Shown here piece after piece: positions 1 to 64,000 of a stretch of 64,000 nt of DNA. This DNA comes from a bacterium (GTDB taxonomy: Bacteria; UBA8248): assembly GCA_965207065.1 (NCBI GenBank), contig OZ242260.1, positions 352,001 to 416,000 on the forward strand, written 5' to 3'. Made by a program: the position numbers and the translations under genes. Below the pieces are notes generated by a model, which worked only from the letters and a program-made list of their open reading frames with translations, did no database searches and was not told the DNA's origin. Position 1 is the first letter of the stretch, and the number at the start of each line of letters is the position of its first letter.

Positions 1-225
1 CCAGAGAAGGCTCGCCCGCTCATCCGCAAGCTGCGTTCCGTCGGGCGCTGCTTCCGCGAGTGCGCCGAAAGCCTTGATGACGGCGCCGGTCGCCTCGGCC
101 TCGTCCCACACGGGGCGGTTGTCGAACTCGTCCGGCCCGGGCGTGGCGCCGAACAGGGCGGCCTGCTCGCAGACCATGGCGGTGAAGGATTCATGCTGGG
201 CATCGTTGTGATCGTTCTCGTACAT
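1..225 (-). CDS. DUF2493/YspA-SLOG-like protein of conjugative elements, 5' part only (runs off the window)
   Basis: Not in the ORF track. Manual translation MYENDHNDAQHESFTAMVCEQAALFGATPGPDEFDNRPVWDEAEATGAVIKAFGALAEAAPDGTQLADERASLLW resembles the N-terminus of plasmid/ICE DUF2493 proteins. RBS AAGGAG precedes ATG 225, and an alternative in-frame ATG at 264 also has an RBS. Confidence 0.6.
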   Translation of the reverse strand, partial: MYENDHNDAQHESFTAMVCEQAALFGATPGPDEFDNRPVWDEAEATGAVIKAFGALAEAAPDGTQLADERASLLW

Positions 226-285
226 GGTGCTCTCCTTGCGGTCGTGAGTTGCGTTGGAAGTCATCGTTCACTCCTTTGGTTGTCC

Positions 286-657
286 TCAAGCGAGGGGATG
301 GTTGAATTCGGGAAGAGCGTAGCCACGCTCGTTGCGCCCCACTTCCTTCGGCATCTCGTCGAGATACCCGGCTGCCCACTCGGCGGCGCGCGCGAGTACG
401 TCGCCGTGGCACGGGAGGGGATGGCAGTGGCAGCCGAGTTCGCAGCCCTGGAGGTCGGCGAGTTCGTAGAGGTCCACCTCCTGGCGCTGGATTTTTCTCC
501 ACAGCCATTGCCGGTATTTTTCAATCACGTTGTCGCGGTCGCCGTCGGGGCCGAGCCGGAAGGGGTTTCCCCATTTCGTCATGCGGTCGATCCTCACCAG
601 CAGGCCGCTGCCGTTTTCTGCGACATAGTCGTTCAGGTTCACCACGGTGGTTTCCAT
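286..657 (-). CDS. DUF4326 domain protein
   Basis: Motifs KWGNPF and LGCHCHPLPCHGDVL; GGAGGAG RBS before ATG 657. Confidence 0.85.
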   Translation of the reverse strand: METTVVNLNDYVAENGSGLLVRIDRMTKWGNPFRLGPDGDRDNVIEKYRQWLWRKIQRQEVDLYELADLQGCELGCHCHPLPCHGDVLARAAEWAAGYLDEMPKEVGRNERGYALPEFNHPLA

Positions 658-690
658 GCCTTTCTCCTCCAGAGAGTTAACGGATGCGCT

Positions 691-921
691 TCTTAGCGCC
701 TCATTTTCAGCACGTAAGGGCATCGGGCGGTGTTGCCGATGCCCGTAGGCGGGCGAATCAAGGGCTCGTCATTTTCCGGGGGGTTCCCGAAAAACACGTT
801 TCATAGAGCGGCGCTCTGGTTTTTTGCCGCTCGACGTTTTTTGGGGGGCACCGGCAAATGATGGCCGCTTGCGGCCACCCTTTATTCGCCCGGCGTTCGT
901 GCTAAAATGAGGACGCTAAGA
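691..921. promoter_or_regulatory. Long nested fold-back, Frpo-like ssDNA promoter candidate
   Basis: 691-714 pairs with 898-921, 750-764 pairs with about 878-892, with further inner stems; TTTATT-16-TAAAAT (881-908) lies in the right arm. Confidence 0.65.
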
Positions 922-940
922 GAGAGACACCAGTACCGCC

Positions 941-1171
941 ACCGGGACACAAGAGTTTTTGGGTGTTTCACGATGAAGGCGAAGCTCATCGGGAAACAAT
1001 CTCTCATGCTGCGGAGAGGGTCATTTCGGGCCGTTATTCGGCCCGAAATTCCCGCAGCGGGGGGTAGACCGAGCCACTTTCCATGGTATGTGGTGAGAGC
1101 AGGCGCATGCCGATCTTCCGTGAACACGGTTTACCGTTCACGGAACCGGAAGTATATCGGGTGTTCCCGGT
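941..1171 (+). ncRNA. Multi-branched structured non-coding element (candidate ncRNA or ssDNA structure)
   Basis: Closing stem 941-950/1161-1171; hairpins 964-998, 1023-1049, 1116-1145; stem 1001-1006/1094-1099; no credible ORF. Confidence 0.4.
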
Positions 1172-1239
1172 AGAGGAGAGGGGCAGGCAGGGCGGGAAAG
1201 GCGCGGGCGTTTCGGTGGTGGACTTCCTCTGGATCCGGA

Positions 1240-1281
1240 GCAAAACAAAAGGGACCGACGCAACATCGCGCCGGCCCCGGG
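1240..1281 (-). terminator. Intrinsic terminator after ssb
   Basis: Minus strand GGGGCCGGCGC-GATGTT-GCGTCGGTCCC followed by TTTTGTTTT. Confidence 0.7.
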
Positions 1282-1285
1282 GTGA

Positions 1286-1720
1286 TCAGAATGGAATTTC
1301 CTGCCCGACTACGCCCGCGGTCGCCGCCACGTCGTTCGTCTCGGGGTGCGCGCCGTTGCCGTTCCCGTTCATTTTTTCCAAAAACTGCACGACCCCGCCC
1401 GGCGCGATGAGTATCTCGGTGGAGAAGCGATCCGAATCCTCCTCGTCCTTCTTCCAGCGCCTGGTCTGGAGCTTGCCGGCCACGTAGAGGAGGCGGCCCT
1501 TCTTCGCGTGGCGTTCGAGCATGTCCACCAGCCCGGGCTGGAAGGTCACTACCCTGTGCCATTCGGTTTTGTCGACACGCTCGCCGGATTGTTTCTCCAC
1601 GTAGCCCTCGTCGGTGGCGATGGATAGATTCGCGACACGCCCCCCGCTTGCGAGATGGTTGATGGTGACGTCTGCGCCTAAGCGCCCGATGAGTTCCGCA
1701 CGGTTCAGTCCGAATGCCAT
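1286..1720 (-). CDS. ssb: Single-stranded DNA-binding protein (mobile-element type)
   Basis: LNRAELIGRLGAD, TEWHRVV, GKLQTRRW and a C-terminal EIPF tail; AAGGAG RBS before ATG 1720. Confidence 0.95.
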   Translation of the reverse strand: MAFGLNRAELIGRLGADVTINHLASGGRVANLSIATDEGYVEKQSGERVDKTEWHRVVTFQPGLVDMLERHAKKGRLLYVAGKLQTRRWKKDEEDSDRFSTEILIAPGGVVQFLEKMNGNGNGAHPETNDVAATAGVVGQEIPF

Positions 1721-1794
1721 TTTGATACTCCTTGAAGTGTGGTGTGGATGATGAGGGAAGCGGAGAGCCTTTCTCTCCACTCCCCCGGTTCGCC

Positions 1795-1929
1795 CTATAC
1801 GCTACAGAACTCCTCTGTCTCGCCTTGCGCCTCGTCGCGCAGCTTGCGGATCGTGTACGCGTCGAGCCCGAGTTCTGCGAGCAACTCGTCTGCGGTGGGA
1901 ACGTCGACGTCGTAGTCGTTCTCGTACAT
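1795..1929 (-). CDS. Small acidic hypothetical protein, 44 aa
   Basis: Below the ORF-track cutoff: MYENDYDVDVPTADELLAELGLDAYTIRKLRDEAQGETEEFCSV, preceded by RBS GAGGAGG. Confidence 0.65.
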   Translation of the reverse strand: MYENDYDVDVPTADELLAELGLDAYTIRKLRDEAQGETEEFCSV

Positions 1930-2129
1930 GGCCAGGCCTCCTCTCGGGTTGTCGCCGGCGGCGGGAGCTGGAGACCGTCTCCCTCTCCCTACCGGGCATT
2001 TGCCCGGCTCCCCGCTTCACTCTCACTCTCGGGAGGAGGTTCTCACCCGGCGGGGACAACTCGCAGAGGGCGCTTGCCATTGCCGCGGATTCGTGTCAGA
2101 AGGCGCGCGGACGTGAGGAAGGAGGAGTC

Positions 2130-2579
2130 ATGGAACGACTTAAGTCCTGGATTCCGGCGCTGTCGTGGCTGCCGGCGGGGATTATGGCGGAAGAGGTTCT
2201 GCGCGCGGGGTTCGTGTCCGGAATGATGGCGCCCGCCTCCCTCGTGGAGTTGACATTGGTTGCTCCGTGCGGCCTGCCGCTCGCGCTTGCCTGTAAGCGT
2301 CTCGCCCGCTCGGGGTATCCGGGTCCCGCCCTGGTGGCGTGGGCCGCGCTCGGCGCCGCCGCACTCGCGGGCTTCTTCGGTCCGCTCCCCGCAGGCGTTC
2401 AGGCGGTACTGGTCTCTCTTCCGGTCTGGCTGGCGGCCTGGCGGGTCGAGCGAAGGTCCCGCCGCCCGGGACTCGCCTTGCCTCGGGAATGGCGCGGGCG
2501 TTCGCCCGGCAGGTTCCTCCTACGGGAGTTGAATGACCTGGAAACCCCCCGCCGAAAACGCTTCCGGCAGACGCCCTGA
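2130..2579 (+). CDS. Hypothetical membrane protein
   Basis: AGGAGGAG RBS; several hydrophobic segments and a basic C-tail. Confidence 0.55.
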   Translation: MERLKSWIPALSWLPAGIMAEEVLRAGFVSGMMAPASLVELTLVAPCGLPLALACKRLARSGYPGPALVAWAALGAAALAGFFGPLPAGVQAVLVSLPVWLAAWRVERRSRRPGLALPREWRGRSPGRFLLRELNDLETPRRKRFRQTP

Positions 2580-2722
2580 GGTCGACGGGACGGCTGCGGA
2601 GCAGGGCGGCGTCGAAACCTCCCCCCTCCATCGTCGTCCCGCCGATGGGGTGGACGACCCCTCCTGGCAGGTATCACACTGTGGCGAGGTGGCGTCTCTA
2701 AATCGCCCGGAAGGAGTATCCC

Positions 2723-3748
2723 ATGGAACAGGTTCACATCATCGGTATCGACCTGGCGAAACACGGATTTTAACTCCATGGCGCGCGCTCAGACGGTTCG
2801 GTCGCGTTTCGCAAGAAACTGAGCCGGGGGAAAGTACCGGGTTTTCTGTCTTCGCAGCCGCGCTGCCTGATCGCGATGGAGGCGTGCGCGAGCGCGCACT
2901 ACTGGGGCCGCGAGATCGGCAGGCTCGGCCACGAGGTGAAGCTCATGCCACCGGTCTACGTGAAGCCTTACCTTAAGCGTCAGAAGAACGACGCGGCGGA
3001 CGCGGAGGCGATCTGCGAGGCCGCCTCGCGCCCGACCATGCGCTTCGTGGCGGTGAAGAGCGAAGCGCAGCAGGCCCAGGGCATGCTGTTCCGTACGCGC
3101 GATCTCCTGGTTCGCCAGCGCACGCAGACTGCCAATGCGTTGCGCGGTCACTTCGCGGAGTTCGGGGTCATCGCTCCGCAGGGACTGGTGAATACCTCTC
3201 GCCTGGCGGCGGCTCTTGGAGACCCGGTTACGGAGCTGCCGACGGTGGTCCGCGAGTTGGGCGGGGTTCTTCTCGATCAAATTGCCGAACTCAACGAGAA
3301 GATCAGGGAGTTGGAGAGGCAACTCCACGCGGGCGCTTACGCGGACGAGGAGGCGAGGCGTCTGATGAGCATCCCGGGGGTTGGTCCGATCACCGCGTCG
3401 GCGATACTGGCCTTCGCGCCGCCTTTGGAGAGCTTCAAGCGCGGACGGGACTTCTCCGCCTGGCTCGGCCTCGTGCCCAGACAGCACTCGACCGGAGGTA
3501 AGTCCCGACTGGGCAAAGTGTCGAAGATGGGACAGCGCGACATCAGGCGGCTGTTGATCATAGGTGCCATGGCGGTGGTGCGCAGCGCGGTCCGGCGCGG
3601 CGCGCCGGCGGGCTCCTGGCTGGCCCGGATGCTGGCGCGCAAGCCTCGGATGCTGGTCGCGGTGGCGCTGGCGAATCGAATGGCGCGCATCGCCTGGGCG
3701 CTGATAACGAAGAAAGAACTCTACCAGGAACGGGCGCCGGTCGCCTGA
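2723..3748 (+). pseudogene. IS110 transposase/recombinase with premature TAA at codon 17
   Basis: AAGGAG RBS, then MEQVHIIGIDLAKHGF*LHG continues in frame into AMEAC, KNDAADA, SIPGVGPITA, WLGLVPRQHSTGGK; the stop is at 2771-2773. Confidence 0.9.
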
Positions 3749-3990
3749 GCGGCAGACAAACGGATTATCCGGGAATGTGAGCAGGTCGGAGGACGGGTAA
3801 GGGAAAATGGTCAATGAGACAGGATCGGGAAAACCAGGGTACCGCCGAGAGCTATCGAGCTCGCCCCGCCGAATTGGACCCGATCCGCGCATCTCCATAC
3901 AGACCCGCGGCGAATTATATGCCGCATCAAGAGGTCGGACATACGACTGCGCCTGACCACAGACCCTGAATCGTTCAAATGACATGCTTG
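3749..3990 (+). ncRNA. Bridge RNA / seekRNA of the IS1111 element
   Basis: Two stem-enclosed internal loops (3822-3886, 3887-3952) whose loop strands match the target flanks and the circle junction; exact RNA ends unknown. Confidence 0.8.
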
Positions 3991-4048
3991 CATTTACGGG
4001 GTCGTCCACATACGGCGGTACGTACCCCCGCCGTGCCGGCTCAGGCGC

Positions 4049-4858
4049 TCACCACCCGGCGAGCCCGGAAATCACGGGCGCGTCCTCGACCACCTCCACT
4101 TCCTCGCGGGAGAGCCTCTTGAAGGCGAGGCACATCGCGACTTCCTCCCATGAGTCCAACGGTCCGTGCTCGATGCCCGTGGCCAATTCGACAATGGTGT
4201 AGCGCGGCGGAAAGACCGGCATCCCCCTGTGCACGCCCGAGGAGTGCCAGGAGCGCGAAGCGCAACGGGCGCACCTTGATGCTCCGTCCGAATCCTGGCC
4301 GCAATCAACGCAGGCGTTCCTGGCGCGCCTGTCGCGATAGCGCGCACGGCTGGCGGCGTTCTTGCGCGGGCGGCGCTTTGAATCCCTTGCGGCGCACGAA
4401 GCGCACGTCGAAGCCCCCGCGAGGACCTCTCCTCCGCATCTACCGCAAAGTCCCCTGGCGCGCCTTTTTTCATAAAGCTTCTTCTCCGCCGCGCGGCGCG
4501 AATCCCTGCAATTTTCGCAGACGGTGGCGCCCTCGGCGGGTTCTCGTTCGCCGCAAGTCGTGCAGAGCCCGGCTTCGAGACGATCATCCCGGCGCTTCCT
4601 CGCCCTCACACGCGCCATGCGGCGGCGGCTCTCTGGAGAGCGTCCTCCGTATCGAGCCCCCTCTCCCCGGGCTTTGGCGTACCGGGCGCGTTCGGACATG
4701 CGTCCTCTCTCGAGGCAGAATTCGCAGATACTGCGACCCTGTGCGGGAGGGTGTTTTCCGCACTTCGGACAAGCCCCCCGCGCTCTGCGCTCGGCCGTCC
4801 GGCGCCTGTGTCGTTCGCGTTCATAAGCGCGTCGCTTCTCCGGGTCTTTGTGGGGCAT
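4049..4858 (-). CDS. Arg-rich protein with four tandem CxxC-CxxC (zinc-finger-like) repeats
   Basis: GAAGGAGG RBS; four units resembling RRARG(L/A)CxxCG-x8-10-CxxC. Confidence 0.75.
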   Translation of the reverse strand: MPHKDPEKRRAYERERHRRRTAERRARGACPKCGKHPPAQGRSICEFCLERGRMSERARYAKARGEGARYGGRSPESRRRMARVRARKRRDDRLEAGLCTTCGEREPAEGATVCENCRDSRRAAEKKLYEKRRARGLCGRCGGEVLAGASTCASCAARDSKRRPRKNAASRARYRDRRARNACVDCGQDSDGASRCARCASRSWHSSGVHRGMPVFPPRYTIVELATGIEHGPLDSWEEVAMCLAFKRLSREEVEVVEDAPVISGLAGW

Positions 4859-4928
4859 GGTTTCCCTCCTTCCGGCGACTGGAGTCCGTACGGCCGGCAG
4901 TGGGCCGACGAAACGTCTTGCGGGCTCA

Positions 4929-5228
4929 TCACCGGCTCATCATTCGGCCCCAGACGAGGTGTTCGCCCCACAGCTGGAGCCCGCTCCCGGGGATTTTGAT
5001 CCCCGTGCAGACGATGAGCTCGTCCCGGGCGGGACGCATCTCCCTGACAACACGGCGCGAGGCCGTCACGCGTTTTCTTCTGCGCTTACCCGGTTCTCCC
5101 GCGGGGACGGGACGAATGCCGCCCCGGGCATCGGATTGATAGCGTTTGACTTCGTAGCGCTCATCGGCCAGGCCAGAGCCCAGAAGATGGATGAGGAAGG
5201 TATTCGCTTCGGGTTTTGGTTTACGCAT
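4929..5228 (-). CDS. Hypothetical basic protein, 99 aa
   Basis: AAGGAGG RBS before ATG 5228 (MRKPKPEANTFLIHLL...); co-oriented with the zinc-finger gene. Confidence 0.55.
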   Translation of the reverse strand: MRKPKPEANTFLIHLLGSGLADERYEVKRYQSDARGGIRPVPAGEPGKRRRKRVTASRRVVREMRPARDELIVCTGIKIPGSGLQLWGEHLVWGRMMSR

Positions 5229-5627
5229 CGCGCGGCCTCCTTGGAGTGGGTGGGTGATGGCGGCGGAAGTGAACCTCGACCGGGAGAGCCTCCCTCCCGG
5301 ACCATTCCGCCGCCCCCTCCCGGTCCGGCTCCGCCTCCCGGCGGGGCGGCGCGCGTCGATGGAGGAAGAAAGAGATGCGGCTCGTATTCGCGCATTTTTT
5401 TCGGATTTTTTATCAAATCCCGGCGCGGGGGATGTCCGGCGTGAGCGCGTACGGCGGCAAGGCGCAGGAAATCCGCTGCAAAATTTCCTTGCACGCGGAT
5501 TGTTTTCGGATAATATGGGCGTCCGTGAAGAGGACGGGACGCCGCGGCGAACAACCGGGGGGGGGTATTCCGGGATACGGGGCGCGCGCCGCCGCATGAG
5601 CGGGAGAGAGCGGAGTTCATCGCGCGC

Positions 5628-5975
5628 TCAGGCGAAGGGGCCGTGACCGTAGGGATAATCATCATCGTACATCTCGCCTTCCTCGTAATCACGCCGCCAG
5701 GAGTAACGCCCCGTCCGGGTCTCCCAGTCGAATTGCTCTTCGTTCCTCTCGGGAAGGGTGTAGGAGGTGAAGGCGGACCAGTCGCCGCGGTACGCCCGCC
5801 ACAGGGCGCCCGAGAGCGCGGTGACGATGGTCCAGAGCGCGGCGAGGAGCCAGGCCGCAGAGATGAAGCGGACGCCCCTCCCGCCGCTTATGCCGATAAG
5901 GGTGTAGAGCAGCGCGAGAGCGGGGCCAGCGAGAACGATCAAGTGCGCCGCAGCGGATGGTTTCGGGTTTGTCAT
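5628..5975 (-). CDS. Hypothetical membrane protein (2 TM, acidic C-tail)
   Basis: GGGAGG RBS before ATG 5975; two hydrophobic helices followed by a D/E/Y-rich tail. Confidence 0.6.
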   Translation of the reverse strand: MTNPKPSAAAHLIVLAGPALALLYTLIGISGGRGVRFISAAWLLAALWTIVTALSGALWRAYRGDWSAFTSYTLPERNEEQFDWETRTGRYSWRRDYEEGEMYDDDYPYGHGPFA

Positions 5976-6945
5976 GGAAAATCCTCCCGGGTCGTGAGTC
6001 GATGGCGGACGGGCGCGGCGGCCTCTCTCCACCCCGCACCCTCGGTCCCGGGCGACTCTCCCCGGCCTCCACCTCTCGCCGGCGGGCGGCGGTATGACGT
6101 CGACCACCACGACCGGCCGCCTCGAGGGTTCCTGCTCGATCGGCGGATGGATGAGAGACGTGGACGACGAGGGGGTCTTGCGCGAGCAGGAGCCGTTGAG
6201 CAAGACCCGGCGGCGGTGTATATTTGCCGCGATACCCGTACAGATTCAGGGAAAACACCGTACCGCGAAAAACGCGAACCAGCCGCTTCAGGCGCGCATT
6301 TCCTCCTTGTGCTGTGTTGCCTGGGGTTCAAGCAAGCGGCGAGTCGCCCCTCCCGGCGTCCCCTCGTGGAAATGTCGTGAAAGACCAATGCGGCATTTCA
6401 CACTTGCCGGGAGGGGCGGCGCTCCGGTTCAGGCGCTTTCATAGGGGGTATGAGAAAAAGATGCGGAACACCGGCATATCGGCCCATGCCGCACGGAGGG
6501 TGTCCCTGCCTAAGGCCGGGGCGCGAAGCGCGGTGGACGCGCTGCTTCGCGCCGGCGGGGACACTTTCCCAAGGATATTTCTGACGGGGTTGTGCGCGTT
6601 GCCGCTCGGGAGCCGTCCTGCGGGGAGGGACCTCGGCATGGGGGGAGCGAGTCGATGCCCGGCCTGGAAGACGCTGGGTTTCCGGGCATCCGGAACGCCC
6701 TGTGAAGCGGACGATGCGGCAAGCCCGAATGGATGTCCGGCAGCGGTTGCTCCGGACCAACCGGAAGCAATACCCAGAGCGCTGCAACGAGCGCCGTCAC
6801 CCCGCCGCCGGACACTGGCCCCCGACATGGGCGCACCGGGACGCGCAGAGGTTGTAATGAATCCGCTTGCGGTTTGATTACTCATTTCAAAGGAGAAAAA
6901 CCAAGCACGCTGCAGCAGGACGAAAAACCGACGTATCTGATATAA

Positions 6946-7145
6946 AATCAGCTAGTTACATGGAGGCTTTGATTATCGGAAAATGTTGGATACGGTCTGT
7001 TCGATAAAAGAATAAGAGAAGATGATGGTCTTTGTCAACAAACATTCCCGGTGGATATCCAAAAAATTCGTCCCTTGAAGATTCGAATCCTGCACCGGTC
7101 ATCGTGCCGGGAAAAATGTTTAGCAATTGCAAAATCAATCTTTTA
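6946..7145 (+). promoter_or_regulatory. Two IHF-consensus sites in the AT-rich boundary of the mobile region
   Basis: AATCAGCTAGTTA (6946-6958) and AATCAATCTTTTA (7133-7145) fit WATCARNNNNTTR. Confidence 0.4.
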
Positions 7146-7307
7146 CAAGATATTCAGTTTCAAAAGGAAACGAAGGGAATTTCTTTTCTCCACCCGGGTC
7201 CCCTCAATTCAAGAAAAAAATTTTCATTTACAGCCTATCCTGGCCCCGCAATTGCGCCCTGCGCCTCAGAAAATCTGGCGAAGCATCATACGATTGAAGC
7301 AGAAGAC

Positions 7308-9227
7308 CTATTCCCTTAGTTTATAGAAGAAAATCTGGCTTTTCTCGCCGGTCAGCGGGCTCGAACTCGTCGCCGCAATTACGAGATCGTCGAAACCGTC
7401 GTTGTCCGCGTCGCCAAATGCGAAATCCACGATTCCCCCGCGCAGTTTTCTGGAGCGCCAGATCTGGGTCAAACCGCTGCCGTCCCATATCAGGCTCGCG
7501 ACCTGACCCCTCGAAACGCCCAGACCGGGTGCGATGCCAACGGCGTATTCGTTGCGGATCACCAGAACCTCGTCCACCCCATCCCTGTCGACGTCTTCGA
7601 CCAGCACGCGCGAGCGTATTGGGAGATCCGGCACATGAATCCTGTCACTGGTGTTTTCAGTATTGGCCTGGGAGAAAAATTTATGGACGGGTGCGCCGTA
7701 GGTTTCAGAACTCGAGTAAATATCCTGCCCACTCATCGAGAAAACCCTCAGCATGTCGTCCTTGCCGACTTCGATGACCTCCAGCGCGCCGTCCTTGTTG
7801 ATATCCCACAAGCCGAAGCCGAGTATCGACAAATCGGGCGGAAGCGCATAGGGGGCGGCAGGCGCGAGCTTTCCTCCCGACCAGCGATAGCTGCGAATGG
7901 GGCCATCGAAAGCCTTGTCGAGTCCTTCTTTCTGGCCCAGGAGCAGGTAGGCTTCTGAATCGGGGATTTTAGCGCCCTTCTTGGGCCGCCTCACTTGAAG
8001 CAGTCGGTAAAACGTCCTGTCGTTCCGGACGAGAGGCGTGAACTTACCATTCTTGTACTGCAGGACCAACGAGAACAACTCATTCGAGCGATAAGAGGCG
8101 AGGTAGAACTCGGGCGCGCCGTCTCCGTTCATGTCGGCGATATCGAGCCAGCGGAAGTCGTTCGCCGCCCCCTCGTCGAAGCGCGCGATTTCGCGCATCC
8201 GGTTATTCTCGAATCGGTTGACGATAACCTGAGTCTGCGTGATGAGGACGACTTCGTTCTTCCCGTCGCCATCCACATCCGCGACAGACATCCCCCGGAA
8301 GGTGACCTTGTCGAACGAGTAGCTTTTTTGACCACCTCTCCCACCTGCTACGCCCTCGCGAGCGAGCACGAAACTCTCGTTCGCAGGTCCTGCACGTCCG
8401 CCTCCCTCGCCGCGATTGAGGTCCTTCACTTGGGGCGGCAAGCTCTGATCGAAAGGAAGTTCATCCGCAATCGCCACGGCCTTGAAGAGTTCCTCCTTCG
8501 TGGTGAGGGACAACAGACGGGTGGAGAGGATTTTCTTACCTTTGATTTCGCGGAGTTCGTTCTCGAGGGCCATGTCGCCCCGAATCTGATTTCGCAGACG
8601 AATCGGGTTCTCACGTTTCAGAATTTCATCGGTGGCAATGCCAGTCTCAAGGAGCCATACCTGGAGCCTGTCCACGTCGTAGACGTCGAAGCGCCCGCTC
8701 CTCAGGAGTTGGCTTCCGAGTTCCCTCGTGAGCGTCTCCATGCTGATGGCCTCTTTCGTCTGGTTGACGAAAGGCAGTATCGCCATGCGAACCTTCGCGG
8801 CGGACATGCGCACCGTGTCTTTGATGCGCGGGGAGAGTTGTCCGCCCGGCGCCAGGCGGACCAGCCGGGCGATGGAGAATTTCTCCCGCACCTCGACGAC
8901 TTCGATCTCGCCGATTTCCTCTTCCAGCTTGCCGAGAACGACGCCCGTCGCCGGGTGTCGGAACGGCGCGCCCTCGCGGTAGACGCCGAGCTTGACGCCT
9001 TTAACAACCTTATCTTTCTCACCCAGGCTCAAGTAGAGGTCCGCACCCTTTACGGCGACCACCGCGCCGCGCAGATTCGGGAATCTCTGGTGCAGCTTCT
9101 CACTGATGAGGCCCAAGGCCTTGCGGTAATCGTTCTCCTGGGCGTGAGTCGAGCCGACGAATAGGCCGAGGGAAATCATGAGCGCCGGCAGGACGAGCGA
9201 CGCCTTCATAACAAAGTGAGAGAACAT
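7308..9227 (-). CDS. Exported protein: FlgT-C-like + CsgG/HfaB-like + FG-GAP/VCBS repeats
   Basis: Signal peptide; YLSLG..HPATGVVLG..GEIEVVEV (FlgT_C-like); MAILPFVN; repeated DVDGDG/DMNGDG/DINKDG/DADNDG motifs. Confidence 0.75.
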   Translation of the reverse strand: MFSHFVMKASLVLPALMISLGLFVGSTHAQENDYRKALGLISEKLHQRFPNLRGAVVAVKGADLYLSLGEKDKVVKGVKLGVYREGAPFRHPATGVVLGKLEEEIGEIEVVEVREKFSIARLVRLAPGGQLSPRIKDTVRMSAAKVRMAILPFVNQTKEAISMETLTRELGSQLLRSGRFDVYDVDRLQVWLLETGIATDEILKRENPIRLRNQIRGDMALENELREIKGKKILSTRLLSLTTKEELFKAVAIADELPFDQSLPPQVKDLNRGEGGGRAGPANESFVLAREGVAGGRGGQKSYSFDKVTFRGMSVADVDGDGKNEVVLITQTQVIVNRFENNRMREIARFDEGAANDFRWLDIADMNGDGAPEFYLASYRSNELFSLVLQYKNGKFTPLVRNDRTFYRLLQVRRPKKGAKIPDSEAYLLLGQKEGLDKAFDGPIRSYRWSGGKLAPAAPYALPPDLSILGFGLWDINKDGALEVIEVGKDDMLRVFSMSGQDIYSSSETYGAPVHKFFSQANTENTSDRIHVPDLPIRSRVLVEDVDRDGVDEVLVIRNEYAVGIAPGLGVSRGQVASLIWDGSGLTQIWRSRKLRGGIVDFAFGDADNDGFDDLVIAATSSSPLTGEKSQIFFYKLRE

Positions 9228-9445
9228 GAAAAAACCTCACACAGGCAGCATACTTAAGGTAGAAACTCCGGCAACACCGACACCGCTCCACAACGGAGCA
9301 TGGCTCCGGAAAAAAATCAGCCGTTATAAGTTATCGAAGACAGAAAGCCCCAAACATTCCCAAATATACCGCGTAAGAAGCAGAAAGCAAGCCTATTCAG
9401 TCCATACGAAAAGCCACTCCATCCCGGCGCAGGCTGTGTTTCGCC

Positions 9446-11341
9446 TCAAGGCCGCGTGAGTCCCAATTCCCTCTTGAGTTTCGGGTGAAGCGGCGAGCCG
9501 AACCTCTCGGCCTCTCTCCCATGTTTTTGGGCGCCTGCGCGGTCACCCTCCAGATACAAAGCCAGCGCCAGATTGTGGTGGACGCCACCGTGGCCGGGCT
9601 TAAGCCTCAATGCCGCCCTGAACTGCGCTATAGCCAGACGCCTCGAGCCCGACTTGAGGTAGAGAGTCCCTAAATTGAAGCGCGCCTCCTCCAGCGTGGG
9701 GTTGAGACCAATCGCGCGCTCGAAATGGGGCCTCGCCAAATCGCCGCGCTCAGCGCCCATGTACAGCGCTCCCAGCGCCAGATGCGCCTCCGCGTTCTCG
9801 TCGTTGAGCCGCAGAGCGCGCTTCAAGGAAATTTCGGCGGCGGCCGCATCGCCGCTTTGCATCTGCGCGATGCCTAAATCCACCCAGGCGTAATCGTAGA
9901 CGGGATAGATGGCGACGGATTTTTTAAGCGGCGCTATCGCCTCCCGGAACCTGTTCCGGTCGATCAGGGCCTGTCCATACACCCTGAGCGCACGGGCACT
10001 GTTCGGCGACACTTCCGCCGTACGCCGCCAGAAACGGAGCGCATCGCCCCACTCGTGGTTTCGCTTCATCGTAAGCGCGCCAAAGAGCATGCACACGCCG
10101 ACGAGCAGCGCGGCGGCGACTCGCCAGTCTCTTCCACTGAGCATCACACACACCGTAGGCGCCAGGGCGATGAGAAAACCGGCCGATGGGATATACAGCA
10201 CCCGCTCCGCCATGATGGTGCCCATCGGGATCAGCAGGTTACTCACGGGCAGGTAGGCGCCGATGAAAACGACAAGACCGAAGGCGACCCACGGCATTTC
10301 TTTCCTCAGACGCCAGGCAGAGTAGCCCCACGCCAGAAGCCCCAAAATACCCGCCGCCGCCCAGAGCATCGCTTCCGCTCCTTCCACCGGAATCTGTGCG
10401 AAGGAATAATCCATGCTCAACGGCCATGGCCAGAACAGGAGTTTGATATAGCGGCCCAGGACGCCGATGGCGCCGAAGATTCGCCCGCCTGCCGGCATCA
10501 GCGCCAGGACGTTGTCCAGTTTCGATGGCGGGTAGGGGCGCGCCAGCATCCCCAAGGCGGAATACCGCATCCACACATATATGATGAGCACGAAGGCGAG
10601 CGCGCAGACGGCGATGAGCGTGTTCCTGAGAGGCGGACGCTCCGTCTCTCCCAATACATACCGGCCCCAGAGCCACCACAAAAGAGCGGTGAACAGCAGG
10701 GCGACCCCGATTTCCTTGGACAGCAGCGCAAAAAGGCAAAGCGCGCACGTGAGGCCGACAGGCGCGAGTAAATTTCGATAAGGGGAGCTTCCTTCTCCTC
10801 CCCTATCGGAACTTCCCTGCGCTTCGCCGGGTTTCGCCCCAGGGAGCGCAACGCCCATCAATAGCCCCAATCCCCCGAACACGCCTATGGCGGCCATCAG
10901 GTCGGCGCGCGCGACGACGGCGTTCACCGCCTCGGTATGAACCGGGTGGAGGGCGAACAGCAGGGAAACGGCTCCCGCCGCATTGCGCGAGAGGCCGAAT
11001 CGAACGCACAGCCAGAACAACGCGAGCGAGGCAAAGGCGTGCAACAAGGCGTTGATGATTCGGTAGCCAACCGGATTCAGTCCGCCAAGTGCGTGGTTCA
11101 GCGCAAGGGAGGCGATGGTGAGGGGCCGGTAGAGGCGGTCTCTTCCCTCGTTCGTCTCGAGCACGGCCCAGTAGTCGCGCTGAAAAGCTTCCAGGATGCG
11201 GCCGCTCTCGCGGACCAGGGGATTCTCGCCGATGATGGCGATGTCGTCATGCAGAAACGGGTTCGAAAACGTACCGGCGAAGATGAAAAATGCGGCTCCT
11301 GCAATTGCGCAGATCCAACCCCATTTCACAAGCGAGTGCAT
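9446..11341 (-). CDS. TMTC-like GT-C glycosyltransferase with C-terminal TPR repeats
   Basis: HDD..I..NP, YRPL, LFALHPVHTEAV, LLSKE, AERVLYIPS motifs; multiple TMs; TPR tail. Confidence 0.85.
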   Translation of the reverse strand: MHSLVKWGWICAIAGAAFFIFAGTFSNPFLHDDIAIIGENPLVRESGRILEAFQRDYWAVLETNEGRDRLYRPLTIASLALNHALGGLNPVGYRIINALLHAFASLALFWLCVRFGLSRNAAGAVSLLFALHPVHTEAVNAVVARADLMAAIGVFGGLGLLMGVALPGAKPGEAQGSSDRGGEGSSPYRNLLAPVGLTCALCLFALLSKEIGVALLFTALLWWLWGRYVLGETERPPLRNTLIAVCALAFVLIIYVWMRYSALGMLARPYPPSKLDNVLALMPAGGRIFGAIGVLGRYIKLLFWPWPLSMDYSFAQIPVEGAEAMLWAAAGILGLLAWGYSAWRLRKEMPWVAFGLVVFIGAYLPVSNLLIPMGTIMAERVLYIPSAGFLIALAPTVCVMLSGRDWRVAAALLVGVCMLFGALTMKRNHEWGDALRFWRRTAEVSPNSARALRVYGQALIDRNRFREAIAPLKKSVAIYPVYDYAWVDLGIAQMQSGDAAAAEISLKRALRLNDENAEAHLALGALYMGAERGDLARPHFERAIGLNPTLEEARFNLGTLYLKSGSRRLAIAQFRAALRLKPGHGGVHHNLALALYLEGDRAGAQKHGREAERFGSPLHPKLKRELGLTRP

Positions 11342-11562
11342 TCTTCCTCTCTCATCAGCCGCCAGAACTATCGGGCAATCCGCCATGGCGAGGGCAACCG
11401 CCCGGAATAGTCGGTTTTCGCATGAAAAGGCTCCCGGAGTCGCGACCCGACCGTGGTAATCTCAGGGACATGCGAATCATCATGCCTCCATCATGACAAC
11501 AAAACTTCCGCCCCGCCACCAAGAAACCCAGACAAAATCGCCCTGAACGTTCTCTTTACCTT

Positions 11563-11591
11563 TTGACTCCCGGCGTGACGACTGCTAGTCT
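11563..11591 (+). promoter_or_regulatory. Sigma70-type promoter of the thiC leader
   Basis: TTGACT-17-TAGTCT just upstream of the riboswitch. Confidence 0.7.
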
Positions 11592-11605
11592 TTTAGATTG
11601 AAAGT

Positions 11606-11679
11606 TCGCTGGGGGTGCCTTGCAGGCTGAGAACAAACCCTTCGAACCTGAACCGGTTAGAGCCGGCGTAGGGAAGCGA
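11606..11679 (+). promoter_or_regulatory. TPP riboswitch
   Basis: GGGGTGC...GCTGAGA...ACCCTTCGAACCTGA...GGCGTAGGGAA consensus upstream of thiC. Confidence 0.95.
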
Positions 11680-11724
11680 CAGGTCTTCCACATCCTCTGG
11701 TTTCCCTTCGCCACAAGTGAATAA

Positions 11725-13581
<1,857 letters not shown>

Positions 13582-13607
13582 GCCGTCCGTAACCGACTCG
13601 ACGCATT

Positions 13608-13643
13608 AAACCCCGCCTGGGCCGACGCTCAGGCGGGGTTTTC
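13608..13643 (+). terminator. Intrinsic terminator after thiC
   Basis: AAACCCCGCCTG...CAGGCGGGGTTTTT. Confidence 0.9.
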
Positions 13644-13784
13644 TATTGTTCTAGCAAACATCGATATTGAAGTGTTTTTCGGCATCCCCATACCCTCATG
13701 CCAAACAAGCTCGTCACAAGTGATTCCTTGTCCGCGTGATTGATGCTAAATTCCTCTTATCGGACCGAGTCGAGGGGAGCCGTC

Positions 13785-14843
13785 ATGACGCTGAAAATGG
13801 GTGTGTGGGCGCCCGTGTGGGGCACGTTTCTGGGCCGTATCGAAAAGCCCGAGGAAGTGAAGGAGGCCTCTTTCGCCCACAATGCGCGCTACATTCAGCG
13901 AGCGGAGGAACTGGGCTTCGAGACCACCCTGCTGCTCGACAGGAGCCTGAACAGCATCAAGGGCCTGGGCGCGCCCGTTCTCGAGGCCTGGATCACCGCG
14001 GCGGCGCTGGCGCCCATCACGAAGAATATCGAACTCATCATCGCCGCCAAGAGCGCCTACCGCCACCCCTCGCTCGTCGCCCAGATGGGGGCGAACATCG
14101 ATTGCATCAGCGGGGGGCGCTTCGCCATCAACATCGTCTCGGGCTGGTGGGCGCTGGAGAACGAAATGGCGGGCATCCCCTTCCCGCCGCACGATGAGCG
14201 CTACGACCTCTCCGAAGAGGTCATGCACATCCTCAAATGCTACTGGACGAAGGAGCGATTCAGCTTCCAGGGCAAGTATTTCCAGATAACCGACGGCGTC
14301 ACCGCGCCCAAACCCGTCCGAAAACCCTGGCCCACGTTTTATTTCGGGGGCGAATCGACCGCCGCCGTGAAGCTGGCGGGCAAGGCCGCGGACGTCTTCC
14401 TGTTCAACGGCCGTTCGCTCGCGGACGCAAAATCGCTGATGTCCGCCGTGAACCATGAAGCGCAGGCAAACGAGAGAACCATCCGCCACGGGATGAGTTC
14501 ATTCATCGTTTGCCGCGACACCGACGAGGAGGCCCAGGCGGAACTCGACCGCCTTTTCACGCTCATCACCGAACCGCCGAAGCTAACGGGAGTCGACAGG
14601 GCCGCCCAGCACAGGAAAACGAGCGCGAAGGCGGGCGGCGTGGGCTCGAACGGCGGCACGGCGACGGGCCTCGTCGGCTCGCCTGAGACCATCGCCGAGC
14701 GCATCATGGCGTTTCACGAGGCGGGGGTGGAGTTGTTCCTGCTCCAGTTCCATCCCATGCTCGAGGAGATGGAGCGCTTCGCCTCGGAGGTCATGCCCCT
14801 CCTGCCCCTGGGCGAGAAAGAGCCCGAGGCGGCGGAAGCCTAG
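13785..14843 (+). CDS. Luciferase-like (LLM) flavin monooxygenase, SsuD/SfnG-like
   Basis: AEELGFE, LEAWITAAALA, SGGRFAINIVSGW, YFGGES, GLVGSPETIAERI. Confidence 0.9.
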   Translation: MTLKMGVWAPVWGTFLGRIEKPEEVKEASFAHNARYIQRAEELGFETTLLLDRSLNSIKGLGAPVLEAWITAAALAPITKNIELIIAAKSAYRHPSLVAQMGANIDCISGGRFAINIVSGWWALENEMAGIPFPPHDERYDLSEEVMHILKCYWTKERFSFQGKYFQITDGVTAPKPVRKPWPTFYFGGESTAAVKLAGKAADVFLFNGRSLADAKSLMSAVNHEAQANERTIRHGMSSFIVCRDTDEEAQAELDRLFTLITEPPKLTGVDRAAQHRKTSAKAGGVGSNGGTATGLVGSPETIAERIMAFHEAGVELFLLQFHPMLEEMERFASEVMPLLPLGEKEPEAAEA

Positions 14844-14850
14844 CCCGCGC

Positions 14851-15327
14851 TCACTCCAGCGATACGCGCGCGCCCAGCCCGAAGCCATTCCTCAAGAACC
14901 AGCCCTGGTTCACTTCCAGCACTTGGCGCACCTTGTTCCGGGAGCGATAGGAAGGAATCCGCGTCCCCGGTCTGTGGGGCTGTAAGTGTATGATTTCCAA
15001 CACCTCTCCGCTCTTGTCGATGAAGGCGAGCGACAGCGGAATCCGCGTGTTCTTCATCCAGAAGAACCGCCGCGCGTCCCCCTGGTATACGAAGAGCATC
15101 CCGGCGTTCTCGGCCAGCCGCTCCCTGTTCATGAGGCCCTGCGCGCGGGCTTTGGCGGTGCTTGCGATCTCGACCGGGAGCACGGCCTCGCGCCCCTCCT
15201 GGGTGATGCGCACCACCCCGCTTTCGAACGTCTGGGCGGCGGCGGACGGGGGCGCGAGCAGCGCCCAGACGAGCATCGCGGCGCAGAGGATGCCGGTTCC
15301 CGATACCATTCGCACGGATAACCTCAT
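14851..15327 (-). CDS. DUF192 domain protein with signal peptide
   Basis: VEIA..RAQGLM..GMLF..FWMKNTRIPL..VLEVN; start uncertain. Confidence 0.9.
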   Translation of the reverse strand: MRLSVRMVSGTGILCAAMLVWALLAPPSAAAQTFESGVVRITQEGREAVLPVEIASTAKARAQGLMNRERLAENAGMLFVYQGDARRFFWMKNTRIPLSLAFIDKSGEVLEIIHLQPHRPGTRIPSYRSRNKVRQVLEVNQGWFLRNGFGLGARVSLE

Positions 15328-15771
15328 AGATAACAGGCACTTGAATGAGCCGGCCGGGAGCGGCCCCCCGGGGAGATCCGGCCCCGCAACTCCCCGCATT
15401 TCCCGTCATCGAGCCACACCCGGATTATGGCAGAATTCTTCCTGTGCTGCGCACCGGCGGCGTCATTTCCCCCCGAAACAATTTGCGGTAATTTACCGAT
15501 AAACCCCGTGAATTTATCTGAATTCATCTAATTTTTCGGAAATTCATTTTCCGGTTCGATTTCTTTGCGCGTCGCCGCCTTGTCCGACGCGGCTCTTCAC
15601 CGCCGCTGGCGATTGCCCGGAATTGCGCGTGCGGTTTCCGATCCGATCAACCGCTCGCGGTTTTTCTGAATGTAGAGTGACCCCGCACCGGGCCTTCCAT
15701 ATGCGCCCGGGCCCCGGCGGGGGAGAATCCAGGCCGGAGAACGGCATTACGGCGCATCGTCGTTCGTCCGT

Positions 15772-16692
15772 CTAGGAATACCTTGCCGAGTGCCCGAGGA
15801 ACTCCAGGCATTTTTGCGCGAGGGGATTTCTTCGCCCCTTCTCGGTGAACATGCCGCAAAAATGGTTGTCGTATTCGACGTAGCCGTCGGCGAGTTCGAC
15901 CAGTGCGCCGGTGTCGAGGTACCGCTCGAACCAATGCTGCCAGCCCAACGCGATGCCGCGCCCGGCGGCGGCCGCCTCCAGCACGTAGATGTAGCTGTCG
16001 AGACCCATGTACCGGGGCGTTCGCGACGGCCGGCCGGCAGCCCTGAACCAGTCCTCCCAGGACGCCCAGCCCTGGTTGGGCCGTGTGAGGTCGAGAAACG
16101 TGAGCCCGCTCCAGCCGCTGACGGGCCCGTTCAGAATATCCGCATGGGTCTCGGCATAGCCGGGCGAGCAGAGCGGCCTCACCGCTTCCCTGATGAGCAT
16201 CACGCGATCTTCCGCCCCGAGGTTCGCTTCCCAGGCCAATACGATGTCCGCGACCGGCTCATGAGGCAGGTTCTGCACACCGTAGTGGTAGGTCAGGATG
16301 CGAATCTCGACATGCTCGCCGAGCGCCTCCAGCAGCTGTTCGTATTGCGGCATCAACAGGAAGTGGGAAATTTCATGAGAGCAGGTGATCACCACTTGTT
16401 CCCCGCCCGGCCGGGCGGCGACCTCGCTGGCGGCCGACCGGATGATGCCGAGGCCCGCGGCGACGGCGTCATGGAAACGGATTCCGGCATCGGTCAGGGT
16501 CACTCCGGTCCGGGAACGCTCGAACAGCCGTACCGAGAGCTGCTTCTCGAGGTTCGCCACCAGGCGGCTGATCGCGGGCTGCGAGGTGCGGAGTTCCTCG
16601 GCCGCATGGGACAGGCTGCCCAGCCGGGCCGCGCTATCGAAGGCCACCAGGGCGCTGGTCGCCGGAATTCGGGAAGACTTGTTTCTTTTCAT
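15772..16692 (-). CDS. LysR family transcriptional regulator (GcvA-like)
   Basis: N-terminal HTH AFDSAARLGSLSHAAEEL..QPAISR; substrate-binding domain. Confidence 0.93.
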   Translation of the reverse strand: MKRNKSSRIPATSALVAFDSAARLGSLSHAAEELRTSQPAISRLVANLEKQLSVRLFERSRTGVTLTDAGIRFHDAVAAGLGIIRSAASEVAARPGGEQVVITCSHEISHFLLMPQYEQLLEALGEHVEIRILTYHYGVQNLPHEPVADIVLAWEANLGAEDRVMLIREAVRPLCSPGYAETHADILNGPVSGWSGLTFLDLTRPNQGWASWEDWFRAAGRPSRTPRYMGLDSYIYVLEAAAAGRGIALGWQHWFERYLDTGALVELADGYVEYDNHFCGMFTEKGRRNPLAQKCLEFLGHSARYS

Positions 16693-17401
16693 ATCAATAA
16701 TAATATATCAAATGATTGAAAATGAAAATATCAGTATAATATGTATGCGATATATATCTTTATAGCGGTATTATCGTGCCTTTATCCTTATCAATATCGT
16801 TATATTCGAACACAAAAAAATCCGTCATGGTCCGGGGGGTGGAGACCCTGATGTTACCGATGGGAATAAAGCGAAACAAGCTGCCGGTGAGCGGATTCCG
16901 GGCGTGCGGCGCGCGGGCATGAGGCCGTCGGCGCGGAATATCCGCCGCAACCTCGGCATTCAGGAGCAGCCGCTCCACGTCCAGATATAAAAAATGCAAA
17001 AACATGAGTTGATTTTTTTCCGGCTATTACATATAAATTATGTGATATTAATATATCAACGAGGTATGTTGCGACACAATCCGAGATATAGGCAAGAACC
17101 CTGCAAACCCCGGACCGGGAGCGGGAGAAGGTGTACGCCAGGCTCCCGCCCGGGAACGGGGAAACGGTTTCCCGATTCTCCCCGGCGCTTCCCGAAATTT
17201 TCATCACCACTTTGAATGCGGGCTCAGGGTCGGCAGCCTCGCGTGCGAATGCGGTCTGTTCGTCGTGGAGCGGGGCTGAAAAAGCGGAGTGATGATACGG
17301 CTCTGCGGGAAAAAAGAACCGGTAGCGACAACGAATTGAGCGATGAGGACGAGACTGACGTTTCCTCCATCCGAAGCCTCGTCTCATCCGGCGCGGCGTT
17401 T

Positions 17402-17570
17402 TTATCTTATCCCCCCGAAGGCGCCAAGAATCTTCTCCGCCCGATCATCCAAGGTCCCCGCCGCTTCCTCGTGGTTGAGGCCGCAGAACCCCCCGGCCAC
17501 CTTCCCGTCCGCGTCAGTGAACCCGTTCGCCTCGACCGTCACGTCATAGGCCAGGCTGGATTTCCGCCAC
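17402..17570 (-). pseudogene. 3' remnant of a TbpB-like (transferrin-binding-protein-like) beta-barrel surface protein gene
   Basis: Manual translation ...LAYDVTVEANGFTDADGKVAGGFCGLNHEEAAGTLDDRAEKILGAFGGIR* resembles the GxFYGPxxEExxG...GAFGxKR barrel end; no start found. Confidence 0.55.
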
Positions 17571-17774
17571 CCCCTCAGCCGCGCCCGTTCGCATCGAAAC
17601 CCGTTCGGTGGGAGAATACGTCTTAAGACTTATGGAGCTCGCGCAAGAGTCGGGAGCGGCGCCTGGGTTTCCGAGCGGGTATCCTGACTCGGGTGCGCAT
17701 CGAGAGGACAGCCACCGGCGGGCGCGTTCGCGGGGCCTGCGTTTTCATCACGCCTTAAGCCTGGAGGAACTGCA

Positions 17775-18242
17775 ATGGCCGAAGATCATCATCATTTCAT
17801 GGGATTGACGATCGAGGAGTCGCGTCTTGCGCTCGAGGCGGGGAACTCCCCCGTCGGCTCCATCATCGTCAGGGACGGGGAAATCATCGGCAGGGGGCAG
17901 AACCGCGTCATCTCCCACAACGACCCCACCTGCCACGGCGAGACCGACGCCATCCGGAACGCATGCCGCGATCTGGGCGCGCCCGACCTGCCCGGCACGA
18001 CGCTCTACACGGCGATGGAGCCCTGCCCGATGTGCTGCTGGGCCATCGTCCTGGCGAAGGTCGAGACGCTCGTCCTGGGCGCGCGCCACGCGGAAATGGG
18101 GCGGACCGACTACGGAGACTATTCCGTCGAAAAACTCCTGGAGATGGGGAATCAATCCGTGGCGCTCGTCACGGGGGTCCGCGTGGCCGAATGCGAGGCC
18201 TTAAGGCGCAGCTGGTCGGGGTGGGTGGAGCCCACGTCGTAA
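17775..18242 (+). CDS. Nucleoside/nucleobase deaminase (CDA superfamily)
   Basis: HGE and EPCPMC zinc motifs. Confidence 0.92.
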   Translation: MAEDHHHFMGLTIEESRLALEAGNSPVGSIIVRDGEIIGRGQNRVISHNDPTCHGETDAIRNACRDLGAPDLPGTTLYTAMEPCPMCCWAIVLAKVETLVLGARHAEMGRTDYGDYSVEKLLEMGNQSVALVTGVRVAECEALRRSWSGWVEPTS

Positions 18243-18277
18243 CTGAAAAGAGCCGGAAGACAACGAGGAGAGAATTC

Positions 18278-19102
18278 ATGAGCCGCTGGATACAGGAACT
18301 GACCTGGCCGGACGTGGCGGAATACCTGGAGCGCGGGGATACGGCGCTCGTGCCCGTCGGCGCCACCGAGCAGCACGGGCCGCACTGCCCGCTGGGAACG
18401 GACGCGGCCGAGGCCATCGCGACCGCCGAAGAAGTGGCCGAGCGGGCGGACGCCCTCATCGCCGCTCCCCTGTGGTTCGGGTGGTCGCCGCATCATCTCG
18501 CGTTTCCGGGTACGATTTCGATCGCCGCGGAGACGCTCACGCGCGTCGTCGAGGACGTGTGCAACAGCCTCGTGGTTCACGGCTTCAGGCATATCGTTAT
18601 CTTAAACGGCCACCGGGTCGCGAACCTCCCGCCGATAGAGATCGCCGTCGTGCGGGTGAGGAATTTGACAGGCGCGGCGGTCGCCATCGTGGACTTGGCC
18701 CTCATCGCCGGCAAGGAGATTCGCGACGCCTGCGAGAGTCCCCCCGGAGGCGTAGGCCACGGGTGCGAATCCGAAACCTCCTTCATGCTCTACAAGTACG
18801 GCGAACAGGTCCGGATGGAGCGCGCCGTGGACGCAATTCCGGAGGTGGGCGAATTCGAGCACCGCTTCGTGTCCGTGGACCACGCCGTCAACCGGGTCGA
18901 AAACCCGAAGCTCTCCTTCCCGCCGACGATGGAGGAATACGGACAAAACCGCGAAGCGATGGGGGTCGGCGGCGCGGCCACTCTGGCGTCCGTTGAGAAG
19001 GGAGAGAAAATTTTCGAAGCCATCGCGGCGAACACCACGAGATTCGTCAAAACCTTTCAGAACGTGCCCGTCACCATCAAGGCGACCGCCCCGCCCCTTT
19101 AA
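18278..19102 (+). CDS. Creatininase family amidohydrolase
   Basis: PVGATEQHGPHCPLGTD, SPHHLAFPGT, LNGH, GHGCESETS. Confidence 0.92.
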   Translation: MSRWIQELTWPDVAEYLERGDTALVPVGATEQHGPHCPLGTDAAEAIATAEEVAERADALIAAPLWFGWSPHHLAFPGTISIAAETLTRVVEDVCNSLVVHGFRHIVILNGHRVANLPPIEIAVVRVRNLTGAAVAIVDLALIAGKEIRDACESPPGGVGHGCESETSFMLYKYGEQVRMERAVDAIPEVGEFEHRFVSVDHAVNRVENPKLSFPPTMEEYGQNREAMGVGGAATLASVEKGEKIFEAIAANTTRFVKTFQNVPVTIKATAPPL

Positions 19103-19132
19103 GGCGGAGGGGCCCATATTCGGTTCATGGGC

Positions 19133-19620
19133 TGCAGGGGCGGTTCGCGAACCGCCCACCCCGAAGAAACGGGCGCTTCACGAAGCGCCCCTACGGGTAA
19201 TGATGACCGAGGAATGAAGACGGCGCGGGGGCCTGTCCTGACGGGGGCTTCCTTCCAATTCAAATCGAGATTACTCATCGTCATTCCGGCTTTCGCCGGA
19301 ATGACGAACCAGAAAACGCATAGACCGTTTTTCGTAGGGACAGGCCCCTGTGCCTGTCCGAGGCCCCCGTTGCCCCTCCACCCGTATGCCATTTGGGCGT
19401 CAATGCGAATGTAGAGGCCGCATATGGGGTTGTTGAAAACCCCCGAGAAGGGAGTTCGCGGTTATTGTAGGTAGCGCTCCCTTATTGGGAGCGCTACAGA
19501 TATGCGGCCCTTTTGGTGGGAAATAAGTGCGGGGCGCATATATGCGCCCCCTACACATTCACATATGTCGAACCGAACTGCAGAGTCGGGGTTTTTTCAA
19601 CAACTCCCAAGGGGGGAGTG
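19133..19620. repeat. Cluster of GTAG- and CGTC-type REP palindromes plus MITE-like inverted ends
   Basis: GGGCGGTTCGCGAACCGCCC, GGGCGCTTCACGAAGCGCCCCTAC, CGTCATTCCGGCTTTCGCCGGAATGACG, GTAGGGACAGGC..GCCTGTCC, GTAGCGCTCCC..GGGAGCGCTAC, GGGCGCATATATGCGCCC; ends GTTGTTGAAAA / TTTTCAACAAC. Confidence 0.85.
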
Positions 19621-19675
19621 CTTCTTACTCCTTCATAAGTCGCGTCAAACACTCATCCATCAATCGTGTTTGCCC

Positions 19676-22024
19676 CTACTCCCCCGTTCCCTCTCCCCTC
19701 ACCCGCTTCCCCTTCATCAGGAACGCGCCCAGGGCGGGCAGCAGCGCGATGGCGCCCACCATGTTGACCAGGAACATGAACGAGAGCACCGTGCCCATGT
19801 CGGCCTGGAGCTTGAGCGCGGCGAGAATCCAGGTCGCCACTCCCACGGCCAGCGTGAGGCCGGTGAGCACCACGCCCGCCCCGGTTGTGGCGAGCGTCCG
19901 CTCATAGGCGGCGGCGAAATCGAGCCCTTCCCGCATATAGGCGAGCAGCCGCCCGCAGATGTATATCCCGTAGTCCACGCCGATGCCCACGCCCAGCGCC
20001 ACCACAGGCAGGGTGGAGACCTTTAAGCCGATCTCCAGAAACGCCATCAACGCGTAGGCGAGCAGCGAAACCAGCGCCAGGGGCGCGACGATGCAGACGG
20101 TCGCCGCCACCGAGCGGAAAGAGATCAGGCAGAGCAGAATGACCGCCGCGTACACGTAGCCCAGGATCGGGAACTGCGACGCCTCTATCTCCTCGTTCGT
20201 CGCCGCCATCACCCCGACGTTTCCCGCCGCCAGGCGGAAGGCGACACGCTCGTCGCGCTCTGTTTCGTTGAACGCCTTAACGGCTGCGACGACCCGGCGG
20301 ATGGTCTGCGCCTTGTGGTCGGCGGTGTAGATGAGCACCGGCATCACCGAACAGTCTCCGTTCAGAAGGCCCGTGCTCGTCGGCACGAGAGAGACCGACT
20401 CGGCCAGCGCGTGTCGGTTGCGCGGCAGCGCGCGCCACTTGAGGTTCCCCTCGTTCCAGCCCGCGTTCAGCTTGCGGACGATTCCGGCGAGCGCGACCAC
20501 CGAGCGCACGCCTTCCACGTTGCGCATTCTCCACTCGAATTCGTCGATCAAGCGCATCACGCGGTAATCGACGCATCCTTGCGGTATGGTCTCCACGATC
20601 ACCGTCAGCACGTCCACGCCGATGTTGAAGCGCTTCACGATGGCGGCGGTATCGCGGTTGTAGGTGGAGCTTGCGCGCAACTCCGGCACGCCCTGGTGCT
20701 GGTCGCCCACGCGGACCTCGGGCGCATAGCGCGCTCCGAGAGCCAGCAGCGCAGCGGCGACGGCTATCGTCACCATCGCGGGACGCGGCCGGGCCGCCCG
20801 CGCGGCGCGCTTCCAGAGACCTTCCAGAAGTCCGGGCGAAGCCTTGCGCTCTCCTGGCGTCTCCGCTTTGAGATAGGAAAGCGCCACGGGCAGAAGGCCC
20901 AGGTTCGTCAGGATGATCGCCGCCACCCCCAGGCTGGCCGTGACGGCTATCTCCTGGATAACGCGCACGGGTATGAGCGCGATGGCCACGAAACCGATGG
21001 CGTCAGACGCGAGCGCCACCGCGCCCGGCAGCAGCAGGCGGCGGAAGCTCGCCCGCGCGGCGGGAACGCCGCCGCCCCCTTCGGCCTGCACGGCGTTCAC
21101 CATCTGCACCCCGTGGCTCACCCCGATGGCGAAGACCAGAAACGGCACCAGGATCGACATCGGGTCGACGCCGAAGCCGAGACCCGTGAGCGCGCCGAGC
21201 TGCCAGATGACCGCGACGAGGGAGCACGCCAGCGGCATCGCCGTGAGGCGGACCGAGCGGGTGTAGGCGTAGACGAAGAGGGCGGTGATCAAGACGGCCA
21301 GGCCGAAGAAGAGCAGCACCTGGGCTGCGCCGTCCGCAATCTCGCCCACGACTTTCGCGAACCCGATGATGTGGACTTTCGCCACGCCGCCCGCTTCGGC
21401 ATCTTTTCGGATGACTTCGAGCGCCCGCGCGACTTCCAGGTAATCGAGCCGCTCGCCCGTGTCGGGGTGAAACTCCTGGAGCCTCGCGCTCACGAGCGCG
21501 CCCGAGAAATCGTTCGCCACCAGCCGGCCCACGATGCCCGCCTTGATGATGTTCTCGCGCACCCGCGCGAAACCGGCCCGTGTCGGCTTGAAATCCGGCG
21601 GCAGCACGTTGCCCGCGACGATGCCGTCTTCCACCACCTCGTTGTAGCGCACGTTCGGCGTCACCACCGAATAGACCTGGGTGCGGTCGACCCCCGGAAC
21701 GAAGAACACGGCGTCGTTCACCTTCTGGAGCAGGGCGAAGAATTCCGGGCTGAAGATGTCTCCCTTCCGCGCCACGAGCGCCACCGCCACGCGGTCAGCG
21801 CCTCCGAACGCGGCGCGGTGCTTGACGAAGGTGCGCATGTAGGCGTGTTCGAGCGGGACCAGCTTGGTGAAGCCCGCATCTACGCGCAGACCCGTCGCCA
21901 TCCAGGCCATCGCCAGCGTGATGAAGGCGAACGCGGCGATCACCCAAATGCGGCGCGAGAACAGCGCGCGCTCGAGCAAGGCCGTAACCGGGGATGTCTT
22001 GGGAGTGGAGGAGGCGTCCTGCAT
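19676..22024 (-). CDS. RND superfamily (MMPL-type) transporter
   Basis: Two-fold TM repeat, FAIGVSHGVQ and GIGVDYGIY motifs. Confidence 0.92.
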   Translation of the reverse strand: MQDASSTPKTSPVTALLERALFSRRIWVIAAFAFITLAMAWMATGLRVDAGFTKLVPLEHAYMRTFVKHRAAFGGADRVAVALVARKGDIFSPEFFALLQKVNDAVFFVPGVDRTQVYSVVTPNVRYNEVVEDGIVAGNVLPPDFKPTRAGFARVRENIIKAGIVGRLVANDFSGALVSARLQEFHPDTGERLDYLEVARALEVIRKDAEAGGVAKVHIIGFAKVVGEIADGAAQVLLFFGLAVLITALFVYAYTRSVRLTAMPLACSLVAVIWQLGALTGLGFGVDPMSILVPFLVFAIGVSHGVQMVNAVQAEGGGGVPAARASFRRLLLPGAVALASDAIGFVAIALIPVRVIQEIAVTASLGVAAIILTNLGLLPVALSYLKAETPGERKASPGLLEGLWKRAARAARPRPAMVTIAVAAALLALGARYAPEVRVGDQHQGVPELRASSTYNRDTAAIVKRFNIGVDVLTVIVETIPQGCVDYRVMRLIDEFEWRMRNVEGVRSVVALAGIVRKLNAGWNEGNLKWRALPRNRHALAESVSLVPTSTGLLNGDCSVMPVLIYTADHKAQTIRRVVAAVKAFNETERDERVAFRLAAGNVGVMAATNEEIEASQFPILGYVYAAVILLCLISFRSVAATVCIVAPLALVSLLAYALMAFLEIGLKVSTLPVVALGVGIGVDYGIYICGRLLAYMREGLDFAAAYERTLATTGAGVVLTGLTLAVGVATWILAALKLQADMGTVLSFMFLVNMVGAIALLPALGAFLMKGKRVRGEGTGE

Positions 22025-22034
22025 GGTGAAAAGT

Positions 22035-23009
22035 CTATTCGGCCCGGGGCAGGCGTCTGGCCCCGAACTCTCCGAGCAGCAGCACCCGCCCATCAGGGAG
22101 TGCGAGCGCTTTGGAGACTCCCTGGCGCGAGGTCAGCGGCCGGAAGGCGGCGTCGGTCGATACGCTGCGTCCGCCGTCGCGGCTTACGAGCAGGGCGCCC
22201 TCGAGGCCGGTGACGAGCATGAGCTCGGGCTTCACAAGGAGCGCTCCCGTCAGGGTCGCTTTCGTCCCCGTTTTTACCTGAGTCCAGCTCTCGCCCCCGT
22301 TCTCGGAGCGGTACATGCTGCCCCGGAGGCCCAGCAGCAGCAACTCGTTCGCGTCGAGCGCGAGTGCGGAGAACCACGAGCCGGCGTAGGGCGAGGCGAG
22401 CTTGCGCCAGGTGCCGCCATCATCGTCGCTGCGGTAGATCGCGCCCGCCTCACCGGCGATGAACAGCCGACCCGGCCCTGCGGGAACGATTGCGTTCAGG
22501 TGGAAATCATCCTTGTCGATGGTTCGCGGCTTCCAGGTACGGCCGCCGTCGGTGGTGCTGAGAAAATAGCCGTACGCCCCCACCGCGAAGCCATTCCGTT
22601 CGTCGCGGAACCAGACGTCGAGCAGGGGGCGTTCTTCTTTCGGCGCGAAATGGACCACCCGCCAGGTCGCGCCGCCGTCTTCGGTGCGGAGGATGAGCGC
22701 GTCGTGCCCGACCGCCCAGCCGATGCGCTCATCGTGCATGTGCACCGCCGTCAGGAGGGCGCGGACGGGTACGCGGGCCTGCTTCCAGCTTGCGCCGCCA
22801 TCGTCCGATACCAGCACGTGGCCGCGTTCGCCGACCACCACCAGGCGCGCGCCCGCGAATGCGCCGTCGATCAGCAGGGAATTGGGCGCCAGCCGCGCGT
22901 GAACCGCCGGTTGGGCATTCGCCGCGCCTAAGGCCAGTAGACAGAAGATGAGGCCGGGCAGGATGCGCAGGCTCAATCTTCCAGGGATTCCGGAGGTCGC
23001 CGCAATCAT
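22035..23009 (-). CDS. YCF48/BNR-repeat beta-propeller protein
   Basis: Repeated S/T-x-DGG-x-T/S-W Asp-boxes; VVGERGHVL. Confidence 0.9.
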   Translation of the reverse strand: MIAATSGIPGRLSLRILPGLIFCLLALGAANAQPAVHARLAPNSLLIDGAFAGARLVVVGERGHVLVSDDGGASWKQARVPVRALLTAVHMHDERIGWAVGHDALILRTEDGGATWRVVHFAPKEERPLLDVWFRDERNGFAVGAYGYFLSTTDGGRTWKPRTIDKDDFHLNAIVPAGPGRLFIAGEAGAIYRSDDDGGTWRKLASPYAGSWFSALALDANELLLLGLRGSMYRSENGGESWTQVKTGTKATLTGALLVKPELMLVTGLEGALLVSRDGGRSVSTDAAFRPLTSRQGVSKALALPDGRVLLLGEFGARRLPRAE

Positions 23010-24364
23010 CTCCTGCCCATTCGGCGCAACGCCGAGGGCGTGAAACCCCTGGAGGAGTAGTTCGTGCCGAAGACGTTCATGGGATACTCGTTGTTGAGCC
23101 CCAGCGCGAGGTAGCGCCCCGCCTGGAGGTCGGTGTGAACCTCGAGGGTGTAGCCCAGCAAGGGTTTTTCGTAATAGTTGACGGTGTGCCCTTCCGACAC
23201 GCGCCAGAGCTGATCCCGGTTGTCGTAGATGTCCGCCAGCAGAATCATCCACGAATCCTCATCCACGTAGAACCGCCGTTTCTTGTAGATGTGGCGCGCC
23301 CCTTCCTTGAGCGTCGCCTCGACCACCCAGACCCGGTGCAGTTCATAGCGCAGGTACTTCGGGTTGACGTGCAAGGGCTTCAAGACGTCTGCGAAGGTAA
23401 TCTTGTCGCTGTGGAGCTTGTAGCTGTTGTAGGGCACGTACATCTCTTGTTTGCCCACGAGCTTCCAGTCGTAGCGGTCGAGCGCCCCGTTGAACATGTC
23501 GAACTGATCGCTCGTTCGCAGTCCGTCCGCGGCGGTGCCCGGATTGTCGTAGGCGATGTTCGGCGCGCGCCGCACCCGTCGCTGGCCGGGGTTGTACACC
23601 CAGGCGTGTCGCGGCTCGGCGACCTGGTTGAGCGTCTCGTAGGCCAGCAGAATACGGCCCGCCAGCCGCGCGGGCGCCGCCACTTTCTGGCGGAAGAGAA
23701 TCATCCGGTTGTTGAGTTTCGCCTCCGTCATGCCCGGCAGGGAATATCGTACGAGGTAGGCGTCCTCGAGCCGGACGAGCGTGTAGTCGCCGCTCCGGGT
23801 GACGGCGGCCTGGCCGATGACGCGCGAGGCGGCTTCGCCCCGGAAGCGCAGCAGGTGGTTCCAGATCACCTCTGCCCCGTGTTTCGGAACAGGGAACGGA
23901 ACCCCGATCACCGCGCCTGTCACGCCGCTCCCCCCCGCTACGAGTTTCGCGGTGGCGGCGACGCGCTTCGTGGCGTCGTAGATGCGCTTCGGGAAGGCGG
24001 CGCTGCGCCGGGTCGGATAGACCGGAAGCTTAAGCGTCGGGTAGGTCTCCAGCATTTTCTGCAGGCCAGCGGAGAGTTTTCCCCGATGTTTATCCAGGTT
24101 CGCGCGGGTGATGGTGAAGAGCGGCTTGTCACCCGAATAGGGGTCGGGGTGGTGATCGCCGACCTTGTAGCCCGCCGGCGGGCTCGTGATGCCCCCCTTC
24201 CACTCCGGGATGGAGCCTGCGGCGTTGCCCGCCCGCTGTGCGCCGAGCGGGGTCAGGTCCTTGCCCAATCGGGCGATTTCATCAGCCGAAACCGCGGCGG
24301 AGGCGCTGGTCGCGACGAAGGTGAAAAGCATCGCGACGCCGATTCTCGATAAGATGGTTTTCAT
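23006..24364 (-). CDS. DUF1329 periplasmic protein
   Basis: LTPLGA.RAGN..G.IP.W.GG, YPTRRS, WVYNPGQRRVRRAP. Confidence 0.92.
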   Translation of the reverse strand: MKTILSRIGVAMLFTFVATSASAAVSADEIARLGKDLTPLGAQRAGNAAGSIPEWKGGITSPPAGYKVGDHHPDPYSGDKPLFTITRANLDKHRGKLSAGLQKMLETYPTLKLPVYPTRRSAAFPKRIYDATKRVAATAKLVAGGSGVTGAVIGVPFPVPKHGAEVIWNHLLRFRGEAASRVIGQAAVTRSGDYTLVRLEDAYLVRYSLPGMTEAKLNNRMILFRQKVAAPARLAGRILLAYETLNQVAEPRHAWVYNPGQRRVRRAPNIAYDNPGTAADGLRTSDQFDMFNGALDRYDWKLVGKQEMYVPYNSYKLHSDKITFADVLKPLHVNPKYLRYELHRVWVVEATLKEGARHIYKKRRFYVDEDSWMILLADIYDNRDQLWRVSEGHTVNYYEKPLLGYTLEVHTDLQAGRYLALGLNNEYPMNVFGTNYSSRGFTPSALRRMGRR

Positions 24365-24393
24365 GGCGGTTACCCCATTTTCATCGCTGTTGG

Positions 24394-26643
24394 TTAGAAC
24401 AGGTATTTGATTGTGGCGGAGACGAAGTCGCGGTCATTCACCTGGTTGTGCCTGCCGGCGCCGCCGAACATGGTGAAGCTCATGTCGAAATGCCAGCGGT
24501 TGAGATAGCTCGCGCCCAGCCCGAGGGTCACCGCGTACCGATCCTCGATGAACGGCCCGCCCGGTCCCGGGCTGGTTCCCTTCACGTCGTGCTGGAACGA
24601 CACGCGCGGCGAGACGTTCACCGCACCGATGGCGTTCAGGTACGACAGACGCGCCGCCATGCGGTAGCCGTAGGAGGTGGCGCTCGCGAATCGATCCTGC
24701 GGGTCCGTCGGGAGGCCGGCGTGCGCGCCCGTCGCCGTGGAATGGAAGGGATTACCGCTGGTCTGCGTGCCCGGCCCCTCGAGGCGGAGTACGCTTCTGT
24801 CCGGCATGTCGTGCACGTACATGAGCGCCGCTTCCGCGATGAACGCCAGGCTGTCCGCCCCGAGCGTCGGGCCGAAGACCTTGGTGGCCGTGGCCTGAAT
24901 CTGGCTCACGTCGCGTTCGATGTAGCCCTGGACGTAGGATTCCGGGAGGAAAACGCCGACCTGGTTCTCGCAGTAGCTGAAGGAATTCGCGCAAAACCTT
25001 TGGGTCGCGGGGTCGAGGGTGAGCGGCGTCAGGGCCGCGAAGAACACTTCGGCGTCGTCTATCTGCAGGGGCGCGTCCAGGCGGCGGGAATATTCGCCTT
25101 GCAGCGCCCAGCCCGAGGTGCCGAGTGTGGTGTTGAAGCTCACGCCCAGGAGATTGATGTCTTCGGGGTATTCGGCGAAGTAGCTCGCCGTCTTCACGTA
25201 GCGATCGATGGCCAGGAGACCGGCCATCCTGGTCACATTGCTGGTCACCTGTCTAGCGACCTCGCCGGGGACGATGCTGGCAACCTGCTGTTGGATGGCC
25301 GCCTGAATGGCCGCGGGCGGTGTACCGGGCGGGACTTGCGCCGTGACCGCAGCTGTAACCTGCTGAGTGACCGCCTGCGTAACCAGCGGGGTGACAGCCT
25401 GCGTCACCGCCCGTGTGGTCACGGAAGTGGGCGAGCCGACCGCCGCCGCCGCGAAGAGGCCGTCCGTCACCCCCTGCACCGTGCCGGTGCGCCCGCTCAG
25501 GACGGGCAGGCGGCTATGGAAGTTCACGAAATAGAAGCCGAACTCGGAGTTGTTCAAGCCATCGGCGAGGTAGCGCAGCGCGAGGCCCCACTGGCCCGAG
25601 TCTTCGGGTTCGCCGTCTCCTCCGCGGTATACATTCAGAAAATGGGGGTCGAAGACCGGCTGCGCTCTCTGGGGCAGGGACACCAGGGTACCCGGCGCCG
25701 CAGGGCTGGGAATCCGGAAACTCTGGAGGTCGGCGTTGACCGCCTGTGTCAGGCCAGGTCCCAGCGCCTCGTAGCTGAATCCCGTGTCGGGGATGGCCCC
25801 CCAGCCGAGCACGACCCTGTTCCCGCCCGCGCCGACGAAGTCGCTCGTCGAGAAGAAGCTGCCCGGCGGGTCGATCTCCGTCTTGTCCCACTTCACCTGG
25901 TAGAAACCTTCTACGGAGACGTTCTCGTTCAGCGAGGCCGAGACGGAGACCATCGGAACCGGCACGAGCCCGTCGCGCAGTTCCGCGCCCGGCGTTCTGA
26001 GCTTGGTCACGTCGAAGGGGTTGATGACGTTGATGCTGTTCTGGATGAACGTGCTCTCGCCCCAGCTGATGACGTGATTGCCGAGCCTGAGATCCACCGC
26101 CGCGGCGCCCAGGTCGAACGAGCCGGTGAGGTAGAGGTCGAGGACTTCGAAATCTTTTCCGACCAGGTCCTTTGCTTCCGGCGAGAGCTCGTTGCGCGCT
26201 CTGTCGCCGTTTTGGTTCTCGAAGTCGAAAAAGCCGTTTACGCGGGCGAAGGCGCCAAAGTTTCGGAAATTGAGGTCAAGTTCGCCGATGAACTTCGAAG
26301 CGTTGCTCACGATGCCGCTGTCGTAGTTGAGGTTCCCGTCGTCCGCGTTGACGGAGTTCGCTGCGCCGCCGTTCGTGGTGCCGATCAGTTTCTGGTCGCG
26401 GCTCCCGCCTCGGAAGGTGAAGCCGTGCGAAACCGTGATGTCGAGACTTCCCTCGAGTTCACCCTGCCTGAAATCCTCCGCACCCGCGGGCGTGGCGCAC
26501 AGGGCGAAGAGCAGGACGAGCGCGCATGCCGAAAGGCGAAACAAGCCGGAGATGGATATGAAAACGCCCCTATGGGAAAGGCGGTTCGTTGGCCGCCCGA
26601 CGCTGGTGCGACAGGCGAAGTGGCTTGAGTAATCTGGATGCAT
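24394..26643 (-). CDS. DUF1302 outer-membrane beta-barrel protein
   Basis: NADDGNLNY, WGESTFI, terminal DRDFVSATIKYLF; start uncertain. Confidence 0.9.
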   Translation of the reverse strand: MHPDYSSHFACRTSVGRPTNRLSHRGVFISISGLFRLSACALVLLFALCATPAGAEDFRQGELEGSLDITVSHGFTFRGGSRDQKLIGTTNGGAANSVNADDGNLNYDSGIVSNASKFIGELDLNFRNFGAFARVNGFFDFENQNGDRARNELSPEAKDLVGKDFEVLDLYLTGSFDLGAAAVDLRLGNHVISWGESTFIQNSINVINPFDVTKLRTPGAELRDGLVPVPMVSVSASLNENVSVEGFYQVKWDKTEIDPPGSFFSTSDFVGAGGNRVVLGWGAIPDTGFSYEALGPGLTQAVNADLQSFRIPSPAAPGTLVSLPQRAQPVFDPHFLNVYRGGDGEPEDSGQWGLALRYLADGLNNSEFGFYFVNFHSRLPVLSGRTGTVQGVTDGLFAAAAVGSPTSVTTRAVTQAVTPLVTQAVTQQVTAAVTAQVPPGTPPAAIQAAIQQQVASIVPGEVARQVTSNVTRMAGLLAIDRYVKTASYFAEYPEDINLLGVSFNTTLGTSGWALQGEYSRRLDAPLQIDDAEVFFAALTPLTLDPATQRFCANSFSYCENQVGVFLPESYVQGYIERDVSQIQATATKVFGPTLGADSLAFIAEAALMYVHDMPDRSVLRLEGPGTQTSGNPFHSTATGAHAGLPTDPQDRFASATSYGYRMAARLSYLNAIGAVNVSPRVSFQHDVKGTSPGPGGPFIEDRYAVTLGLGASYLNRWHFDMSFTMFGGAGRHNQVNDRDFVSATIKYLF

Positions 26644-26720
26644 GCCGAAGGTCTCCCCCTCTTTCGGTCAGTTTTTCTTTCCAGGTTGTTCACTTGTTCT
26701 TATTTAGATTTGCGCTCTGC

Positions 26721-26750
26721 AAGATATATGCAATGTCTCGGGCGAGTCAA
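26721..26750 (-). promoter_or_regulatory. Putative sigma70 promoter of the DUF1302 operon
   Basis: Minus strand TTGACT-18-TATCTT. Confidence 0.5.
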
Positions 26751-26901
26751 GGGAAAATTAGCGCACCGTCGCTGAAAACAACGCCTCGCGAACAGATTTA
26801 GGGATAATGAAACGAACGCAAGGGCGACCACATTGGCAAGCATCCACACCGGCAAGTGAGACGCCGGACTTCCTGTCCGGATGCCTGCAGAGAAAGCGTC
26901 G

Positions 26902-27975
26902 CTACCGGACGCGTTTACCGTCTGGTTCGAAGAGATAGACGCGCGCCGGGTCAAACGTGATGTTGAGCTGCTCGCCTTCCTTGAAGCGATCGCTCGCCTC
27001 GACGACCGCGATGGTCGGGCGCTCGGCGCCGTGCTCGAAGTAGAGCAGCGTGTCCTTGCCGAGCGGTTCGACGAGCTGGATGTCGCACGAGAAGGCGGCA
27101 TCCTGGCTTCCCACCACGATGTGCTCGGGCCGCACGCCCAGGGTGTACTCCCCCGAAGGTACGCCCGCGTAGGCGTCGGGGAGCGTGTATTCGATGCCGA
27201 AGCCGCTGAAGGCGGGAGCGCCGTTCGAGTTATCCACCTTCCCCGAGATGAGGTTCATGGACGGGCTGCCGAAGAAATCGGCCACGAAGTAGCTGACCGG
27301 GTCGTTGTAGATTTCGAGCGGCGTTCCCACCTGCTCGATGACGCCCAGGCGCATCACCACGATGCGGTCGGCCAGCGTCATGGCCTCTTCCTGATCGTGG
27401 GTGACGTAGACGAAGGTTTTCTTGAGCTCCTCGTGGAGCCTGTCGATCTCGGCGCGCATCTCGCGGCGCAGCTTGGCGTCCAGGCTCGAGAGCGGCTCGT
27501 CCAGCAGGAAGGCGGCCGGGTCGGTGATTAGGGTGCGGGCCAGTGCGGCGCGCTGCGCCTCGCCGCCCGAGCATTCGACTGGCAGCTTGTGGAGGAGGTG
27601 CGTGATGCGCACCATGTCGGCCACCTCGCGCACTTTCTGCTTGCGCGTCTCGGGCGGCACCTTCTTCATGCGCGGGCCGAACTCGATGTTCTCCGCTATC
27701 GTCTTGTGCGGGAACAGGGCGTGCGTCTGGAACACCATGCCGACGCCGCGGTCACCGGGGTCGACGTCGTTCACGAGGCGCCCGTCGATGGAAATCTCGC
27801 CTGCCGTGGGCTCCTCGAAACCCGCGACCATGCGCAGCGTGGTCGTCTTCCCGCATCCCGAGGGTCCGACGATGACGACGAACTCGCCTTCCTCGATGGT
27901 GAAGTCGAGGTTCTTCACGGCCTCGATGTTCCTGCCGAATACCTTGCGTAAACCCTTGAGTTCGATTCTCGCCAT
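26902..27975 (-). CDS. Carbohydrate-type ABC transporter ATPase (MalK/UgpC-like)
   Basis: GPSGCGKTT, LLDEPLS, YVTHDQEEA, TOBE tail. Confidence 0.95.
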   Translation of the reverse strand: MARIELKGLRKVFGRNIEAVKNLDFTIEEGEFVVIVGPSGCGKTTTLRMVAGFEEPTAGEISIDGRLVNDVDPGDRGVGMVFQTHALFPHKTIAENIEFGPRMKKVPPETRKQKVREVADMVRITHLLHKLPVECSGGEAQRAALARTLITDPAAFLLDEPLSSLDAKLRREMRAEIDRLHEELKKTFVYVTHDQEEAMTLADRIVVMRLGVIEQVGTPLEIYNDPVSYFVADFFGSPSMNLISGKVDNSNGAPAFSGFGIEYTLPDAYAGVPSGEYTLGVRPEHIVVGSQDAAFSCDIQLVEPLGKDTLLYFEHGAERPTIAVVEASDRFKEGEQLNITFDPARVYLFEPDGKRVR

Positions 27976-27982
27976 TGTCCTA

Positions 27983-28885
27983 TTACCTCTTCACCATTCC
28001 GAATGTGAAACCTCGCACCAGGTGTTTTCGAATGAAAATGCCGATGACCATGAGCGGCAGGGTGATGCCCACCGCCAGAGCGGCCTGATGGCCGTAGACG
28101 CGGCCCTCGTCGGAGCCTTCGTATTTCGCCAGTTGAACGGGCAGCGTCACCACGTCCACCTTCGACAGCATGAGCGAGAGCAGATATTCGCTCCACGTCA
28201 GGATGAGGATGAACAGGAACGTCGCCACGATGCCTGAGCGTATGAGCGGGAATATGACCTCGCGGATCGCCTGCCACTTGGTCGCGCCGAGAATCTCGGC
28301 GGCCTGTTCGATCTCGACGGGCACCTCGTCCACGAAGCTCTTCGTCATCCAGACGGAATACGGCAGCGTGGTGATGAAGTAGACGATCACCAGCCCCAAT
28401 GCCGTGTCCATCAAATGGATGGCCGAATAATAGAGCGTCAGCGGCGCCGCCACCACGATGGGCGGAATCATCCTGAGCACAAGGAGTTGGAACATTCGTA
28501 TCTCGGATAATATCCGGTAGCGCGAGACCCCGTAGGCCAGGACCGCGCCGAAAGCGACCGAAAGCGCGGTGGCGGTAATGGCGATGTAGAGGCTGTTCCA
28601 GAGCGCCTGCCAGGGCTTGTTGGCCGAAGCCGACTCGTAGCGGGCGGTCTGCGTTTTCACATCCGTAGCGGTGCGGGGACTCTCGGGCCTGCCCCAAACA
28701 GCCTGGTAGTTGGCCCAGGAGGCCTCCTGCGACCAGTAGACCGGCGGCCAGGCGTGCCACTCCCAGTCGGGCTTGAACGAAGTGGAAACGATCCAGAAAA
28801 TCGGGAACGCCACGATCAAAGACCATATCAAGAGCATGGCGTAGCGGAATATCTTGAACAGGCGCGCCTTCATGACTCGGTTCAT
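27983..28885 (-). CDS. Carbohydrate ABC transporter permease
   Basis: EAA-like loop EIEQAAEILGA; about 6 TMs. Confidence 0.93.
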   Translation of the reverse strand: MNRVMKARLFKIFRYAMLLIWSLIVAFPIFWIVSTSFKPDWEWHAWPPVYWSQEASWANYQAVWGRPESPRTATDVKTQTARYESASANKPWQALWNSLYIAITATALSVAFGAVLAYGVSRYRILSEIRMFQLLVLRMIPPIVVAAPLTLYYSAIHLMDTALGLVIVYFITTLPYSVWMTKSFVDEVPVEIEQAAEILGATKWQAIREVIFPLIRSGIVATFLFILILTWSEYLLSLMLSKVDVVTLPVQLAKYEGSDEGRVYGHQAALAVGITLPLMVIGIFIRKHLVRGFTFGMVKR

Positions 28886-28887
28886 GC

Positions 28888-29850
28888 CTATGCCTCCGTG
28901 CGCGACGTTTCATGCAGGGCGTCGATCGCCCGCTTCTCGCGGCGCAGCACGTAGATAGCCGTGAGAACGATGAATATCATGATGACCATGACGACGTAGG
29001 ACATCGCCGCGCCCTTCGATATGTCGAACGACACCCAGGTCGTGAAATAAAGATAGATGGGTATGGTTTCGGTGGCGGTGCCAGGCCCTCCCTGGATGAG
29101 ACCCCACGTCTTTGGAAATTCGGCCATGGCTTCCAGGAAGCGCAATATGAGCGCCAGGAATATGACGGGTCGTAAAAGCGGGAGCTGGATCTCGCGGAAA
29201 ATCTGCAGGCGGCTCGCCCCCAAAATGCGGGCGGCTTCCACCGGTTCGCTCGGCAGCGATGAGAGCCCCGCCAGCATGATGATGAAGACGAAGGGCGTCC
29301 AGTTCCATATTTCCAGCAGAATAATCGTAAAGATGGCGAAATTGGGATTCGACAGCCATGTGAACTTCGAGAGGTCTCCCGGCAGGAAATAGCTCAGGAA
29401 CCCGTTGATGGGCCCTTTCTCGTACAGGAGCATGTCGGCGGTATAGGCGATCACCACGGGCACCGTCAGCATCGGGAGGATGAAGAGAATGTAGAAGAAC
29501 GCCTGCCCCCGGAAGGGCTTGTACATCAACAGCGCCAGAATGAAGCCGCTTATGAAGCAACCCAGCGTCGAGAGGCCCGCGAACAGGAGCGAGCGCCCCA
29601 TGGCCCTCCAGAAACGCCCTTCGGTCAACACCTCCTGGAATAACTCCAGCCCCACGAATTCCGCGTCGAACCAGGTGGAGAGATAGACCGTCCAGGAATG
29701 GAGCGAAAAGTATATCTGCAGGAGAAAAACGGGCATCAGGAACAGGAACAGGAGAATCAGCGGTGAGAGCGCGCTCCATTTGAATATGCGTACGCCCCGG
29801 GCGCGGGTGGAGCGTCTACCCTTGGGCTGCGCCATTGTGGCTGTCGCCAT
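28888..29850 (-). CDS. Carbohydrate ABC transporter permease
   Basis: WNWTPF..LAGL..EAARILGA. Confidence 0.93.
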   Translation of the reverse strand: MATATMAQPKGRRSTRARGVRIFKWSALSPLILLFLFLMPVFLLQIYFSLHSWTVYLSTWFDAEFVGLELFQEVLTEGRFWRAMGRSLLFAGLSTLGCFISGFILALLMYKPFRGQAFFYILFILPMLTVPVVIAYTADMLLYEKGPINGFLSYFLPGDLSKFTWLSNPNFAIFTIILLEIWNWTPFVFIIMLAGLSSLPSEPVEAARILGASRLQIFREIQLPLLRPVIFLALILRFLEAMAEFPKTWGLIQGGPGTATETIPIYLYFTTWVSFDISKGAAMSYVVMVIMIFIVLTAIYVLRREKRAIDALHETSRTEA

Positions 29851-30013
29851 ACCTCAAACTCCTACGATCTCGAATGAATCAGAGCGTACGCCGGGAACCA
29901 TTCGGAAGCGGTCATCGCGTCGGCGACCGGGACCGGCGATACTCCGCCGGCCCCGGCGGTCGAAACATGAAACCCCCTCCCCGGAGCCGCGCCCCGGGGA
30001 GAGAAGATTCGTC

Positions 30014-31465
30014 TTACATGGGTTTGTTCACTTTCGGCATCATGGCCTTGTAGAAGGGAATCTCCCTCTTGAGCTTGCGCTTGCCGATCTTGCGGACGAT
30101 CTTGGCCCACTCGTTCTGAATGTCGCCCATCACCTTCTTGGCGCCCTTCTTTCGGCCCGCGTAGGCCTCGGAGAGGTTCCGGTCGACGACTTCCTTGAAC
30201 TCCTGGTAGCCGGTCACGTACGGCGGCGGGCAGGTGACGAGGAGGTTGTCCTCGACGGACTTGATTCCCTCCTTGGAGTAGACCTTGGTCACCTGCGGGT
30301 CGGTCATGTGCTTGGGATGCCAGGGATCGTGGAAGGTGAACTTCGGATGGCCCACGACCTCTGCGCTGTTCTTGTACGTGCTCATGTACATCGCCCATGC
30401 GACGGCGTGTTTCTTGCGCGGGCTGTGCTTGTTCACGACCATGGCCATCACCGGAGCGGAGAAGGCGCGGTGGATGAGTTTGCCGGAGAACTTAGAACCC
30501 GGCACCAGGCCGTAGCGCCACTTGCCCCTGGTCTTCGTGCCCGCCGTCGGGCTCTCGATGGCCGCGATAATCCCGTCCCAGTACTGGCAGGAGAAAATCT
30601 TGCCGTTGCGGATCCGGGGGATCATCTGCGGCGAACCCCAGGCGCCCGCCTCGGGGTGGGAAACCTGCTTGCGAGCGAGCCAGGTGTCGAAGGCGTATTC
30701 GGCCGCAGGCGTGTTCAGCGTGGGGTTGGCGTCGTCGTCGAACGGGAAGCCGCCCGCGCTGTAGAGATACATCCAGTACCAGAAGCTGCTGTTCGCCTTG
30801 TCCCGCAGGCCGCCGAAGCCGTAGAGCTCCTTGTCAGGCCTGTGGAAGAACTTCATCATCTCGAGTTCATCTTCCCAGGTGACCGGCCACTTCAAGGGCT
30901 TGCCGTGCTTGTCGGCGAAGGCTTTGCGCTCGTCCGGATTGTCGAAGTAATCCTTGCGGATGAACTGCGGGCAGACGTTGCCGTCCGTGGGCATGGCGTA
31001 GGTCTTGCCCTGATACTGCATGAAGGTCTCGAAGTTGCCCACCATCTTGAGGTCGAAGCCGGCGGTCTTCATGTAGCTGTCGAGAGGCTCGAGCATTCCC
31101 GCCGCCACGAGGGAGGGAATCATCATGGATTCCACGTGAAAGATGTCGAACTTGCCCGAGCGCGTGATGGCCTCGGCCATGGCCCGCTGGGGAATCTGCA
31201 GGTTGGGAACGTCACTCACCTTGTCCATGGAGATGCCGGTGGCTTTGTTGAATTCGCGGTTCAGGTCGGGGTAGTTGCGCCAGTAGAGGCCCCACATCAT
31301 TCCGTTCAGCTTGGCGCCGCCCAGCTTCTTGCCTGCCTTGATGACGGCGTCCTCCTCGGGCCCGGCATAGGCTTTGCCTGCGCCGCCGAGAACGGCGGGA
31401 CCCGCAACGGCGGTTGCCAAGCCGGCCTTCAGGAGGCTTCTTCTTTTGATTTGCTTCTCGCTCAT
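30014..31465 (-). CDS. Tat-exported ABC substrate-binding protein (family 1)
   Basis: KRRSLLK Tat motif; YAMPTDG, PVTWED; first gene of the operon. Confidence 0.9.
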   Translation of the reverse strand: MSEKQIKRRSLLKAGLATAVAGPAVLGGAGKAYAGPEEDAVIKAGKKLGGAKLNGMMWGLYWRNYPDLNREFNKATGISMDKVSDVPNLQIPQRAMAEAITRSGKFDIFHVESMMIPSLVAAGMLEPLDSYMKTAGFDLKMVGNFETFMQYQGKTYAMPTDGNVCPQFIRKDYFDNPDERKAFADKHGKPLKWPVTWEDELEMMKFFHRPDKELYGFGGLRDKANSSFWYWMYLYSAGGFPFDDDANPTLNTPAAEYAFDTWLARKQVSHPEAGAWGSPQMIPRIRNGKIFSCQYWDGIIAAIESPTAGTKTRGKWRYGLVPGSKFSGKLIHRAFSAPVMAMVVNKHSPRKKHAVAWAMYMSTYKNSAEVVGHPKFTFHDPWHPKHMTDPQVTKVYSKEGIKSVEDNLLVTCPPPYVTGYQEFKEVVDRNLSEAYAGRKKGAKKVMGDIQNEWAKIVRKIGKRKLKREIPFYKAMMPKVNKPM

Positions 31466-31618
31466 CTGGTGCTCCTCCTTATTTCATGGGTGTTGACCGA
31501 GAGCGCAAAATAAAATCCGCGTCGTACGCTCATCAACATGATGAAGCGCCGGCCAGCGGAAAGAGTAAATCCGCCCCTCGGTCCGTATATGCAACTCATA
31601 ATGCCTAGGTAACAACGC

Positions 31619-31646
31619 ATTCTATTAAAGCGGTGATATTTGTCAA
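31619..31646 (-). promoter_or_regulatory. Putative sigma70 promoter of the ABC operon
   Basis: Minus strand TTGACA-16-TAGAAT. Confidence 0.65.
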
Positions 31647-31724
31647 CAGGCGAGACGAGGCATCTTCCTTTATTTCAGGTTCGCAAACGGCAGGGGGTTC
31701 AAGAGAGGGCGTAAACGGAGAGAA

Positions 31725-31768
31725 AACAAAAAAATCGCCCTCCCCGGCACGGTTCCGGAGAGGGCGAT
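31725..31768 (-). terminator. Intrinsic terminator after the usp gene
   Basis: ATCGCCCTC...GAGGGCGAT stem with a T-tract on the minus strand. Confidence 0.75.
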
Positions 31769-31784
31769 GCGATGCGGCTTGATT

Positions 31785-32297
31785 CTAGCTTTCAACCGAT
31801 TCCGCTTCCATTTCCGCCAGCTTCTGCAGCGCCACCTTGTCCCTCAGCAGGAACACCGGGCATGGCGCGCGCCTCAGGACCTGCTCGGAGACGCTGCCGA
31901 TCAGGAAGCGGCTCACCATGTTGTGGCCGTGCGTGCCCATGACGAGGAGGTCGAAATCCCCCGTGTCGGCGAACTGCACGATCTCCTTCACAGGCTCGCC
32001 GAAGACGACGAGGGTCTCGATGGGCACGGCCGATTCAATCTGTTTCGTCATCACATCGAGATTGCTCAGCAATTCGACGCGCGTATCCTCGAGCAGGCGG
32101 CTCGGAGAGATGGTGCCCACGAGTTCCGCGCCATAGCCGCCGTATTTGGCCGCGTAGTCGGGGTTTCTGGCCACGTGGATGGCCATGACTTCCGCGTTGC
32201 GGTTCTCCCCGATCTCCGCCGCGACCTTGAGGACACCCCTGCTGAGGTCCGAGAAATCGACGGCTGCCAGTACTTTCTTGGGATCGTATATTCGCAT
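31785..32297 (-). CDS. Universal stress protein (UspA family)
   Basis: KKVLAAVDFS, DLLVMGTHG, IGSVSEQVLRRAPCPV; GGAGG RBS. Confidence 0.95.
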   Translation of the reverse strand: MRIYDPKKVLAAVDFSDLSRGVLKVAAEIGENRNAEVMAIHVARNPDYAAKYGGYGAELVGTISPSRLLEDTRVELLSNLDVMTKQIESAVPIETLVVFGEPVKEIVQFADTGDFDLLVMGTHGHNMVSRFLIGSVSEQVLRRAPCPVFLLRDKVALQKLAEMEAESVES

Positions 32298-32466
32298 GGC
32301 GTTTCCCTCCGATATGAAAAATGCACGATGTTGCATGCACAACCAACAAAAAGCGGAACCTCTGGAGGATCTGCGCCGGCTATCTTTTGTCATCCCCCGA
32401 GAGGCCGGCGCGCTGCTTCAGGGGACTAGACTTCATCACGCCATCAACCCCCTATGATCTACTTCA

Positions 32467-32495
32467 AATATAGGCCCTCGCGGGCCATCTTTCAA
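32467..32495 (-). promoter_or_regulatory. Putative sigma70 promoter of usp
   Basis: Minus strand TTGAAA-17-TATATT. Confidence 0.55.
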
Positions 32496-32529
32496 GGGAA
32501 AATTAAACGCCCGGGCGGCTCCGCCCGCT

Positions 32530-33513
32530 TCAATCGATCTCAACCACCACGTTCCCGACGTTCGTGAAACTTTCCATGATCTCATGCGCGGCGGCGGTGT
32601 CTTCCAGCGAGAACCTCGCGCCGATGTGGTGGGTGAGCGCGCCCGCCCCGCACGCGGCGTTAATGTCCGCGCATGCCTGGGCGATGGCCGAATCCGGCAT
32701 CGTGTAGACGAACACCATGCGGATGGCCGTGTTCTCGGGCATCATCTGGTACCAGGGCAGCGCCGGCTCGGGAACCCGCGTGGAGCCGTAGGCCGCGACA
32801 GTTCCGTTTCCCTTGAGCACCTTGCGGGTGACGTCCAGGTTCTCGCCGAAATCCACTTCGCAAATCCTGTCCACGCCCGCCCCGCCGGTAATTTCCATGA
32901 TGCGCTCCGCCGCGTCTTCATCGCGGTAGTTCACCACGTGGTCCGCGCCCGCATCGCGTGCGATCTCCGTTTTTTCATCATTGCTCACGGTGGCGATGAC
33001 CTCGGCGCCCCCCCACTTGCCGAGCTGCACGCCGTAGCGTCCCACGGCGCCCGCCCCGCCGGTGACGAGCGCGGTCTGCCCCGTGATCGGCCCGTCGAGG
33101 AACAGCGCCCTGTGGGCCGTCATCGCGGGAATCGCCAGGCACGCCCCCTGGGCGAAATCCACCGAATCCGCAAGGGGCACAGCCTGACGCTCGGGCACGA
33201 CGATGAACTCGGCCGCCGTGCCGTAGGCTCTTTGCCACTGGCCGTTGAAAATCCAGACGCGCTCGCCCACGCGGGAGGCGTCCACACCCTTGCCCACGCT
33301 CTCGATGACGCCCGCGCCGTCTGAATGCGGAATAACTCTCGGCCAGCTCATCTCGCCGCGGGAACCCAGGCGCGCCTTGTAATCGGAGGGATTCGCGCCA
33401 GAGGCGTAGAGCCTCACCCGCACTTCGCCTGAGCCCGGTTCCGGCGTATCTAGTTCACCGAATTTCAGCACTTCCCTGGCCGGGCCATACGCTTCATACC
33501 AGACGGCTTTCAT
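32530..33513 (-). CDS. NADPH:quinone reductase (zeta-crystallin/MDR family)
   Basis: ASGANPSD, IPHSDGAG, TGGAGAVG. Confidence 0.93.
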   Translation of the reverse strand: MKAVWYEAYGPAREVLKFGELDTPEPGSGEVRVRLYASGANPSDYKARLGSRGEMSWPRVIPHSDGAGVIESVGKGVDASRVGERVWIFNGQWQRAYGTAAEFIVVPERQAVPLADSVDFAQGACLAIPAMTAHRALFLDGPITGQTALVTGGAGAVGRYGVQLGKWGGAEVIATVSNDEKTEIARDAGADHVVNYRDEDAAERIMEITGGAGVDRICEVDFGENLDVTRKVLKGNGTVAAYGSTRVPEPALPWYQMMPENTAIRMVFVYTMPDSAIAQACADINAACGAGALTHHIGARFSLEDTAAAHEIMESFTNVGNVVVEID

Positions 33514-33563
33514 GATCTCTCCTTAAAATGGCTCTATCGTTAGGAATCACAAACTTCATAACC

Positions 33564-33637
33564 CGTAGGGGACGCATATATGCGTCCCGGATTCAACAGC
33601 CAACCAGCAAGAAGGGACGCAGGTCTGCGTCCCCTAC
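33564..33637. repeat. GTAG REP doublet
   Basis: GTAGGGGACGCATATATGCGTCCC and inverted GGGACGCAGGTCTGCGTCCCCTAC. Confidence 0.85.
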
Positions 33638-33713
33638 AAAACCATTCAAATATTCCTCTTGCAGTGAACGTATTTTCATTTCACACGAAACGAATCCGCC
33701 GCCATGAAAGACC

Positions 33714-34832
33714 CTACGCCGCGGCGCGCTCGCGCTCTATCATCTCCTTGATTCGGGGGATCAGGTCGCGCGCGGCGCGGTGGCATTCCTCCACGTGGGG
33801 GTAGCCAGAGAGAATGAACTCGTCGATGCCCAGCCGCCAGTAGCCGAGAAGCTCTTCCGCGATCTGCGCGGGCGTTCCCACAAGTGCCGAGCCGCAGTTC
33901 ACCCGAACCTGGGAGATGCCGTTCCAAAGATGAGGCCCGACCCGGAAATCATCGAACGCGCGCGCCTGGGCGGCGGCGCCCACCATGCTCGTGCCGGCCA
34001 CCAGCGCGCCGCGCTGGGCTTTTACGGAATCATCCGCCCGGCTCAAAAGCTCGCGCGTCTCCTCCCATGCTTCGTCCTCGGTGTCGCGCATCACCAGATG
34101 GGAGCGCACACCAAAGACGGGCGTTCGCCCCGCCTCGGCGAAAGAAGCCCGGGCGCGCTCCAGGTGCTTTCTGGTCTCCTCCACCGGCCCTATCCAGCCC
34201 AGATATACGTCCGACTGCGTTCCCGCAAGCTTGAGCGCGGCGGGCGATGCGCCGCCGAGATAGAACTTTGGCGTCTCTCCCGCCGGGCCGGGCGAGCAGT
34301 GCACGCCGTTTAGCTTCACGAAATCCCCGTCGAAGCTGACAGGCTCAGGCCGCTCCCAGAGTTTTCGGATAGCGGCGATAAATTCTTCTGCGCGCTCGTA
34401 GCGCGTATCGTGGTCGATGCGCTCGCCCATTTTTTCGAACTCGCCCTTGATGCCGCCGGGCACGACGTTCAGATCCACGCGCCCGCCCGTAATCTGGCTG
34501 AGCGTGGCCGCCATCTGGGCGAAGAGGCCCGGGTTCACGAACCCCGGACGCACGGCGATCAGGAAGCGGATTTTTTCGCTTCGCGCGGCAAGGGCCGTCA
34601 CCATCGTCCAGGTCTCCGCCAGCGGCGCTCCCTGGTCGAAAAGCCCGTTGGCGAAGCGCGTGGGAATGAGCATGGAGTAGAAATCGTTCTCCTCCGCCGC
34701 CTTCACCACTTGGCTCAGGTATTCATACGTGGGCGGACGCTCGGCCCGCGTCGTGCCGATGTGCTCGCCGTCGCCGTCAATCGGGATGAACCAGTCGAAG
34801 CGCGGCTCCGGGCGTTCGTGATTGTTCGCCAT
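33714..34832 (-). CDS. LLM monooxygenase, alkanesulfonate monooxygenase SsuD-like
   Basis: WFIP..GDG, FLIAVRPG, HDTRYERAEEF, ALVGTP, FILSGYPHVEE. Confidence 0.9.
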   Translation of the reverse strand: MANNHERPEPRFDWFIPIDGDGEHIGTTRAERPPTYEYLSQVVKAAEENDFYSMLIPTRFANGLFDQGAPLAETWTMVTALAARSEKIRFLIAVRPGFVNPGLFAQMAATLSQITGGRVDLNVVPGGIKGEFEKMGERIDHDTRYERAEEFIAAIRKLWERPEPVSFDGDFVKLNGVHCSPGPAGETPKFYLGGASPAALKLAGTQSDVYLGWIGPVEETRKHLERARASFAEAGRTPVFGVRSHLVMRDTEDEAWEETRELLSRADDSVKAQRGALVAGTSMVGAAAQARAFDDFRVGPHLWNGISQVRVNCGSALVGTPAQIAEELLGYWRLGIDEFILSGYPHVEECHRAARDLIPRIKEMIERERAAA

Positions 34833-34956
34833 GCGGAATTCCCCCCTACGTTTTCAGTATGAAATTCCGGCGATTCTAGTACAGATGTGGGGGAGGCGGA
34901 AAGGCGGGGGTGCTCCGCAGTTCCAATCGCTTCCGAACCTGCAATTCCTTCACACA

Positions 34957-34983
34957 GTAGGGTGGTTCGCGAACCGCCCCTAC
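34957..34983. repeat. GTAG REP palindrome
   Basis: GTAGGGTGGTTCGCGAACCGCCCCTAC, same family as the copy at 19133. Confidence 0.85.
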
Positions 34984-35040
34984 CAAAGGGGGATATCCAT
35001 AAAGAACGGGGAATGAGGAAAGACTGCTTTTGATGCCCTT

Positions 35041-35069
35041 TTGACTTTTCGGTCCAAAATTACTAGTCT
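35041..35069 (+). promoter_or_regulatory. Sigma70-type promoter
   Basis: TTGACT-17-TAGTCT, the same hexamers as the thiC promoter. Confidence 0.65.
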
Positions 35070-35119
35070 CTGTGTAGAGGACCCGTACTCTTTCTTACTC
35101 ACCAGAGGCGGGCGAGACC

Positions 35120-35602
35120 ATGCAAAAAATCTTCGATCATTTTAAAACCAACGCCGGCGTATGGACGTTTGGACTGTTCATGGCCGCGGTGGCGGGCGGT
35201 ATCTATCAATTCACGGTATTCATGGTCAGCGCCCAGGTCACGCCCGTCAAGGAGCGCGTTGACGCGGAAGTCAAGAGGCTCGACGCGGCGGACGGGAACA
35301 CGAACGTCTCAATCGCAGGCTTCGAGAAGTACATGGATGTGCGTTTCGATGGGTTGAAGAAAGACATACGGCGCAACGGAGAAAGAATAAGCCGCCTGGA
35401 CGAGAAAGTAGGTCGTCTGGACGAGAAACTCGACAGGAAAATCACCCTGCTGAATCAGAAGATAGACAAGCAAATAGAACTGCTGGACCATAAAATCGAG
35501 AAGAAATTCGACCAGTTGGATCAGAAAATAAGCCGCCTGGATGAAAAAATGGACAAGAAATTCGAACTCATTCTGCTGAGGCTGCCACCGCTCAAAAAAT
35601 AG
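35120..35602 (+). CDS. Membrane-anchored coiled-coil repeat protein
   Basis: One N-terminal TM followed by LDEK/LDRK/LNQK/LDHK/LDQK repeats. Confidence 0.8.
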   Translation: MQKIFDHFKTNAGVWTFGLFMAAVAGGIYQFTVFMVSAQVTPVKERVDAEVKRLDAADGNTNVSIAGFEKYMDVRFDGLKKDIRRNGERISRLDEKVGRLDEKLDRKITLLNQKIDKQIELLDHKIEKKFDQLDQKISRLDEKMDKKFELILLRLPPLKK

Positions 35603-35670
35603 TTTTCAGGATTCGATCAATGAGCACGTAAGACTAATGTGCGCTTACCTTCGAGTTTATTAGCTCTCCC

Positions 35671-36279
35671 TCAAACCAGGGTTTCGCTGAGCGATACGAG
35701 TTCATCCAGCGCGTCCCTCGCGAAGCGGCTCTGGAAGACGGCCTCGGCACCCGGTCCCAGATAGACGGCGCACAACGCGCCCCGCTCGCAGAGAATGATG
35801 GTGCTGAGAGGCCGCAAAACAATCGAGCCAACAGTTTCGTGCACGTCGGGCCGGTTGATCCAGCGCCTGAACGAGGCTTCTGAGTCCGCCGCCAGAGTGA
35901 GTTCCGAATCCCAAAGCGGATCGCCCGAGTAGAAGGTCTGATGATTCGGACTGGCGATTTCATTCTCCAGATAAGCGCGCTCGGGCGACTGCAGGCTCTC
36001 TTCTTTCTTGTGGATTCTGAACGAATGGGAAGCCGTGAAGGCGATCCCGACCCGCATTATGGCGGGGTTCCCGCCGCTTTGCGCGCGATACTCGAACCAG
36101 GCGCGCTTGCCCGAATATCCACCGCTCAGGCGACCTCTTTCGAGGCGGCTCCCCGCATCCAGAATTTCGACCAGCGGCTTCATGCGGCGGGTCAGCCAGA
36201 CGTCGCGGAAGAAAACGCAGTAGACGACCACGCCGAGAACCACCGCCAGAGCAAGCAGGCTCACGCCGTCGATCAGCAT
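35671..36279 (-). CDS. Hypothetical protein with N-terminal TM
   Basis: Start overlaps the stop of the VOC gene. Confidence 0.65.
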   Translation of the reverse strand: MLIDGVSLLALAVVLGVVVYCVFFRDVWLTRRMKPLVEILDAGSRLERGRLSGGYSGKRAWFEYRAQSGGNPAIMRVGIAFTASHSFRIHKKEESLQSPERAYLENEIASPNHQTFYSGDPLWDSELTLAADSEASFRRWINRPDVHETVGSIVLRPLSTIILCERGALCAVYLGPGAEAVFQSRFARDALDELVSLSETLV

Positions 36280-36776
36280 TCACTTTTCCCAGCATCCCGC
36301 CAGGCGGGGCGGCTGCCGGGGAACATGTCCGAATCGTGAAACACCTCGATGCGGTTGCCGTCCGGATCCAGGAAATAGATGCCCTCGTGCCCGCCCCAAA
36401 GGCCGTTGCTCTCATCCAAGCGCAAGGGTCCCCAGACGACCTCGATGTCAGGGCGCGAGCGGATGTAGGCCACCGCGTCGTCGAACGCTTGCTGATCCGC
36501 CACCTCGAACGCCAGGTGGTGCAATCCTGTGTCGTGGCGCGGCACGGTGTCCTCGCCCTCCTCATCCACCCAGTCCTCGGGCACGCTGAATATCGCCAGT
36601 TGATGGTGGTAGTCGTCCAGATACATGAACGCCGAGCCGAACGGAGCCGCCGGGTGGCTGCCCGCCTCGTGGCGCGAGCGCAGCTTGAAGCCCAGGACTT
36701 CGGAGTAGAATTTTACGGCGCGCTCCAGGTCGCGCACCTTTATCCCCATGTGCTGCAGGCGGATGGAGCGAATCAT
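36273..36776 (-). CDS. VOC/glyoxalase family protein
   Basis: LQHMGIKVRDL, GLHHLAFEV, YFLDPDGNRIEV. Confidence 0.93.
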   Translation of the reverse strand: MIRSIRLQHMGIKVRDLERAVKFYSEVLGFKLRSRHEAGSHPAAPFGSAFMYLDDYHHQLAIFSVPEDWVDEEGEDTVPRHDTGLHHLAFEVADQQAFDDAVAYIRSRPDIEVVWGPLRLDESNGLWGGHEGIYFLDPDGNRIEVFHDSDMFPGSRPAWRDAGKSEC

Positions 36777-36830
36777 CAAAAGCCTCCCGAGAGAATGACC
36801 CGATAAACGATAGCGGCGCAGGATTCGGTT

Positions 36831-38151
36831 CGAGAATACGCCGTTTGCCCCTGAAAGTCATGGCTTTGTGCGCGTTGTGCAGGGCAGGTTCGTCACCGGA
36901 GCGCTTCAACACCCGCCATCGACTTGACGGAGCATGACGAGGCAGGATAAGGCTCGAGAACATCAACGCGCCAACCTCACCCTTTTACCGGACTCAAGCC
37001 GTGAGGAGATACTACTTATGCAGATCGGCCTCCGTAGCGGACCCCAGAACGAATTCACGCCGATCCCGGAATATCTGAAATTCGTGCAACGCGCAGAAGC
37101 GCTCGGCTTCGATCCGCTGCTGTTCTCCGACACGGTTTCCCTGTCGCACTTCCACCTGCGTGATCCCTTCGTCGTCATGGCGCTTGCCGCCGGGGCAACC
37201 GAGCGCGCCGGGATTGGAACCGGTGTGACCGTCCCCTTCATCCGGCATCCGGCGGTCGTCGCCAATGCGTTCGGGTCGATCGATGACGCGATCGCCCCGC
37301 GGCGTACTTTTCTCGGGATCGGCTCCGGCGATACGGCGGTATACCTGCTCGGCAAGCGCGCCGCTCGTCTGGCGGAAATGCGGGAATACCTCTCCGTAAT
37401 TCGGGGGTTGCTGGGCGGCGAGACCGTAACCTACGAGGGTGCGCGAATGCGGTCCAACTGGCGGAAGCCGCATGTGCCGATCTGCCTCGCCGCCGACGGT
37501 CCGAAGATGCTGTCCATCGCCGGCGAATTGGCCGATGCGGTCATTCTCGGCGCGGGCGCGACGCCTGAGGTAATCGAGTGGGCGCGGGGCTGCATTGCGG
37601 AGGGTGAGGCGACCGCCGGCCGCGAACCCGGTCACCTGCCGATCTGGTTCGATTTCATCGTCAGCGTCGGCGAAGACCGCGACGCGGTTCGCCGGTCGAT
37701 TCGGGCGCGCCTGTGCAACCGTGCCAATCATAATTTTCGCATGGGCATTCATGCGGTGCCGGAAGAGCACCTGCCGGACGTACAGGCCTTTCGTGAGAAG
37801 TATGACGAGAGCGATGTAGGCCACAAGACAAAAAACGCAAGCCTGATTACCGATTACATGGTGGACCGTTTCGCTGTCGTCGGCACGCCGGATGACGTCG
37901 TCGCCCGCTTCGAAACGCTACAGGAGATAGGCGTGGAGAAGGTCATCGTGGCCATGCCTTTCCGGCTGGAAGAACGCTACGAAATTATCGAAACCCTGGC
38001 CCGTGAAGTCATGCCCCGCTTCGCGAAAACAGGCGCATAAGACCGCAGCGCAAGAAAATGAAAACAGAATAAATTAACCGGCGTCAAACTCCCTGCAAGA
38101 CTGCGTCGCCCGAACGAGAATAAGCCGTTCGCCCCTGAGAGTCATGGCTTT
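36831..38151. repeat. 37-bp direct repeat (36831-36867 and 38115-38151) flanking an LLM gene
   Basis: CGAGAATAcGCCGTTtGCCCCTGAaAGTCATGGCTTT vs CGAGAATAaGCCGTTcGCCCCTGAgAGTCATGGCTTT, 34/37 identical. Confidence 0.85.
37018..38040 (+). CDS. LLM oxidoreductase, Mer-like (possibly F420-dependent)
   Basis: AEALGFD, GTGVTVPFIRHP, LGIGSGD, AADGPKML..AGELAD. Confidence 0.88.
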   Translation: MQIGLRSGPQNEFTPIPEYLKFVQRAEALGFDPLLFSDTVSLSHFHLRDPFVVMALAAGATERAGIGTGVTVPFIRHPAVVANAFGSIDDAIAPRRTFLGIGSGDTAVYLLGKRAARLAEMREYLSVIRGLLGGETVTYEGARMRSNWRKPHVPICLAADGPKMLSIAGELADAVILGAGATPEVIEWARGCIAEGEATAGREPGHLPIWFDFIVSVGEDRDAVRRSIRARLCNRANHNFRMGIHAVPEEHLPDVQAFREKYDESDVGHKTKNASLITDYMVDRFAVVGTPDDVVARFETLQEIGVEKVIVAMPFRLEERYEIIETLAREVMPRFAKTGA

Positions 38152-38274
38152 TGGCGGCCATCTCAACGCCCGATCCCCCCGCCGCTCTTGCCGATATCCG
38201 CCAAGTGGAGTATTCCATGAGGGCACAAGAAACCATATCGGTCGATTCCTGAAAAATCGTCTGTTTTTCCTTGA

Positions 38275-39075
38275 ATGGAGGTCTTCGCCTTGGGCATCAT
38301 CACGAACGAGACGAAAAGAAAATCCTACGCCGGAGAGGTCACCCTGGGCGCGGGCGTGCGCATGGCGCGAACGGTGGAGGTCGGCCTCGCCATGAAGGCG
38401 GCCGGCTTCGACTGGCTGTTCATCGACCTCGAGCACGGACCCTTCGACCTCGAAACCGCGCAGCAGATATCCATCGCCGCCCTGACTCAAGGGGTCACGC
38501 CGCTCGTGCGCGTAGCGTCGCTCGACGGACACTTGAGCACGCGCATTCTGGACAGCGGCGCGCAGGGCATCGTCCTGCCGCATGTGAACAACGCGCAGGA
38601 AGCTGAGGAATTCGTGAAAATCTGCAAGTTCCCGCCCGAGGGCGGACGCAGCGCGGGCGGGGGGCTGGCCCACGGCCGCTTCGAGGCTATCGGCGCAACC
38701 GAGATGCTGAGCGGCATCAACGACGAGACGCTCCTTGTCGCCATGATCGAGACGCCCGAAGCAGGCGATGAGGCGGACGCCATCGCCGCAGTGGATGGCA
38801 TCGACGTGCTGCTCATCGGCACGAACGATTTGAGCACGGGGATGGGCATCGTCGGCCAGCACGACCACCCCCGCGTCAACAAGGTATATGACCAGGTGAA
38901 CGCGGCATGTAAAAAGCACGGCAAGATAGCCGGCATGGGTGGGTCCTACGATCCCCAGATGATAGAGCGCAGGATCAAGGAGGGGATGCGCTTCATCCTC
39001 TCGGGTAGCGACCTCAACTTCATGATCGCAGGAGCCAAGACCCAGGCGGGCATGATTCGCGAACTCGCAGGCTGA
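38275..39075 (+). CDS. HpcH/HpaI aldolase family protein
   Basis: GFDWLFIDLEHG, MIETPE, IGTNDLS; true start may be TTG 38290. Confidence 0.92.
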   Translation: MEVFALGIITNETKRKSYAGEVTLGAGVRMARTVEVGLAMKAAGFDWLFIDLEHGPFDLETAQQISIAALTQGVTPLVRVASLDGHLSTRILDSGAQGIVLPHVNNAQEAEEFVKICKFPPEGGRSAGGGLAHGRFEAIGATEMLSGINDETLLVAMIETPEAGDEADAIAAVDGIDVLLIGTNDLSTGMGIVGQHDHPRVNKVYDQVNAACKKHGKIAGMGGSYDPQMIERRIKEGMRFILSGSDLNFMIAGAKTQAGMIRELAG

Positions 39076-39138
39076 GGTTTTTCTCTAAAAATCGGATTCA
39101 ATTTTCCATCTATGCTTACGTGAAACTTAGGAGAGAAA

Positions 39139-39981
39139 ATGAAACTTCTGACCTATGAATCAGACACTGGCCCCCGCGTGGCCGTATTGACGGAAAACGG
39201 CGTGGAAGACGTCGTCCCCCATACGGGCGACGCAGCGGAAGTCATCGCCCGGGGCGGAACGCCCGAGACCAACGGGCAGCCAGTGGCGCTCGAATCCATT
39301 ACGATGCTTCCGCCGATAGCGAAACTCGCGCGGCCCGTCCTCGCCGTGGGCCTCAACTACAAGAAACACGCCGATGAGGGCGCGCGCAAATATGGACGCC
39401 CGGTGGGCGTCTACCCTGAGATTCCGGTGTTCTTCTGCAAGTGGTCGGGTTCGCACAACGGGCCGGACGGGGAAATCATCCTCCACGATAACGTGAACGA
39501 ACTCGATTATGAGTGCGAACTCGTCATCGTGATCGGCAAGGAGGGGATCAACATCCCGCTCGATGAGGCGATGGATCACGTATACGGCTACACCATCATG
39601 AACGAGGTCTCGGCCCGCGACGTGCAGCGCGCCCACAACCAGTGGTTCAAGGGCAAGGCGCTCGACAGCTTCGGCCCGCTGGGCCCCTGGATCGTCACCA
39701 GGGACGAGGCGGGCGACGGGAACAATCTGGCCGTAATCTCGCGCGTGAACGGCGGGATAAGGCAGAACTCGAACACGAACGACATGATCTTCGATATCGC
39801 CACCGTCGTCTCGGTGCTCTCGGAGAGCATGACGCTCGTGCCCGGCGACATGATCGCCACCGGCACGCCCGAGGGCGTGGGCTTCGCCATGGACCCCCCG
39901 GGACTTCTGAACGTGGGCGACGTGGTGGAGTGCGAGGTCGAGAACATCGGCGTGCTCAGGAGCACCGTCGTCGCGCCGTAA
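39139..39981 (+). CDS. Fumarylacetoacetate hydrolase family protein
   Basis: VGLNY, DYECEL, SARDVQ, KGKALD, IATGTPEGVG. Confidence 0.93.
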   Translation: MKLLTYESDTGPRVAVLTENGVEDVVPHTGDAAEVIARGGTPETNGQPVALESITMLPPIAKLARPVLAVGLNYKKHADEGARKYGRPVGVYPEIPVFFCKWSGSHNGPDGEIILHDNVNELDYECELVIVIGKEGINIPLDEAMDHVYGYTIMNEVSARDVQRAHNQWFKGKALDSFGPLGPWIVTRDEAGDGNNLAVISRVNGGIRQNSNTNDMIFDIATVVSVLSESMTLVPGDMIATGTPEGVGFAMDPPGLLNVGDVVECEVENIGVLRSTVVAP

Positions 39982-40043
39982 GGGAATATTGATAGAGTCC
40001 CGAGTTCGTGATTCGGCGAATAGAGGTGACCGGAGAGTGGGGA

Positions 40044-40121
40044 CGTAGAGACAACCCCCTGTGGTTGTCCCTACAAACCCTCTTTTTACAGGGATCCCAT
40101 ACGGGCTTTTTCAACAATCCC
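40044..40121. repeat. GTAG REP plus solo MITE-type end
   Basis: GTAGAGACAACC..GGTTGTCCCTAC, then GGGCTTTTTCAACAATCCC. Confidence 0.75.
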
Positions 40122-40219
40122 CTAAGGCTGTGAAGCAGACGGGCTGACCGGCGTCTTCCAGTACGAGAACGTGAGAGCGTCCTTGACGCCCTGCGGAACC
40201 TCTCCCGGCGGATAGGGCC

Positions 40220-40720
40220 TTACGTCAGCGTCTGCTTGAGGTAGGGTACGAGGCCGCCCGCCTTCACCATGTCCATGATGTGGTCGGGCAGGGGTTCGGC
40301 TTGCAGCGTCTCGCCCTTGGTGAGGTTTTCGACCCTTCCCGCAATCGGGTCGACGCGGACGCGGTCGCCCTGCTCTATCGATTCCGCATCGGCGCAGATG
40401 AGCACGGGCAGTCCGATGCACAGCGAGTTTCTGAAAAAATTCCGCGCGAACGTCCGCGCGATCACGGCGCCCACACCCGCCTGTTTGATGCCTCGGGGGG
40501 CCGTCTCGCGACTCGAACCGCAGCCGAAATTCCCTCCGCCGATTATCATGTCGCCCGCCTGCACGTTTTTCGGGAAATCGGGGTCGATCCCCTCCATCGC
40601 GTGAGCGGCCAGTTCCTCATCCGGCAGGCTCGCGTATTTCGACGGCATGATGTAGCCCGTATCCACGTTGTCGCCGAACACCCAGGCGCCGCCCTCTATC
40701 GTTTGCGTCTCGTCCCTCAT
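40220..40720 (-). CDS. leuD: 3-isopropylmalate dehydratase/homoaconitase-like small subunit
   Basis: FGDNVDT, NFGCGSSRE, FARNFFRN; substrate not certain. Confidence 0.85.
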   Translation of the reverse strand: MRDETQTIEGGAWVFGDNVDTGYIMPSKYASLPDEELAAHAMEGIDPDFPKNVQAGDMIIGGGNFGCGSSRETAPRGIKQAGVGAVIARTFARNFFRNSLCIGLPVLICADAESIEQGDRVRVDPIAGRVENLTKGETLQAEPLPDHIMDMVKAGGLVPYLKQTLT

Positions 40721-41982
40721 CGGATGAACTCCCTCGGGTCGGCCACGCTGCCCTTGATTGCGCTCGCCGCCACCGTGGCGGCGGAAGCCAGGTATATCGA
40801 CGCCTCGAGGCTTCCCATGCGTCCCTTGTAGTTGCGGTTGGCCGAGGAGATGCACACCTCCCCGTCTCCGAGTTGTCCCGGTCCCCTGCCCGCGCAGACG
40901 CCGCACGTGGTGGGCAGGAGCACGCCGCCCGCGTCGATGAGCGCGCCGAGCGTCCCGTCCGCCATGGCCTTGCTCATGATGTCCTTGCTCGCAGGCGCGA
41001 TGAGAAGCTGAACCCCGTGGGCGACCCGCCTGCCCTTGAGCACCGCCGCCGCCGCCTGCAGGTCGAGGAGCTTCGCCCCCGTGCACGAGCCGATGTGCGC
41101 ACGATTGAGCGGAGGCGAGTCCACCTCCTCCACCGGGTATACGTTGTCCATCCTGTGGGGACACGCCACCTGGGGCGACAAATCGGTCACGTCGTATTCG
41201 TATGATTCGGCGTAGGTCGCATCGGAGTCTGAGCGCACGGCCTCCCAGCCGTCCTCCACGCCTGCGTTTTTCAGGTATTCCGCCGTCGCCTCATCCACGT
41301 CGATAATGGAGCTCTTCGCGCTGAACTCCGCCGCCATGTTCGAGAGCGTCATGCGGTCCTCCACAGGCAGCGCCATGAGCGCCTCCCCCTCGAACTGGAG
41401 CACCTTGTATTCCGCCCCGTCGACCTTGAGGTCCTTGAGCGCGAGCAGCGCCATGTCCTTTCCGTAAATCCCGGCGGGAACCCGTCCCTTGAAGTGTACG
41501 CGTATCGTCTCGGGCACGCGGAGCCAGACCTCTCCCTTGGCGAGCACGCCGATGCTCTCCGTCGGTCCGATGGCCACGCCCAGCGCCCCCAGCGCGCCCG
41601 TGTTGGTGGTGTGGCTGTCCGTGCCGGTGACGAGAACGCCCGGGCGCACGAAGCCCTTCTCGGCCATCAGGATGTGGCAGATGCCCTCCGCGTCATAGAA
41701 ATGGGAGAGCTCCTGCTCGGCCGCCCAGGCTCTGGTGACGTTCAGCACCCTGGACTGTGAATCGCCGGTGGGCGGGTTGTGGTGGTCGGCCGTGAGCATG
41801 AAGCGATCCTTGTTCCAGATGGGAAGGCCCAGATCGGCGAAATCCTTCCCCATGCGGAACGGCCCCTGGTTGTCGTGCATGACGTGGGCGTCGACCTTGG
41901 CCCATACGATGTCGCCCACGTCTACGCGCTCACGCCCGCTGGCGCGGGCCAAGATTTTCTGTGTGGCGGTATCCCCGGACAA
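40717..41982 (-). CDS. leuC: 3-isopropylmalate dehydratase/homoaconitase-like large subunit
   Basis: GICH, DSHT, IGSCT, CGVCAG, NRNYKGRMG; TTG start after GAAGGAG; substrate not certain. Confidence 0.85.
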   Translation of the reverse strand: MSGDTATQKILARASGRERVDVGDIVWAKVDAHVMHDNQGPFRMGKDFADLGLPIWNKDRFMLTADHHNPPTGDSQSRVLNVTRAWAAEQELSHFYDAEGICHILMAEKGFVRPGVLVTGTDSHTTNTGALGALGVAIGPTESIGVLAKGEVWLRVPETIRVHFKGRVPAGIYGKDMALLALKDLKVDGAEYKVLQFEGEALMALPVEDRMTLSNMAAEFSAKSSIIDVDEATAEYLKNAGVEDGWEAVRSDSDATYAESYEYDVTDLSPQVACPHRMDNVYPVEEVDSPPLNRAHIGSCTGAKLLDLQAAAAVLKGRRVAHGVQLLIAPASKDIMSKAMADGTLGALIDAGGVLLPTTCGVCAGRGPGQLGDGEVCISSANRNYKGRMGSLEASIYLASAATVAASAIKGSVADPREFIR

Positions 41983-42084
41983 GAGGTTCTCCTTCAATAT
42001 GGGGGTGCGAAAAAACGATAGTCTTGTATACTCGACTTGTCGCACACTATCAAACGAGAAACAAGATTTGAGGATGCAAGTTAA

Positions 42085-42690
42085 ATGGCTGAAGACAAGC
42101 AGATCGACCGCAAGGCGTTCTTCACCGAAGGCCCCCTCTCCTTCATGCGCTCCTTCATGCAGGGAATGCACCAGGGAGAAACCCAGGTGCAGCGCTCGAA
42201 CCTCGAAGGGCCCGTCTTGCGCCCGCCGGGCGCAGCGGCGGAAGCCGATTTCCTGGACCTCTGCACGGGCAGCGCGCAATGCGCGCTCGCGTGTCCGGCG
42301 GACGCCATCCTCATGCTCCCCCGCGAGGACGGCTCCGGCCTCGAGGCGCCCCGCATCATCCCCGTCGACGGGGCCTGCGTGGTCTGCGACGACCTCTCCT
42401 GCATGAAGGTCTGCCCCACCGGGGCGCTCACCCTCGTGCCCCGCGAGGAGATTCGCGTCGGTCTTGCGGAAGTGAACCTCGAGACCTGCTACGCCTGGAA
42501 CGGGACGGACGAGGAATGCAACTTCTGCGTGACGCGCTGTCCCATTGGGGAGAGTGCGATACGGGTCGAGGAGAAAGAGGACGGAAAAGGCCCCGTCATC
42601 GGCGAGACCTGCGTGGGCTGCGGCGTCTGCGAGCAGCACTGCCCCGAATACCCGGGCGCCGTGCGTGTGTTTCCCATCAAACCTTCCTAG
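42085..42690 (+). CDS. NapG/MauM-type poly-[4Fe-4S] ferredoxin
   Basis: LRPPGA, C..S..C...CP, CVVCDDLSCMKVCPTGAL, CNFCVTRCP, CVGCGVCEQHCP. Confidence 0.88.
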   Translation: MAEDKQIDRKAFFTEGPLSFMRSFMQGMHQGETQVQRSNLEGPVLRPPGAAAEADFLDLCTGSAQCALACPADAILMLPREDGSGLEAPRIIPVDGACVVCDDLSCMKVCPTGALTLVPREEIRVGLAEVNLETCYAWNGTDEECNFCVTRCPIGESAIRVEEKEDGKGPVIGETCVGCGVCEQHCPEYPGAVRVFPIKPS

Positions 42691-42819
42691 AACGGAAAAA
42701 ACGAGAACGCCAACATCCCGCCCCGATATGGGGATGCGGATCGGGGTTGTTGCCTCAAGGGGAAGTCATGCCTTTCCGCCTTGTTCGGCAAACCCTCCTT
42801 CGAGGGCCTCAGGACAGGC

Positions 42820-42912
42820 CCCTTCGATACGCCGCTTCGCGGCTACTCAGGGTGAGGAACATAGAAAGCACCCTCATCCCGAGTAGGCGCGTCTGCGCGC
42901 CGTATCGAGGGA
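42820..42912. repeat. Inverted palindromic repeat doublet
   Basis: CCCTTCGATACG..CTACTCAGGGTGAGG faces CCTCATCCCGAGTAG..CGTATCGAGGG. Confidence 0.7.
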
Positions 42913-43018
42913 TGCGCGCCCGGCGGCGTCGAAACGGCGATGCGAGAAGGATGGGAGTGCTGAAAACTCCCGATTTCGTGATTCGGCGCATGTAATCGAC
43001 TGGGGAGAGAGAAGAATT

Positions 43019-43276
43019 ACTCCCCCCTTGAGGAGGCTGTTGAGAAAGCCGGGTCATAGAGGAATGGCAGTGTAGGGACAACCCTCCGTGGTTGTCCTCT
43101 TTCAGGATGGTTACAACCAGGACAGGCACGGAGGCCTGTCCCTACGGGATCATCACGTCGTTGACTGGGGGGATACAAGGACTTTTTCAACAACCCCTCA
43201 AGGGGGAGTAGTTGTTGGACGCTCTGCAAGGGGAGAAAGATTTGGCCCGACCTGCAAGGGCTTTTTCAACAACCCC
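43019..43276. repeat. MITE-like element carrying a GTAG REP doublet, nested in a palindrome
   Basis: Ends GGCTGTTGAGAAAGCC / GACTTTTTCAACAACC, flanked by ACTCCCCCCTTGAGG / CCTCAAGGGGGAGT; extra end at 43259-43276. Confidence 0.75.
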
Positions 43277-43317
43277 ATCCCATCATGGATGGGACATGGC
43301 GGCTCAAACCGCGCGGA

Positions 43318-43818
43318 TCAGGAGAATTCCTCTTTCAGAATCTCGTGGATGAACCGCTGAACAGCCAGTGGGTAGAACCGGATGTCCGGCGTGCGGACGA
43401 CGGCGGTGTCCGTGGTCTCCAGGCGCGCGAGTTCGTTCAGCACCTTTTCCGCCAGAACCTCCGGGCTCCACTCGTGGTGGGTGATTTTCAGGTGTTCGTT
43501 CTCGATGTTGAAATTGCCCGCCGCCACGGCGGGAAACGCGAACACGCGGCCGATGAGGTCAGAATCCATCATCTCCGAATCCTTGAAAATCTCGCCGAAC
43601 GTCTTCTGCGCCTCGGCCGGCGTCCACACCAGCTTGGGAGACACCAGGAGCTTGCCGGATATCTGGACCGAACCCGCCTGCTCTTCCATCTCCGGCCCCA
43701 GCACCCGGTAGCCGAGTTCATGATAGCCCGAGACGATGCCAACGTAAGGCCTCTGGATGATGCGGATCTCCTCGCTCACCTGCCTGTGGAAATCGCGCTG
43801 CATGTCGTCGTCGAACAT
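43318..43818 (-). CDS. Hypothetical protein
   Basis: Coding-like ORF downstream of hemY; GGAG before ATG 43818; no family recognised. Confidence 0.65.
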   Translation of the reverse strand: MFDDDMQRDFHRQVSEEIRIIQRPYVGIVSGYHELGYRVLGPEMEEQAGSVQISGKLLVSPKLVWTPAEAQKTFGEIFKDSEMMDSDLIGRVFAFPAVAAGNFNIENEHLKITHHEWSPEVLAEKVLNELARLETTDTAVVRTPDIRFYPLAVQRFIHEILKEEFS

Positions 43819-43944
43819 CGAAACGTCTCCGCCAAGGCTGAAAATCCAAAAAAAAACAGGCAGACGTTGATACCAAATGCTATTGCGCCAGGTCAAACAA
43901 AGCGCGAACACCGACGCGCCTCTTCTCTATTCTCTTCTTTTTCC

Positions 43945-45381
43945 TCAGGAATTGATAGCCCGCAAATCGCCGAGAATTTTATCCGCCGCCTCGTTCGCCG
44001 ATTTCACGCAATCGGGAATCCCCACGCCGCGGTAGGCGTTGCCCGCGAGGGCGAGACCCGGCGTCGCCAATAGTTCGTCTTCGATTCTTCGCACCTTGTC
44101 CAGGTGGCCCACCAGGTAATGCGGCAGGGATTCCTCATAGCGGTAAAAGACCATTCCTTCGGGCTCTCCCGAAATCCCCAGAATCGGCCGAAGCTCATTG
44201 GTGAGCTTGCGGATGAGATCCTCATCCGTGAGCCCCGCACGGGAGGCCGCCTCCCCTCCCGCGAATGCGCGTATGAGCACATTCCCCTCAGGCGCTCTGC
44301 CCTGGAACTTGGTGCTCGAAAAAGAACACGCAAGCAGCGTCTTGTTCTCTATCCCAGGGACGACGAAACCCATGGCGTGGAGCGGATTCGCTACCTGCTC
44401 GGCCCGGTACACCAGGTTGAGCGTCGCCAAAGAACCGCTCGGGATGCTCATCAACTCTGCCGAAATACCGGGTATGGCTTTCTCCAACAGCTTTCCCGAC
44501 GCGCGAGGCGGCAGGGTGACGCAAACAGCGTCTGCGTCCATCACCTCCCCGTCCTGAAGATGAACGCGCCAGCCCCGCTCAAATCTTTCGAGTGATTCCG
44601 CCCGGTATCCCGTCCGAACCGATGCGCCGGAAATCTTCTCCGCCAGGGCGTCAACCAACGCTCCCATCCCTCGCGCGAAACTCACGAACAGGCCGTACCT
44701 CGGCCCGCTCGCCGATACGCCCTCGCCCGGACCCCGCCTTTGCATCCGCTTCCTGAGACCCAGGATGAGACTCCTGTGCTCGCGCTCTATCTCGTGGAAC
44801 TGCGGCATGGTGGCTCTCAAGCTCAGCTTTTCCGGGTCGGCCGAATAGATGCCCGCCACCATGGGCTGGGCCATCCGCTCTAACGCCTCGCGCCCGAATC
44901 GCCTGCGCACGAAATCGGCCAGGGATTCATCCGCATCATCCTTCTTGCGCGGAAGAAGAACATCCATCGCCATCCTGAGCTTGCCGAGCGCGCTGAATAT
45001 GGGCGAGGTGAGAAATGGGCCGACCTGATACGGCGCTAAAAGATAATAGCCTTGGGGCACGGGGAGCAGGTCGTCGCCCCGCAGGACGAAGCTTCGCCGG
45101 TAGCGCTCGTTCGTTCCAATGAGTTGCTCCCCGAGACCCAGTTCTTCGCAGAGCTCGACGCCCTCGGGCTTCGAGGTGAGAAAACAATCGGGGCCTTTCT
45201 CCATCAGGACGTCACCGGCGAACTCGGTCTCGATAACGCCGCCGAGCCTGGGAGACGCCTCGATGAGGTGGACTTGCAGTGAGAGATTCTGCTCCTCGGA
45301 AGCCTTGAGGAGCCGGTAGCAGGCGGTTAGACCCGTCACCCCACCGCCAAGCACGACCACTCGCCCGGCGTCCCGAGTCAA
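43945..45381 (-). CDS. hemY: Proto/coproporphyrinogen oxidase (HemY/CgoX type)
   Basis: GGGVTGL FAD motif, EKGPDCF, GNAYRGVGIPDC. Confidence 0.95.
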   Translation of the reverse strand: MTRDAGRVVVLGGGVTGLTACYRLLKASEEQNLSLQVHLIEASPRLGGVIETEFAGDVLMEKGPDCFLTSKPEGVELCEELGLGEQLIGTNERYRRSFVLRGDDLLPVPQGYYLLAPYQVGPFLTSPIFSALGKLRMAMDVLLPRKKDDADESLADFVRRRFGREALERMAQPMVAGIYSADPEKLSLRATMPQFHEIEREHRSLILGLRKRMQRRGPGEGVSASGPRYGLFVSFARGMGALVDALAEKISGASVRTGYRAESLERFERGWRVHLQDGEVMDADAVCVTLPPRASGKLLEKAIPGISAELMSIPSGSLATLNLVYRAEQVANPLHAMGFVVPGIENKTLLACSFSSTKFQGRAPEGNVLIRAFAGGEAASRAGLTDEDLIRKLTNELRPILGISGEPEGMVFYRYEESLPHYLVGHLDKVRRIEDELLATPGLALAGNAYRGVGIPDCVKSANEAADKILGDLRAINS

Positions 45382-46343
45382 TTTCCACTCCCCTTCATCT
45401 TCGCGCGCACCAGGTCCGAGAGCATCTCGATGAAGGCGGGGTGCGTACCCACCGTGGGCGCGCGATAAAAGCGGAGTCCCGCCCCCTCGGCCGCTTCCCG
45501 CGCCTCGATGTCCAGGTCGAAGAGCACCTCCACGTGATCGCAGATGAAGCCGACCGGCACCACGAGAACGGCCTTTGCGCCGCCTGAGGCGACGCTTCCG
45601 ATTACCTCCGTCACGTCCGGGCCGAGCCAGGTGCCGGGAGGAACGTCCGGGCTGCTCTGGAAGCCGACTTCGTAGCCGCTCAAACCCAGCTTTTGCGCCA
45701 CGAGAGCCGCCGTTTGGCGGAATTCCTCCTCATATGAAGAGGCCCTGGCCATGGAAACGGGGATGGAATGGGCCGTAAAGACGACTTTGGCGTTGCGCAT
45801 GCCGCCCCCCGCCACCGGGACAGCCTGGTTCATCCTGTCTACGATGGCGTCGATGAACCCCGGATGCGTATGCCAGGGCGTTTCCAGAAATTCGACCTCG
45901 GGCGCATCGCCGCCCAGCTCATCTCGCGCCGACGCCACGGCGCCCCGGTAGGCCTCCCAGCTTATTTTCGTGCGATGCGGCGCCAGTATGACGCCCAGGG
46001 CGCGCCTGAGCCCGCGCCTGCCCATCTCGGCCAGCGTCTCCTCCACGTAAGGCGTCCAGAACCGGTAGCCCGTATAGACGGGAACGCCATCGCCCGCTCT
46101 TTCGAGCGCCATCTCCAGCGCGCCCGCCTGTTTCTGGGAGAAAAAAGTGAAAGGGGAGACGCCGCCGAAGTGTTCATAGTGCGCGGCCACCTCTCTAATG
46201 CGCTCGGGGCCGCCCGATCTCTGGCCGACGATGCCCTCCACGTAGCAATACGCCTCGCCCGGGCATTCCTCGTAGCGGCGGCAGCAACCCCGCGTGGGGC
46301 CGCCGAAGCCGATCATGATGATGGAATCGAACCCGTCCTTCAT
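45378..46343 (-). CDS. hemH: Ferrochelatase (HemH/CpfC)
   Basis: HYEHFGGVSP, FTAHSIP, WLGPDV, GFICDHVEVLFDLDIE. Confidence 0.95.
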   Translation of the reverse strand: MKDGFDSIIMIGFGGPTRGCCRRYEECPGEAYCYVEGIVGQRSGGPERIREVAAHYEHFGGVSPFTFFSQKQAGALEMALERAGDGVPVYTGYRFWTPYVEETLAEMGRRGLRRALGVILAPHRTKISWEAYRGAVASARDELGGDAPEVEFLETPWHTHPGFIDAIVDRMNQAVPVAGGGMRNAKVVFTAHSIPVSMARASSYEEEFRQTAALVAQKLGLSGYEVGFQSSPDVPPGTWLGPDVTEVIGSVASGGAKAVLVVPVGFICDHVEVLFDLDIEAREAAEGAGLRFYRAPTVGTHPAFIEMLSDLVRAKMKGSGN

Positions 46344-47404
46344 TCGGCCTCCGCTTCCCATTCGTGAACGAACTCGATGAGTCTTTTCACGTTGTCGACC
46401 GGCGTGCCCGGCAGAATCCCGTGCCCCAGGTTGAAGATGTGGCCCGGACGCCCGGACCCTTGACGCAGGATGTCCTCAACTCGCGCGAAGATATATTCAG
46501 GCGCCGCGAACAGGACGCACGGGTCGAGGTTTCCCTGAACCGCCATATCGCCCAGACGCTCCCTGGCGTCGGCCAGCTGCACGCGGAAATCCACCCCCAC
46601 CACGTCCCCGCCCGCTCCGGCGAACGCTTCGAGATAGGGCGCAGTTCCCGTGCCGAAGTGGATGACGGGCGCGCCCTCTTCGATACCCCCAATCAGCGCG
46701 CGGCTGTGCGGCAGGACGAACTCCCTGAAATCCCCGGGCGAGAGGCAACCCACCCAGCTGTCGAAAATCTGCACTGCCTGCGCGCCCGCGAGAATCTGCT
46801 CGTTCAGATAGACCCTCAGCCCCCGCACGAGCTTTTCCATCAGCGCGTGCCACGCGCCCGGATCGGCATACATGAACTTTTTCGTGTTCTCGAAATTCCG
46901 CGAGCCGCCGCCTTCGATCATGTAGGACGCCAGCGTGAAGGGAGCGCCGCAAAAGCCGATGAGCGGAAGGGTGGGGTTCATCTGCTCCCTGGTTTTCCGA
47001 ACCGCCTCGTACACGAAGGCTAAGCTCTCGCGCGGCTCCACCTCCTTGAGCCGCTCCACGTCCGCAGCCTCCCGAACCGGGTTATGGAGAACGGGGCCTC
47101 CTTCCATGTATTCCAGGTCCATGCCCATCGGCTGGAGGATGAGCAGAATGTCCGAGAACAGGATGGCGGCGTCAGCACCTATGGCGTCGAGCGCCGTGAC
47201 GGCGACCTCGGCGGCCAGATCGGGCGTGCGGCAAAGCTCGATGAAGGAGACTTTCTCGCGGACGGCGCGGTACTCGCGCATGTACCTGCCCGCCTGACGC
47301 ATGAGCCAGACGGGCGTCCTTGCGTTGGGCAGCCCCCGGCAGGCGCGCATGAAGGCGGAGTCCGCATACGCGGGCGCGTTTCCCACTGCTGGATGCGCCG
47401 ACAT
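46340..47404 (-). CDS. hemE: Uroporphyrinogen decarboxylase
   Basis: PVWLMRQAGRY, AILFSDIL, HIFNLGHG. Confidence 0.97.
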   Translation of the reverse strand: MSAHPAVGNAPAYADSAFMRACRGLPNARTPVWLMRQAGRYMREYRAVREKVSFIELCRTPDLAAEVAVTALDAIGADAAILFSDILLILQPMGMDLEYMEGGPVLHNPVREAADVERLKEVEPRESLAFVYEAVRKTREQMNPTLPLIGFCGAPFTLASYMIEGGGSRNFENTKKFMYADPGAWHALMEKLVRGLRVYLNEQILAGAQAVQIFDSWVGCLSPGDFREFVLPHSRALIGGIEEGAPVIHFGTGTAPYLEAFAGAGGDVVGVDFRVQLADARERLGDMAVQGNLDPCVLFAAPEYIFARVEDILRQGSGRPGHIFNLGHGILPGTPVDNVKRLIEFVHEWEAEAE

Positions 47405-47599
47405 CATCTCCTCCTTCAAAACGTGCGAGAACCCGTCCTGCTGGACGGGGCTTCGAGGTCAGTCTAATCCAAAAACGGCGCGCTCGCCTATCGGGAGAGC
47501 GGTATGAGCATCAATGAAAAAACCGCTGCTCGCTGGACAACGCCGGTTCAGTTAGGATAATAAAGATTCTTGATTTCGGGCGTCACGCCCCGACACCCC

Positions 47600-47674
47600 G
47601 GCGCCATAGCCAAGTGGTAAGGCAGAGGACTGCAAATCCTTTATTCCCCGGTTCGAATCCGGGTGGCGCCTCCA
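47600..47674 (+). tRNA. tRNA-Cys (GCA)
   Basis: GGCGCCA acceptor stem, anticodon loop CTGCAAA, GGTTCGAATCC T-arm, encoded CCA. Confidence 0.97.
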
Positions 47675-47699
47675 ATACCCCTCGGAGGGAGGCGAATCG

Positions 47700-48335
47700 A
47701 TGGAGCAAACGACGACAGCGCCGCAGATTGAAACCAAAGAAGAACTTCGCGAGCACTACGGCCCGGCCAACGAGCGCAGCGTCAAGAAGCAGATGGCGAA
47801 ACTCGACGAGCACGCGAAGAGCTTTATCGCGCTCTCTCCGTTCATGGTTATTTCCTCCGCCACGGCGGAAGGCGCCGACGCATCCCCCAAGGGGGACCCG
47901 CCCGGATTCGTCAAGGTTATCGACGACAACACCCTGATCATCCCCGACAGGCCGGGCAACAACCGCGTCGACACCATGAGCAACATCGTGGAGAACAACC
48001 ACGTCGGCCTCCTCTTCCTGGTGCCCGGCATGTGCGAGACGCTGCGCGTGAACGGGCGGGCGCGCATCACCACGGACCCCGAAGTCCTCGAACCACACTC
48101 GGTCAAGGGCAGGCTCCCCCGGTCGGCGATGATCATCGACGTGGACGACGTGTATCTCCACTGCGGCAAGGCCCTCATCCGCGCGGACCTCTGGAACGCG
48201 GAGAAAAATATCGAAAGAAAGTCGTTCCCATCGATGGGGCAGATGCTCTCCGATCAGATAGCCGAAGACGGCTACGGAGACGGAGAGGAACTCAACAAGG
48301 GCATTCAGGAGAGATACAAGACGGACCTGTATTAA
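47700..48335 (+). CDS. Pyridoxamine 5'-phosphate oxidase-like FMN-binding protein
   Basis: DASPKGDPPGFV, PDRPGNNRVD, ETLRVNGRA, YLHCGKA. Confidence 0.92.
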   Translation: MEQTTTAPQIETKEELREHYGPANERSVKKQMAKLDEHAKSFIALSPFMVISSATAEGADASPKGDPPGFVKVIDDNTLIIPDRPGNNRVDTMSNIVENNHVGLLFLVPGMCETLRVNGRARITTDPEVLEPHSVKGRLPRSAMIIDVDDVYLHCGKALIRADLWNAEKNIERKSFPSMGQMLSDQIAEDGYGDGEELNKGIQERYKTDLY

Positions 48336-48357
48336 CCCGCGGAAGGAGAAGTTGGTT

Positions 48358-48509
48358 CGTCATTCCGGCGCATGCCGGAATCCAGACGGAGGAAAGAGGA
48401 GATATTGCGGACTTCTATTCATTCCCTTCTTCTGATGGGCTCGGCATAACCGCGAAAAACAAAAAACAAAAAGGCAAATTCCTGGATTCCGGCATGCGCC
48501 GGAATGACG
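48358..48509. repeat. CGTC-type REP inverted doublet
   Basis: CGTCATTCCGGCGCATGCCGGAATCCAG ... CTGGATTCCGGCATGCGCCGGAATGACG. Confidence 0.9.
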
Positions 48510-48556
48510 GTTACCACAAAGGCGGGCGATGGGGTGGACTCATGGGTTCGCCCCGC

Positions 48557-50473
48557 CTAATGCGTCTCTCTTAGATAAACCACCGCGAGGGGCGGCAGCG
48601 TGACCTCTATCGAATAGGGCTGACCGTTCAGGGGCGCCGCAACCGCGTGGCAGCCATCGGGATTCCCCACGCCGCTGCCTCCGTAATTTTCCGCATCGCT
48701 GTTCAGCACCTCAATCCAATCGCCGTCGGCGGGAACGCCCATCCTGTAGTCCACCCTGGGCACGGGCGTCAGGTTCGCCGCTACGAGCAGCATGGGTTCA
48801 TCCTCCGTGGCGACCCGCACGAAGCCCAGGACGCTGTCATCGGCCGCATCCGCCGCCACCCACTTGAAGCCGCGCGGGTCGTAATCACTCCGGAACAAGG
48901 CGCGCTCCTGATGGTACAAGGCGTTCAGGTCGCTCACCCACTTCATCAGCCCGGCTCTTAACGGCTCCTGCACCAGGTCCCAGTCGAGCGCGCCGTCGTG
49001 GTTCCACTCGCGCCACTGGCCGAACTCCCCGCCCATGAAGAGGAGCTTCTTGCCGGTCTGGGCGAACATCAGCCCGTAGAGTGTGCGCAAATTTGAGAAT
49101 CTCTGTCCGTTGTCTCCCGGCATCTTCCCGAGCAGTGAGCTTTTGCCGTGCACCACCTCGTCGTGGGAGAGGGGAAGCACGAAATTCTCGTTATAGGCAT
49201 AAAGCAAGCGGAACGTGAGCAGATTGTGGTGATACCTGCGGTGAACGGGGTCTTTTTTCATATACGCAAGCGAGTCGTGCATCCAGCCCATGTCCCACTT
49301 CATGCCGAAACCCAGCCCGCCCGTATCCACGGGCCTCGAAACCATCGGCCAGGCGGTGGACTCTTCCGCAATGGTCTGCACGTCGGGGAACCTGCGATAC
49401 ACCTCGGTATTCAGCCGCCTGAGGAAAGAGATGGCCTCCAGATTCTCGCGGCCCCCTTCCTCATTGGGAAGCCACTCGCCCTCTTTTCTCGAGTAATCGA
49501 GATAGAGCATCGAGGCCACGCCGTCGACGCGAAGCCCGTCGGCGTGGAAATTTTCGAGCCAGTACAGAGCGTTGCTTATCAGGAATGCGACGACCTCGTT
49601 CCGTCCGTAGTTGAAGATGTGGCTTCGCCAGTCAGGGTGAAACCCCCGCCTGGGGTCGGCATGCTCGAAGAGATGGGTTCCGTCGAAAAAGCCCAGCCCG
49701 TGACCGTCCGTGGGAAAGTGCGAGGGCACCCAGTCGAGTATCACGCCAATGCCGCGCTGGTGAAGATAGTCGATGAGGTACATCAAATCCTGCGGTGTCC
49801 CGAAGCGGCTCGTGGGCGAGAAGTAGCCCGTTACCTGATACCCCCAGGAACCGTTGAAGGGGTGCTCCATCACCGGCAGGAACTCGACGTGGGTAAACCC
49901 CATGTGGAGCACGTGCTCGGCGAGTTGGGGAGCGAGTTCCCTGTAGGTGAGAGGGCGATTCTCTCCATCCCCCGCCCGCCGCCAGGAGCCGATGTGAAGC
50001 TCGTAAATGGAGATGGGCGCCTCGCGTCCGTTGCATGCGCCCCGGCACTCCATCCAGTCACCATCTCCCCATTCGTAATCGAGACTCCAGACGACCGAAC
50101 CGCTCTTGGGGGGGACCTCGCTGTAAAACCCGAAAGGATCCGCCTTTTCCGCCCGGTAGTCTCCGAACTGCGAGTGAATCCGGTATTTGTATACCTCACC
50201 CTTCCCCACGCCCGGGACGAACCCCGCCCAAACTCCTGAGATTTCAATCGGAGCCAGCGGGTGGGCGTTCTCGTCCCATCCGTTGAAATCCCCGATTACG
50301 CTCACAGCATCCGCGTTCGGCGCCCATACGGCGAAGTGAACACCCTCCTCCCCATCCACCGTAATCAGGTGTGCGCCCATTTTTTCGTACAATGTAAAAT
50401 GGGAGCCCTGGTTGAACAGATAAATATCGTAATCCGTGATGTAGGAAAGCGCGGGGTAGTGGACGACGCTCAT
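48557..50473 (-). CDS. glgB: 1,4-alpha-glucan branching enzyme
   Basis: FAVWAPNA, SWGYQ, DGLRVDGVASMLY, AEEST, LSHDEVVHGK. Confidence 0.97.
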   Translation of the reverse strand: MSVVHYPALSYITDYDIYLFNQGSHFTLYEKMGAHLITVDGEEGVHFAVWAPNADAVSVIGDFNGWDENAHPLAPIEISGVWAGFVPGVGKGEVYKYRIHSQFGDYRAEKADPFGFYSEVPPKSGSVVWSLDYEWGDGDWMECRGACNGREAPISIYELHIGSWRRAGDGENRPLTYRELAPQLAEHVLHMGFTHVEFLPVMEHPFNGSWGYQVTGYFSPTSRFGTPQDLMYLIDYLHQRGIGVILDWVPSHFPTDGHGLGFFDGTHLFEHADPRRGFHPDWRSHIFNYGRNEVVAFLISNALYWLENFHADGLRVDGVASMLYLDYSRKEGEWLPNEEGGRENLEAISFLRRLNTEVYRRFPDVQTIAEESTAWPMVSRPVDTGGLGFGMKWDMGWMHDSLAYMKKDPVHRRYHHNLLTFRLLYAYNENFVLPLSHDEVVHGKSSLLGKMPGDNGQRFSNLRTLYGLMFAQTGKKLLFMGGEFGQWREWNHDGALDWDLVQEPLRAGLMKWVSDLNALYHQERALFRSDYDPRGFKWVAADAADDSVLGFVRVATEDEPMLLVAANLTPVPRVDYRMGVPADGDWIEVLNSDAENYGGSGVGNPDGCHAVAAPLNGQPYSIEVTLPPLAVVYLRETH

Positions 50474-52608
50474 AGGATCGTTTCCCCCCGCGCCACGGGC
50501 GGTTCGTTGCGGCCCCTCAGCAGGACCAGCGACTCTCCGGCGAGATGGTAGGATTCGCCCGAGTGGATCCGCCAGTTCCATCCTTTTTCATCGAATTCAG
50601 CCGTATCCATCACCACGGTCCATCTCTTCTTTCTGTCTTCTTCGAGGAAAACGAAGGGTATCGCCTCATGGTGCGCGTTCATGAGAACCATGAAAATATC
50701 ACGATTCCTGGGCCCAAGCCGAGAAAAATGTTCGTCGCCCGGCACCTCTCTCAGCCTGAAGCCGAAACATTTCATGAAGTGCACATCCCACTCTTCGGCG
50801 CTCATTTCATGGCCCAGGTGATGAAGCCAGGCGATCCCGGGTCTGTCCATCCGGTGCAGGCTTCTTTTCGGGAAAATCTCCATCCGCCGAAACGCCGTCT
50901 GAGACCCGGTCCAGCGGATGAGGTTTTTGACGAAAGAAAGCAGATTTCCGTTTTTCTCCGCCAGACTCCAATCCACCCAGGAGGTCTCGTTGTCCTGGCA
51001 ATAGGCGTTGTTGTTCCCCGTCTGCGTGCGGCCGAACTCGTCTCCCGCCTGAAGCATCGGCACGCCCTGGGAGAGAAACAGGCTCGCGAGCAGATTACGC
51101 TTGCGGCGCGCGCGCATGGTCGATACGAAAACGTCGTCCGTCGGACCTTCCACCCCGCCGTTCCAGCTATGGTTCTCATCCGCGCCGTCTTTGTTGTCCT
51201 CCCCATTCGCTTCGTTGTGCTTGTGCTGAAAGCTCACCAGATCCGCGAGCGTGAGCCCGTCGTGGCAGGCGACGTAGTTCAGACTCGCCTGGGGCGAACG
51301 CCCGCCGGCCTCGAAAACGTCGCTGCTCCCCGTCAGGCGCGTGGCGAACTCCGCCGCCTGGTTGAAATCCGCACGCCAGAAACGGCGGGCTGCGTCCCGG
51401 AATTCACCGTTCCATTCCGTCCAGCCCTCCGGGAAATTCCCCAGTTGATAACCCTCTTCGCCCAAATCCCAGGGTTCGGCGACGAGCTTGCGCTCCGAGA
51501 GGACCGGGTCGTCCGCGACCGCCCTGAAAAACGCGGATTCGGGGTCGAAACCCCTCTCCGTTCGCGCCAGAGTGGGAGCGAGGTCGAACCGGAAACCGTC
51601 GACGTGAAACTCTTCCGCCCAGTAGCGCAGGCTGTCCACGATGAGGCGCAGGACAGCCGGATGCGATACGTTCAGGGAGTGGCCGCAGCCCGTGGTGTCG
51701 GCGTAGCGGCTTTCATCCTTGGGGTCCACGCGGTAATAGACCCGGTTGTCGAGTCCGCGAAATGAGAGATGCGGCCCCCTGAAATCCCCCTCCCCGGTGT
51801 GGTTGTAGGCCACGTCGAGAATCACCTCGATTCCCGCGCGGTGATACGTCTTCACCATCTCCTTGAACTCATCGACCTGCCCGCCCCCTTCGCCGCGGCT
51901 GGAAAAGCGCGCATCGGGCGCGAAAAAGCCGAGCGTCGCGTACCCCCAATAATTGGAAAGCCCCAGCATTTGGAGACGCTGCTCCGAGACTCGGTGATGA
52001 ATGGGCAAGAGTTCGATGGCCGTTACGCCCAGATCTTTCAGGTATTCGATCACGGCCGGATGGGCAAGGCCCGTATACGTGCCCCTAAGTTCTTCGGGGA
52101 CTTCGGGATGCCGCATGGTGAAGCCTTTTACGTGCAGTTCGTAGATAACGGTCTCGGACCAGGGCGTGCCGGGCGGGGAGACATCCTCCCAGTCGAAGGA
52201 AGAATCCACGAGCACGCTCTTGGGCGCCGCGTGTGCGTTGTCCCTTGCATCGAAATGGTGGATGTCGCCATCCCGGTAGCCGTACATCTCATCGCACCAG
52301 TGAACGTCGCCCGCAATCGCCCGCGCATACGGGTCAAGCAGCACCTTGTAACCGTTGAAGCGATGCCCCTGCGCGGGCGCGTAAGGGCCGTGGACGCGGA
52401 ATCCATAGGGTTGCCCCGCGCCCAGGCCTTCCACCTCCGCGCGCCAGATGTCGTCATGCCTTTCGAGAGGAACCCGCGCCGTCTCCCTGCCATGGTCATC
52501 CGCATCGAACAGGCAAAGCTCGACCCCCTCCGCATTCTCGGAGAAAAGAGAGAAACGCACGCCCCCATCTATCCATTCGGCGCCCAGGCGCCCATCCGGC
52601 TGATTCAT
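50470..52608 (-). CDS. glgX: Glycogen debranching enzyme
   Basis: YELHVKGFT, NYWGY, DGFRFDLA, AEPWD, GNNNAYCQD. Confidence 0.97.
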   Translation of the reverse strand: MNQPDGRLGAEWIDGGVRFSLFSENAEGVELCLFDADDHGRETARVPLERHDDIWRAEVEGLGAGQPYGFRVHGPYAPAQGHRFNGYKVLLDPYARAIAGDVHWCDEMYGYRDGDIHHFDARDNAHAAPKSVLVDSSFDWEDVSPPGTPWSETVIYELHVKGFTMRHPEVPEELRGTYTGLAHPAVIEYLKDLGVTAIELLPIHHRVSEQRLQMLGLSNYWGYATLGFFAPDARFSSRGEGGGQVDEFKEMVKTYHRAGIEVILDVAYNHTGEGDFRGPHLSFRGLDNRVYYRVDPKDESRYADTTGCGHSLNVSHPAVLRLIVDSLRYWAEEFHVDGFRFDLAPTLARTERGFDPESAFFRAVADDPVLSERKLVAEPWDLGEEGYQLGNFPEGWTEWNGEFRDAARRFWRADFNQAAEFATRLTGSSDVFEAGGRSPQASLNYVACHDGLTLADLVSFQHKHNEANGEDNKDGADENHSWNGGVEGPTDDVFVSTMRARRKRNLLASLFLSQGVPMLQAGDEFGRTQTGNNNAYCQDNETSWVDWSLAEKNGNLLSFVKNLIRWTGSQTAFRRMEIFPKRSLHRMDRPGIAWLHHLGHEMSAEEWDVHFMKCFGFRLREVPGDEHFSRLGPRNRDIFMVLMNAHHEAIPFVFLEEDRKKRWTVVMDTAEFDEKGWNWRIHSGESYHLAGESLVLLRGRNEPPVARGETIL

Positions 52609-52854
52609 CTTCCTCCCGCCTGAAAATTTTCATCGCTCCCGACGAACAAAATCACGAGCACAAAAACGTAATCGCTAAAAACATCCGCCGTGTATTAAAA
52701 CATCATACCCGATTTTTGTTGTGATTTTGTTACAAAGATTTGCCTTGTAAGTGGACTGGCCGATTCGGCAAAAGGTCTCATTTCACCTTTTTCCGGAAAA
52801 GGCTGTAGAATCGCCGCGTCCATCGTAAGGCCGAAACATCGAATTCACCCCCAA

Positions 52855-54036
52855 ATGGAGAGCGCTTTGAAGATCATCGACATCCGCGAGACGGTGGTTC
52901 CCATTCAATCGGACTTGAGAAACGCGTTCATCGATTTCTCCCTGATGACGGTGAGCGTCGCCGCGCTGGTCACGGACGTCGTGCGCGACGGGGGGCGCGT
53001 CGTCGGTTTCGGCTTCAACTCGAACGGACGCTACGCCCAGCAGGGGCTTTTGCGCGAGCGCATCATCCCCAGGCTCGAGGAAGCGGAACCCGAGTCGCTG
53101 CTCAACGAGGCGGGGACGAACTTCGACCCTTCAACAATCTGGGACTGCATGATGAAAAACGAAAAGCCCGGCGGGCACGGCGACCGCTCCGTCGCCGTGG
53201 GCATCATCGACATGGCCGTATGGGACATGGTGGCGAAAATCGAGGAAAAACCGCTCTACCGCCACCTGGCGGATACCTATCGTGGCGGGGAGTGCGATGA
53301 AAAGGTATCCGTCTACGCCGCCGGGGGCTATTACTATCCCGGAAAAGACCTGAAAGCGCTTCAGAACGAGATGAGGAGCTATCTCGACCGCGGCTACACC
53401 ACCGTCAAGATGAAGATAGGCGGTGAGGCGCTCGATGACGACGTGAAGAGAATCGAGGCGGTGCTCGAAATCGTGGGCGAGGGGCGGAACCTCGCGGTGG
53501 ACGCCAACGGAAAATTCGACCTTAAAACCGCCATCGCCTACGCCGAGGCGCTCTCGCCCTACAATCTCCACTGGTACGAGGAGGCGGGCGACCCGCTCGA
53601 TTACGCGCTCCAGGCCGAACTCGCCCGGCATTACGACAACCCCATGGCGACGGGGGAGAACCTCTTCTCCACCCAGGATGCGCGAAACCTGATCCGCTAC
53701 GGGGGGATGCGCCCGGGCGTGGATATCCTCCAGTTCGACTGCGCGCTCAGCTACGGCCTGGTGGAATACCTGAGAACGCTGGAAATGGCGGAGGCCCACG
53801 GCTGGTCGGCCCGCTCGTTCATCCCCCACGGAGGACACCAGCTCTCGCTCAACATCGCGGGGGGACTGGGCCTGGGCGGCAGTGAGTCCTACCCCGACGT
53901 GTTCAAGCCCTTCAACGGCTTCGCCGACGGCGTGCCGGTGGAAGACGGCTACGTCGGCTTCCCCGACCTGCCGGGACTCGGCATCGAGGACAAGGCTGCG
54001 CTCAAGGACGTGTTAAGGGAGTTGTCCGCAATCTAG
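52855..54036 (+). CDS. tarD: Mandelate racemase/enolase superfamily, D-tartrate dehydratase-like
   Basis: RNAFIDFS.MT, GFNSNGRY, NEKPGGHG, YAAGGYYYPGK, KMKIGG, PHGGH recalled from characterised TarD. Confidence 0.8.
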   Translation: MESALKIIDIRETVVPIQSDLRNAFIDFSLMTVSVAALVTDVVRDGGRVVGFGFNSNGRYAQQGLLRERIIPRLEEAEPESLLNEAGTNFDPSTIWDCMMKNEKPGGHGDRSVAVGIIDMAVWDMVAKIEEKPLYRHLADTYRGGECDEKVSVYAAGGYYYPGKDLKALQNEMRSYLDRGYTTVKMKIGGEALDDDVKRIEAVLEIVGEGRNLAVDANGKFDLKTAIAYAEALSPYNLHWYEEAGDPLDYALQAELARHYDNPMATGENLFSTQDARNLIRYGGMRPGVDILQFDCALSYGLVEYLRTLEMAEAHGWSARSFIPHGGHQLSLNIAGGLGLGGSESYPDVFKPFNGFADGVPVEDGYVGFPDLPGLGIEDKAALKDVLRELSAI

Positions 54037-54090
54037 ACGACTCAGGATTCACCGCTTCGGCGAAGCGCTCGGCGTCCTCGCCGCGCCGCC

Positions 54091-55395
54091 TCACGACACC
54101 CGTAGCGCAACCCGGTGCATCGTGTTGTTGAGGTATCCATTCGGGTTCCAGTCGATGGCGTGGGGCTGCATCACACCCGCGCTGTCGGTCGCCCGCGCCC
54201 AAATCTCGTAGTAACCGGCTTCCGGGAATCTTAAATCTGCGCGGAAGGTCTGCCAGGCCCCATCGTTCACGGGGGCGTCCAGCGCAGCCGGCTTCCATGT
54301 CGCGCCGAAGTCATCGGAGATGTCGACAGCGGCGACCGTCCGGTCTCCCGACCAGGCATGACCGCGCACTTCCACAGCGCGCGCCGAAACCGCCCCGTTC
54401 GCGGGGTAGGTGATCAGCGATTTGACGGGCATCCGCTCGATGATGACGAAATCTTTCTCCTCCACCTCCTCGCCCGGCTCGATCCTGTATCGCGGCACCC
54501 GGTAGGAGGTCCCCGTCATCTTGGGGCCGTCGTGCACGACGTCGCGGAGGTAGATGCGCCGGAGCCATTTCTGCGAGCAAGACCCCGGCCAGCCGGGAAC
54601 GACGAGCCGCAGCGGCGCCCCGTTCATCGGATGAATCGGGCCGCCATTCTGGCCAAAGGCGATGAGCACGCCCTCCGACATCGCCTTGGCGATCGGCACG
54701 CCGCGCGAGATGGGCAGCTTGCCGGGCTGACCGGAGAGGTCCCCGTCCGCGCCGACGTGGGCGGTGTAGACGACATTGGGCCGCACGCCGGCTTCCGCCA
54801 GCACGTCCTTGAGCCGCACCCCTGTCCACTTCGAACAGGCGACCGCCCCGTGGGTCCACTGGGAGCCCTTTACCGGCGGATTGAAAAAGGCCCGCCCGTT
54901 GCCCCCGCATTCGATGACGAGGGCCATCGTGACGACTTCGAACCTCGAGCGAAGCTCGTCGATCGATAAGGTCATGGGGCGTTCTACGAGACCATCGACG
55001 GTGAGGGTCCAGGCGTCCGCCGACGCTTCGGTGGGCGGGACGCCGTTGTTGCGAATGAAGTGCCGGGATGTCGGGGTGACCGGGTCGTCGAGCAGATGGG
55101 GCGGCGTTTCGGCGTTGAGCGGTCGCTTGTTCAGCAGCGTGAGGCCGTCCTTTCCGACAAGCTGGTTCTCGTCGGCGAAAACGGCCGGAATGAACCCCGC
55201 CGGCATGCTGCGGTGAAACGGAATCGCCGCGCCCACCATCGCCGTCATGGCGGCAAGCCCGGCGCCCCGCAGAAAGCCGCGCCTGTCGAAACTGGTTTCT
55301 CGTCCGAAAAAGGCGCTATCCGCCGCCACCGGGTCCGCGGCGAAGAATTCGTGTATACCCCGGGCCTCGGAGGATGCGGATTCCTCTTTCGACAT
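54091..55395 (-). CDS. Tat-exported sulfite oxidase family molybdoenzyme (SorT/SorA-like)
   Basis: DRRGFL Tat motif, NAETPP, FIRNNG, ECGGNGR, GAPLRLVVPGWPGS. Confidence 0.92.
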   Translation of the reverse strand: MSKEESASSEARGIHEFFAADPVAADSAFFGRETSFDRRGFLRGAGLAAMTAMVGAAIPFHRSMPAGFIPAVFADENQLVGKDGLTLLNKRPLNAETPPHLLDDPVTPTSRHFIRNNGVPPTEASADAWTLTVDGLVERPMTLSIDELRSRFEVVTMALVIECGGNGRAFFNPPVKGSQWTHGAVACSKWTGVRLKDVLAEAGVRPNVVYTAHVGADGDLSGQPGKLPISRGVPIAKAMSEGVLIAFGQNGGPIHPMNGAPLRLVVPGWPGSCSQKWLRRIYLRDVVHDGPKMTGTSYRVPRYRIEPGEEVEEKDFVIIERMPVKSLITYPANGAVSARAVEVRGHAWSGDRTVAAVDISDDFGATWKPAALDAPVNDGAWQTFRADLRFPEAGYYEIWARATDSAGVMQPHAIDWNPNGYLNNTMHRVALRVS

Positions 55396-55443
55396 GGCGT
55401 CCTCCTCTTGCGGACAACCGCCTGGAGAGAATCGCACTGCAGC

Positions 55444-56448
55444 CTAGACGAACTCGGGCATCACCTCTTTGGCGAAGCGCTCGAGCGTCCTCAGGACGAG
55501 CTCCTGCGGCATCCCCGGCCACTGAACCCGGAACGCCATGTGGTCCACGCCCAACTCGTCGCGGTGGCGCCTGATGTCCTCGGCCACGTCTTCCGCCGAG
55601 CCGATCAGGAACCTGTCGGAGCGCAACTCGTCTAGCGGCATCCGGAGCGTGTCGCTCTCGGGCAGCGCCTCGCTCTGGCCCCACTTCACATAGACGTTGT
55701 ATTTCACCCCCAGATAATCCGCGCATTCGCGAAAGGCACTCTCCCTGTCCGCGCCGATGAACATCTCCTTGATGACCGGCGTCGCATCGGGCGCGCCCTT
55801 GCCCGCGGCTTCGCGCTCGGCGTGAAACATCTCCATCTGGCGCTTCAAGGTGTCGAAGCGCGCATGGGGATTCAGGAACCACGCCTCTCCCATCCGCGCC
55901 GCGCGCTTCACCGCGCCGTCGCCATTCGCCGCTATCCAGATGGGAGGTCTCGGCTTCTGGATGGGCCGCATGGTGAGGTTTACGTCTTCGAGCTTTACGA
56001 CCTCGCCCTCATAATCGAGCGTCCCCTCTTCGAGCAGGCGGGTGAGGGCTTCGAGTTTCTCCTCGAAAGCCTTGATGCGATAGGGTTTCGTGAGGCCGAA
56101 CGCGCGGTATTCGGGCTCGCGGTAGCCCAGCCCCACGCCGAGCACGAAGCGGCCCTTCGTCATGGCGTCGAGCGTGGCGACCTGCTCGGCCACGTCCACC
56201 GGGTTGTGAAGAGCGAGCAGCAGGATGCCGGTGCCGACGGTCATATCGCCCGCGTGAGCCGCCACCTGGGCGACGCTCGGCCAGGTCTGCATCATCCAAA
56301 CACCCTCGGTGAGATAGTGCTGTCCGCACCAAACGCTGTGAAAGCCCAAATCCCGAATCAGGCGCACCTGTTCGAGATGCTCCTCCCAGCGTTCCCCGGG
56401 GTCATCCCCCAGGGAGTGCTGGTTCATGACGAACATGCCGAATTTCAT
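55444..56448 (-). CDS. LLM class oxidoreductase
   Basis: LGFHSVWCGQH, HNPVDVAEQVATLD, GRFVLGVGLGYR, PPIWIAA. Confidence 0.92.
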   Translation of the reverse strand: MKFGMFVMNQHSLGDDPGERWEEHLEQVRLIRDLGFHSVWCGQHYLTEGVWMMQTWPSVAQVAAHAGDMTVGTGILLLALHNPVDVAEQVATLDAMTKGRFVLGVGLGYREPEYRAFGLTKPYRIKAFEEKLEALTRLLEEGTLDYEGEVVKLEDVNLTMRPIQKPRPPIWIAANGDGAVKRAARMGEAWFLNPHARFDTLKRQMEMFHAEREAAGKGAPDATPVIKEMFIGADRESAFRECADYLGVKYNVYVKWGQSEALPESDTLRMPLDELRSDRFLIGSAEDVAEDIRRHRDELGVDHMAFRVQWPGMPQELVLRTLERFAKEVMPEFV

Positions 56449-56470
56449 ATCACCCTCTCGTTTTGTCTTG

Positions 56471-57376
56471 TTAGTCCTTGGTTCCGAAATCATCGGCCAG
56501 GGCGATGACTTTTTCCGCCGCCTCGACCACCGGATAGTCGATCATGCGCCCGCCGACGGAGACGCTCGCCTCCCCCCGCGCCGTCGCCTCCTCGAAGGCG
56601 ACGACCACTTCGCGCGCCTTTTCGACTTCATCTTTCGTCGGCGTAAACGCGTGGTTCACGATTTCCACCTGCCTGGGGTGGATGCAGAACTTGCCGAACA
56701 TGCCGAGCAACCGGCACCGCACGGCGCTCGCCGCGAGGCCCTCCTGATCGTCCAGGGCTATCCACACCGTGTCGAGCGGTTTCTCCCGGCCCGCGCTGCG
56801 CGAGGCCACAGCGATTCGAGAGCGCGGGTAGTCGAAAGTGAACTCATCGCGCGGCCACTCGATGTCCAGATCGTTGGTGTAATCCCCCGCCCCGAATGCG
56901 AGCTGGAAACGCCGCTCTCCCGTATCGGCGGAGGCTATCGAGAAAGCATCCTCCACGCCCCGGGCGTTCTCGATGATGGCGAGCAGGTGAATGCCTCCCG
57001 CCTCACAGCCCGCTTTTCTTTCCGCATCGCGGATCAGCCTGTCGGCCGCCAATATCTGTCCGGCGTTCTCCGCCTTGGGCAGCACGATTCCCCGCAGCGC
57101 GGGCCCCACGACGGCCGCGATGTCCTCGGGACCGCAGGCGATGGAAAAGCCCGTCACGTCATCCAAGGGATTCACACGCACGAAAACGTCCGCCCCGTCT
57201 TCTTCGGCAATCGTCTTGACCGCTGCACCGAGCGCATCGCGCGTGGATGTCTTCTCATCGGCGGGTACGGCGTCTTCCAGGTCCAGAACGACGGCGTCGG
57301 CCCCGGCCTTGCCCACTTTGGCGAGCATTCTCTCCCTGTTTCCGGGGGCGAAGAGAATCGTCCGGTAGAGTTTCAT
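56471..57376 (-). CDS. CitE/malyl-CoA lyase family
   Basis: RTILFAPG, DLEDAV, IIENARG, FGAGDY, CIHPRQ. Confidence 0.92.
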   Translation of the reverse strand: MKLYRTILFAPGNRERMLAKVGKAGADAVVLDLEDAVPADEKTSTRDALGAAVKTIAEEDGADVFVRVNPLDDVTGFSIACGPEDIAAVVGPALRGIVLPKAENAGQILAADRLIRDAERKAGCEAGGIHLLAIIENARGVEDAFSIASADTGERRFQLAFGAGDYTNDLDIEWPRDEFTFDYPRSRIAVASRSAGREKPLDTVWIALDDQEGLAASAVRCRLLGMFGKFCIHPRQVEIVNHAFTPTKDEVEKAREVVVAFEEATARGEASVSVGGRMIDYPVVEAAEKVIALADDFGTKD

Positions 57377-57551
57377 GGATGGTTCTCCTTTTCTCTCATT
57401 ATCTAAAGTGATGTGTTTTTACCCTTGATGGCGGCGCTTGCCAAGCCGTAGCGGCCTTGCATTTCGGGACAAACACCTGCTTTCGTTTCGGCTCGTCGGC
57501 GGATGGAATATAATCACCCGAAAATCAACGAAACCCCTTTGGAGAGTTTTC

Positions 57552-59225
57552 ATGAATCCCGATGAACTGCTGCACCGCCCCATCACGGAGTTGTCCGCCC
57601 TCATCCAGGCCGGCGAAACGAAGCCGAGCGAGGTGCTTGAAGCCCACATCGCCAGAACCCAGGGGCTGGACGCCACAATCAACGCCTTCACGAGGACCAC
57701 CTTCGACCTCACCAGGGAACAGGCGGAGCGGCTGGATTCAGAACTCGCCGCTGGAAACTACCGGGGGCCGCTCCACGGGATTCCCGTCGCGCTCAAGGAC
57801 CTGTTCGACCTCGAAGGCCACCCGACCACGGCGGGCAGCCGGATTCTGGGGAAAGTCGCGGCGGTCGAGACGGCGGAATGCGTGCGCAGGCTCATCGAAG
57901 CGGGGGCGGTCATCATCGGAAAGACGAACTTGCAGGAATTCGCGCGCGGCGGCACCGGGGCGAACAGCGCTTTCGGCCCGGCGCGAAACCCCTGGAGCCT
58001 CGACCACACGCCCGGGGGGAGCAGCAGCGGCTCAGCCGCCTGCGTGGCGGCGGGGATGGCGGCGGCAGCGCTCGGCTCCGACACGGGCGGCTCGGTGCGC
58101 CTGCCCGCTTCGTTCTGCAACCTGGTGGGCATCCGCTCCACCTATGGGCGTGTGAGCAGGGCGGGGGCCGTGCCCTTGGGTTTGAGCTTCGACAACGTGG
58201 GTCCCCTCACGCGCACGGTGGAAGACGCCGCCCTCATCCTGCAAGCCATCGCAGGCTCAGACCCCAAAGACCCGACGACGGGAACCGGGCCTGCTCCCGA
58301 TTTCCTGGATTCCGTGAACGAGGGCGTGCGCGGCATGACGCTCGGCGTCGCGACCAACCATTTCTGGCCGGGGGAGGATCCCGAGGCGGAGGCTATTGTG
58401 CGCGAGGGTATCGCCCGGTTTGAGGCGTTGGGCGCGCGTGTCGTGGAAGTGGAAATCCCCTGGGCGAGGCTCGGCCAGGTCGCCTACGCCGCGACCGTGG
58501 GGCCTGAGGGTGCGGAATACCACCGTAAATTCCTCGAAAACCACCGGGATGGGTATGTATCCCCCGGAGCGGATTTTTTCGAGTACAGCCTCTTCATTCC
58601 GGGCTGGCGGTACGTGCAGGCGCAAAAGGCCCGAACGTTCTTCATCCGTCAGGCGGCGGAGGTGTTCAGAAAAGTGGACGCCGTGCTCACGCCCACTGTT
58701 GCCATTGCGCCCCCCACAATCGCGGATTGTCTCGACGGCATGAAGATGTGGCCGATAGTGAGCGACAATACGGCCGCCTTCAGCACCATCGGCAACCCCG
58801 TGCTCCAGGTCCCCTGCGGGTTCACGAAACGGCGCCTGCCCGTCGGCCTCCAGATTGCGGGGAGATGGGGGGATGAAGCGCGCCTGTTCCGAATCGGCAA
58901 GGCGCTGGAAGACGATAATCCGCTGTGGAATATTAAGCCGCCCGAGGTGGACGAGCAGCCGCCTCCCCAAGAATATCCAGACCCCTCCGCCTCACCGCCG
59001 CAAGAAATGACGGAGACAGAAGCCGCCGCCCACATTCTCGCCATGGCGAAAACCATGGGCTATGCGATCGACAGGGATAAAATATCGCCGGATGGACTCG
59101 CCCAGGGCGTTTCGAACATGCTCGCGGGACTGGAAAAACTCGACGACCTCGCCCTCGATGATTGCGAACGCGCGGAGACGCTCAACCTGCTCGAAATGGA
59201 TTTCGACTCCATCCCCAGCCCGTAA
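57552..59225 (+). CDS. Amidase signature enzyme with C-terminal extension
   Basis: GPLHGIPVALKD, PGGSSSGS, GSDTGGSVRLP (Ser-Ser-Lys triad). Confidence 0.93.
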   Translation: MNPDELLHRPITELSALIQAGETKPSEVLEAHIARTQGLDATINAFTRTTFDLTREQAERLDSELAAGNYRGPLHGIPVALKDLFDLEGHPTTAGSRILGKVAAVETAECVRRLIEAGAVIIGKTNLQEFARGGTGANSAFGPARNPWSLDHTPGGSSSGSAACVAAGMAAAALGSDTGGSVRLPASFCNLVGIRSTYGRVSRAGAVPLGLSFDNVGPLTRTVEDAALILQAIAGSDPKDPTTGTGPAPDFLDSVNEGVRGMTLGVATNHFWPGEDPEAEAIVREGIARFEALGARVVEVEIPWARLGQVAYAATVGPEGAEYHRKFLENHRDGYVSPGADFFEYSLFIPGWRYVQAQKARTFFIRQAAEVFRKVDAVLTPTVAIAPPTIADCLDGMKMWPIVSDNTAAFSTIGNPVLQVPCGFTKRRLPVGLQIAGRWGDEARLFRIGKALEDDNPLWNIKPPEVDEQPPPQEYPDPSASPPQEMTETEAAAHILAMAKTMGYAIDRDKISPDGLAQGVSNMLAGLEKLDDLALDDCERAETLNLLEMDFDSIPSP

Positions 59226-59232
59226 GAAACGC

Positions 59233-60357
59233 CTAGTCCGGCTTGAGCAGGACTTTCAGACACTCACCCGTGCCCGTGACCTCGATGCCCGCCTGCACCT
59301 GGGAGAGCGGCAGGCGGTGGGTGAAGATGTCGTCAATCGGCAGGTCCGTTCTGAGCAGCATGTCCATCGCCGGTTCGAACTGCACCTGGGGATACGCCCA
59401 TGAGCCGCAGATGTCCACGTCCTTGTTGCACACCTGGTGGGGCCTGATCTCCACCCCGCCCGGGTCGCCGTAATGCCCGACCTCGACGAGCTTCCCGCCG
59501 CGGCGGACGATGTCCAGCCCCTCGGCGAAGGCAGCGGGAACGCCTGCCGCCTCGATAACCACGTCGGGCCCCACGCCGTCCGTCCAGGAGAGGATCTGTT
59601 CTTTTCTTTCTTCCTGCGTGAGCGCCGACAGGCTCACCATCTTCGTGGCGCCGAATTTTCTGGAGAACGCGAGTCGTTCTTCGCTCATATCCACCGCGAT
59701 TATCTCGCCCGCCCCCATCGTCTTGAGAGAAGCCACAACGAGCAGACCGATGGGGCCCACGCCCATGACGGCGCACCGAGCGCCCACGCCGAACCCCTCC
59801 CCCGCGTAGGGGATGCCCGGCGAGAGCGAACGTCCCGCCGCTCTCTGGGCCACCGCCAGGGGTTCGCATAGCGTGGCGCGCTCGAGCGAGAGACCCTCGG
59901 GCAGCTTCAGGACGAAGGAGTTTCCCGGGATGTACATATATTCCGAAAACGCCCCGAAAAGGTGCGGCGCCTCGGCCGAGGTGCGGAAACCGAAAACCGT
60001 GCGGTTCGGGCACAACTGGGGCCGGTGCGGCGTGTGAATGCAGAACCAGCATTTCCCGCAGGCCTGGCTCCCCGGCGCCACGGTGATGGCGTCTCCTTCT
60101 TCGATGGGGCCGCCCACGATCTTCATGTTCGCATTCGCCAGGGGACCCATCTTCTCGACGATCCCGCTGAACTCATGACCCGGAATTACCGGCCACGCCA
60201 GGTTCAGGTTGCCCCCGTACATGTGCTTGTCCGAACCGCAGACGCCGACGGCGGACACCTTCATCAAAAGGGCGTCGTCCTCAATCTCGGGCATGGGGTA
60301 TTCACGCAGGGCGATCTCGCCCGGCTGTAGGATCGTGGCGGCCTGAACGGTGGACAT
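59233..60357 (-). CDS. Zn-dependent alcohol dehydrogenase (MDR)
   Basis: GVCGSD, GHE, CGKCWFC, GVGPIG. Confidence 0.93.
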   Translation of the reverse strand: MSTVQAATILQPGEIALREYPMPEIEDDALLMKVSAVGVCGSDKHMYGGNLNLAWPVIPGHEFSGIVEKMGPLANANMKIVGGPIEEGDAITVAPGSQACGKCWFCIHTPHRPQLCPNRTVFGFRTSAEAPHLFGAFSEYMYIPGNSFVLKLPEGLSLERATLCEPLAVAQRAAGRSLSPGIPYAGEGFGVGARCAVMGVGPIGLLVVASLKTMGAGEIIAVDMSEERLAFSRKFGATKMVSLSALTQEERKEQILSWTDGVGPDVVIEAAGVPAAFAEGLDIVRRGGKLVEVGHYGDPGGVEIRPHQVCNKDVDICGSWAYPQVQFEPAMDMLLRTDLPIDDIFTHRLPLSQVQAGIEVTGTGECLKVLLKPD

Positions 60358-60508
60358 CGAATCCGTCTCCTCGAAGCGATGGTTTTGAGCGCCGGAAATC
60401 GGCGCGGAGCGTCTCTGGAAGTTGTTATGAGCGCTACTTTAGCGTATCTCTAATTCCCGCCACAATGAACGCAGTGGAAGCGAACACCGAATTACTTGAG
60501 GAACCTTC

Positions 60509-61372
60509 ATGCCGCTCGATAAGACGCTCGCTATCTTCGGCTACCCCCTGGGGCATACGCTCTCGCCCGTCATGCACAACGCGGCGGCGCAGGCGCTGGG
60601 GCTGCCCTACCGTTTCACGGCGTATGAGGTGCACCCGGACCAGTACGAAGAAGCGGTTCGCGGCGCGGGCGCGATGGGTTTCGCGGGCTTTTGCGTCACC
60701 ATTCCCCATAAGGTCGCCACGTTCGAACTCGTGGACGACGTGAGCGAAGATGCGAGGCTCATGGGCGCGGTGAACATGGTGACGTTCGAGGAGGGCGGCA
60801 GGCTCAAGGGCCACAACACCGACGGCGCGGGCTGGCTCCGCTCCCTGGAAGAGGAAACGGGCGTATCGCCCAAAGGAAAAAGATGCCTGATTCTGGGCGC
60901 GGGCGGGGCCGCGCGGGCCATCGCCATCAAGCTTGCGCAAACCGGCGCGGCGCATATCGAGATTCGAAACCGCACGGCGGAAAAGGCGGTATCGCTGGCG
61001 GAAGAAGTGAAATCCCATTTTCCGAATACTGAAATTCACGGAGGTGGCCTGGATGCGCTTGAATCCGCCGCCCGAGAACGGGATATTATCGTCAACACGA
61101 CGAGCCTGGGGATGAGCGGGGATAAAGAAAGGGAGGCGGCCTGCTGTCTTCCCGAGGAGTTCATACCGCCGGATAGCATCTGCGCTGATGCGGTCTATAG
61201 CCCGCTCGACACCCCGTTTCTGAAGGCCGCCCGAAGAAAAGGCGCGCGCGCCGTCTCCGGTATCGGCTGGCTTTTACACCAGGGCGCCCTGGGCTGGGAG
61301 CTTTGGACAGGTACGCAGATGCCGGTCGAACATGTGCGCGAGAAGATGCTCGAAGCGCTTCAGAATCGATAG
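60509..61372 (+). CDS. aroE: Shikimate dehydrogenase
   Basis: GHTLSP.MHN, VTIPHK, GAVN, NTDG, GAGGAARA. Confidence 0.93.
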   Translation: MPLDKTLAIFGYPLGHTLSPVMHNAAAQALGLPYRFTAYEVHPDQYEEAVRGAGAMGFAGFCVTIPHKVATFELVDDVSEDARLMGAVNMVTFEEGGRLKGHNTDGAGWLRSLEEETGVSPKGKRCLILGAGGAARAIAIKLAQTGAAHIEIRNRTAEKAVSLAEEVKSHFPNTEIHGGGLDALESAARERDIIVNTTSLGMSGDKEREAACCLPEEFIPPDSICADAVYSPLDTPFLKAARRKGARAVSGIGWLLHQGALGWELWTGTQMPVEHVREKMLEALQNR

Positions 61373-61405
61373 TATCCACCTGAGACAAGGAGCCTGAGAA
61401 ATTCC

Positions 61406-62596
61406 ATGAGTATGCCTCTTGAGGGGATTCGCGTCCTCGATCTTTCCAGAATTCTGGCGGGACCGTTCTGCACCATGATGCTCGGCGACATGGGGGCCGA
61501 AGTCATCAAGGTCGAAAACCCCGTCGGCGGAGACGACACGCGCGGCTGGCCGCCTTTTTATGAGGGCGGCGAGAGCAGTTATTTCCAGTCCGTGAACCGC
61601 AACAAGAAAAGCCTCACGCTGAACCTGAAAGCCGAGGAAGGAAAATCGATTTTAAGGGGACTCGTCGAGGAATCGGACATCCTCATCCAGAATTTCCGGC
61701 CCGGCGCCATTGAGCGGCTCGGCTTCGACTGGGATACCTGCCACGCGCTCAACCCCCGGCTCATCTACGCCAGCGTCTCGGGCTACGGCCAGAGCGGCCC
61801 CTCCAAAGAGAGACCCGCCTACGACATCCTCCTGCAAGGCGAAGGGGGCCTCATGAGCATCACGGGCGCAGAAGGTGGCGGGGGCTTCAAGACGGGCATC
61901 GCCATCGCCGACCTCACCACCGCCATGTTCGCGACCCAGGGGATCCTGCTGGCCATCATCGCCCGCGAGAGGACGGGGAAGGGCCAGTACGTCGACACGG
62001 CGATCCAGGACGGACAAGCCGCGCTCATGAGCCACGCCGCGGGGAACTTCTTCGCAACGGGAACGCCTCCCGGACGGTTGGGGAACCGCCACCCGAGCAT
62101 CGCGCCGTACCGTGATTTTCCCTGCTCGGACGGGGAACTCATCGTCGCGGCGGCCAACGACTCCTTGTGGCAGCGGTTCGCCCGCGCCATCGGCAGGGCG
62201 GATCTGGCGGACGATCCAAAATGGGATACGAACGCGGCGCGCGTATCGGGGCGCGATGAACTGGAAGCGGAGATCGAGGAGACCATGCGGGTCAGGACCC
62301 GCGCGGAGTGGGCCGAAATCGTATCGGACGCCGGGGTGCCCTGCGGGCCGGTGCGGACGATCGAGGAGTTGTGCGCGGACCCGCAGATACATCACCGCGA
62401 GATGGTCGTCGAGATGGAACACGCGAGGACCGGCGTCCTGAAGGTGATGGGGAACCCCATGAAGCTCTCGGATACCCCCGGTGAAATCCGCATGCCACCT
62501 CCCCTGCTGGGAGAGCACACGGATGAAATTCTCACCAGCCTGCTCGGCAAGTCGGGTGAGGAAATCACCGCGCTGAAAGAAAAGGGCGTCGCCTAG
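61406..62596 (+). CDS. Family III (CaiB/BaiF) CoA-transferase
   Basis: PLEGIRVLDLSRILAGP, NRNKKS, NFRPG. Confidence 0.95.
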   Translation: MSMPLEGIRVLDLSRILAGPFCTMMLGDMGAEVIKVENPVGGDDTRGWPPFYEGGESSYFQSVNRNKKSLTLNLKAEEGKSILRGLVEESDILIQNFRPGAIERLGFDWDTCHALNPRLIYASVSGYGQSGPSKERPAYDILLQGEGGLMSITGAEGGGGFKTGIAIADLTTAMFATQGILLAIIARERTGKGQYVDTAIQDGQAALMSHAAGNFFATGTPPGRLGNRHPSIAPYRDFPCSDGELIVAAANDSLWQRFARAIGRADLADDPKWDTNAARVSGRDELEAEIEETMRVRTRAEWAEIVSDAGVPCGPVRTIEELCADPQIHHREMVVEMEHARTGVLKVMGNPMKLSDTPGEIRMPPPLLGEHTDEILTSLLGKSGEEITALKEKGVA

Positions 62597-62690
62597 CGCG
62601 TATGGGGAGCCAAGCCTTGTCAGACGCGGCCCTCGCCGATAGGATGCGGGAGAAATCGCGGACTTTACTCGACAGAAACGGAGAAACGCC

Positions 62691-63692
62691 CTGAGAACGG
62701 TCACGTATTCATTCAACTTCACCTTGCCCATCACGAACTGGTGCGTGAACCACTGCGGCTATTGCAGCTTCCGCAGCAGCGTTCCCCTCCTGCTCTCGAT
62801 GGAGGAGTGCGAACGGCTTGCGAGACAGGCCTACGCTCAGGGTGTGGTAGAGGCGCTCGTCATGACGGGCGAAGGTATCGACAGGCACAAGGGCCTCAAG
62901 AATCAGTTGAAAGAGTGGGGGTATGACTCCTACGCCGCCTACACGGCTGCGGTGTGCAAAATGTGCCTCGACGTCGGCCTGCTGCCCCACGCCAACATCG
63001 GCACGCTGGAGGAGTGGGAATACGAGATTCTAAAGCCCTACAACGTCTCGATGGGCATGATGATGGAGTCCGTGAGCCCCGAGGCCACGCGGGTCGCCCA
63101 CCGGACGGCGCCGACGAAAACGCCTGAGGTCCGGCTCGCCTCCCTGGAGGCGGCGGGCAAGCTCGGGGTCGCGTTCACGACGGGAATCCTCATCGGCATC
63201 GGGGAATCGCCCGCCGAGCGCGTGGAGACGCTCGAAGCCATCGCCGAGGTGCACAGTCGCTACGGACACATTCAGGAGATTATTCTGCAGCCATTGAATC
63301 CCCAGCCCCTGACGCCCATGGCCAGGTGGACCCGGCCGCCGGATGAAGATATTGCGGCGCTGATTCCAGAGGTGCAAAGGCTCATGCCGGGCGTGCACAT
63401 CCAGGTTCCGCCGAATCTGGTGGACGATCTGCTCGGCCTCATCATGGCGGGGGCGGACGACATCGGCGGCATCGCGCCGGAGCCGGATCACATCAACCCG
63501 AACCGCGGCTGGCCCAAACTGGGGAATCTCGACCAGTCCCTGCATCAGGAAGACATCGCCCTGCGCCTGCGGATGCCGGTGTATGACGAATTCATCGAGG
63601 CGGGCTGGTGTCCGCCCGAAACCATGCCCGCGCTCCGCCGGATGCTGGAGAGGCGCGAAGCGCAGGAAGCCCTGCCCCTGGAGATCGCATGA
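62691..63692 (+). CDS. cofG: FO synthase subunit 1 (radical SAM)
   Basis: TVTYS...CVNHCGYC, LLPHANIG, FTTGILIGIGE, YGHIQEIILQ, QVPPNL, DHINP; start ambiguous (see findings). Confidence 0.9.
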   Translation: MRTVTYSFNFTLPITNWCVNHCGYCSFRSSVPLLLSMEECERLARQAYAQGVVEALVMTGEGIDRHKGLKNQLKEWGYDSYAAYTAAVCKMCLDVGLLPHANIGTLEEWEYEILKPYNVSMGMMMESVSPEATRVAHRTAPTKTPEVRLASLEAAGKLGVAFTTGILIGIGESPAERVETLEAIAEVHSRYGHIQEIILQPLNPQPLTPMARWTRPPDEDIAALIPEVQRLMPGVHIQVPPNLVDDLLGLIMAGADDIGGIAPEPDHINPNRGWPKLGNLDQSLHQEDIALRLRMPVYDEFIEAGWCPPETMPALRRMLERREAQEALPLEIA

Positions 63693-64000
63693 ACGCCCTT
63701 TTCGCCCATGAAATTCTAGACGCCTTCGAGGCGGGAGATGAAATCTCGCGCGAGGGCGCAACCGCCCTGCTCGCCGAGAGTGATGAGGAACTCACCGAGC
63801 GCCTCTATGAGACAGCGGACGCGGAGAGGAAGAAAACCGTCGGCGACGAGGTGAGCTACGTCATCAACGCGAACGTGAATTTCACGAACGTGTGCTACAC
63901 GGATTGCAAATACTGCGGCTTCTGGCGGCGCCCGAACGCACCGGACGCCTATACGCACGACGACGACGTGCTGCGCGAGAAATTCGAGCGCGCCAGGGAT
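63689..64000 (+). CDS. cofH: FO synthase subunit 2 (CofH family radical SAM), 5' part
   Basis: Not in the ORF track (open at the window end). ATGA overlap with cofG; VGDEVSYVINANVNFTNVCYTDCKYCGF. Confidence 0.85.
   Translation, partial: MNALFAHEILDAFEAGDEISREGATALLAESDEELTERLYETADAERKKTVGDEVSYVINANVNFTNVCYTDCKYCGFWRRPNAPDAYTHDDDVLREKFERARD

Follow-up and report, generated by a model that had tools for sequence, protein, structure and literature searches.

A probable bispecific guide RNA gene in the 3' non-coding region of an IS1111-type insertion sequence

The 3' non-coding region of an insertion sequence (copy W) of the IS1111 group very probably encodes a bispecific guide RNA of the type described as bridge RNA or seekRNA. 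We put the probability of this reading at about 93%. The element lies within a 64-kb window, the whole stretch of 64,000 nucleotides that was analysed. We found an element with defined boundaries, a conserved RNA fold, and guide segments that covary with the flanks, the ends and the core of the element. The initial annotation had proposed an RNA that matches both its own target and its own donor, and four guide sets in one genome, covariation in 38 relatives and agreement with the published guide order of IS1111 elements bear this out. By analogy with the work on ISEc11, ISPa11, ISKpn4 and IS621, the RNA would be made, bound by the protein and direct recombination.

In the mechanism that we propose, an outer helix and a second closing helix (P0) would enclose two stem-loops, the first for the target and the second for the donor, and a segment of stem-loop 2 would probably pair with the left end of the IS. 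After excision of the IS as a circle, its junction would be recombined at the common CG with a 14-bp site (5 + CG + 7) by the DEDD transposase carrying the RNA. Transcription would start from a promoter formed only on joining of the ends and consisting of TTGCAT, a 17-nt spacer and a -10-like hexamer that spans the junction.

Boundaries, genomic copies and target site of the element

Copy W starts with ATGGGG (2645) and ends with ...ACATA (4012). The subterminal inverted repeats are located 5 nt (left) and 3 nt (right) inside the ends, an arrangement also present in most relatives. The non-coding region downstream of the transposase gene comprises 264 nt (3749-4012) versus 78 nt upstream (2645-2722).

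Using BLAST, W was searched against its own genome of 4.48 Mb. Two full copies, C2 and C3, are ~96% identical to W. A further copy, C4 (L004 and L007; genome 1511425-1515381), is damaged and consists of two pieces 2.57 kb apart with foreign DNA between them. Copy D5 (L005; genome 2260461-2261612; 81% identical) kept the left end and the gene, while its RNA region is missing from just behind the 5' strand of the outer helix onwards, and D6 (L006; genome 1523565-1524440; 80% identical) is damaged and without its 5' third. The other BLAST matches in the genome were short and concerned the flanks of W alone. In three places such flank-only matches abut each other and represent uninterrupted paralogues of the W insertion site, with the sequence GGCCCGC-CG-GCGGTAC twice and GGTCCGC-CG-GCGGTAC once, each with one CG.

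As these uninterrupted paralogues carry a single CG, the boundaries of W and the restored site GTCCCGC-CG-GCGGTAC, which the initial annotation had expected after excision, are real. There is a CG on either side of W, and the uninterrupted paralogous sites of three different targets contain a single CG. Insertion is thus site-specific and without target duplication, at a dinucleotide common to both junctions and the empty site. The target of W contains a 10-bp palindrome, CCGCCGGCGG, in line with the palindromic target described initially. Because of this palindrome the two target guides of W have CCGCCG in common, and the orientation at this target rests on two outer positions.

W is located inside one copy of a segment of 3-4.5 kb which recurs about 8-10 times in the genome with 69-88% identity (window 1200-2644 and 4015-5700). 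On the minus strand the segment contains an SSB gene (1286-1780, PF00436) and an ORF for a Cys-rich, zinc-ribbon-like protein (4049-4858). Since W-type and C2/C3-type targets both lie within it, the segment may be a mobile or phage-like module in its own right. Positions 4900-4914 of the window are a local paralogue of the C2/C3 site (GTGGGC-CG-ACGAAAC), which is unoccupied and has 4 mismatches to the right half of the C2/C3 guide.

Guide segments of copy W

The features of W and of the predicted RNA are listed in Table 1. For stem-loop 1 the segment GTACCGCCG had been described as the exact reverse complement of the core and the right flank, and the match to 4013-4021 is indeed 9/9. In the 64-kb window this 9-mer occurs just twice, in the guide and, as reverse complement, at 4013-4021; the chance expectation is 0.44, and at least two copies were obtained in 4 of 100 shuffles. 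The second segment, GCCCCGCCG (3863-3871), had been given as an 8/9 match to the left flank and the core. The match stands, the length of nine nucleotides does not: in the relatives, positions 8 and 9 of the proposed 3' 9-mer match at chance level, and the effective 3' target guide is therefore restricted to the last 7 nt (3865-3871).

In stem-loop 2 the segment ACATACGA (3939-3946) is identical to the predicted circle junction, as annotated; it reads from the right end through the core into the first base of the left end. The proposed pairing of CTCCAT with the left end was retained in part: the complementarity to ATGGGG with one G:U pair is present, but covariation does not support it.

Table 1. 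Features of insertion sequence copy W and of its predicted guide RNA (positions in the window)
Feature	Position	Strand	Remarks
IS1111-type insertion sequence, copy W, 1368 bp	2645-4012	+	ends common to copies C2/C3; empty sites agree
Left target flank GTCCCGC	2636-2642	+	last 5 nt and core matched by the 3' target guide
Core dinucleotide CG, left junction	2643-2644	+	single CG in empty paralogous sites
Left subterminal inverted repeat GTGGACGACCCC	2650-2661	+	12-bp exact repeat with 3998-4009
Transposase gene (DEDD and PF02371), pseudogene	2723-3748	+	TAA at 2771-2773 (codon 17); rest of frame open
Outermost closing helix, 5' strand	3774-3782	+	pairs with 3986-3994
Closing helix P0, 5' strand GGUCA	3809-3813	+	pairs with 3954-3958
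Stem-loop 1, target-binding module (predicted)	3822-3886	+	outer stem 3822-3829/3879-3886; short stem 3834-3836/3875-3877; hairpin 3849-3853/3858-3862
5' target guide GUACCGCCG	3839-3847	+	complementary to top strand of core and right flank (4013-4021), 9/9
3' target guide CCCGCCG	3865-3871	+	same sense as left flank and core (2638-2644), 7/7; pairs with bottom strand
Stem-loop 2, donor-binding module (predicted)	3887-3952	+	inner stems 3902-3905/3933-3936 and 3907-3911/3921-3925; weak outer stem 3887-3891/3948-3952
5' donor segment CUCCAU, tentative	3893-3898	+	complementary to left end ATGGGG, one G:U
3' donor guide ACAUACG	3939-3945	+	same sense as last 5 nt of right end and core (4008-4014), 7/7
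Closing helix P0, 3' strand UGACC	3954-3958	+	pairs with 3809-3813
Outermost closing helix, 3' strand	3986-3994	+	includes -35-like TTGCAT (3988-3993)
Right subterminal inverted repeat GGGGTCGTCCAC	3998-4009	+	partner of 2650-2661
Core dinucleotide CG, right junction	4013-4014	+	sequence reading, empty sites
Right target flank GCGGTAC	4015-4021	+	sequence reading, empty sites

Four guide sets in one genome

The ends and the donor loop do not differ between the copies in this genome, but four different target loops occur. An alignment of the copies revealed that the two segments of loop 1 are the most variable part of the element. The flanks of the other genomic copies were compared with their guides, a check suggested in the initial annotation, and C2/C3, C4 and D6 were each found in a site that matches their own guides. 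The outcome named there as speaking against the reading, copies in sites without relation to their guides, was thus not observed. C2 and C3 possess the 5' segment GTCTGGCCG and a 3' segment with the last 7 nt TGGGCCG, and their site is ...GTGGGC-CG-GCCAGAC.... The corresponding segments of C4 are GTATGGCCG and CAGGACG, with the site ...TCAGGA-CG-GCCATAC.... D6, with the 5' segment GTACATTCG and the right flank CG-AATGTAC, lacks the left end and allows the comparison of one flank. The 5' target guides of C2/C3, C4 and D6 are different 9-mers, each with a 9/9 match to its own right flank, and the 3' target guide matches its own site 7/7 in W, C2/C3 and C4.

The exchanges between the copies are concentrated in the guides. 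The 11 non-core guide positions include 7 at which W and C2 differ, compared with 53 among the 1357 positions aligned elsewhere (Fisher p = 6e-8); between W and C4 the numbers are 5 of 11 and 46 of 1027 (p = 9e-5). C2 and C3 occupy identical target sequences in two paralogues that have diverged. The identity between the two copies is 99.93% over the IS and just 74% and 84% over the flanks, which identifies them as independent insertions of one guide set. The single base by which C3 departs from C2 is one nucleotide deleted from the outer stem of stem-loop 1 of the RNA (L003:1557-1720).

The 14-mers predicted from the guides (5 nt + CG + 7 nt) also occur in the genome as perfect unoccupied sites, two for W and one each for C2/C3, C4 and D6. 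Both W sites are empty paralogues of the W insertion site, those for C2/C3 and C4 correspond to the flanks of these copies without an insertion, and the D6 site resembles the right flank of D6. The empty sites are located at genome positions 20173, 4448588, 1550232, 2249684 and 602400.

Transposase gene and predicted junction promoter

When the transposase of W is read through the TAA codon, it matches PF01548 (DEDD_Tnp_IS110) with 52.3 bits and PF02371 with 83.6 bits. The intact transposase of C2 comprises 341 aa and scores 322 bits against NF033542, "IS110 family RNA-guided transposase" (cut-off 140); its relatives in the PDB are the transposases of ISCro4 and IS621, matched over the C-terminal domain. 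By eye, the GL-P----S(t)G motif of the IS1111 group in the C-terminal domain is present as GLVPRQHSTG in W and as GLVPRQHSSG in C2. W belongs to the IS1111 group of the IS110 family, and every family feature open to a sequence test was found.

The interruption of the gene described in the initial annotation is located at codon 17, which is CAG or CAA in the sibling copies, and the frame is otherwise open. Because of this TAA, copy W cannot produce its own transposase. An internal ATG at 2876 would give a product without the first catalytic Asp. Intact genes are present in both C2 and C3, and with their near-identical RNA scaffolds and identical ends these copies could supply the transposase to W.

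A promoter and terminator scan of 2550-4150 found no sigma-70-like promoter in the linear element, and the one terminator-like site, inside the gene, is at chance level. Of 45 unique right ends, 40-43 have the motif CTTGCA(T) at a constant distance from the terminus, with an A-rich tract before it. At the predicted circle junction TTGCAT is followed by a 17-nt spacer and a -10-like hexamer, to which each end of the IS would contribute its two outermost nucleotides and the core the two in the middle. Position 2 of this hexamer is always A, and position 6 almost always T. The circle junction is compatible with a promoter formed by the joined ends, and on account of the -35-like element, the 17-nt spacer and the -10-like element the motifs of W fit the published view, as given in PMC11187229, that circle formation creates a promoter from which tnp mRNA and long RNA are transcribed together. 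The -35 box is part of the 3' strand of the outer RNA helix, and in this part of the helix pairing-preserving changes were found on the 5' strand only.

In public RNA libraries, four runs each contained 1-3 short contigs of low depth with 90-99% identity to W; with this degree of identity they derive from relatives or sibling copies. The sole contig over the RNA region came from run X16. It is 249 nt long and covers 3736-3984 with 92% identity. Of its 20 differences, 5 lie within the two target guides, so that we predict it to carry another guide set. As a low-depth contig it may stem from contaminating DNA and is no proof of transcription, RNA ends or habitat, and the lack of coverage elsewhere carries no weight.

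These data bear on the question whether W is active at present. The guide RNA gene could be real and W nevertheless a fossil, immobile and with an RNA that is neither made nor used, so that the matches would record its last insertion. This would agree with the TAA codon and the loss of the first catalytic Asp on restart at 2876, with the failure to find a promoter in the linear element and with the two perfect W target sites that are still unoccupied. Against it stand the open remainder of the reading frame, the helices of the W RNA, all of which are intact, and the intact transposase genes of C2 and C3 in elements with the same ends and the same donor loop. We consider a fossil copy unlikely, although it is the strongest of the competing explanations; it concerns the present activity of W and not its identity, and it overlaps with the guide RNA reading.

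A tentative and rather improbable extension of the guide RNA reading is that the copies form a shared pool with one enzyme and several guides. As the ends and the donor loop are common to the copies, the transposase of C2/C3 could load the RNA of W, excise W and deliver circles to the two empty W sites, and the 3' strand of the outer helix would double as the -35 box. If this were true, a locus that provides only a guide would remain mobile and continue to steer its relatives, and one stretch of nucleotides would act in the circle as promoter DNA and in the transcript as part of the RNA structure.

Conserved fold of the predicted RNA

A protein-based scan with one genome per species yielded 574 relatives. 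The best 80 of these 574 loci (60-82% identity) were kept; they belong to Alphaproteobacteria, Vicinamibacterales, Longimicrobiales and other groups, and 77 of these 80 contain the conserved two-loop RNA. Covariation was counted in a model-fitted alignment of 70 distinct sequences. The stem GGATCGGG/CCCGATCC and the hairpin GAGCT/AGCTC, both proposed for loop 1 in the initial annotation, show covariation, with 97.3% and 87.6% of the cells paired. The short stem of loop 1 reached 97.6% and the two inner stems of loop 2 reached 98.9% and 99.4%. Compensatory changes were detected in 21 of 30 pairs of this alignment.

The outer stem of loop 2, annotated as GCGCA/TGCGC, is there in W but is not conserved. 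Over the 70 distinct sequences 60.5% of its cells are paired and two of its five pairs each fail to form in more than 50 of them, and RNAalifold did not predict this stem from a plain MAFFT alignment of 40 longer relatives. The same RNAalifold analysis recovered every supported helix and added the outermost closing helix, with 90.4% of the cells paired compared with 30-40% after sliding and with compensatory changes in 4 of 9 pairs. Helix P0 was absent from the model used to build the alignment and was predicted anew by RNAalifold; 94.7% of its cells are paired and 3 of its 5 pairs are compensatory. For the 35 pairs overall, 24 are compensatory and 90.9% of the cells are paired, compared with 20-38% in slid controls. 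The RNA had originally been drawn from 3822 to 3952; the two further closing helices widen the domain to about 3774-3994.

The support for the fold comes from the comparison with relatives and not from thermodynamics. The folding energy of 3815-3960 (146 nt) corresponds to z = -1.8, and 12 of 200 shuffles fold equally well. For the region of 266 nt the values are z = -2.97 and 0 of 200 shuffles. As the 146-nt core is not significantly more stable than its shuffles, folding energy was dropped as evidence. An Rfam scan of 2400-4300 with E up to 10 assigned no family and returned only three sub-threshold microRNA matches. G:U pairs are frequent and compatible with the + strand only.

Sequence comparison alone cannot tell whether an RNA or the DNA strand of the same sense is at work, and the guide-like segments might act as DNA, with single-stranded or extruded transposon DNA pairing with the target as in IS200/IS605 (IS608). 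We regard this as very improbable. In IS1111 relatives RNA from the non-coding region co-purifies with the transposase and is needed for transposition, as reported in PMC11187229; the protein falls within NF033542 and not within the HUH family; and the nested domain of ~220 nt is rich in the G:U pairs typical of a folded transcript.

Covariation of guides, flanks and core in relatives

For the comparison of the putative guide RNAs with their sites, the IS ends were called from the subterminal inverted repeat and the guides were not used. This worked for 63 of 85 full-length RNA matches. It failed for the other 22, nested or truncated copies or ones lacking a clear inverted repeat, and these were left out. 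After removal of rows with gapped guides or short flanks, and with identical guide pairs counted once, 38 unique cases were available.

The 3' target guide (last 7 nt) matched its own flank 7/7 in 28 of the 38 unique relatives, compared with 11 of 1400 cross pairings. The remaining ten showed 6/7 (seven cases), 5/7 (two) and 4/7 (one). For the 5' target guide a match of 7/7 was obtained in 17 of 38 self pairings and in 4 of 1406 cross pairings. Exactly 6/7 was reached in 9 of 38 versus 31 of 1406, which gives at least 6/7 in 26 of 38 versus 35 of 1406, and 12 of the 38 relatives had 5/7 or less. This guide was scored over 7 nt as the best of three registers, with the controls scored alike. A strict contiguous-match score had been used for it and was replaced, as the loop register shifts by 1-2 nt between subgroups and strict scoring undercounts. 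Some of the imperfect matches probably result from the automated end-calling, and others are real mismatches.

The core varies by lineage (CG, TG, AG, CA) and changes together in the site, in both target segments and in the 3' donor segment. The 3' donor guide agreed 7/7 with the last 5 nt of the right end and the core in 27 of 31 unique sets; paired with ends that differ, it did so in 17 of 846 combinations. Relatives with the left end ATGGAG have a 5' donor segment exactly complementary to it, and the sole relative with ATGGCG has CGCCAT. With G:U pairs allowed, 6/6 was found in 20 of 31 self pairings and in 305 of 684 cross pairings, which does not discriminate between them owing to the strong conservation of both partners. 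An invariant AC follows this segment; it stands where the complement of the core would be and complements none of the cores.

That the matches arose by chance, or are functionless left-over copies of flanking DNA, is hardly credible even in a G+C-rich window, with guides that have CCGCCG in common owing to the palindromic target and with a 9-mer that some shuffles produced twice, since four guide sets match four different sites in one genome and self pairings exceed cross pairings by far across the 38 unique relatives.

Several relatives show unusual arrangements. In four loci (L018, L019, L045, L093) the dinucleotide at the right junction is CA or AC and differs from the left junction and the guides (CG or TG); insertion at a mismatched core, later mutation or an error in end-calling could account for this. 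In an alphaproteobacterial MAG (L045:2763-3921) a complete element is followed by nine head-to-tail copies, with a period of 121 bp, of the donor stem-loop and the right end, and at the boundary of the repeat unit the right end is joined to an internal CG where stem-loop 2 begins. In L043:1257-1411, L042:2599-2754 and L020:2576-2949 (Longimicrobiales and alphaproteobacterial MAGs) an element is inserted in the guide RNA gene of a sibling. Guides of the L043 type match ...GAGGC-CG-GACATAC..., the donor-loop DNA of a sibling element, and those of L020 match the conserved 5' part of the neighbouring RNA gene. On the basis of these matches some relatives appear to target the RNA genes of their relatives.

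Comparison with known systems

The mechanism, the IS1111 guide order and natural retargeting were all published in 2024, and W adds a particularly clear natural example to what is known and changes nothing in it. Four guide sets, the four targets they occupy and empty sites that match them are found together in one genome. With these occupied and empty sites the target rules are directly readable, as 7 nt and 9 nt overlapping at the CG core. For engineering, W represents a compact CG-core system of the IS1111 type with natural "reprogrammed" variants.

Durrant et al. 2024 (PMC11208160) described target- and donor-binding loops with left guides complementary to the bottom strand and right guides complementary to the top strand, and predicted bridge RNAs in the right end of 93% of the IS1111-group elements. 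As in the account of the IS621 bridge RNA given there, the predicted RNA of W is bispecific, has internal loops for target and donor and a core common to both, and follows the published strand logic. In contrast to IS621 as described, the RNA of W is located 3' and not 5' of the gene, the order of the guides within the loops is reversed, the core is CG and not CT, and the 5' donor segment does not cover the core. The proteins are distantly related (E = 7e-12 over the C-terminal domain). With respect to the handshake guides described by Hiraizumi et al. 2024 (PMC11208158), no equivalent was seen by eye 3' of the top-strand guides of W; the A and the G after the core-pairing CG complement neither donor nor target.

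ISPpu9 from Pseudomonas putida, according to the description in PMC12288879, is similar to W as a member of the IS110 family with sites in repeated sequences, a small-RNA gene downstream of the transposase and several genomic copies.

The closest counterparts are the seekRNAs of the IS1111 elements ISEc11, ISXne4, ISPa11, ISKpn4 and ISPst6. Siddiquee et al. 2024 (PMC11187229) reported that IS1111 transposases bind seekRNAs of 70-100 nt and of 145-170 nt, in which the top-strand match is located 5' of the bottom-strand match, and described natural retargeting between ISEc11 and ISXne4. The GL-P----S(t)G motif is a group trait given in that paper; further traits of the group are subterminal inverted repeats of 7-17 bp, a transposase of 330-350 aa and a longer non-coding region downstream. 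W resembles these elements, as far as they are described there, in its long downstream non-coding region, the transposase of ~340 aa and the subterminal repeats, in two target matches which overlap at the insertion point and have the same order, and in natural retargeting between close relatives and the expected junction promoter. Stem-loop 1 (~65 nt) and the RNA closed by P0 (~150 nt) would fit the short and the long form. W differs in lineage and target, and retargeting took place here among copies with 95-96% identity in one genome. The role of the long form is left open in that paper, and the match to the donor end in the second stem-loop and the two closing helices are described here for W; worth keeping beyond this example are the larger nested RNA domain and the overlap of its outer helix with the -35 box of the predicted junction promoter.
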